From assembly GCA_900088475.1 (NCBI GenBank), contig FLMG01002522.1, positions 1 to 64,000 of the forward strand: a stretch of 64,000 bases of DNA, in the 5' to 3' direction. This document shows, one piece after another, positions 1 to 64,000 of the stretch (within the stretch, counting starts at the first letter, position 1; each line of letters starts with the position of its first letter). This DNA comes from Hyphochytrium catenoides (lineage: Eukaryota > Protista > Hyphochytriomycota). The notes below the pieces were generated by a model that was not told the origin of the DNA, did no database searches, and worked only from the letters and a program-made list of their open reading frames with translations. Both the position numbers and the translations under genes were made by a program.

Positions 1-13123: not shown

Positions 13124-13979
13124 TTTATCCAAAGGCACCGCGGAAAGCGGATCCAAAGGGTGGACTCAGGTCCTCACCAGGGTCAGCGCCTTAGCACTTC
13201 AAGCATTGAAAGCCTCTGTATTGTCACTAATGCACATGGATTCCCTTCTGTAATAACACCACAAACGGAGGCTGAGCAGGTGATCGACTATTGCGTTTTA
13301 GAGACAGTCAGCCATTGTGCCCTTCCAATTGTTAAAGTGCATCGTGCCCTTAGGTCAGCATTCTTCCCATCAAGCGGAGCATCTTCCTGCAGATCATTTT
13401 TAATACGGAGTTCGAGATGATCATCGGGCGCCGAATTGTGAAGATTCTGCGCTTCTTCACCAAAAGACAAAAGACAAGAAACTGCGGCAAATCACTGGTA
13501 ACTAAATCTCTCTTCAAAGAAATCAGTTATCGTGATTATCCTTATCTGAGCTCTAATCTAATCTTTGACTCTCCGTTCGCATCTCCTCGGAATCTTAGGG
13601 AGGAGTGAAGAAGAAAGAAGAATGGGTTTATGAAGCGTCTGACGATTGAGTCTGGAAAGAGGATGCAGAGCTTGCAGAGACAATAATTGGTCACTCCTGC
13701 GCCCTTGGTAAGACCTAGCAGAGGTGACTTGCTCGGAATAACCCCCTTGACGGCTTCTTATAGGGACGGAGTAGCTCTGTAGATGGCATGACTGCAGTGT
13801 GATAAATGGTCTTCCAATCGGAGAGATAAAGAGAAAGCTGCTGAAAGAATGCCTTCCGCAAGCATTCCAGCTCCTGACAGTCTAGGGATTCAGGGATCTG
13901 CAGTTCCGCTAGCCACCCCGAGACGGTACATTCCAGCTTGTATTTTGTGTTCTCTGCCTGGGGGTTTCGCTAATTGCCT

Positions 13980-15609
13980 ATGTCAAGACCTAAGGAGCAT
14001 GTGCCCACATTTCCTCCAGCCTCCCAGCCAGATATCATCCTGGCGCACCAGAAGGACACATTCTATGTAAAGTCCCTGCATGCCCGGATCTCTGACACTT
14101 TAGAAAGGTTGCAGTTTGCGAGTCGTCACTGCCTTCCGTGAAGTCACTAACTGTCTCCATCTGACAGCGTTTGCGGGAGCAACGTCCTCTCTCGTTTTGC
14201 ACCAGAGTTGACTCTCCTCTCAGGGTCGTTATACTATGGCTTATCGACACTCAGAGGTACGCATGCTCAATTAGGGCTCAGGAAAACCCTCTGCCGCCGC
14301 TAATGTGCTTGGTCAGGGCGTCAGACACTAGGTGAGGAGTATTGTGGATTGCTGCAGGTTACGGAAGGCTTGAAGAAAGGCCAGTCATTCATACCTGCCG
14401 GCACATATGGGGTCACGCTCTATCTTCTTGCAGAGGTAACCTACATATCTTCTCCTGTATCCAGGATGCCGCTGCTGTCTTTGGCTTGTCAGTGAGCTAA
14501 AATTCTCTGTCTAACGTTATGCTCAGTTTGGTGTGGGAACTTGGTTTGCCTGCGTCACAAGTCCTGACTTCAAGATTCTGTGGTGCGATATCTAGTACTT
14601 CTGCTAGCTGATGTACAGGTTATTTGTAGCTCTTACTGCCTTACTTGGCTGACCGGACCTCAAGAGGATGGGTCCATCTTCTGGGGCCTCAGCCAAGGAT
14701 AATGAACGCCCAAAGGCATGCCAAACCAGGAAAGATTCTTCACGAACCAAAGAGGTCAGTCGACTTTCGCCTTCAGTCCCTCATAGCCCCAAATGACAAC
14801 GGGTGGAGGGACGGCTTGTCTGGGCTTGAGGTGTTAGAGGACCTGTGATATACGACTGATGGGACTTCTGCAGGGAGGACCGGCCTGCGCCTTCCGTGCT
14901 TAAACGGGCTGATGCTCTCATGACCAGAGCAAAAGAACTCGTGAAGCAGCACGTCGTTACTGCAGGAGGAAGACTCATCTCTCTATCTTCTTTATTGAAG
15001 CTCGTTCTTGATCTTCATCTTCTGGCCTTTTACCTGTCGGGAAGGTACTATCAGCCCTCTAAGCGCCTTGGGGGCATCCGATACATTCATAGCAGAGCCC
15101 TTATGGAGTTCAGAGCCAGCTATAAGATATTGGTGCGTGACCTTCAGTAGAGTTTGACCTTTGGCGCGCTAACTTCTCCTGGCCTCTAATTATCAAATAT
15201 CACCACTGTAGGGACAACTGATGGCTTTCCGTTTCGCAGTCCAGGCTCTACACTTCGCATACAAACTCCTCTCCCAGGCAAGGACTCCGGAGACTGCTGC
15301 CAAAGGATCTGATCGGCGGGTAGCGTTCTTAGAGAAGGGAGATAGACGCCCTTTTGCTCGTGGAGGTGAGGGGAGACGTGATGATTTCTAACAAGATCAG
15401 GCTAACACCACCATCGTCACTCGTTCGTTCTTGCCCCAGTTGGAGGAACGTGTCTCATCTGCATCAGTGAATGCGACAACCCTTCTGTGACTCCTTGTGG
15501 TCATGTTTTCTGTTGGGACTGCATCATCGAGTCCACCATGAGAAAGCCAGAGTGCCCCCGATGTCGGCATCCAGTGGAACCCCAGACTGTTATCCCAGTA
15601 TATTTTTAG
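13980..15609 (+). CDS. PEX10: Peroxisomal RING E3 ligase peroxin 10; not captured as one ORF in the track
   Basis: Spliced motifs: MSRPKEHVPTFPPASQPDIILAHQKD; GRQTLGEEYCGL (about 14320); LHLLAFYLSGRYYQPSKRLGGIRY; C-terminal C3HC4 RING CLICISECDNPSVTPCGHVFCWDCIIESTMRKPECPRCR ending VIPVYF* at 15609. Confidence 0.93.
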
Positions 15610-16139
15610 CCTATTTATTCTCTTCATCAGTGCTATATGATCATTGTGCTGAAGCCAAGGAACCCACCTATATGTCGATGATGATTCTTGCGGTCAGCCT
15701 TCCCTGTAAACACGACTTCTCCCATCTTATCAAGAGGTTACCTGGAGGCCAGTATATGACAGAGCAGGGCCAGGTCCCTCCTGCCAATCAGCTCTTCTCT
15801 CGCCATCCGGAGATACGGGGACAGCTCTGGGCTAGGAAAAGCTTCCCATGCCCAGAGAGTCCTTGAGATCCATCCGTCACCTGCAGAGAAATGCATTGTA
15901 CCCTTTCAGCAGCCGCGATTACGAATACCTTCTAATCTAATAACGATTATCTTTACAAAAACAGCAGTGCTATCCGGAATACCGCACGGGCATGATTGGG
16001 GTGTTTCTGGTTGAGAAGTGAAGCTTCACAAAAAGAGCGCGAAAGCTGCAGACTCAATCTCAGCTTGCCATCGGCTCCCGCTCAAAGGGGCTCTGTAGAC
16101 TTCATACGTAGCGCCACTGGAGCTTCAGATCCATGAACC

Positions 16140-18488
16140 ATGAAGAAGTCAATGCTGTCGAGGGCCGCAACAGAGCAGTTTATGCCTGGCCCGGCTAGTG
16201 AAGCCACAGGTAGGAGGGGCGGGACCTCACTGTCTATTTGAAGCTCATTACTCACAAAGGTTGCTCACTTTCCCAATGCGATAGAAAGCGCACTTCCGTC
16301 GGCTGCAGCGCCAGAGGCAGCACCACAAATGAAGGCCGGCGATTGGAACAATGGGACTTCGGGCCCCGGATCGACTGGAAATGCGGAGGATGCTGACCTA
16401 TGGACGAAATCCCTGTCGAAGCTCATGACTGGAAAGAACCAGAGTGACCTGTTGTTGGCGCTGAGAGAAGTGCATGCTCTCTTGCTTCAGAGACCCTCTT
16501 TGCAGACAAGTGATAGAAAGACAGCTTTAGATACCTACGTCAACATCAAAAAAAGAGTAAGAAAAATCTTTACTACCCAGCTAAGAAGAATGGCACATGA
16601 GCCTCAGCTGCTGACGCTGCCTCTGCTGACAGGATGGACCAACTGTATGGACAGAAGATGTTGCGCGGATGTATCTTACACTACTAAGCCGAGTTTTTCC
16701 TGGAGACAAAGCTCAGGAACATCAACAGCAATTCGCAATCAAGGACGCACCTCTACTTGCTTCTCCCTCAAGCAGCATAGCACCGCAGCGTTCTTCATTA
16801 ACGTCTCCTGCCATGGGAGCCTCGTCCACCCCTTTGTTAAGCCGTTATAGTAGGTCAGATCATAGTCTTCAGACTCTAGCACAGGTAGCCTATAGACCAG
16901 GTGAGTTCGCCCGTGGTCTCTCTCACATCTTGATCTAATCTGTCGTTTAGCCATTGTAATGCTCCTGACGCCTGTATCCTATAAACTCCTCAGTCAAACA
17001 ACACCGCCCTTACCTTCCAGCCTCATTTGTTGGTCCTTGCTGCTTTCAGCTGCCCTTATTTCGAGAAGCCGCCCTTATTGAGAGGTTATTCTACCTTCTT
17101 CGCCACTTTTGGTCGTTGCTTTGCAGAGATAATGAACCTCGCCCCGAGCAGCAACGCCGGTCGGGGCATACGGACTTCAAAGACTGCGCCGACAGCTCCT
17201 CCTAACGAGCTACCAAGTCCACCGCCAGATACAGGAAGCCTAGAAACACAGTCAGGACACAGGATTAGAACGCTCAAGACAGCACCGGGGCATACACCTC
17301 TGAATAGTAAACCCAGTAGGCCAAGTAAGGCGTCGCAGAGCTCAGTCTTAGAAGAAGTAGGCAAGAAGAGAAAGGCGGAAGGTGAGCATTGCTTATCCTG
17401 GCATCCTGTCTTCTCCTGCAGCCCAGACACATCTTGAAGAGGGGTTCCATAACCTGGCTATATTGCTCCCAGACTTAGTATTTATTGACAAAACCTAGAG
17501 TCCAAGCTTTCTGGCATCCTCCAGCTGGAAGAGAAGCCGCAAAACTGACAAAGCGTTACAGGTGAAAGTAGCAGCTCGAAGAAGCCTAAACAAGTGGCGG
17601 ATAGCACTGCAAGTGAGGCTCTGCAAGCAGATATCGAGAAAGGAGAGAAAGATCTTAAACAGGCGAAGAAGAGGGCTCCAAAGCCTGACACTGAGGAGCT
17701 ATATATACCCAGCAAAGTTGTTGGGAATGTTATGAAGAAGGTGCTGCCCAAAGATGTACAGATACCGGAAGAAGTTAAAGGTCAGCCTTGATGTTCTCTC
17801 CTCTTTACTGTGCTAGATTTTATGCCTTTGAGTCTATGCTATCGTTACCAGTCACTATGCTCCTGTCTTATTGACTCCGCTTTGGCACAGCTTTGAGGCC
17901 GTTTTCCTTGTCAGACCTGCATGAGGCCCGATTGCGGAGCTTGTCTTTCTCCCTACGCGCCGCCAAGCGCAAACCTCTATCTCTCTCACATATGACTTGT
18001 AGATATAGTATCGGAATGTGCAACAGAATTCATTCTTTTTGTCACCAATGAAGCCAATGCATGCCGACGGATTGGCGGCAGAAGTGAGGTAGATGTGAAA
18101 GGCATTGTCGATGCTCTACAGGGGCTAGGGTACGTAACCCCCGTCCAACAAGTGAAAGTAACACTAGTCTGTGTTGCATTCTCTGGCTGCTCTGCTATCG
18201 CCAAAGTTATTTTTCTCCACGTTCTCTGACTGTTGGGTGCTAGGTGCTTATCTTCCTTTCGATAGCTCAAAAATTTGCAAATCCATTTAGTATCCGCTGG
18301 CTTGACTGTTTCGGTCTTCGGCTTTACTCCTTTTCTCTACCTTGCTCGGCTGCAGACAGAGTCTACCTCTAAACTATTTCCCCCATCTTCTTTTTTCATC
18401 CTGTACCTGCAGTTTTGTGAACTATAGTATGTACATGAAGCGATACAAGGCAAGGATCGACGAGTATCTCCAGAAGCAGAAGTCATAA
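16140..18488 (+). CDS. NF-YB/Dr1-family histone-fold protein with a long N-terminal extension
   Basis: Seven phase-compatible exons. The C-terminus ELYIPSKVVGNVMKKVLPKDVQIPEEVKDIVSECATEFILFVTNEAN...IVDALQGLGFVNYSMYMKRY matches the CBFD_NFYB_HMF fold. Confidence 0.75.
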
Positions 18489-18836
18489 GACCAAGATGAG
18501 ATCCCACTATATTCTCTAGTCTTCATATAACCTATTTATTCTCTCCCACCTCGTCCGACTTGTGTGGCTCTTCTGCTGGTGTACAAGCGGCGCCGATGGG
18601 CGAGCTAGGCCGGACCTTTAACCTAAACAACAGTACCACTACCGCTTCTTCAACAGTTGCTTGCCACTGGCAGTCCGTCCTTTGGCGTCTTTTCGTCTCC
18701 CGCAACCTTTTATACCCCTCTCCAATATACCTGAGAGGAGGCTGTCCGAGAGATGTTCACATCGTCCCGGAAGGGTGGATGGGGACGGCGCCTTGACCAG
18801 CTTTCACGAAGCTTGCAGATTGACCGCGAAGAGCAA

Positions 18837-21800
18837 TCATCTCTTCTTCTTTTTCTTAGAAGCTGTCGAACCTTTTTTTGAGGAGGACTTGGACTTTTCG
18901 CTGTCTTTCTTGCCACTGAAAACTAGCTTCATTTTCTGCATCATACCAACTAGCTCCTTATCCAGTCCTAAGACCCAAGTCTCGTCCAATAGCGGTGCTT
19001 GCTCCCGTCCTCTTCCGTAGATCCCTTCTTTTTTCTCCTTCGAGGCGAAGATAACCCTGTTGATCTCTTCGGCACTTGGCACGATTGTATAAACCTCTCC
19101 TTCCGCAAAGACTTTAGATATTTTCTGCAGCGTCTCCTCCAAAATATCCGTGGAACGTGTGGCAAGATTGAGAACCAAACTTCCAGTAGGGCTCAAAGCC
19201 CGATGGCATGACTGTAAAGCATAAATGAAACCGTCAGTAAGACGCTTGTGGAAGGTAAAGTGAGAACTAAGGCCAAGAGACAAGTTATTATGGTAGTAAC
19301 AATGCAAGCCGAAGCGTAAAGAACTATACGGAACCATGTGCAGTAAGTATCTACAGCATAAGTTGGCCTTTTGGAGAGAGGCAATGAATTAGTGAGCAAA
19401 GAAAAAGAGGGGACAAAGGTCAACTTGAGGCCTGGTTGGGCAGAGCCAGGCACTTACCTCCAAAAAGTCTTGGCACAAGAAAGCCTCTGGAGGACAAGAA
19501 AGCGGAAGTGATATATCTTTACTGTCCACATCAACGATCAGAAAGTCCAAATCTCCTTCTGCAGAAAAAAGTAAGGCGTCAGAGACCAACAGAAGAAATT
19601 GCGTTCATTGCATGGCTAATAGATGACGTAACGCGAGAGGAAGAGGGAGAGCAACGATAAGAAGGTCTTTGGCGTCCTAGCTCTTCGTTACTTTCTAATC
19701 TTGGCGGGGTCTTCTTACCGGGTGCCTCCCTCACGAAGTCAATACCGTCTGCCACTGTGACTGAGAGGCGCTGATCTTCTACCAGTCCAAAGAGTCCTCG
19801 AGCAATCTCCACCACTTCATTGTCAAGCTCTACCGCAGCGAGAGAACAGTGTGGAAGCTTCGCCTTCAAATACATTGGGAGCGCGCCACCCCCTAAACCT
19901 ATGACTAGCCCCTTGTTATCCTTCCTACCAGTGGGTCCTTCGATTCCCTGTTGCTGCGCAGTCTTCTCTTTTTCTTTCTTTGGGCCGGTGAAGGTGGAAG
20001 GATTCAAAGCCACGATTCCTGCTGCCATAGCGTGGTGGTACTCGGACATGTAGGTAAGATCCAACTTGTACCCTCTGTCGACAGGGATCTTGCCCTGATG
20101 TCCTTCTTCTGGCCTGCCTTCCTCCTCTGTCTTCACAGCGTCATCCTCTCCATCTTCGTCGTGAGTCGCACCTTCTTCATTTCCTCCAGCATTCTTCTTC
20201 TTGTTCTTCCTCCGTCTTGCCTTCTTCGAGCTCTTGGAGAGAGGCAACATCCGTACTTCACTTTGGATAAGATTGCGGTTCTTCAGGAAGATGAGGCGTC
20301 TATATACGGGACTGCTTCGCCCGTCCTCACCCGGTGACTCAAGCGGTACATCCTCAATGAGGTATCGTCCGCTCACTTTGGACTCTCCCTCATAAACCAC
20401 CCTCTTTGAGCCAATTCCCTGAGGAACGCTCATGAAAGGAATCAATGCTCTCATCCCGGGCCCTCCACTGTCTCTGTTGCTGGTGGCAGGGAGAAGCTCA
20501 ATAACCTTAGGAGACAGTTCATCCTGCACTGCTTTCATACCAGAGAACGAGTAGCCCAGCCCTAAACGCACCACGATAAGTCGATTGTAACCTGCGGTAG
20601 CAGCCAGTTGCTTCATGCCTTCAGGAGAAGAGAACAGCCATTCGTGTTCCCTTCCTTGTGGAGTGATGAAGACTGCGCAATCCTTCTCCCTTGACCTCAG
20701 GGAATGATCGACAACCGAAAGAACGTACTTTGGCGATTCCAAGACGGTACCCTCGGCCCAGAGTTCGAAGGTACGGATCTCCCCTACCTTCATCTTTCGC
20801 AATTCGTGCTGAGAAAACCGAAACTCCTGGTTATCTCTTACCTGGGTGAGAGCCCAGGAAATTTCTTTGTCGCTATTATCATAGCCCTTCTCTGACTTCA
20901 GCGGCTGTTCCCGGCCGCTGACCGTGATAGCGCTAGGAGCTTGTCCAGTCTTTGTCATCAAAACGAAAAAGGGAGAGAAAGGGCTCTCCTTCTTCCCATT
21001 CTGTCGGTCCTCCTCCCTCCGTCTGGCAGTATTCTTCCGTATTTCTTCGATCTCTATGGACCATCCCTCAGACTTCAAGTATGTGGTTAGGAGCTTTCGC
21101 AGAACAAAGTCCTGCGCCATAGTGACACAGAGATAACGCCCTTGAGGCTTAAGAACTCGGGAGATTTCCTGCAGCATCTTGTCCACATCTGCAGAGATTT
21201 CAGCAGTCTCTGACGAGAAGATGGCATCCAGCGCACCCTTGTCCAGCACGACGTCAAAACTCTCAGAAGGTAATGAGAGAGCGCGTACGTCCATGACCTC
21301 CCATTGCATCTTTGGTCTCTGAACATTCTTCTCCCTCATTTCTTTGATCACGCTAAGCAGCAAGAGGAGAGCATATCAGGTACAAAGAACAGAAAACGGA
21401 CTACGACCATAAAAGAGAGACAGTATCTCTTGAAGCACCTAGCATAGCAACTAGCGCGACGGTATAAGCAAGAGAGCGATGGCACTATTTAACGTCAAAC
21501 TTGTTCTCACTACTCAGAGAAAGCAACAGATAAAAGATAGAGCAAAACAGCCAGAGGGGAATTATTTAGCTAAAGGCACGGTAAGAGCTCCACGGCTATA
21601 TGAGAAGAGAGAGGCAAGCCGCCTTCATCGAGGTGGAAGAGAGGGGTAAAATGGAACCCATCTGATGGCTGTCACTACTGACCTTTCACTAAAATCAATG
21701 TTCGTGACCTTCTGCACTCCATCGTCATAGAGACAGGAGCTCAGCTCACTATTTCCACAGCCGACCACCAGCACATCGTCCTCCTCCTTGCAAACCTTCT

Positions 21801-21939
21801 CTCGTAGATATTGCTGGAGCTCGGAATAGTCGCCATACCACTCAAAAGCTTCCTTTTTCCTCTGCTGAAAGAACGAATCCCAGTAACTTTTCGCCCTGAA
21901 CTGGTCATGATGGCTTGGCAGGAGCTCATTCTTAGCCAT
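18837..21939 (-). CDS. METTL13: eEF1A lysine and N-terminal methyltransferase (two methyltransferase domains)
   Basis: N-terminal domain: YWDSFF..FEWYG, LVVGCGNSELS, FDVVLDKGALDA. Middle: FITPQGREHEWLFSS. C-terminal domain: LVIGLGGGALP, VELD, DGIDF, VDVDSKD..SCPP. Confidence 0.93.
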
Positions 21940-23133
21940 CTCCCAGCACCTTCACCCGCGTCCAAACCGAATACGGGCCTCTGTGTAACAATTTTCAGGT
22001 GCTGACCCCCAACGCGCGAATGAAGCTAACGCACCTGGAGCCAAGATAGTCCACCTGCTATGAGTACAGGAGCAGCTACTTGATCAGCTGCTCGTGCCCC
22101 TTCCTTCTCGATCAGCAACAGCAGCTCTTCGTACTGTGCAGAGCCTATATTCTCCCTCGTTCCAGATTTTTGGTGTAGAGCTTCAACCTCCGTAAACCTT
22201 GGATCCCTTGATCTGACCGCGTCTTCCCATCTGCTCCGCACTTGCTCCCAGGATTATTGAGGCGTGGAGAGTGGCGTGTGCAGGTGGCATCGCGCTCATC
22301 AGCTCATCAGTGAAAGCGGAGGATTCTGATCGCTTCCCTACCAAGGAACAAGATTCGCATCACGGACTTAGTTATTTCACACACTCTGTGTCAGATAAGT
22401 AAATTATCATGCCATTTACGTCAAGTTTGCACCTTAATTGACAGTCATTTATTGGCGAGATCTTCGTTTTTCCTCCATATGACACTATTTTCACATTCAC
22501 TAGTTCACCTCTGTCTCTGCTGCTTTCTTCGCTGTCGCCGCGGATGAGACTGAGTCTTCCGTTCGTCATCAACAGTCCGTTGGACTCTCAATGCTCGATG
22601 CTCGATGCTCTGGCTGCCTGGCTCACTCTCCTACCTAGTGCGCAGGAGTGTCTCTCTCTAGTATAGAGGTTGGATGGTCAGTGGTCGAGATTTAGTGGAT
22701 GTGACTGTTAGTTAGTGCCTGTTGCAGCTTGGCTATCTCCTATTCACCTTTCCTGGCTGGCTCCAGCAGACAGCACGGACGTGTTAGTGCTTTCCAAGGG
22801 GGAGGGAGAGGGTTTAGGCACCGGGATCTTTAAAGTGCACTTATGGAAGCACGGGAGTGGCGAGAGAGATCGACTGCCCTTGACACTATGAAGAGCTGCT
22901 GTTGAACAGCCACATCCGTTGTCTGAGAGTATTTCCCCTTTCTCCATCGGAGGTCTGATCTCATCCAAGACTAGAGCCAGCTTTCCTTCAGCAGTCTGTC
23001 TTCATCGGAACCGGTCCATCGGATTGTCCAACCAAAATTGTCTTAACTTCTGCTTGAGCCTTCTCTTCTCTTGATGGTAGAGCTCTGTTAGACTGGTTTG
23101 AGGCTCCATCATCTTACGCTCACGGGTAGAAGA

Positions 23134-25941
23134 ATGCACCTAAATGTGGCGCCAGTTCTCTTCTTCGCACTCGTAGCGCTTGGCAAGACATGCTCAACGT
23201 TAGTGCACGGTGCAGATGAAGGCGGTGCAATAGGAGGAGCTTCTGGTGGCGCGGTAGGTGTCTTAGCGCACCTCTCTTTATCTTTTGCCGCTGCAGTTCA
23301 AGATAATCTTTATCTTCCATGCAGTCAGCCGCATCGGGTCCTCGTCCCTCAGCTTGCGCTCTTGGTCTGCTCGTTTCCTTTTGCTCACAGTTCAGTCATT
23401 GCAATCTGCATTGCCGCTCGCCTTCTTGTCTATTCTTCTCAACCTCTCCTATGACCTAGGCTGTTCCCGCTTTCCAGCCACCAGAAGCTGTTGGGACTCC
23501 AGAGCCTGCGCCACCTGACTCTGGTGGAGTGAACTCGTCACCTCAGGCTCTCGGTCCTCCTCCCCTTTCCCTGAGCTCTGGCAACGCTTCTAAGGACCTT
23601 CAGGAGCCTTCAACCACCAGTTTAATCATATCCTCTGCTCTTGCGGGCGAGAAGAACGAGACGAGTACCGATAAGGCTACTAGTACCTCCCTCATCAGTC
23701 CTCTGTTGCATGAAGCATCTGGGGTAGAGGGCAATAGCGCTCTCTCGGTTGCAGATAGCTCCTTAGACAGAGGATCGACGGTGTCTGTGACGACTCAGGA
23801 ATCGGCCGCTTCTGCTGCATCGTTGGCTAACGCTAGTAGTGCCTCCTCATCTTCTTCCGCCGCGCCTGTTTCTCCTACTCTTTCACCTACTCCTTCGCCT
23901 ACTACATTGCCTCCTCCTGCCATTACTACTTCTCCTACTGCTTTCCCTTCATCTTCGGCCCCTACTCCTTCCCCTACTCCTTCTCCTACTCCTTCTCCTA
24001 CCACTCCGCACTCTACAACGGCCCCTATTCCTTCGCCAACTCCGTCTCCATCTCCTTCCCCAACCGCTATTCCGACACCCTCCGCGACGACCCAGTCCAT
24101 CGACCTCAATGGGGAAGGTGAAGACGAAGAAGTAGAGGAGACAGAGAGAGGAGAAGAGGAGACAGAGAAACCGACTACTGAAGAGGCCGAGGGTCAGCTG
24201 CAAGTAGAAGAGGGGAAAGGTGGCAACCTTAGAGCTTCTTCGTCGTCATCTCCTCAGGGAGGTGCGTTGGCTCTGCTCTGCATAGGTGTCTTGGGCATTC
24301 TGCTCGTCCAGAGGTGGAGGACTTCGCGACGTCGAAAGAGAGGAGGAAGCGGGAACGATAACAACAAGCCTGGGAAGAATGTCCAATATTCTAGGTAAGA
24401 GCCATAGCACCTTAACTGAGTTTACGGAGAGAAAGCGGACACTAACAATAGGTAGAGTACAGATAGGCCAAGACTCGAGGGTCAACCAGCAGGGGCTAAC
24501 ACTCTGTCGGAGGCACGGGGGAAAGAGGGACATAGGAAGTGTCCGGTTCAGAATTGTAGAGCTAAGAGGGCGCCGAAAGGGCAACAGCTCTGTTTGATAT
24601 GTAGCAGGGGCCTCGAGCGTAAATAGCTCAACCCATAACAGGACCTAACGACTCGCTTTTTTTAAAGGCTAGGAGCTGAAGAAGAGAAAGATGAGGATGA
24701 GTGGGACAACTGGGGAGAGAGTGCCGTAGAGAAGCATTTGGACCAGGCGGAGTATGAGGTGGAACCTCAGGCTCTTACACAGCGGCCGGAGGCGATGAAT
24801 CGGAGAAGACCGTCTGGAAACCTGGATCATCTGGTGTCGTCACAAGTCTTTGTTTCCTCTCCCTCAGGGGAACTGGGAGGTGCTAGCGGAGGACTAGGAG
24901 GTGAGTCGGACGAGGGAGAAAGGTGCAAGAGAAAATCTGTGTTTGATATGAGAATGAGCTTGAGTGCAGCGCTCTAGCCATATCACCACGCTAGTGCCGA
25001 TCGTTTTACGCTCCTTTCCTGATCTCATTATAGGCTGGGCTAGGAGCGAAGAGCAGTCGGGACTAGGCGCCAGTGACTATGTTATGATTTCGCCACCTCC
25101 ACAGCCACGAGAGTTGCACGCAGCAACAAAAGACAACGTTGAAGACATATCCATAGCAGAAAGAGAAAGGAGTGGAGCAGGAACGCAGAGGACTCGACAG
25201 CCTATTCCACCGCCTAGTAGACCACAATCCCACGATATCTTCGCGGTATGTAGAAAAGGGAAGCATCATACACCGACCTGGCTTAGCTGGAAATGGCTTC
25301 GGACTTTCCGGCTTCTTGCTTTCAGTCCCTTTACTCCCAACTAATCTAACTCAATGCTTAGAGTTGCACTTCCTCCCACTCGTGCTCCCCGTCCTTGGTC
25401 GCAAATTGCTCATCTTCATACCCTGCAGGATCTTGGTATGGTTCCGGCGGTCAAAACTCAGGCTCCAAGCATTGATGTACATCGTAGAAGGGGCGAGAGG
25501 GAGCATGTTAACCCCTTTGCGGAGCCACTTAGTCCAGAACCAGGGCAAAGAGTGGTGAGCAAAGAGTCGCTCAAGCCTGTCACTAGCCTTTCTTCATTTC
25601 CATGTTTCTTTATCGTGCTTCTTCGTAGTGAGCCGATCCACCTGCCTACCAGAGCCCTAGCTCCTCACCCACTACTTTTTCTGTTTGTTTTTGAATGTAA
25701 CTTAAGCTGGCTCGTTTTGTTAGAAGAGCAGGTCCTAGCCGTGATTCTTCATTACGTGGATTGTTCGCCGTTCTAATCTTGTCTTCTCTCTGGTCTCCCT
25801 TCCTATCTGTCTGTCTGTCTCTCTCTTGCGCTGTTTCTGCCCATTCTCTCTCTGTTGCTGTCTCTCTCTATCACTCTCTTTTGCTGCTTAAAACAGTCCG
25901 GTTCAGGCTGGGGTGATGACCTGGACGATCTCTCTCCCTAG
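23134..25941 (+). CDS. Mucin-like type I membrane protein: signal peptide, S/T/P-rich stalk with PTPS repeats, one TM helix, acidic Trp-containing tail
   Basis: Exon 23134-23253 ([17 protein letters not shown]...) splices in phase to 23460. TM segment [16 protein letters not shown] is followed by RWR. Later exons end [13 protein letters not shown] at 25941. Confidence 0.7.
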
Positions 25942-26751
25942 TGTGAAGCTATTGCCTGGTCCAACAAGCTGACAGCACTCTCTTTTTTCTTTCGCCTATT
26001 GCGAGGCAAAGGCCGTAAAGTCCCTAAACAACCTATCTTGTATAGTCATCAGTGCTCTATTTAAAAAGACAGAATGTCGCGCAATCAGATCATCGCTATC
26101 TTTTCTGTCACTCCTTTATCCTCCAGCTTGTCGATCCGCAAGAAGGTGTGGCTTCCATCTCGTCCTACCTGCTCGCCTCGGCGTGGCAGAGTCGGCTGAC
26201 CTAAATAAACCAACCGTGCTGGATATGCTAAGTCACATCTCTTCGTTTCCTCGCTGTGGCCCAAAACGATCCCACTCTGTAAAGTTTGTAAATCAAATAC
26301 ATGAGTGAGACTAAGGGTCTACTCGGCCCGTAGATGTGTCACCCAGGGTAAACACCAGCGCTTCGCCACGGATCTGCTGGCACGATGTTGGTCGAAGATG
26401 CAATCAGAACAGACAAAGAACGCGAAGGGCTTACATACTCAGCCCATCCGGGGCTAAGACTTAAGGCGTAACAGGTTTTCACATTGTTCTCAAAGAGGCT
26501 AGTCCTTGAATGGCTGTACCTGCCACACCTTTTCCCAGCCGGATATGATAGCCATCGCCAAAGCACTGGCTGCACAATGGCAGGCATCGTGCGGCCGCTC
26601 CCTGCAATCTGAAGGACAAGCAGTAGCTCAAGAAGCTCAACGGGAAAGGCGAACGACAGAATCAACCAAAACAAAGGTCTACATAGAATTATCATCACCG
26701 CTTACTGACATTATTGAGCTCCTATCGTCTATCCTCTGTATCTTTTTGTTA

Positions 26752-29700
26752 CTATAAGCTAACATGGACGGGCTTAGCAGAAGAAGAAGACAGGCGCGAC
26801 ATGTCCTCTAATGTATTCTCTCCTGGCCCTGAGCGAGAAGTTGGCGCTGGAGCATAGCCTGAGGTAGAGGAGAACTCTCTCGGGCCGTCCCACAAGTTCT
26901 TCAGATCCCCAAAGAAGTAAGAAACGACAAGGAGAACTCCAAGAGTTCCTGGCACGATATACATCAGAGCAGGCTGTCCCTGTTTCATCAAAACTACCGC
27001 GATATTGGCAAGGAGCAGAGCCGCAGCGTATCCTATAATCATAAGGAAGAAGTAGCCTCTCCACCATTTCACTCGGCGAGCAAAGTCAAAGCGAGCTGTG
27101 AGAGCGAGGAGAAGTCCAGGAAGAACGATGTCTCCGAGTCCGAGGACAACGTATCCTCCTCTCCAGTCTATCAACTTCGGAAGGAGGAGAAGCATGGGGA
27201 GCTTCTGCGGAGGAATGCAGGCCTTGTCTTCCGGATAGCGCTCGCAGTATCCTGCAGAGAGAAATGAAGGAACAGAGTAAGTCTCCTGAACACACTGGAG
27301 TAGAGTAGATGAGTAAGATAACCAAGGAAACGTGCACCAAGAGCACTATATCCTTCAATAACCATGTGTCAGGTCTGACCTACCAGCAGGAAACTTGGCG
27401 GAGTCCCCAGGTCCCCCGGTGGCCACCGTGATCATGACAGACGACGTGAAGATGTAAGGAGAGATAAACACGAAGAATATATCATAGAGGAACGCCAGTG
27501 CCAACAGTACTGTTGCAATCTTTAGCCTAGAGATCCGCAACGTGCTGATGAACATTAGACAGAGGCAGATCCCCACGAAGTCCTGGAGGGGCCATGCATA
27601 GGGTTCGTTGCGTATTGCAAACCTAGAGGCCGGCAAGGAGAACAGGAGAGAATGAGTAACATGCCGGGCACAAAGAGTACCGAACCAAGGAAGATGTAAA
27701 CATAGGAGGGGAGAGGAGTTGAGCATTATAAAGTATACCCAGGTGAGACTATAAGTAAGGTGGATTGAAGAAGCATTGACACAACTTAGACATCGCTCGA
27801 AGGGCTCAAAGAACTCGCAGGCATGAGAGCCGAAACCTCACGCGTGGAGACGATGATGGGGATAAGGGCTAGAGATAAAAGTTGTGATGGGGCGAGAGGA
27901 GCATGGAGAAGGAGAGAGAGAGTTGCTTACCAGAATGCACCAACAGCGAGGGCTACGACGATTGCGATGACATCCTGAGGGGTGATAATCACCTTGCATA
28001 GTGTCCATTCAGTCTTTATACATGGAAGAACGCGGTAAAAGAGCGGGAGGGTGACGAGTCCCATAACTGACGCCGCAGCGCCCAATGCATACATGGCGCA
28101 GATGATAGTGATCAAGTACTTTCGAAGAAAGTAAAGGACGACGAGAAACACCGAAGCGGTGGCGATGAACATGACAACATGTTTCAGCTGGAGCTCCATT
28201 GTCTCCTCTTCGTCTTCCTCAGGTGCTGCTCTCTCTCGCTGTCCGCCCGTGGTAGTAGGAAGGGCTACCTCTTTCGCTCTCGCCTTCCTCCCCTTCCGCC
28301 TCTCTGACTCTGACGCCAATATAGAGCCCCCGGTAATAGTAGCGACGGCGATAAGCCAGAGCAAGAATGACGACACATCATACGCAATGACAGTTCGTTC
28401 GTAGGGAGCCGCAGTGATCCCAGTAGACATCTTTTCACCGTCGAGTCGGCGGACGAAAAGGAGAGGAATAGTCCCTTCATAGGATGGAGTGAATGGTACA
28501 TCCCAAGCGCAGCATACCTACAGGCGTTAGAGTGGAGTCAGCTGGCTGAAAGCATCAGAAGGCTCAAGAGAAGAGGCTGACGCCGACGAGGAAAGATCGA
28601 CGCCCAGACCCCAAAAATGTCAGGACATAGGAAGACGACAGAGTTGAGATATGCTTACTTCTGCCTTATCTCCCTCGATCACGCTAGTGGGAACGCACAT
28701 CTTAGATTTACAAGTACTAGCCTCAGAGCAAGCGGGCGCGTCCACCGGCAAGGAAGTGATGGGAGAAGGCACCATCGCTCGGCCGCTGGAGCAGTCAAAC
28801 GCCATCTTTGCTCCATGCCTGTTCACAATTAAAGTACAGGTGTTACAAACAGAAAGAAGAGGCAAATGGCTAAAGAGGAGAAAGCGAAATAAGAAGAGTT
28901 CGCCTCCACGGAAGACATCATGAGAGTGTAGCCAACAGTAAGGAGATGTAAGATGTTATAGTTGGATTTCGAGCCACGGAACGAAACTGGCACTTCGTCT
29001 TGGGTCCAGAGGTTATGATGGGGTCCGTAAGAATACAGGGTAAGCTGGTCGAGTGGTCGAAGAGAACCAGAAGGGCAAGGATTGTAAGGCAGAAGAAAAT
29101 GACAAATCCGATTGACGAAACAAGAGAATGAGGGAGAGCAGAGAAGCGACTTACTCTTCGCTGAGGTTCATCGACTGGTTAACCCCCATGGCAGTGTTAA
29201 ACGTAATTACTGCCTTCGCGCCTAGTGCTGCAGCGTTCTTGAGCTTGTTCGAAAAGTTGCAGACGCCTCGAGGTACCAGCAAAATGAAGCCAGATTGCCT
29301 CGCAGAGTCAGAGACAACAGTCTTCGCTACCTCAGTTTCGTTACAGGCTGCGGAATGGTGAGAGCGCAGATGAGGGACAAGAAAAGCACCGAAGTCACCG
29401 ATCAGAGAAAAGTGTACGACGAAAGGAGAGAGCTCTGTCTGCTAGACGTCAACGCGCCCTAGGCCAGACATTGAAGACCAAGAAACACCGCAATGTTTAG
29501 AGACAGCAATACACGAGATGCCAAGGTTAGTGCAGATATTGAGCAAGGCTGGGGGTTAGCAAGTGAAAGAAAGAGAGGGAGAAGAAAAGTTGAGTTTGAA
29601 GGGTTGGAGGAGAAGCTCTGAGGGCAGGGCGCCGCACCGTAAGGGTCCGTTGTGCTTGAGACAATCGGGTACTCTTTAGCCTCATCCTCTGACGGCAGCC

Positions 29701-29860
29701 TTGCCGCTGCGGAAGTGTTCGTATTCCCATAGAAGACAAGTGATGATCCATCCCCATAGCGCACCTTCACCGCCGCATTGCTCATTGGATGGTCGGCCTT
29801 GCCTTCCACCGCATGCGCCAGTGTAAGGCCAATGAGGAGTGAGAAAACCCGGAACCACAT
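26752..29860 (-). CDS. Signal peptide peptidase-like 2-type GxGD aspartic protease with a luminal PA domain
   Basis: Signal peptide MWFRVFSLLIGLTLAHA; PA-domain RGVCNFSNKLKNAAALGAKAVITFN; catalytic motifs YDIFFVF and LGLGDIVLPG; QPALMY. Confidence 0.92.
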
Positions 29861-30294
29861 GGCCCCTAATGGTCCTTCCAATTCAAGTCAAAGTTCCGGG
29901 GGATAGACGACGGGGAGTAGAGAGACTGTGAGCTCAATGAAAGCTCTATCACGTGCCTGCTCTTCCCCGTTTCCACCTGTTGAAGCGCTTGTACTTCGCT
30001 CTTCGACTTCCGCTATAACCCTGACATTGGGATTCTAGCCAACAATGAAAAGTCCAGGTGACAACGGCTGATGCAAGCGTCTCTGGGAGCTGAGAGCTCA
30101 AGAGCAAGAGGTAACCTCTGTTTGAAGAGTAGAGTCAGAAGAAGTGCACCTTGCTAGATTAGGCTGCAGAGAGCACGCACACGCCGCAGCATGCTGGTAG
30201 AACTATAGGACGATGAGAGACTGCTGGACTCATTCTGCGTTATCCTGAGGATGGAGCCAGTCCGGTCCAAACCCTCTAAGAAAAAGATGGGGAA

Positions 30295-30347
30295 AGAGAC
30301 TAAGGGGAGAGAGGAGAGGGGGCGAGAGAGAGAGACTGAGTGAGACT

Positions 30348-30389
<42 letters not shown>

Positions 30390-30404
30390 CAGAGAGAGAG
30401 AGAG
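30295..30404. repeat. (GA)n microsatellite
   Basis: Read directly from the sequence. Confidence 0.9.
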
Positions 30405-31328
30405 ATGTTGATAATGACGGAGGCAGTGCGCTTCAAGACACCAGAACCGGTTCACTTACTAAAACCGTCCTGACTTGCCAAGGAAGAAAAGAGAGAGGAG
30501 GAGGAGGCATAAGAAAAGGAGGCGCACAGTGGAAGCACAAAAAGAATGTGGAACCTTTATGCCACCTTCCTCCACCCTCCACCTCCAAGATCATGGATAA
30601 CCCTCCCCATGAATTGCGACATATTGGATTTTCAGCCACCCTTATTCTGCATAATGTGCTGATGCATGATGCACTTGTTGTTTGGAGCAAGCCAGACAAC
30701 GGCTCGTTGTGAAGAGCTTACTCTGCGTTTGCCAGTCAATCCTTAGAGTCATTCGGCGTGTGTGAGTGACAGAGGCTTGTGTGTGTTTTGGTACTAGGTT
30801 AGGTGTATGTACTCTCTCATTATTATAAAACTTGGTAATAACTGTAGATCCCAGAGTTTTATGTTCTATGTAACGAATAAGGCCTTATCTGATTCGCAAT
30901 CTAGCTACTGTATACTGTACAGAAGCGGATTCAGTCTTCCGTGATAGTGATCATAGTGCGGTTGAAAGTGATAATCAAGTCTCGTTGGCGCCAACTACTT
31001 CCTTTCAGAAATTGCGAAAAAGCACTTCATCATCGCCTTTTATGATTGTGGCTCTGGCATCAGAACTCGGATGGGCATCATTGGTGACATCTGGATAGGG
31101 AAACATTGATGCTCAAAGTAGCTTTCTCTACAATCTGCAGACAAACATTTTTCTCAGAGGCTCCATCTCCTGCTGTGGTTGTCACTGCCTTTGCTGGGGC
31201 TCTCCGATAGTGCGATTACGGCAGCGAAGCTTTGTTTCCCTGGCGCCTGATTTAGGTCTCTAAATGAAATCAGCAGTTCTCAGTCGTTGGTAAATCTCAC
31301 CCCTTTAAAGGCTCTATTCATTATCGGC

Positions 31329-34300
31329 ATGGCAGCCGATTCCCATCAAATCGACAATCTAGACTTTTCTTTCCCTTATCAGCCCTATGACATCCAGCGC
31401 CGCTTCATGGCCGCCTTATATAACACATTGGCCCAGGAGAAAATAGGCATCTATGAGAGTCCTACTGGAACCGTAAGTGAACTTTTAGCAGTTCATGGGA
31501 CTCTGCAGTCTCTAAGTTAGTAACAGGGAAAGTCACTGAGCATTATTTGTGGCGCACTCACCTGGCTGGAAAACTTCAAAAGGCAAGAACTAGAAGGTGT
31601 TGCTGAGGTCGACCCTAAGACGCTACCTAAAGGTACCTGTGCAGAAATGTAATCTCCACGTATCATTATGTTTCATAGTTCATGCATTGTCAGGAGAGCC
31701 AAGTTGGCTTGTAGACCATGAGATACGGAGGCTATCTAAGGAGAGTATTAGTGCAGCTGAACGTAAGCAGGAGAAAAAGAAGAAGTTGGAACAGCGCTTG
31801 CAGCAACTGCGACAAGGGACAGCCTGGCGGGACAGATTGAAAAAGGCGAAGAAGGCAAGTAGCTATTGAGCCCATAGCGCCTGCAATGCTCTGAGCCGGC
31901 AAATGTCTCTAGGCTCCTATCACCTCAAACAAAAATAGTATTCCATCGGAGGACGCGAGCAGCAGTCATATCGAGGATTCCGAGATGGTGACTGAATATG
32001 AAAGCCACGGAGATCAGAAAGACGAAAGCTCCACAACCTCAGAAAGCGACAGTGATGAAGAAGACCTTGAGCCAGTAAAGGTGAAATGTGTGGGATCTTA
32101 ATTTCCATGTCCTCCTCTTTGTTTTGCTCCTTTCGTGGAGATAAGCTCCACCCCGATTCTGGTCTGTGTTGTCTGGACGAAATCGCATCTAGGAGACCCT
32201 GAACTGTCGTACTTCCTTTTTAGTTCCTGGTCCCACACTGACCTCTTTGTGCTTTAGATATTCTATTGCAGTCGGACCCACTCTCAGCTATCTCAGTTTA
32301 TCAACGAGATAAAGAAAACGCCATTCTCAACGAGAATAAAGTGTATTACCCTAGGATCAAGGACGCAATTATGCATCAACCCAGCGGTACAGAGGTTAAA
32401 ATCCGATGCAAAGATGACAGAATCGTGTCTAGAGCTACGGAAGGGTATACGAAGAAAGCTGCCAACAGGTCAGGCAAAGACGCAATCCCTAGATTTTACT
32501 TGGCGTTAGACTAAATGGAGCTGTGATCCGCCTTGGGAATGGCAGAAAGGAGATCGTCAGGCGGAGGCGCCCAATGTTGTCCCTACAGTTCCACCAGCGC
32601 CATATCACTGACTCGAGACCATGCCCTGGTAGCATAGCCCCTTCATATCCTTCAAGTCAATGTCCATTGCACGACCCTGCGCCTCTTGGGGTCTACCTAC
32701 CTTCTCCTTTCTCTCAGACTCACGATTACATCATCCTAATAGGCCAAGATCATGGATATCGAGGAGCTGGCCACAGTTGGGAGAAATGCTGGCGGGTGCA
32801 GCTATTATGGATCAAGAAAAGCTCTGAAATTTGTCGAGGTAGGTAGGGTTCCCCTACACTTGAAGGAGGCAATATGGCAGCCTTTCCCGAAGGGGTCTAT
32901 TGTCAGCGCTGCGACTTTTGTATGAAAGATGCTCCACTTGCTGATCTATCGTGAGCAGCGGGCCATTCTAAGCCTTATTCTTGCAGCTTGTGGCATTGCC
33001 ATACAACCTGATTCTGGATCGTCGGACAAGAGAGTCTGTTGGGATCAAGCTGAAGGGCAATGTTGTTATATTTGATGAAGCGCACAACATTATAGACGCC
33101 ATCAACAACATACATAGCGTGTCCATCGCTCTCTCACATGTAAAGTCCGCCCGCCTTACAACATACTTTTTCTGTCGCATGCCCGGAGACTCACTCAAAC
33201 ACCCTCTTTTTACTTTCGGTACATCGATGCACATAGATTGATGATGCGCATTTTCAGCTGAAGAGCTACATGGAAAAGTATAAAACAAGACTGAAAGGGA
33301 AAAATCTTTTCTATATAAAGCAGATTCTAGAGGTTCTTCGAAGTCTTTCAAAATATCTGCAGTCAGGTGGGTCCATAATGGGGTCCGCAAAAAGGTAAGC
33401 GCTAACATCACAAGCCACCCACTAGGCTCCAAAGACAAGCAAGGCGCTATGATGAATATTAATGAAATGCTCTTTGAGGTAAGGGTCTGTCATAGAAGAG
33501 TAAATACTCACCTGGCAGGCTGGCGGAAGTAAAGGAGCGCTGTTCAGCAAAGAAGCGACTCCCAAGGTGGATTTTGAGTTGGGAAGCCACAGAAATGGCC
33601 TTTAAGACGTCATAGTGCACAATACAGCCTAGACAGCAGCTAACTGTCGTCGTTTATGCTACCATGGGAACTCACAGAGTGGTATAGATAACCTCAATAT
33701 CTTCAAAATTGAGAAGTACTTGACGCGAAGCGATATATGCCGAAAGGTCAGCAAAATCAGTCGGCTGCAGTATGCTTATTATCGTTAAGTCGTAATGCTC
33801 CTACTTCTTTATCTGTAGCTCAGGGGATTCGCGGTGTCGTTCCACCAAAGGAGTAGCGCCTCGGCAGAGCCTGAAGATACAGAGAAAGAGAATCAATTTT
33901 CCCATATCTCTCCTTTAGACACCGTGCGAAGATTTCTTATGGCTCTGACAAACTCTAATAGTGACGGCAGGGTGCTGCTTACGCGCAACCTAAAGGGTAC
34001 ATACAGTCCTTTGCCTGCTTCTTCCATTTGCTTTACCGTTGGGTTGCTCGTAGCTCCTGTCGCTCCATTCTTGTAAAGACATGCATCTGAGCGCCTCCTC
34101 CGTACTTTATCCGGCAGACGGGTCTGACAAATGAACGGCCTGTCGTCGAATTGTACAGATACGCGAAACTCCAACCTTCGCTTCCTTATGTTGAACCCTG
34201 GAGTAAATTTCAGGGAGATCGTGGAAGAATGCCGGTCAATCATCTTAGCAGGAGGAACCATGGAGCCGGTAAGAAAAGCCTCTTCAACACCGTCTTCGCC

Positions 34301-35896
34301 CTAGTGTACAATTCAAAGGCAGGGCCGTAGTAGGAAAGAACTAATCGCCTGTCCTGAAGCCCTCCCACTGATCCTCCCCCTGCGCTGTTGGTGTGCCGTT
34401 GCCACTGTGTCTGCTTTGCCACGATATCTTATAGGTATCAGACGTCATCCTGCAGCTGTTTCCGCATCTTCCCGAAGAGAAAATAGACCTTTTCTCCTGT
34501 GGACATGTCATACCAAAGGAGAACCTTATCGCCGGTATCGATCTACGACCCGCTGGCTGTCCATTACTATCACTTACTCGTATCACGGCCCCTCTGATAC
34601 TTCTGTTCTGCATACTGAGCAGCGTGTATGAAGATTGGACCTACCGGGAAGCCTTTCGAGTTCACGTTCAGTCGTCGAAACGATCCTGAACAGGTCGGTT
34701 CTTTGCCTTTGCCGTGAAGTGGGATGTGCCCGAAGCGGCGGAGAAATTCAGCGCAAATGTCAAGGTTGTTTCTGACAACAGCTGGACACTTTTCCAGGTC
34801 GATGAACTTGGTCGTTTATTGGTAAACCTTTGTAATGTCGTACCAGAAGGCATAGTGGCGTTCCTTCCGTCTTATGCCTACTGCGATGAGTTGTTAGAAG
34901 CTTGGGAGAGGTCTGGAGTGCTAGAGAACATACGGCGGAGAAAAGAGGTACAACATCTGGCCGACCAAGTTAGCCGCGGCTTTGAGAGTTCCATGATAAA
35001 CAATCGCAAGTGACGGTAACCGCTTTGGTGCAGGTGTTCAGGGAGAAGAGAGGAAGTGGAAACACTGACGACGTCCTCAGTGATTATTCCCTGGCTGTTC
35101 ACAAGGTCTGTGCTAATTTTGCTTAGGCCCTTACTAGAGTATATGTAGCCCTCACCCTTTTGCACCCTGACATTCCCTAGGGAGCTAAAGGAGATAATCA
35201 ATGGAGCGGTCAAACTGGCGCCATCCTCTTCTCAGTCGTGGGGGGGAAGATGTCTGAAGGCATCAACTTCTCGGACGGCTTAGCAAGGTCATCTACTATC
35301 CCCAGTGACATCGCCAAATCTGGATCCCCAAATAATGATTGTCTACCATTCTGTTCCATGTCTTCAACTATTGTAGATGTGTCGTGATGATAGGATTGCC
35401 TTACCCCAACGTCAAAGATCCAGAGCTTGGAGAAAAGATGAAATATCTGGACTCAAAGCACGTAGCAACAGTCAAAGATAGGCGGAGTCCGGGCCAAGAG
35501 CTTTTTGAGAACATTTGTATGAAGGCAGTCAATCAGTCCGTGGGTAGGATATGCCCTTCTTTAAGAATCTTACGCTGGATCGACTTCCCTCTATTCTTAT
35601 CTGAACCCTCGCCTTCTTGTTGAACCACTCGCTTTCGGTCTCTAAATAACCAAGATTGTCGACGAGTGATTGATTGCTTTTACATAGGGAGGTCCATCCG
35701 CCATCGAGGAGACTACGCTGCAATTGTTTTCGTGGATCAGCGCTACGCGCGTCCTGATACCATTCAACGCCTGCCGCACTGGATACAAGATCGGTTCCAA
35801 GCTTACCATAGCTTCGGACAGGGATTCAGTGCCATTGCAAAATTCTTCAAGGCCAAGAAAGGAGCTCTTATTGCGCGGGCAGGAGAAGAAGGATAG
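31329..35896 (+). CDS. DDX11: Fe-S DNA helicase ChlR1/CHL1
   Basis: [102 protein letters not shown]. Confidence 0.95.
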
Positions 35897-36224
35897 GGAA
35901 GCTGATGGTACGATGTGCCCGGAGGGAACGGTAATTGATAAAAGTAGCGCTTATATACAACTGGCAGAGCGCAGAACTTACTCTCACAAGACACAGAGCA
36001 GACTCCTCAAAAGTAGCAACTCGCTAGAGCAGCAGCGAGGCTCGCGACACGGGGCCAAATAGCCAGCGAGGGTCTTCTTGGGGGAAGGAGAGGGCTGACG
36101 TCCAGGAGAGAGAGGTGTTGGTAGAGACATGGGCGGAGGGTGCCGAAGGCAGGCAGGTGAATGCGAGAGAAGTGAAGAGCGATCAACCCAAGGTGCCTTA
36201 GAAACCTGGTCGAGCCGTAGGACT

Positions 36225-37154
36225 TTACTCGGAGTTGGAGTCGTATGATACAAGTGAGGTCAAGGGATTCTGGCTCTTTGACTGCAAGGAAGTAGCCTTT
36301 GGTGGCTCCGGAGTCTGCAGCTTCCTCTTCTTTGTTCCATTCTCCCCCTCGGCTGCCTTCTTCTTCTTCTTCACCTTAACTCTAACATTAGCTATTGGGC
36401 CACTCGTCAACTTTTCCTTGTCTATCGAGTTCTTGATGGCATTGGAGAGTAAGTCTCCCGCGCCAGGATCTAATGCTGTCTTGCCCGCTGGATTTTCTGG
36501 GTCCTCTTCATCCTCCGAGTCTATTCTTTTGATCGACTCTGTTTTTTGCGCCTTTTCGAAGGCCTCCTTGGCGATCCGCGCGTCTTCTTCCTCGAGCTGC
36601 TTTCTCTGCATTTCTTCCAGTTTCTTTGGGAGTGCGAGTAATGCCTCAGTGTCAACTCTCTCATGTCGCTGGTTGATGGCCTTCATTTCGTCCAACGCGT
36701 CCAAGATATCCATCTCCATCTTCGAGTCTAATGTTCTGTTCTCAAGTGCCTTCATGGAGTCCATCTTCTCCTCTTCTTCTCTCTTATTTAGTGCTTCCTC
36801 CTGGGCTGCCTCGTTTTGCCTCCATGGCTCGAAATTTCTGCTGCAACCCATCTCGGCTACGTAGTCCCCACTCTTGGGATCTGTCTTGAAGGTAATCTTG
36901 GCGGAGCAAGAGACGCACTTGATATAAAAGCGGTAAATCTGAATGCCGTGATAATCTTCGCCTTCCGCAACCTCCTTCTTGGAGTTAAACTTTTTGCCTC
37001 TGTACATGAACTCACCGCATGTGTTGCATTGGATGCTCATCGGAAGCATCATTCTCACTTCAATCTTCTCATTTTTGGGTCTCTTCTGTCTGGGAATGAT
37101 GGACGGATCAAAATCTGGCGGGAAGTACTTATTCAGTACCTTTCGTTCACCCAT
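36225..37154 (-). CDS. YJU2: Splicing factor YJU2/CCDC94 (CWC16 family), intronless
   Basis: MGERKVLNKYFPPDFDP, CNTC..GKKFN, CVSC..FKTDP, LENRTLDSK.EMDILDALDE. Confidence 0.95.
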   Translation of the reverse strand: MGERKVLNKYFPPDFDPSIIPRQKRPKNEKIEVRMMLPMSIQCNTCGEFMYRGKKFNSKKEVAEGEDYHGIQIYRFYIKCVSCSAKITFKTDPKSGDYVAEMGCSRNFEPWRQNEAAQEEALNKREEEEKMDSMKALENRTLDSKMEMDILDALDEMKAINQRHERVDTEALLALPKKLEEMQRKQLEEEDARIAKEAFEKAQKTESIKRIDSEDEEDPENPAGKTALDPGAGDLLSNAIKNSIDKEKLTSGPIANVRVKVKKKKKAAEGENGTKKRKLQTPEPPKATSLQSKSQNPLTSLVSYDSNSE

Positions 37155-37844
37155 GGTGCCTAACTCTTAAAAGGAGGACAGAGGTGTGGAGAAGCTTTAA
37201 GCCCAAGCTCAAGAATAGGACCCTTACTGATACACGCCAGTTCTTTTTGTCAGTAGATTGTCTCTTTCTGATCAGAGAGACGCTTTCCAGACTTCGGACT
37301 GCCTCAGAGACACATTGCTCAATGCATTCTGAAGCTTTTATTGTCGATTTTTACTTTGGAGCGTTGCGGATGTCAAGACCATACCGTTCTTGAGACCATG
37401 AAGTATTCACATTGTTTCATGAAGGCTTCCACGAAAAATACACTTTCTCCAGTTGCGATTGACTGGATATAGATTTCAGGATTTCAAAGCTTCATATATA
37501 TTCTTTTGTTTCACACAGCCATAAAGCCCATTGAGAGTTTGGACTCTTTCGAGTGAAGACTTTATGAGACCAAACGCAGCACTCGAAGAGCTATCATCAT
37601 ATCCTCAGACCTCCAGCGGCCCAGACACCACCGCCACCGCCTTTAGAAGTGGAGGCCTCAGAAGTGCAGAGCAGCTGGCGATGCCCGTCGGCCTGATATC
37701 GTCAGTAGAAGTCTCCTTGCGTGAGGGAACGGACGGAAGTGCGGCGGAGACGAGTTTCTTCGGAAAAAACATTGAGGGTGAGCAACGGTCGGAAACTGGG
37801 ACGCTTGGCACAAGCAAGATATGCGCTAGCAGTAGCTTGTCAAG

Positions 37845-38348
37845 ATGGCAAACGACGACCCTTTCGCACCTGAGCTGTTGAGGAGACAGAGACGACTCTT
37901 AAATATCCTAACCCCACATGTGGATGATAAGAACGACGTGGCGATTGTCCTGGCAATACTTACTACCATCTTTGTATTGGCCTGCTTTGGAGTGGGCTGG
38001 TGTTGGCTGAAGGCTAAACGCAGAGCTGCAGCAGCTCAGTATCAGATGATCTCCAAGGCACTAGAAGCTGAAGAGGAGGAATTCTCCATGAAGTTCCATA
38101 CGGACGTTACGGATGCCCTCTTTACAATCTCAGGCGATGATGAACTCAACTATGACTTGGACGAGATCAGGCAGATGAAAGCAGTTGAAGACTATAAAAA
38201 AGGCGTACTAACTGAGGAGCGTGAGCACTCTGGGGACAATGGAGATAGGAGCCCAAAACAGGGCAAGGCAGGTGTAGAGGAGCCTAGCTCGAACGGGCAT
38301 AGCACCATCCACGAAGAAAGCAAGACCGACACAAGACTGTCGCCATAG
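37845..38348 (+). CDS. Small single-pass membrane protein of unknown function (167 aa)
   Basis: ATG-initiated ORF with TM segment VAIVLAILTTIFVLACFGVGWCWL, then a basic KAKRR stop-transfer signal, YQMI and an acidic tail. An upstream exon is possible. Confidence 0.6.
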   Translation: MANDDPFAPELLRRQRRLLNILTPHVDDKNDVAIVLAILTTIFVLACFGVGWCWLKAKRRAAAAQYQMISKALEAEEEEFSMKFHTDVTDALFTISGDDELNYDLDEIRQMKAVEDYKKGVLTEEREHSGDNGDRSPKQGKAGVEEPSSNGHSTIHEESKTDTRLSP

Positions 38349-38954
38349 ATCTCAGGCCTCTCGCTCTTATCCTATAGCTCTCTACTTACCCCTTTCTCTC
38401 ATCCTTCATCTCTCTTTCTTGAGTTACATTTCGTGCATTGGCTATATAAAGGGTAGCCAGCTGAGCTACAAGCTATACCTATCTGTCAATTGCAAACTTC
38501 GGTGGGCGGTGCGGTAAGAAGGTTCTCTGATTCTTGTCGACACACTCTCTTTCTAAAGAGATTGGTACGGTTATAGCTTAATGGCTCTTGCGTCGCGCGT
38601 GCAGGGAGGAAAGTCTGTCTCTTTTGGTTCTGGAGGCGATAGAGAGGAGCAGAAGACTTCAACTTGGTTGATGTCTCGCACAGGTGCTTAATATTATTTA
38701 ATGACAATAGTGTTCTCAGGGTGAACCGCTGGCTCCAAGATAATGAGGTGCAGAAAGGGACTAGTCCCTGAAGAAAGGGTACCATGAAGTAGAAATTATG
38801 CTATCAATGGGACAGACAAGGAACGAGGGTTCTCTTGCTAATGACGTCGAAGTGTGAGGAAATTCCCAGGGTACAGCGACGTCTAATGGCGAAGCAAACT
38901 CGAAGTGATCAGAGCGCAACTAAGCCGAGAGAACAGCAAAGAAAACCAGGAAGA

Positions 38955-40630
38955 TTACGGAATATTGGAGGCCAGAGTCCGCGAGACGAGCTCCTTCGTC
39001 AAATCGACTGGAAAATCGACGGCTGTTAGCCCTAGAACAACCAGCTTTGCTACAATCGGCTCTTGGAGTGTCTTCATGGTCTGTGACACCGTATACCGCA
39101 CAATGCGACCAAGAAAAGAGTTCAGAAAGGTGATGGCGGCCGCATTTCTTCTTCGCATTTCCTCCTCCGAGCAGCCCGCAGAATCCGTCAGCATAAGCTG
39201 CTTCTGCTCTTTGAATCCATGGCCAGTGACTTCATGTGCTTTCGCCCTGCAGTTGTAGAGCCTGAATCTTGAAACTCCTTCTGCTCAAAGAGATTGCGAT
39301 AAGTAGGGATTTGAGAGGCAAAAGGCAGTAGGTGGTTGTCAGCAGCACGCAAACAGTAGGAAAGGTAGTCAGACGACAAGGGACGCATAAGGATAGCAGT
39401 ACTGGAGAACAAAAGCAGTCGAGGATTATCTCGGCCACTTTCTTCTAAACCTAACCCCTCACTCAGTCTCCTTATCTTCTCTTCTCTATGTTCTTTCGCC
39501 CGCTTCCCATGTATCCTTGGTTGATGTCGTTGCTGACCTTACCAATGCTAAAGAGAACTTGCTTCGTATTGCCCTCGTCGCACAGAACCACTTTATCGGC
39601 GTCTGCAACACTACACAGTCTCATCAAACCCTCCAGGGGAACAGCGTCATGCATAGAGGGACCAGGACAGCACCAGGCAGGCGTTTGAATGAACTTGTTT
39701 TCAAAGTTCCAATGCTTAGGACTGACTCTATCTTTGTCGAAGAAGCAGCCATCGAGGTCAATGGTCCCGAGGTTCAGCACGACACCGGCAGAGGCCCTAA
39801 CAAGCCCTAAGCTCTTCGCTCTGATAGCTAAAGAGATGGAGGTGCCAAGCGTTAGATGGCCACCATCCCATTGAATGCTAACATTATAGAGACAAGACTG
39901 GGCCATTTCGGCATTGTATAGCGCAGCTGGAGCGGCCGTCCATGGCCCTCCGTGCCACGAGTATTCCTGTACGCCAACGAGACTCCCACCTCGCATACCG
40001 AGATAGCCATAGTTTGCTATGCTATCTGAAGAAGCCGTTGGTCTCCGTTGCACGGAGACCGTGATGTTTACCAAATACAAAGCAGCGCGGTTCTCGATGC
40101 GCAAGACTGTGCCACCATCCCCTCTGCAGAGCTCCACATTTCCTTTCTCAGCTACTACTGAAACGTTGATCCCATCTTTGATTTCCAGGGGCCTGGTCAA
40201 CAGAACCTTCCTAATGCTACTATGAAGAGTGAGTTTCAGCTGCGTTGCGGAGGAAGGTGAGAGGGATGAGGCAAGACTCAACGCTTCCCTTAGGGTGCAC
40301 TGTCGCTTGCTTTGACAAGTGCCACTGATACCGTCACCATCGAGAGTGACCGGTACCTCGACAGCTGCTTCTTGCACGCGAAAGACAAGGGAAACCGACG
40401 TACGCACAAGAGAGAAGAAAGTATGATGGAGTGGGTGAGAGCCTCTTATCTTATGTGCATCAGCATTAGAGGATTACAAAGACAGAGATAGTCAGAAGTC
40501 AGGGCACGATAACACAGACAAGGAAGAATGAATGAGATGACTTTAGACTTAAGCCAGCCCACGTACCTGCCAAGAGCGCCACTTGTAAAGAGAGCGAGAG
40601 GAGCCACGCCCAGAGACCTTTTGACGGCAT
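38955..40630 (-). CDS. Secreted protein with an N-terminal CSLREA-like motif and a probable beta-helix; 3' end uncertain
   Basis: Exon 1 (40630-40567) encodes signal peptide MPSKGLWAWLLSLSLQVALLA and splices in phase to EAAVEVPVTLDGDGISGTCQSKRQCTLREAL. Probable intron 39542-39281 joins the 38955-39280 frame. Confidence 0.6.
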
Positions 40631-41736
40631 GTCTGTTGGCGTTTCTGATGAAACTTATTAAGGATGTTGGCTAGCGAAAGACCAAAACCTCGATTTAAGA
40701 GCCACTTCTAACTGGTTTCTCAGCATAACCCGAATTCTGTCCGGGTCCAGAGATTTAGGCCGCCGTTCCCCACCTAAGGCCTTTTGAAGGCAAGTTGGAC
40801 GTACGGCTTGGTAGGCATTTTGGCTACAATGAGCTTCTACGTCATTGGGCGGTCAGCGAAAGGGTTTTTGGCGAAGAAGGAGGCGTCCAGCCAGTAGCTT
40901 CGCTCTGTGCGTGTGCAATGGAGTTTCCAGCTCCTCCAACAGCCAGGTTGGTAGAGAGGAGAAAGTACTATCTTTATATAGCCCCCAGCTGTCCCTCTAT
41001 GAAATGATGGCTACTACCTCCGACCTCTTGCACTAATCGTTCTCACCAGGCCTCACTCTGCGGAGTCCTTGTCTCTCTCCTCATCCCGATCCTGCTCAAT
41101 GGCTCTGCGTTCCGCGCCTTCCTTGAACACCTCATCGACGCTGCGACCTTGTTGTTGGATAATAAGCTGGATGCTGCTGCTGCTGCTGCTGCTGCGCCGC
41201 CGGCCGCAGCTCCCTACTATCAGTGTCCTGCCTGATGATGCTCTTGTTGGCCCTGCCTTGAAGGAAGGAGGAGGAAGGAAGATGTGTGCCCAGAAGAGGC
41301 GAAGCGACACTCTGTCTGTCGCCTTCTTCAGGGCAAGTCCAAGGTCCAAGTATATTAAGGTCCAAGTACTTCTATATTGTACCTGGTAAACTGTACTGTT
41401 TTATGAGGCGGAGTAACTAACCACCCCCACCCACCGGCTTTACATAACTAACAACGTTAAATCTGGTTGATAGGTCTTAGCTTAACCCCACCCACACGTC
41501 CAAAGGTAATCGCGAAATTGGTAAGATAGTAACTAGATAGTAGTTACTTATTGAAGTATGTAACGCCGATTAGCGGCGCCTTCTAAAAGGATGGAAGGCG
41601 CTCACATTCTATGAAGATTGTCAGACTAGAGAGGCTCAATGAAAATTATTGCCTCTTTCTCATGATGCTGCAAAGCCAGATCCGCTGGGATGAGCTGCTG
41701 ACGAAGAGCTTGCCTTCATTTCCTCCACAGAGAGCC

Positions 41737-44700
41737 ATGGCGCCGCACGGTAGTCCAAAAAAGGCTCCAAGCGACCACGGCACTTCAACTTTGACTGAGG
41801 AGGAAGCACAAGTGCGGTCTCTTCATCACCAGACGCTGCCTCCTGCTGTACCGGAGAGTAACTTCGCTAAAATCCAAGAGCTTAAGGCTAATCGCAGACT
41901 TAAGCAGGATGGAGCACATAGGGATTATGAAGCCTTTATCTCTGAGCTTAGCGGTGGGGATTTGTGCCTTGCTTATTCTGTGGTCTACATATGATGATCC
42001 CCTCTCATCGTCTTTGCTCCTCTCTTCTCGTAGATCCTACTAATATGCTGCTTATCTTGAGTTACCTTTCCCGCTCCTGTCCGCTCCTGTACGGTCTTTT
42101 ACTGCAGTGGTTCTTCTCAAACGCTCTCTAATGAAACAATTTGGTTACAAGTTGGCTCTCTGACGTGGTTTTTCGCATTGTATGCAGAGAAGCTGGAGGA
42201 TGAGATTATCAAGCAGGCGGACAGCATCCGGGACCAGTTGGACAGCGCTGACAAGCAACTCGCTCGGCAATTTCAAAGTGTGGAAGACGAAGCCGTGCTG
42301 GTTAGCAAGGATTATGAACTTCTCGTCTCTTTATGGCTGGAGATTGAGCAATTTTGCAAGAACCGAACCGCTGCGATCTCTCACTTTGGAGACTCCTTGG
42401 AGCAGATTGAGGAAGTGCGTACACTTTAGTCATTGTTCTACCTAGCGCTCGATCACCTTATCATCTTTTGCCGCCCTATTGTCTTCTCGCTGCTCGTGTC
42501 TCGCTGACTTCAATGTTTGACCCAGTGCACCCTTTCTCGCTAATTCACATACATGGCCACTACTCGGGGTACACATAACTTTCCCTCTCCTCTTGGCCCA
42601 CCACGTCTTCTTTCTCTCCTGAATATCTTTCCTTTTGTTTCTCCCTGTGTTATCTTTATTTCTGTTGTGTCTCTCTCTTCTCTCTGTCTCTCTCTCTGCG
42701 CGCTCTTTCTCTCCCTCTCATGTGTGTTTCCTTGCCGCACCCTCCCCCCTCTCTCTCACATTCTGTCCAACTGGCTCTCGACGGCTTCCAACACACTCTA
42801 ACCGTTCTGTGGCTACCAGTCTCGCAGCAGCCAGGCCGAGCAGCAGCTACGCCGAATGGCGATGGTACTTCTCTATGACTCCGCCATGCGCCCAACAGAA
42901 GCACAGAGGGTCTTGGAGACCGAGATCTGCGAACTGAACCTTGTTCTCATCAGCAACAGAAAGTCAGATTAGTCCACCTCTTTGTCATGCTCCGCTCTCT
43001 CTTCTGCGCTCTAGTGAGAATGCTACCTCGCAAACTTATCTTTCTCACTTATACGCTTTTTCGTCTCTCTATCAGAGCAAACAAAGCTCTGCGAGTTTGC
43101 CTCAGGCCGCGGTCTTCTACCAGCCCTTTCAACCCCACTCCTTCCAGAAGCTTAAACCTTCAATGTCGTGTACCCACTGCATTCTCTCTTAGATTCCTCT
43201 CCACTGAGCATCAGCTTATTTCCCAAAGCCATTGATGGCCTGTAATTTCTCTTCGTTACCCTCACAATGATTCTCTCCGCAGATCGTATGCTGAGCTTTT
43301 GAGCCGCATGTTTGCCAAGGATGTGCTCGTGCTGGCGGACTGTAGGAAAAAATGGGAAGACATTGTAGTCAAATGGAGGAACTTGAAGCATGAGACAGCG
43401 TTTCACCGTTTCCGCTCGGACCTGGAAGGAGAGGAATACACTGATCCGAAAGAAAGAAGAGAAATATTGCAGGACTTCAAGGAGAAACAGAAACAAAGAC
43501 ATGAGGAGATACGGCTCACTTCCTTTCGCCAATTGGGGCAGCTCTCATCTGAGTCCCTTTCGGAAGAAACCGTCATGAAGGTGAACAAGGTGTTAGAAGA
43601 GCTGAGAGAAATAGAAGAAGAGGAGAGCGGGATTGTATTCAAGAAACTAGAGGGCTGTAATGCACTGATGCTGGAGAAGATGGGGAAGAGGAGAGAGGCA
43701 CTCAGAGCAGAGTTGCACCGGTACGGTGCCCTATTCCCTATTCCTGACGGACTCACGCTGCAAAAGGAGTATGCAGGTATTACCTTGTGGCTGAGTCTTG
43801 GCCGCAGCAGAGGCGGCAAGCTCTCTAGCTTGAGTCAGTTCGTTGTCCCTTCTTACGTCCTCATGACTGACTATGCTTGACAATCGCAAATCTTCTCACC
43901 GCGTGTATGACACTAGTCTCATCTGGGTAAATGCCACACGTTATTTCTCCTTCCTTCCGTCTTTGCTGTCCGTTGGACTGTCGCGGTCACGCTGAATGAC
44001 TCACAGGCCGTAGTAGCGTTTATTACTTTTTCGGTTCCTTGAGGGTTGTCCCTTTGTTGTTAGATCCTCTTATTATCCTACTACCCTGGTCCGTATCTCT
44101 CTCCAGCATTGATGCAAGACGAAAGCAACGAAGAGTTCTTCAGAAAGAGTGGAGGACTAAAGAGCGAGCTGAAGTTTATTGAGGAGAAGCTCGGCTCTCC
44201 TAACCTTATTTATGACGAGGAGGTAGGCGGCGATCGGGGAGGGACAAATTAGGAACCGAGGAGACATAAGGGAGAAGAGAGCTGGAGAATAAGAACCAAG
44301 AAGTGGAAACTATGGAAGGCTTGACTTGGGGATTCACCGACAAGAGACCGATTAGAACTCTCATTTACGCTTCTCCTTCCTTACTGTCTACAGACAATCA
44401 CGGTTCTGGCTCGCATCTCTCTTCTGGAGTCTTCGCTGGGGCTCTCTCAGATGCTCGAGGAGCAAGGGAAAAGCAGTTTGAAAAAAGTTCTCCAGGAAAC
44501 TCTAGAAAAGATGAGGACAGCTCACAAGGATGACGTGGGCGGGATCAGTCAGGCTCTGGACTCACCGCTGTCACTTCTCATTGAGATCAACGGCCTTGCC
44601 GAGAACGTCCGAACCGAGTTTAAAAAGGTGATTTTCTTCAGTTCAACTATCCTGCCTTTCATTGCCACCTCTCTTGTCTTCATCGTAGGTCCATCTTTGA

Positions 44701-47700
44701 TCATTTACCTGTCAGGTGCTTCATTTAGCGCCGTAAAATTGACCTTTCTCTAAAGCGCAGAACCACTTATTCTCTTATCACCAGCTTGTTAGTGCGACTA
44801 TCATCGTCTGTCTAGTGGGCACCTATAAATTCTTACTTTCTGATAGTAAGAGCTCATCATTCTTCTCTTGATTCTCGCGTTTTCAGCTCCTTGTAGACCT
44901 CCGAGAGTGCCGGGTCGGAGGTGCGGGGGGAGGTAGATCCATGGCAGGCAGTTCCTCGGTGGCTACAGAGCAGCTTTCTCGCCTGAGAACTGTTCAGCGA
45001 AGCCTCGGTAGCCTTCTCGCATCATCCGAGCTGACAGAGGAGTGGAAAAGAGCAGTTAGGCGTGGGAAGGAGGTGCTAGAGCAGCAGCTGGAGGCGAATA
45101 AGGTTATTGACAGGGTGGTGCAGGAGCAATGCCAGGAGGTCATTGAGAAACGAGCAAACGAGCAGAGAGACTTGCTTAAAGCTTTTGGGATTGCTCTGGA
45201 TCAACAGGCGGTCATGCTCCATAGAAGTGCTGAGAAGGTGATTTTCTGTCCACCTGTCATAACTTTACTGGTCCAACACCTCGCTCTCCAGCGGGCCGTC
45301 CAGAGGCCTGACGTCCTTGTGATATCTTTATTAGGGTTAAGCTTTAAGTTCTAATTCCCCGGTGTGATAAAGTTCCTCTTAACAACTAACAAAAGTGTAG
45401 CCTGGCCAGTACACTGATTGTCTTCTCTCTTTCTTTTTGCAGCGCTAGTCAGTTGCTTGCGATCCTCCGTTTCTAACATCCCCTTGTCGCTCATGCAGAT
45501 CACAAGCTTCTATCACTCGCTGTCTACTCTCCTCTCGTCTCACAGCAAGGAAGTCATTCACAATGACGAGGAAGTGAAGGATAAGCTATGGGACCTTGAT
45601 ATCTCCTTTGACGAAGAGAGGAAGAGACAAGAGACGGCTTATTCTACGGCCCTTGCTCTTCTCCGGCAGTCCCCAGATGACACGGCCCTTGAAAGACAGT
45701 TCACAGTCTGTCTATCTCTGTTGGATGATATAGAGAAGTTCTACCGCAACCACGCTGAGCAAGGTAAGACCCTTGACTTCCTGACCGCAGCCTCAATTTT
45801 CTTTGTCAGCAGTACCTTGGGCAACTCCTGCGTAGCAAGAGTAGCCGGCCCATGTTTCCCAATTCTCCTTCTTCTGTCTTTCTCTTCTCTTTCTCCCTCA
45901 ATCTCTCTCTTGTCTCTGTCTTTCCTTGCTTTCCTCATAAGTTGGGCCCTGTCGTCCCATATCGTTGTCTTTGAAGTTGAGACGCCACCTCGTCCTTATT
46001 TTCTTCTTGTGGTCCTCCTGAATGTTTTTCTCTGTCAACCTTTACCTTAATTCACCTTAACAAGCTTTTCTCCGCCTCCGCGTGACCACACGGGTAACTT
46101 CATCAGGCGTCAAATACTCCGAGGAACATCCGATGGTCCTGTCAGATATAGAGACTCGCTTTGAATTCCAGATACTGAAGCACTTCCGTCTGCTACTGCC
46201 TTCGGAACAGTCAACAGGGGCGGAGGAAAGCAAGGAAAGAGACAGAACTCTCGCCATGACTCGGAGCTCTCCTTCTGTTCTTCCTTCCTCATCCTCCCTT
46301 GATGATACCCAAGGTCGTGCTGCCGCCCCTGTGATTCCTGCAAGCGCAGCGGCTATTGCAGAAGCGCAGAGCGTCCCTGCCGGGACTTCTCCTTCTTCCT
46401 TATCGTCTAAGGAGAGAGAGAGAGGACAGAAAAGGAGGCAAAAGGGAGAGAAAAAGCTTGCCCCACCTTCCTCACCTCGATACATTACAAAGGCCGGAAG
46501 AGCATACAAGGAACTTCTAACCTGCGACGACCTTGCCGCCACGATGGTGAATGTCAGTCCATTTGATGAGGTCGAGGAAGAGAGAGAGAGAATCCTCCTC
46601 GCTCTCTCTTCACCTCCGACAGTCTCAACCTTGAGTGATGTTTCTACGTCACCCTCTTCCCAGCCAGCTACAGAAGCATCCGCTGTTCCCGCTCCTCCTC
46701 AAGAACCGTCTATGCTGCCTGTCCCTGTTGGTCCAAGGTTGGCTGGGAATGAGGGTCAAGAATCAAAGGGAGAGAATGCCCAGCTGGGAGGAAGCATATC
46801 TTCAAACGTCATCTCTCCAGAGGAATTGGAGAAAGTATCGGCAGCGCTTTCTTCGGAGAACCAGGCCGTCAACGCTCCTCTTCCTAATACTCTATCTATA
46901 ATCACCACCGAGGAAGACACCAAGTCCAAGCTCCCTCCTTTCACTCCTCCGACTCCGTTTGAGCTTCAGGTCCCTACGACTGGGGCTGGAGAGACCTGTT
47001 CTCCTTGCTTTCTATCTCTTTCTCTTCCTTTAGAGGAGCTCAGTGGCATGCTAAGACGGATCAGGGATGAGGTGATGACAAAAATGGAAGAGTTCTCGGC
47101 CTCCCAGATAATGGAGAGTCATCGCCTCTGTGCTGAGCGAAAGGGAGAATATGTTCTGCAGCTGGAGGAGAGACTGAGGAAGCACTGGCCGAGAAAGGGA
47201 AGAACTGACGTCAAGTTCTATCAGGTAAGAGAGAGAGAGAGAGATGCGATAAGAAGAGATGCTGTCTGAAAGGAGAGATGCTGTCTGAAAGGAGAGGGAG
47301 CGGTGAAAAGGCCCAAGGGCCAGATATTGTCGTCAACAGCGGTAGACCTGATAGGAGCCAGATGTCTGTAGTGGCTCGCGCCAATTGAACCAGTTCCTGC
47401 TGAGAATTTTGATGGGCAGAAAAACAATACCTCTCTACGTAGCACCCTCGGCTCGTTCTGATACATAGTGTAGCTCGTATGAACTGGCAACCCTCTCGCG
47501 TTCTCTCCTCCCCCGTTCTACCTAACCATACACAATTAACGCTTGCTGTTTATGTCTTTACCTGGACTTCAGCCCCGTCTCGGAGAGCTTATCACGCACA
47601 AGCAGCGAAACAATCGACAGCTGCGGGCGCTTGCAACAAAAGATCAGGCGCTGGAGGAACGTTTTCAACTGCTTTTGATGCAAGGCGAAGAGGACGTGGA

Positions 47701-50397
47701 GAACTATTTCACTGCACATTACACGCTGATGGCCTCTCTCCCTATGCAGAACAGCCTTGCAGCTTACCAAGGGTAAGTGGTCTTGAGAAGGACGAGGAGA
47801 AGAATGGGGATAAGAGATAAAGTGGAGAAGACGAGACAGTCATGCTCATGAAGACGGGAATGGCTAGGAGAAGAGGGACAGCATGGTTGGCAGACATCTT
47901 ACCTTCCCCGTCGTGCTATCCCGTTGAAGGCTAGAGAAGAAGGCAAAGAATGCGAAGAAAGCTTTCGAGGATGGGCTCCTGTCTCTTTGCGCAGATCTTG
48001 AAGTTCTGGCTGTACAGGAGCCACTCTCTCTCGTGCGCTCAGTAGAGGAATTTGTTAGTGGCTGTGAGAAACAGACTTTCCAGCTCATGCAGAAGAGGAC
48101 AGACGCGCAAGCAGAAGACTTGGAGAAAGACGGAGAAGCGGATGAGAGAGGAGGAGGAGATGCAGAGGGCTTTGTCTTCACTGGGGATTATAACAAGGAG
48201 GAAATTGAGAGGATCAGAGAGATGATGAGGAATGCGACAGAGGAGATAATGGCAAAAGGGAAGTTAAGGTGCGGATCCATTCTGAGAGGCATTGATGCTT
48301 AGTCCTTTCGTCATATTGTTGCCGGCCCCTCTCTAGTTGTCCAGTCCAGCTGTCTCCTTCTTCTTCTCCGTCTGCATTGGTTGCTCGGCATCGGGTGTTC
48401 GCACTGCTCTCAGTCTCGGAGTCCTGGCTCAAGTCTAACCAACGCTCTTTCCGCTCACCGATGGCTACACTCCTTCTCCCAAGACTCGAGAAGATCTCCT
48501 CGCTTAGGTCTAGAGCATCAGAAGCCAAGGAGCTAATGACAAGCTTTCAGGCGCGGTTGGACACATGTGTGCAGTCTCTCTCCATGATAGAAGGACTGGG
48601 TCAAAAGTATGGAGCCCCCAGGCGAAGAGCTGGAGAAAGGCTTAGAAGCGAGATGACACGGTGTGATTTCACTTTGAAGGAAGTAGAAGAGCTTCTCTCT
48701 CATCTGCAGGCATTGGTTGACTTAGACCAGGCCAAAGAGGGAACAGACGGCGCCGGTGCGAAAGCCGCGAGTGTTCAGCTCAAAGAAGAGGAGAAGGTGA
48801 TGGCTATGCCTATGCCGCCTGACTTCCTAGGAAAGAAGGTCCGCTCTCTTCCTCTGTCGCAGCGAATTACGATCATTCTGGTACAATTGCATCAGCGGAC
48901 TCTAGATATGGCCAAATACTTTGGCGCTCTTTCTCCCTCTCTGCCCCTCTCTCTCCTTTCGCTGTCTCTCCTACCGCAAGAAGGCGTTAGCCTCTCTTCG
49001 TACCAAGAAGAGTGCGCTTCCTTGCAAGCGGATCATACTTTTGAGCAGGTTACCAGTGAGATATTAGACAGCTGCAAGTCAGACACCCTCTCTCTCTTTA
49101 AGCAGGAAGGAAAGGAAGACGAGCTTCCCGATGGAGATATTCCTCCTTCTCTCCGCGCATACCTGGAAGATCAGAAGAAGCACTCTCTCGCCTTCCAAGA
49201 TAATGCTAGAAAGAAGCTACGGGAACATGTAGATTGGCTGCAACAGCTCCTCCTCTTCTGTCCTTCCATGGCCCTGGATGACCTCAACAAGCGCTACTTA
49301 TCTCTAGCGAGAAGCCAAGGGGAGAAGAGTGAGAAAGCGTTCAAGCAGAAGTATGAAGATCTAGAGAACCGAAGACAAAAGCACAACCTGTCTCTTCGCC
49401 CCCAGCTAGCCGCCCCACAGGCAAAGGCTCAGCTACAAGCGCTGGTGGAGAAGGAAACAGAGCGGAAGAAGTCCGCAGAGAAGCTGATTCTGGAGTACAG
49501 AGAGCTAGCCTTGAAACAGGAGGCTGGCGCTCTCTCCGCTTATGAGCCTAACTTCATTGGCACTTTTGCGAACCTAGTGCAGCTGCTGGACAAGACCCTG
49601 ACGAGGTAAGCGACAGGTTTATGGGGCCGGTCTATCCTGCTTACCTGCCTTGCTCCTTTACTTAACCTCACCGCTGGCTGCTGTCGCGGTCGTCAGTCTA
49701 GGTGGTCACGGTCTCTGCCTTCTTATAATCTGCCTGTTGATACCCTTGTAATCCCTCTTCTCTCGGCAGGATGGACTTTAAGCCTATTCCCGGTGACTCT
49801 GAGCAGCCCGTCAGCAGAAAGAGTCTCAAAAGGCTGCGCAAGTTAGCGAGAAGGACAGGTCTGCACGGCTCACCTTCCAAGGAAGAGACAGAACAAGGCC
49901 GTCACGAAGCAGGAGAAATTCACAAGGAAGACGAGAAGGAGCTTTCCGAGTTCCGCCAGTCCCATAGACAGTGGTCCGGAATCCCTGAGATGGGGAAATA
50001 TAGGGAGCAGATGCAAAAACTTGTGAAGGAGAGTACTCCCAGACCTTCAACTTCCGCATCATCAGCTAGCCGACCACCATCTCCTTCTCTACCGTCTCGC
50101 GAGGCCGTAGATGCACCATCTGCAGCGGAAGAACGCAAAGAAGGCGCCCAGGAACGAGAAAATCTTAGTCAAGGGGTAGAGAAGGTAGGGCAGGCAGGGG
50201 AATGCTCCAGTCACGTTTCGAGCGCTCACCGCCGCCTGATGCGCTCTCGAGACGAACTCTTCTCTTCCTTTGGCTCCAGCGCCGTGGCAAGAGCAAATAT
50301 CCTGAGTCAGGACTGCTCTTCTTTACTAAGCAAGGAGAGAGCGTGGGCCAAAACTTGGTCTCAAGCTGTGCAGTCGTTGACTGACAGCGCTAACTAA
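41737..50397 (+). CDS. CCDC180: Coiled-coil domain-containing protein 180 (cilia/flagella protein CFAP76; DUF4455 + DUF4456)
   Basis: Long multi-exon coiled-coil protein. LEERLRKHWPRKGRTDVKFYQ|PRLGELITH resembles the CCDC180 'LRLHxPR...YNVRAAELxxH' motif. Also HNLSLRPQLAAP, RKSLKRL and SSAHRRLMRSRD near the C-terminus. Confidence 0.75.
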
Positions 50398-50664
50398 GCA
50401 GAAGATCTGACAGCGCTTACTAAGCAGAATAACCAACAGTGGATATCTAAAGCGTCATAATGGACTGATGATTATCAGCCTGTCCGTCTGAGGAAGTTCT
50501 GAAGATTCAGCAGTAAAGCCCATTAAGAGCTCTGATATCTTGCAACCTATCTCATATTTAAGGTTTATCAGAAGATTAATTAACTAGTGAATGGTCAGCA
50601 TGACCTTGGAGCAGGCCCACAAGGCTCTTCCTTACTAATTTGTCTCTAAACTGCGGTCCCTGCC

Positions 50665-53600
50665 TTAGAAGGTCGGGGCTTCTGGGTCTTCACTCATCCC
50701 GCGGTTGCGTAGAGGCGTGTCTCGAGGATCGGGACGAGGGAGAGGAGTAACGTTCCAGATATCGTGCGCATACTCCGCGATCGTACGGTCAGTGCTGAAC
50801 TTGCCCATGCCTGGTAAGGAAGATGCGCGGTGCAAAGTGTGAGATTACTCGAGAGGATAGCGATTTCGGATGCAAAGCAGAGACTAGAGAAAAGGAGATG
50901 ATGCAATTGGAAGTGACAAGGAAGTAACTTAATCCTCACCTGCAGTCATGGATATGGACATCTTGGTCCACTTCAGCTTGTCTTGGAAGGTCTTGGCAAC
51001 GACATTTTGGGCATCCACATACGACCTGTGAAAGAAAAAGCGATTAGAGAGGATAAAGAGGAAGCCACATTGTGCTTCGCAAGCTGCATCGCAACAATTT
51101 GTCACACCTGAAGTCGGAGGTGAGGAGATAGTAGTCATTGAATGGGGTGAGAACGTCCAGGATGGGCTGAATCTGCTCTCTAGGACAGAACTCCTCGTTT
51201 TTAAGCATATCCAGTACTGCGGCTAGATCAGGGTCCAAATCTTGAGGATGGTACTGGTTCTCATGACGGGTCTTGTTCACGTCCTCCGTGCGCACACCAA
51301 AGATAAAGTTGATGTCCTCTCCCGTCTCCTCTGCGATCTCCACATTAGCGCCATCCCAGGTGCCGATGATAAGGCCACCGTTCATGGCGAACTTCATGTT
51401 GCTGGTGCCTGAGGGAGGCATTGTGACAGGTCAGCAATGGCATGGGGAAGAAAGAGAAGAGGCAGTGAAAGATGTCTTTTGGGAGCTAGTTTTCTCCGTT
51501 AAGAAAGATTTAGAGCATTGATTGGGATGGCTCCCACTTTCCCAATCCTCTTGCTTCCCACCTGAGGCTTCAGTTCCCGCGGTTGAGATGTGCTCAGAGA
51601 GATCTGAGCCTGGAATAATAATCTCAGCATTCGAGACCTTGTAGTTAGGGATGAAGAGAACCTTGTAGAGATCGCCAATTTCTGGGTCATTGTTGACCTA
51701 AAGGGAAAGAGAGAGCGATTGAGGACCACTTTCACTTCCAGGAAAAGAACAGCAAGGACGTCCTCTAGGGACGAATGACCAGAGTCGTGCCACAAGATAC
51801 GGAAGAGGCAGGGAACGCCGACTCTGCACTAGAGAGAGCGCAAGGAAAATCTATTTACCTTCGCGCCGATGTCATTAATCAATTTGATAAATCTCTTGGC
51901 CATTGCATAACCAGGAGCAGCCTTTCCTCCGAAAAAGCTCACTCGCTTCACCTGCTTGGCTCTTTCTTCTGGGCTCATCAACTTGAGCTGGCGGTAGTGG
52001 TGGATGCAGAAGAGAGCATTGAGCAGCTGGCGCTTGTACTCGTGAATGCGCTTTACTTGTACGTCGAAGAGCGCGTCAGTATTCAAAGTGACACCCAGTA
52101 CTCCTTTCACGTAAGCAGCAAGGCGCTTCTTGCATCCGAGTTTCATCTGTGTTGATTGGCGTTAGTATACGAGGCGCATCAAGGGACAATAGCCCCAGAA
52201 GAAGAAGAGGAAATTGGGCATTCATTACCTCTTGCCACTCCTTGTGCAGCTGTTTGTCTTCCAAATGCATCCTTAGACCACCAAGGAGCTCCAACTCTTT
52301 CAGCCACTGGTCGGTGCCCAGCCACTTGGTCAGCAGCTTGCTTAGGCCAGGGTTGCACACATGAATCCATCTTCTAGGAGTGACACCGTTTGTCTTGTTT
52401 TGGAACTTGTTGGGGAAGAACTCAGCAAATTGAGGGAGCAACTGCTCAACAACAAGACGAGAGTGAAGAGCAGCGACGCCGTTGACTGCGTGCGAGCAGA
52501 CCACGCAAAGTATGGCCATTCTAACCATCTTAGGAGGACCCTCCTCAATGATGGACATGCCACGTAGACGCTCAACATCATTAGGATACCTGTCGTAGAG
52601 AGAATGGAAGTAATCAGCATAATAATCCCATAGGCTCCTTGCTAGCCAAAGGAAGTTGTTTGACAAAGGTGATGCCTGCCCTCTCAAAAAAGTGGGTCTA
52701 GAACACCAGAGGTCATGGGGATGGACATTACCTTGCCTCCACTCGCTTCATCCAGTGCCAGTTGATGTCATAGATGATCTGCAGGTGTCTAGGGAGCAAG
52801 TGTCCCATTAGGTCAGTGCTCCACTTCTCCAAGGCCTCAGGTAGTACGGTGTGATTCGTGTAGCCGAAAGTCTTCTCCACAATGGGCCATGCTTCCTCCA
52901 TGGTCAGACCCTCCTCGTCCATCAATACGCGGAACAGCTCAGGAATGCCAATCGCTGGATGAGTGTCATTAAGCTGGATGGCGTTCTTGTCGCAGAACTC
53001 AGCAATAGGCCTCTTCTTGCGCTTGAAATACTTAACGAGATCCTGAAGCGTGGCGGAGACAAAGAAGTACTGCTGTTTTAAACGTAGCTCCTTCCCTGCA
53101 CTAGTGTTGTCATTGGGATAGAGCACAGAGAAGATTGTCTCTGCCCTTTGACGAGCCTCAAGAGCCTTGGCATAGTCGCCCTGGTTGAACTTTTGCAGGT
53201 CAAATTCTCTTGGAGGGCTAGCTTTCCACAGTCTGAGATTGATGGTGTTGTAGGTGTCATACCCAGGAATAGGAGAGTCACAAGCCACAGCCTCAACGAT
53301 CTCTCCTCCATCCCAGTGGTGCTTGCCATCAGCATCAACATAAGCGTTACCATAAAAGCGTACGGAGTACGAGACGTCCTTTCTCTCAATCTCCCAAGGA
53401 GACCCATGGGTGAGCCAGTAGTCAGGCATCTCCACCTGATGGCCATCCCGGATCTGCTGCTCGAAAATGCCATAGGTATAACGGATGCCATATCCCCATG
53501 CAGGGAGGTTGAGGGTGGCCATAGAGTCAAGGAAGCACGCTGCCAAGCGGCCCAGACCACCGTTACCCAGGGCGGCATCTGGTTCGCAGTCATAGAGCTC

Positions 53601-54232
53601 CTCTAGATTGTAACCCAACTGCTGCAGAGCCTGCGGCAGAAAGACGCACAAGTGAGCCAACAGGACTGCGCATCCCCCCTAACTTGTGCAACTTACCTTC
53701 TTGAAGTTGTGCTCAAGGTCAAGATTGACAAGAGCATTTTGGAAGGTGCGACCCATCAAAAACTCCAGAGAGAGGTAGGACACACGCTTGGTATCTTGCT
53801 CGGCAAAGTATGCCTGGGTGTCGTTCCAGCTCTCAATAAGACGATCTCTGACAGCAAAAGCTGAGGCCATGTAGGCATGCATATTGGTAAAGTTGAAGCG
53901 AGAGGCTGCCAATGTGTACTCAACGTGATCAACAATGCTCTTTTGGATGGACTTGACATCGCTGCCAAGGTAAGAGCTCATCAGAGACCAGAGGAGTTCA
54001 TGCTTATCCTTCTCCTTATCATCTTGGATTTCTCCAAGGCGAAATTCCATAGAAGGAGGTCGTTGAAGAGATCCTAAGAAGAGGGAAAAGGACAGCGGTT
54101 CCACGTGAGCAATATCGGATTTCTTTGTGCGACGCGAAGACAATCTTCGCCCATCGCCATCTCACCTGGCTGAAATTCCCGCCATGAGTTGGTTCTGCCC
54201 AGACGCGGGCTGTTGCTGACTCTGGCCGCCAT
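50665..54232 (-). CDS. Alpha-1,4-glucan (glycogen/starch) phosphorylase, family GT35
   Basis: [82 protein letters not shown], the PLP-lysine motif [10 protein letters not shown], and [11 protein letters not shown]. Start MAARVS at 54232. Confidence 0.96.
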
Positions 54233-55511
54233 GTCTCAATGAACCTAGAGGTGATGAGGTTAATGATCTTGACCTTAATTTCCACAGGCATGAAAGTACG
54301 CTGTACCCCACAGTTTTGAGCTTACCACTATTTTACTCTTGGATGCGGCAACCTCCTTTCTGAGTTTTCCCGAACCTCTTAAAGTACTCACAATTGTGAG
54401 AAGATCAGACTGTGAGCTGAGAACACACCCTCTGTTGCCAAGACAAAGCTCCCCTAGTAGATCTCCGTAGACTGCCAGTTAGTCTCTGTCTGAACAGTCT
54501 CGCAGCTCCCTTTCTTGTCTGCAGCCGCGCGGTGCTTGCGCCCATAGAAAGATCCTTCCTCACTTTACTTATGGGCAAGCGCTAAGACGCTTTCTGCGGT
54601 CATAGTAATGCTGTATCTTTGGCTCAAGCTAAGGTTTTAACCTAAATGTAGGCCATAGTAGTACGACCAGGGGTTTCGCACTCAGATCTTTGGTGTTAGG
54701 TTCAGAAACGTGTGGGTTTGATAAGCCTAGGATAGTATTTGTGAGAGGTAGACTCAGCATCAATCCGGCTTTTGACACATCGAATCCCGAAAAAGTGTCA
54801 TAATGGATGTCACGACTCCCAAAATCGGTCCACGTGGGTGGGAGATGTAGTAAGGTAGGACTGTGAAGCATATTACTATGGCATGTAGGGTGTCACCATG
54901 GGATGGGTGGGAATACGGATAAGACCAATTTTACAGCAAGAGAATCCCCACATTGGGACCACTTTGACCATCATAATAAGTATTGAAGATTACGAATTCA
55001 ATGAGGTTCTATGATAAAAGGAAGCTGAAGTATGAAATTGTACTTTTGTGAATTGGGAGTTTGAGACTGTCCTAGAGGCCGAACCTGGTCCCCTGAAGAG
55101 GTTCGCTCTCAATCTTTGGTGCCCAAAATATCACCGGGAAAGGACGAGTCAGATCTTCGTCGCAGATGCGCCAAAACCTTCAGATTCTCCCACTTCCATG
55201 TGAAGCAAAACGAGACACAACTATGCCGATGAGAGCTTCGCCGCCAGTAGAACCCCATACTAGTACCTTCTGAGCGATAAGCGCCATCGGCAGAGATGGT
55301 CGGTCCGTTGCCCGAGATCACTCAGTTAGATCACATAAACACGGCACTGTCGCTATGTCGGCATGAGGGAATGCAGGGTGAAGTTATTGCGGATCCTCAC
55401 CAGGCTTCTAAAGGGTGATCTGGTGATCGATGCACGTATCACGGTTGATGTTGATGTGGACTGGAATAGTCATTTTACTTAGAGGGGAAGTCTCAAAGGA
55501 AAGGGCTTAAT

Positions 55512-58075
55512 ATGAGCTCTACAACCCGTTCTGAGCCAGATTCTTTTCTATCATCTGAAGTCTACAATAGACTTTGTGGCTCTCCCCTCGAGCATCATGG
55601 GCTTATTGGCGGCAGCAGGCTTAATCGTAAGGAGCGTGATGAAGTAACAGTCGTGGCTAGTAAGGATCATTGTACTCAGCCTCAAATAGACTATAGCAGA
55701 ATCTACGCACTGTCTTCTTCTGCGCCTGATACAGTTCTTCATGAAATAAGGAAAGTAGCCTTTACTCTTAATGAAGAGTTGATAGCTGTTCTTACTTCTA
55801 CTCGAGGGTGGAGTGACTCCATCCAGACTTTTCTTGCGGAGCATGGACAGACTATTGCGCTAATTCCTAACGGTCATATTATCAAGGACGTGCTCCAACT
55901 CATCCTGCTTGCCAACACCCAACCAGCCGAAAACAGACCAGAGCCATCATGGAAAGGTCTAGCGATGCAAGACGAGGAAGTGGTGGACCACTTCTCAGGC
56001 TTCCCAGAGCATGCTTCATATCTAGCTGTTCTTGTCACGACCAGTCTTGTGGAGCGAGTCCTTTTTGAGCTCTGCTGTGCGCTTTCCGGCAGCAACGGGG
56101 TCATGATTCTTCGAGACATAATTCAGCATCCTGACGTGTGTAAGGTGCTAGGAGAACCAATGACCTTCTGTCTAAGGTGATAACGGAGCTCCCGCAATGT
56201 CGCCTTTAGCGAGTCCACCACATACTTTAAAGGCTGATTTGTCGCTCTTTTAGGGCCCTCTTTCTTCCAAAGGATGGGATCAACCTTCGGAATCTTGTCT
56301 GGCATGGCTTCGCCAGCCCTCACGAGGTACATCCCAGCTGGGCATCCTTGCTCGTCATACTGCTGCTTGATGTGGGACATTCCATTTTGAACCGGGCACC
56401 CTACGGAGCCTTCGCGCCTCAACGGCTTACTTCATCTCTCGACATGATAGATTTAGAGCCGGTACAACAGGAAAAGCTGGACGCTATATTTTTCGACCAG
56501 GTCTGCGCTCCTGCCGAGAAGTCAGGCTCTCTACTAGCCACGAAAACCATTGAGCTTGTAGAGCGGTCGTGCTTTTTCCTTCCAGTACGTCAGCCAATGG
56601 TGCTTTGGGCTCTTAAACAGCTTGCAGTAGGGCGCTGGCATTGGTTTGGTATCGTCGCACTTCCCTTCTTAGAACATGAAGTAAGACGCCTTTTCGCTTC
56701 CATCAATGACTCTCCCGAGTTTCTTCAGGCTCATACAGACAAGTACTATTCTACCCTTGACGGCTTCGGACAGAAGTCCAGGCACCAGGTCCTTCTTGAC
56801 TTCTGGATTTTCCAAGAGGACGACTCCAAAGACATGAAGGACGCGAGCTCGCCAAGAGGTGGTCAACGTTCCTCAATCGATGAGGATATAGAAGTGAAGG
56901 AGCCGACCAGACGCGAAAATGCCCTCCTTAACGCCCTGCCTCGTGGTGTGCTAGACTGTCTCCTAGACCTCTTCATGCTTCCTGATAGCCCTGCACCAAG
57001 AGGTAAACTCGCTCACGGAGAGCTGCTTTTGGAGCCTCTCTTTGCTGTAACGACAACAACGGAAGTCCCCACTGTGGAGAAACAAGGACGGACGGTTTGG
57101 TTGCTGCTGGCTTTGACCATGCTTGCACTATGTGTCGAGAGAGTATCTGCCGAAAAAGTCAACCTAGAGAACTCGTTGACAAAAGAAGTCCAGCAATACT
57201 TTCAGTCCTACTCGTCATATCTGCATCCGTCTAAACAGCTAGCTCGGCGCGTGGAACGATTTCTGGTCGCCCGAGAGAAGCTGATGACAGGGTTCAAGTC
57301 TATCAATTGGACTGCTCTCAAAGATGGGACTGATGGCACGATCCTGAAGGTCCAGATATCCCTCGATGGACAAATGGCGCACTTTGATCTAAGCACTTCT
57401 TCAGTGCAACGGGTCATAGAGAGTGTCCAAGCTCTAGCTCGTCGAGTATCGCAGCTTCGAGAGTTTTACAGACTGGATAAAGTTCACAGCCAACACCAAG
57501 CTGAGAAGATGCGCTGTTATGGTCTCATTGTTCAACTCACGCAAGACCCGAGCACTACGAATGACCGTGAACGTCGGCTCTTTTCTGAGATGAGAAGTCG
57601 AATATCAGGGTTAGAGGCCTTTCCCGGATTGCGAGGTCTACGGTTTTGCCTAGAGGAATGTCGGGATCTCGCGGAAGGGCTTCGTCTAGAGTTGGAGCAG
57701 GGTGTCCGCCTTGTATTAGGACGGAGAGCTCGTTCTCAACGCCGGAAGGTCGTTGTGAAATTGCTCGTATCTGTTGACGCACTGCTTGAGCTGCTGGAGC
57801 TGTTCAGTATGATCATTGCGTATCAGATACTAGAGAAGCGGTCAGGGTCGTCAAAAATCATTCTCTTGCTCAACAATGTTTTGGCAAGAGTGAATAATCG
57901 CTTCTTTCCAGCGCCGCGAGCACCTAAAGCACCGGTTGATCCCAAGGGTGCCACCATAGTTCATTCCCGACCGGGTGCCGGGTTGGCACCTACTTTGAAC
58001 ATTGTTGAGCCTTCTAGGTCATCACTCGCTGTGGAGCAGCTCCTCGCTGAACTCACTGAAGCGCTGACGGGCTAA
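55512..58075 (+). CDS. ERMARD: ER membrane-associated RNA degradation protein (DUF4209, HEPN-like); one intron at 56177-56253
   Basis: ILRDIIQHPDVCKVLG..CLR|ALFLPKDGINLRNLVWHGFASPHEV; LEHEVRRLFASIN...YYSTLD; PRGKLAHGE. Confidence 0.85.
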
Positions 58076-58151
58076 TCCCGACGGTGCCATAGTAGACTAA
58101 CGACAATAAGGCGGGGAGACGCTTATCTTCATCTGCCATTTGATCCCTCAT

Positions 58152-58972
58152 TTACTGTCTCAAACCCTTATTTGTCTGGGTTCCAGAGTACATATCCCTG
58201 AGGTATTCCCAAGAGGGGTTCCCAGGTGTCCGACCTGCAACCAGGATACTAGAGTCATTAGTGAAGGCTTTAACTCCCATGGCCCGTGTACGGTCTACGG
58301 TTTGAGGAGTACTTTCTACGTTACGTCATCTGTCAAGGAAAGGCTCCCTCCTCTCAAGGTCTGCTGCCAGGAGACTACGGAGAAGAGTTTCAGACCGAAA
58401 TCGCCTTCCAGATTCCTTGCTCTCAAAGTCCGGGAAAAGCGCTGGCTTGGCAAGCAGCTCTTTATACCTTTCAAGTGTCCCAGGGTTAAAGCATTCCTGA
58501 AGGTGCGCCTGATAACCCTCTCCTTCAAAAAGGGCGTTTTGAGCACGTTGTACGGTTGACATGTGCATGAGGACTGACCTTAGGTAGCTGTCAAAGTAAC
58601 CTGCTTTCAAGCGACTGATGGCGACTCTGGCGCCCGCAGCGCACTGCTCGCGCAAGAAGAAGACCACATCCGTTGAGACAGCTGCTCTATGTCTCAGGAC
58701 GGCGGGAACGTCATCAGCGATGTTCGGGGCCATGTTGTCAAGCACGTCGGGAGAGTAGCCATTAAAGCTTTTTTTGCAAGCCCTACACCTATACCGCTTG
58801 CAGATAACGTGAAAAGTACTCCTCAAACCGTAGACCGTACGCGGGCCATGGGGGTTAAGCCTTCACTAATGACTATATCCTGGTTGCCGGTCGGACCCCT
58901 GGGAACCTCTCTTGGGAATACCTCAGGGATATGTACTCTGGAACCCAGACAAATAAGGGTTTGAGACAGTAA
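58152..58972. repeat. Long inverted repeat: arm 1 at 58152-58323, arm 2 at 58805-58972, spacer about 480 bp
   Basis: In a hand alignment the outer 64 bp are identical; overall there are about 7 substitutions and about 4 gapped nt. Confidence 0.95.
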
Positions 58973-59800
58973 GGGATGAATCCAGTAAGTGTTCTTGTGC
59001 GGCCAAGATCCTTGGAGCTTGATTCCTTCCCTCCTCTGGCCCCCTCCTCCTCCAGGGCCTAACCAGATACTGTCCTTAATGATCTGGATCTGACTGTCCA
59101 TCCACTCCCTCTGCAAATGTGGTATAGGTCTCTCCTCATCAGGATCATCAGATAATCTGGCCTTAGGGTCAATGGCCTCCTCGGCTATTCTTCCCCTTCC
59201 CTCTAGCCGCTCGGGAGATGTAGGAGTAGGGTCAGTGACCATGCGGTCCTAGTGGGAATGGGCACCGGGTTGCTGCTGGTACATAAAAGCAAGAATGGGA
59301 ATGATCTGTCAGGACAGGGTTAGGAAAATACATCAATACGTCCCATCATAGCTCCCATCATACCTATTACCGACAGTCTGTTGGTCAGCAATCGTTGGAG
59401 CAATCTCATTTGTTGCTCTCTGGCGGCTGGTGGTTGCGCCAGAAGCGCTTCCCTGGTTCTCTCTGGCTGCTGCTGTTAAAGACTGAGAGCCCACTGGTAC
59501 ACTGCAAGCATTGCCAAAGACGAGGTAAGGTATGAAACTAGAGCAGAACTTCAAGAAGGCTAGTGAAGCAAGCCTAACAGTGAAGGATTGATCCTTCCTA
59601 TACTTACGTCCTAACATTGTCACTTCTTGCAGATAATGATGCAGCAGAGGCCACATTTGCTCTTTGCTTGTTTCTTTGCAAGACATAAGACGCTCGCTTT
59701 CTCTTTTGAGTATCTGTCTCTTTGGCAAATTCTTCTCTACGGGGACATCTAGCAATGTTGTGCTCTTGGCTTCCGCATTCGCTGCAGGAAAGTTTGACCT
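58326..59800 (-). mobile_element. Decayed, truncated transposon-type gene: CCHC zinc knuckle exon plus DUF6729 (Zisupton/KDZ-associated)-like region
   Basis: CSECGSQEHNIARC at 59786-59745. TYWIHP / YCLKPLFVWVPE / CPTC..GF..GPxTVYGL..F.V..KRYRCRACKKSFNGYSPDVLDNM...VPAVLRHRAAVS, interrupted by frameshifts. Confidence 0.6.
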
Positions 59801-60576
59801 TTCAAAACCGCCATGACGATTAGACAGATGTGTAAGAGCAACCCAGTTCCTGCACCCCCGAACCGTGGTGTAGTCGAAGCAACGATACTATGTAATAGTG
59901 CAAAGGCGTTTGTTGTTGGTGAGTCGTCGTCTTTGTGGCTGGTAATCGTTCGCCGCTTGTTGTTCGTTGCCGAGAGACGTCAACCCAAACAGATTGTGAT
60001 TGAGGGAGAAGAGGAACATAGCAGGAGATCGGTCGACAGTAGTGGGTAAGGCATCAAAAGGAAGAAGCTGCTGTCGGGCAGGTGAGGAGGACAGGTGACC
60101 GCTATTCTTATCGTCACGGCGATTGATGAGGGAGGCTGATGAGCGGCAAGCGGCAAGGGAGCGAAGGAGGAGAAGTCGAGAGAGCAGGAAGAGAGGAGAA
60201 AACAAAGGGATCACAGACGGCGCGCATCTTTCATCTTTTGACACATGAAAAGGTGAATGACTCTGCTCCTTTACCTTACAAATTCAAGTTATATTAAGAT
60301 AGTGAGGCTGCGGAGGTTGTAACTCGTCAGCTCTAGGTTCTAGTGCCTAGCTAGTGAGGCCCATTGCCTTCGCTGACCCAAGGTCAGTGGAGCTGAGGTT
60401 TTTGCCGTCTAGCCCGCTAACGGCTAGCATTTGAACCGATCACCAGGCAAGAATTGGTTGCCATCCACAGAGGTTGCCCGTCTGAAGATACAGCGCAGGT
60501 ACTGGAGGAAGTCTGGATGAAGGAGAGGGATAATTTTATAAAACATAACTTACTTATCACGAATAATCCTGCCCAA

Positions 60577-60592
60577 TCACGTCATGACGTGA
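60577..60592. promoter_or_regulatory. Perfect 16-bp palindrome TCACGTCATGACGTGA (two CRE/G-box-like ACGT cores)
   Basis: The palindrome is seen directly, about 580 bp upstream of the acyl-CoA oxidase ATG. A regulatory role is inferred. Confidence 0.3.
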
Positions 60593-61171
60593 AAGGACGT
60601 GACCTCTCCTAACCGCCCTGCATATCTTTAGCTACCATCTATCAGCCTCAACATTAAGCTCGCCCACCCATCTCAACAGGAGACAGCCTGACGTGGAGGG
60701 CAAGGACATCTGTAGTAATTCTAATTAAGAGGCTGCCATGATGGCCTTTAGAGAGATTAGCGACGTTAGTAGTGCTCGCGATTCGCCGTTAGCGGCTGCA
60801 TGGATGCGAAGCCCTATCTTTGCCCCAACATCACATCGAACAGCAAACCGGGAGCGGAAGGGCAAGTTGAAGCCGCGAAGGAGCTTACGAGGAGAGCTGA
60901 GCGCACGGCAGCGGAGGCTGAAGGGCAGGAGAGACGAGACTCCGAAGAGACAGTGCGAGAGACAGATATCAGATAGCATCGAGAGGAGTACGGCTGGCCC
61001 TCAACCTTTGGGGACTGACACGCGCTCACTCTACCATCTTCCACATCCGGCCCACAAGCACCACCATCGACCTACTACATATCCCTTCAGGCTAAGAGTG
61101 CACGTCCGCTGCAGTTCCCCTCAAAGTGCTAACCAAGCCTACGTGTCACCAGAGAGCTTTTGACTAAAAAG

Positions 61172-64000
61172 ATGTTGGCGGTCAACCACCATCCTACAGC
61201 CCAGGACCCCTCCCAAGAGGGTCCAATCTTGCTCCAGAAGGAGAGAAGCAAGGCCTCCTTCTGCACACGAGCGATGACTGAGGCACTATACGGTGAGCTC
61301 GGTTATAAACCATCAGCTTCCAAATGACCCAAAATTGACCTCCGAACCATTCGATCTGCAGGTGGCGCCGACAACGCCAAACGACGGGAGTACCTAGCGA
61401 AGGAATTCTTGGATGACCCCGTTTTTTCTGCCATAGACCGGTAGGGAAAAAAAATTGCTATCGGAGGGCCAATGGTCTCAGCTGTCTGATCATAAACACG
61501 CAGTCCCTTCATGAACCATACTCAGCAGTACAATCGCGCTCTGGAAAAAGCTCACCATTTCATCAAAAAGACCAAGAAGTTAGGCGTGGAGCCTTGTTCC
61601 CAGGAATGGGGGTGAGTGTTCCCCAAGAACCTAGCCAAGCGCTAATGGATGGAGCTTGAACGTCAGTCTCATGCTCGCTTGTTCCCTTAGCTTCTGCTAT
61701 ATGCTTCTGGGTGAAGTGCTGCCCATTGATGTGCACAACAGCATGTTTTTGCCTACGCTGCTGAACCAAACGACCCCCGAGCAGAAGGAGAGATGGTATT
61801 ACCCAGCAAAGGACTTCAAGATTCTGGGTGCTTACGCACAGGTTTGCTACCTAACTCTGAGCATTCTTCTCACTCGTTGAGCTGGTTTACACCTACCCGC
61901 ATCTCTATGTAAGCTGTCCTTGGCTAACGTCCGTTCGATCTGTAGACCGAGCTGGGCCACGGTTCGAACCTTAGAAAGTTGGAGACAACGGCGACCTACG
62001 ACAAGGAGACTCAGGAGTTTATTATCAATTCTCCGACATTGACCAGTGAGACTTATTTCTCCTTGGCTTTCTCATTGCACTCGTCTCTCTATTCTAAGTC
62101 AGCTGGATTATGGATATGCTGCGTCTGTCATCCTCCCGCACCTGACACTTTCCGCCTTTTTAGGTACAAAATGGTGGCCAGGAGGACTTGGTCGCACGGC
62201 TACTCATACCATTTTACTGGCTAACCTAATCCTAGACGGCAAGGACTATGGCATGCACACCTTTATTGTGCAGATAAGGAGCCTTAAGGATCACACTCCC
62301 CTCCCAGGCATCACTCTGGGCGATATTGGGCCCAAAGTCGGATTCCAAGGCATTGATAATGGTATGTCACATGCTGAATCTCTGCCTCTTCTGCGTGCTC
62401 CTTTCCTCTATAGCTTGTTCTCCTCGTTCTCTTGTGGCTCGTCTCTACATTGACCTCAGTATGATGAGTGTTACGACGGCCTTCACTTGGTCAGTTTCCC
62501 GCGACTTTGTCCACTCTGCCAAATATTTAAAAGTGGAATGCTTCAATGGAGCTGAGCAAGCATGTGAATTGCTGACAACGTCTTTCTCCCTAGGCTATGC
62601 TTCTTTCAACCATGTGCGCATCCCCCGTGACCAGATGTTGATGCGTTATGCCCAAGTCACTCCAGAAGGGAAGTACATCCAGCCCCCGGGACATCAGATG
62701 CAGTACATCACCATGCTCCACGTCAGGGCTAACATCATACAGATGTGCGGCTTCATTCTGGGCATGGGCACCACGATCTCTACAAGGTGCTGACAGTTGC
62801 TCTGCACGTTTTGAAGAGTTTTTAGCCCTTCGTCGAGCTATCAGCATTGCTTCTTTCTGTCCTCTGATCCGTTCTGACCATTAGTTTAATGCCCATACGC
62901 TGCTTCGTGTTGGTCCACACGTGTCATAGTCCACCTAGAGCTATTGCCCTTTATACTTTAGCTTGACATCTCATCTAATAGCCCACTCCCGTCCCACCTC
63001 TTTAGGTATAGCGCCGTCAGAAAGCAAGGCAATGGCGCGGACGGGAAGGAGGTTCAGGTAATGATACCGAGCAGGATGTATATCCCACATGAAAGACATC
63101 TGACCCTCTCCTACCTTGTAGGTCTTGGACTATCAGCAGCAGCAAGCAAATCTCTTGCCTCTCATTGCAATATGTAAGCCTTGGTGACCAACCTCCAGCA
63201 CATTGTCACTAACTTACGACTCTGGCATCGATTGCATCATCCTCTTCAGCCTATGCCGGACATTTTGTGGGGCAGCGGATCTTGGAGCAGTACGACGAGA
63301 CTATGGCAGCTATAAATCGGGGGGATCTCTCGCTGTTACCTGAGATGCATGCAACTAGGTAGCATGTCACATCTATCTACCTTTACTCAAATGTTCCCGT
63401 CCTAGTCTATTAGTCATTTTAATATTTGTCCTCCATACACTCTGTTTGCAGATCGCTATCTTTCTCTTAGATGTCCCGCTTCTAATCCGTGACGGCTTGC
63501 GATGCCTACGACCCTTATCTCACTAGTTTCCTTATGGAATCCTTTTAGCTCTATTATGAAGGGTATGTTCAGCCATCTGGCGTCAGATGGAATGGAGCAC
63601 TGTCGCAGACTCTGCGGCGGTCACGGATATTCTTACGCCTCCGGTATCCCTGACAAGTCAGGGAATCTGGTAGCCGCTTGCACCTATGAGGGCACAATTG
63701 ATATCCTGGCCCAACAGACAGCGAGGTAACGATATGCGCAAGAGCACTCTTATACAGGGAACTATACCTAGTTGAACCATCAGACGCGTCTTCGTCGCAT
63801 AGTTGTGCGATTGCTTTCAAACAGCACCACATTGAACCGAGATGCCTCTCTTGCGTCACAGGTATCTCATCAAGTCAGTGAACCTTGTGGCGAAGGGAAA
63901 GAAGCTGACCGGAGCGGCAAAGTATTTAGAGAGAACACCTTCGCTATTGGGGTACAGATCATCAGCGAAGACGGTGGAGGAGCTGAAAACAGTTGATGTC
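61172..64000 (+). CDS. ACOX1: Peroxisomal acyl-CoA oxidase, 5' part (runs off the window)
   Basis: [18 protein letters not shown]|[60 protein letters not shown]. Confidence 0.93.

Follow-up and report, generated by a model that had tools for sequence, protein, structure and literature searches.

An inverted duplication in a fragment of a DUF6729-type element gene beside an ERMARD-like gene of Hyphochytrium catenoides, probably a neutral relic

In the 64,000-nt stretch of Hyphochytrium catenoides DNA analysed here (positions 1 to 64,000 of contig FLMG01002522.1, called the window below), part of a gene resembling that of a mobile element lies twice, in opposite orientations, directly behind the stop codon of a host gene. 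The question raised by this arrangement is whether it works, or has worked, as a hairpin-RNA locus that silences a transposon family in the manner of maize Mu killer. A first-pass annotation had proposed that it could, and the architecture behind that proposal stands, as part of an element gene has been duplicated in inverted orientation beside a host gene; the silencing role fares less well, as no family for it to silence was found in the 61-Mb assembly.

The remnant was read chiefly against two relatives. One is P0039, an intact 768-aa protein that is very close to the window copy, and the other is a 1032-aa ORF on contig C236, the best-preserved family locus in the genome, which carries DUF6729 together with a DNA_pol_A_exo1 3'-5' exonuclease domain. 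The parts of the locus, in order of position, are as follows.

55512-58075, plus strand: DUF4209/ERMARD-like host gene, coding in two or more blocks (55512-56180 and 56348-58075) with its stop codon at 58073-58075, placed by homologues.
58076-58146, plus strand: flank from the host stop to arm 1, with AATAA at 58105-58109 (motif scan).
58147-58323, plus strand: arm 1, an inverted copy of element residues ~102-162 (the CxxC ... VYGL segment), placed by tblastn with P0039 and by alignment of the arms.
58324-58804, minus strand: spacer (loop), holding the DUF6729 core, placed by the Pfam match and alignment to P0039 and the C236 protein.
58805-58972, minus strand: arm 2, which holds this segment at its original place in the gene and has decayed further than arm 1.
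58973-59242, minus strand: acidic N-terminus of the element protein, which differs very little from P0039 residues 1-88.
59616-59813, minus strand: probable first coding block, CCHC zinc-knuckle-like, a weak assignment made by tblastn.

The inverted copies described at 58152-58323 and 58805-58972 were recovered by MAFFT alignment, in which they differ by 8 substitutions and 2 indels (one of 3 nt and one of 1 nt), and their outer 64 bp (58152-58215) are identical, as the first-pass annotation had claimed, with further perfect duplex runs of 18 and 28 bp inward of this block. The repeat search returned the structure as two arm pairs, 58142-58248/58876-58982 (107 nt, 93%) and 58270-58323/58805-58858 (54 nt, 93%). 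The stem of ~172 bp at 93% identity is of the long, near-perfect intramolecular kind that inverted-repeat (IR) siRNA loci have, and 481 bp are enclosed between the arms. When 58076-59000 was folded as RNA the predicted energy was -493 kcal/mol, compared with -297 +/- 6 for shuffled sequences (z = -30.7), and a duplex of the arms only was predicted at about -319 kcal/mol for the plus strand and -311 for the minus strand. The fold-back is the sole long inverted repeat in the window outside low-complexity sequence; CT/GA low-complexity tracts at 5486-5660 and 30314-30411 gave many spurious inverted-repeat pairs. Neither known RNA families nor tRNAs were found in 57500-62000 and 55000-64000. All 10 differences between the arms fall within the inner ~108 bp, which by our own calculation has a probability of ~1% if differences are scattered evenly, and the clean outer 64 bp could reflect a constraint of some kind on the stem, or else gene conversion.

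The sequence enclosed by the arms, and the sequence beyond arm 2, were assigned by protein homology. An ORF at 58326-58826 (minus strand) matched Pfam DUF6729 with E = 2.4e-9 (37.5 bits, cut-off 27), and in the genome-wide search the window copy scored 38.1 bits. The spacer reading frame is open for 166 codons and aligned to residues 159-327 of P0039, with 147 of 163 aligned residues identical plus a 4-aa deletion, and to residues 200-457 of the C236 protein at 38% identity. It terminates with '...EPFLDR' and a stop, where homology to the intact relatives ceases and P0039 goes on 'RMQM...'. With the C236 protein as tblastn query, residues 139-447 matched window 59188-58326 on the minus strand and residues 229-284 matched again, inverted, at 58156-58322 on the plus strand. 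The region 58973-59242 aligned to the P0039 N-terminus with 87 of 88 residues identical and one extra Gly. Further out, the CCHC block was matched by C236 residues 10-71 (59616-59789; E = 0.004 in a 1.3-kb search) and by residues 11-54 of another relative, P0041 (59667-59786; E = 0.001), and an ATG at 59813 is out of frame with it.

Read along the minus strand, the remnant therefore has the order N (P0039 residues 1-88), A (~105-162, arm 2), B (163-327, the spacer) and A' (arm 1, inverted), and homology to P0039 and the C236 protein stops at 58326-58329, directly against arm 1. What survives corresponds to P0039 residues 1-327 of 768, the front ~43%, between ~59813 and 58326. The exonuclease half is absent, as homology ends at P0039 residue 327 and no exonuclease-domain match was obtained anywhere in the window. 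Judged on these alignments, the locus is a frameshifted N-terminal fragment of a gene of the DUF6729 plus 3'-5' exonuclease repeat family. Family homology was not detected in 59800-61200, and the other C236 ORFs (for a Ulp1 protease and two more proteins) had no match in the window. The identity to P0039 is uneven, at 87/88 over 58973-59242 and 147/163 over 58329-58817 (Fisher's exact p = 0.008), which might be due to recombination, to gene conversion or to chimerism of the Logan contig.

The first-pass annotation had taken the spacer for transposase sequence. That it is coding sequence of a repeat family (DUF6729) is upheld; for the family as a transposase there are hints, in the form of multiple copies, broken copies, short repeat-like contigs and the Ulp1 ORF adjoining on C236, and a KDZ-associated CxC4 cysteine cluster gave a sub-threshold match (E = 0.12). 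By sequence, this suggests that the family is mobile-element-like. At least seven DUF6729 loci were found in the genome by Pfam search. Four further relatives (P0039-P0042) all combine DUF6729 with the exonuclease and all come from Logan assemblies, and clusters of the ESM Atlas with the PF20499 and PF01612 pair were from Basidiomycota and Mucoromycota. A literature search found no paper mentioning DUF6729. On contig C236 (1-7503), ORFs of 155 aa and 412 aa and an Ulp1 (Peptidase_C48) ORF lie downstream of the 1032-aa ORF on the same strand, and this contig may represent a multi-gene mobile element of undescribed kind. Two other loci, G000:C1245:63553-64458 and G000:C176:16295-16984, are DNA copies (84% and 72%) of the C236 gene that cover its N-terminal ~300 codons alone, so N-terminal fragments of the family are found repeatedly in the genome; an inverted duplication is absent from both, and no comparable inverted repeat was found at eight other family loci.

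Comparison of each arm with P0039 separated shared lesions from private ones. For arm 1 the match was 88% over residues 121-162 and 94% over residues 104-119, falling to 65% over residues 104-129, where it runs into the wrong frame, which places a frameshift near 58194-58200; its family homology extends outward to about 58136-58147. The frameshift is common to both arms, where 'IYPEV' of P0039 has become 'ISLR...', and so either the copy was broken before the duplication or the outer part was homogenised later. Other changes are private to one arm. Arm 1 has Pro to Ser and Arg to Cys, and arm 2 has two Cys to Gly in the CxxC motif, Gly to Glu and Tyr to His, together with a 3-nt deletion and a frame-breaking 1-nt deletion. 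Exactly at the outer edge of arm 2, ~13-16 codons (from P0039 residue 89) have been deleted, and arm 1 retains the last few codons of that stretch ('FDP.IY', 58136-58155). As each arm carries inactivating changes of its own, the arms have decayed independently since the duplication, which must be old and real, and the arm-specific loss of conserved Cys, Pro and Arg residues or of frame rules out protein-level constraint on the arms.

The neighbouring ORF that ends at 58075, named ERMARD in the first-pass annotation, proved to be a real gene. The 575-aa ORF has 38 homologues, mostly oomycete and annotated as DUF4209; 36 of the 38 carry PF13910 (DUF4209) and one is annotated 'Endoplasmic reticulum membrane-associated RNA degradation protein'. 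BLASTP of the ORF to a Phytophthora homologue (P0012) gave E = 2e-25 across the DUF4209 region, and in an hmmscan of the ORF itself no family reached E <= 0.1. In this pair of proteins the C-terminal tails left unaligned are of the same length (79 and 81 aa), so the stop at 58075 is probably native. From this stop to 58152 there are 76 nt, as had been stated, or 60-76 nt when the longer family homology of arm 1 is allowed for, and the only poly(A)-signal-like motif in between is the AATAA, a candidate signal. The host gene (plus strand) and the element remnant (minus strand) converge tail-to-tail. Further away in the window, ORFs at 53679-54143 (minus strand) and 61173-63900 (plus strand) resemble, by eye, exons of glycogen phosphorylase and acyl-CoA oxidase.

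A silencing locus that acts in trans needs something to silence, and here the proposal that double-stranded RNA would be directed against the DUF6729-type family was not supported. The element is single-copy at the DNA level, without any near-identical family locus in the assembly, and DNA searches of the whole assembly (61 Mb) matched the locus itself and an unrelated 70-bp repeat. The latter, at window 60375-60444, matches the extreme end of a contig (G000:C2427:16193-16261, 94%), is neither a tRNA nor a member of an Rfam family, and is probably the end of some other repeat. Over the shared region the other family loci have 29-45% protein identity to the fragment. Six of them were compared with the hairpin region, where the longest common exact word was 10-14 nt and the best alignment 69% over 159 bp, and with no exact word longer than 14 nt, siRNAs of 21-25 nt would be without a target at these six loci. 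A look for full-length copies elsewhere in the genome gave no intact P0039-like copy in the assembly, the best other loci having 45%, 41% and 61% identity to P0039 (the last over the C-terminal part only). The assembly, in 4759 contigs, is fragmented and may have collapsed or lost repeat copies, and as the near-identical intact P0039 occurs in another public assembly, targets may exist in related strains or species.

The machinery for making small RNAs was also looked for, and both a full Argonaute and a Dicer-like gene are present. The Argonaute is an 834-aa ORF on contig C2026 with ArgoN, L1, PAZ, L2, Mid and Piwi domains, and the Dicer-like gene, on C4108, has a Dicer_dimer domain and two RNase III domains; a second locus, on C3463, gave three RNase III matches. 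A search for RdRP gave no match here, nor in the control genomes either. Per megabase, no other source in Phytophthora yields as many small RNAs as inverted repeats do (PMC3804510), and with this precedent and the Argonaute and Dicer-like genes at hand, an RNA that spanned the two arms would probably be diced.

Taken together, these data make it likely that the locus is what a dead, rearranged element has left behind, a neutral relic with no present role in silencing in trans, its neutrality being judged from the decay of the arms and the lack of targets. The most economical origin of the A-B-A' order would be a single event at the DNA level, in which the element suffered a break and its broken 3' end then folded back or switched template, copying segment A in reverse. 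An inverted internal segment of ~175 bp (residues ~102-162) would thereby have been joined at the truncation point, giving A-B-A', and neutral drift would then have brought the arms to about 5% substitutions. An inverted microhomology of 8/9 (TCTG-CAAG), with 5 filler bases, lies at the loop base, the place at which a 3' end priming by fold-back has to anneal; it is equalled by 6.7% of random 20-mer pairs from the region and so is not significant, and as a trace of fold-back it is only suggestive. Host read-through or transcription of the remnant could yield an RNA with a ~170-bp near-perfect stem and a 481-nt loop, which the Dicer-like and Argonaute proteins could process. The small RNAs would match their own locus only, as nothing else in the assembly is similar enough, and this leads back to the reading of the locus as a neutral relic. 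As such, it would serve as an example of how broken mobile elements gain fold-back ends, and it would show that a good-looking hairpin beside a gene is no evidence of silencing unless targets exist.

The alternative raised at the outset, a working or former Mu killer-like silencer whose spanning transcript is diced and whose P0039-type targets were lost or are unassembled, appears unlikely to us. It fits the partial inverted duplication of an element gene adjoining a host gene, and it draws on the perfect duplex runs of 64, 28 and 18 bp, on the complete Argonaute and Dicer-like gene and on the productivity of inverted repeats in Phytophthora (PMC3804510). An intact relative also exists in a Logan assembly (P0039, with 98% identity in residues 1-88 and 90% in the spacer), and the absence of intact copies would be compatible with successful silencing in the past. 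Weighing against it, the assembly holds no target, the arms are ~172 bp of internal coding sequence where those of Mu killer are ~1300 bp and include the element 5' end (PMC3440606), the arms are decaying independently, the AATAA ahead of arm 1 is a possible signal for the host transcript to end, and no independent assembly of the junction was found; the RdRP search without a match points the same way, though the control genomes gave none either. A more specific form of this alternative holds that the locus is a Mu killer analogue now or was one recently, the remnant being transcribed from or into the ERMARD-like gene and its siRNAs having silenced the P0039-type subfamily, hence no intact copy here as against the related organism, and we regard this as distinctly improbable. 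If siRNAs from the hairpin did silence an active element, nature would have provided a Mu killer-like locus outside plants, and accidental inverted duplications would then be able to start transposon silencing in stramenopiles too.

An action in cis, with no transposon family as target, is likewise improbable. Small RNAs from the remnant, or antisense RNA from its minus strand running into the 3' end of the ERMARD-like gene, would here modulate that gene. The genes do converge, arm 1 begins 60-76 nt past the host stop, and at Mu killer the silencing-associated transcripts run from within the element to an end in the gene beside it (PMC3440606), but the argument is one of position purely, and neither arm resembles the host gene in sequence.

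It is more doubtful still that the inverted duplication was produced by a chimeric or palindromic join in the assembly. The fragmentation into 4759 contigs leaves room for such an error, and no independent copy of the junction-spanning ORF was found: a homology search with it gave no match, nor did four window ORFs when looked up as exact sequences. Against this, the arms differ by their 8 substitutions and 2 indels and each has derived states relative to P0039, where the fold-back of a single molecule would yield identical arms, and the inner junction lies outside any repeat, so that a repeat-induced misjoin would not give A-B-A'. With derived changes private to each arm, an assembly palindrome is unlikely. 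Lastly, the idea of a small non-autonomous, MITE-like element of ~830 bp with the arms as its terminal inverted repeats, which in size and shape the unit does resemble (a fold-back or MITE element), is scarcely credible and was rejected, as the arms are internal coding sequence, P0039 homology runs unbroken for 270 bp past arm 2, the unit is single-copy and no target-site duplication is evident.

Set beside the DUF6729 plus exonuclease family to which it belongs, the window copy shares DUF6729 and differs in being without the exonuclease half and in being frameshifted. [quoted passage not shown] 2005, as described in PMC3440606). The two are alike in being a truncated element copy at whose end part of the element's own gene is duplicated in inverted orientation, with a host gene adjoining, from or into which transcription can run, and from both a long hairpin RNA is possible. 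They differ in what was duplicated, since the ~1300 bp of Mu killer take in the 5' end of mudrA along with the terminal inverted repeat, whereas here ~172 bp of internal coding sequence flank a 481-nt loop; the element terminus and the promoter-proximal 5' part were not duplicated, and the CCHC block and the first 88 codons are each present once, beyond the repeat. They differ also in their targets, as Mu killer has active, near-identical MuDR elements to act on, while the assembly studied here holds none and both arms have decayed.

Maize Ac/Ds offers a second comparison. According to a bioRxiv preprint (10.1101/2020.01.07.897926), alternative transposition of Ac/Ds produces inverted duplications that start siRNA silencing, and the likeness is that a rearrangement of element DNA yields an inverted duplication able to feed RNAi; the difference is that an origin by transposition, and element ends, are not demonstrable at the window locus, where a break followed by fold-back or a template switch fits equally well. 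Nearer in lineage are the IR loci of Phytophthora, for example the 714-nt pin-IR2758 (PMC3804510), which are strong sources of ~21-nt siRNAs (PMC3804510). These share with the window locus a long, near-perfect inverted repeat in a stramenopile that has a Dicer-like protein and Argonaute. They were defined by sequenced small RNAs, whereas the window locus is known from DNA alone, and H. catenoides is only distantly related to Phytophthora, homologues of the host gene being 24-42% identical.
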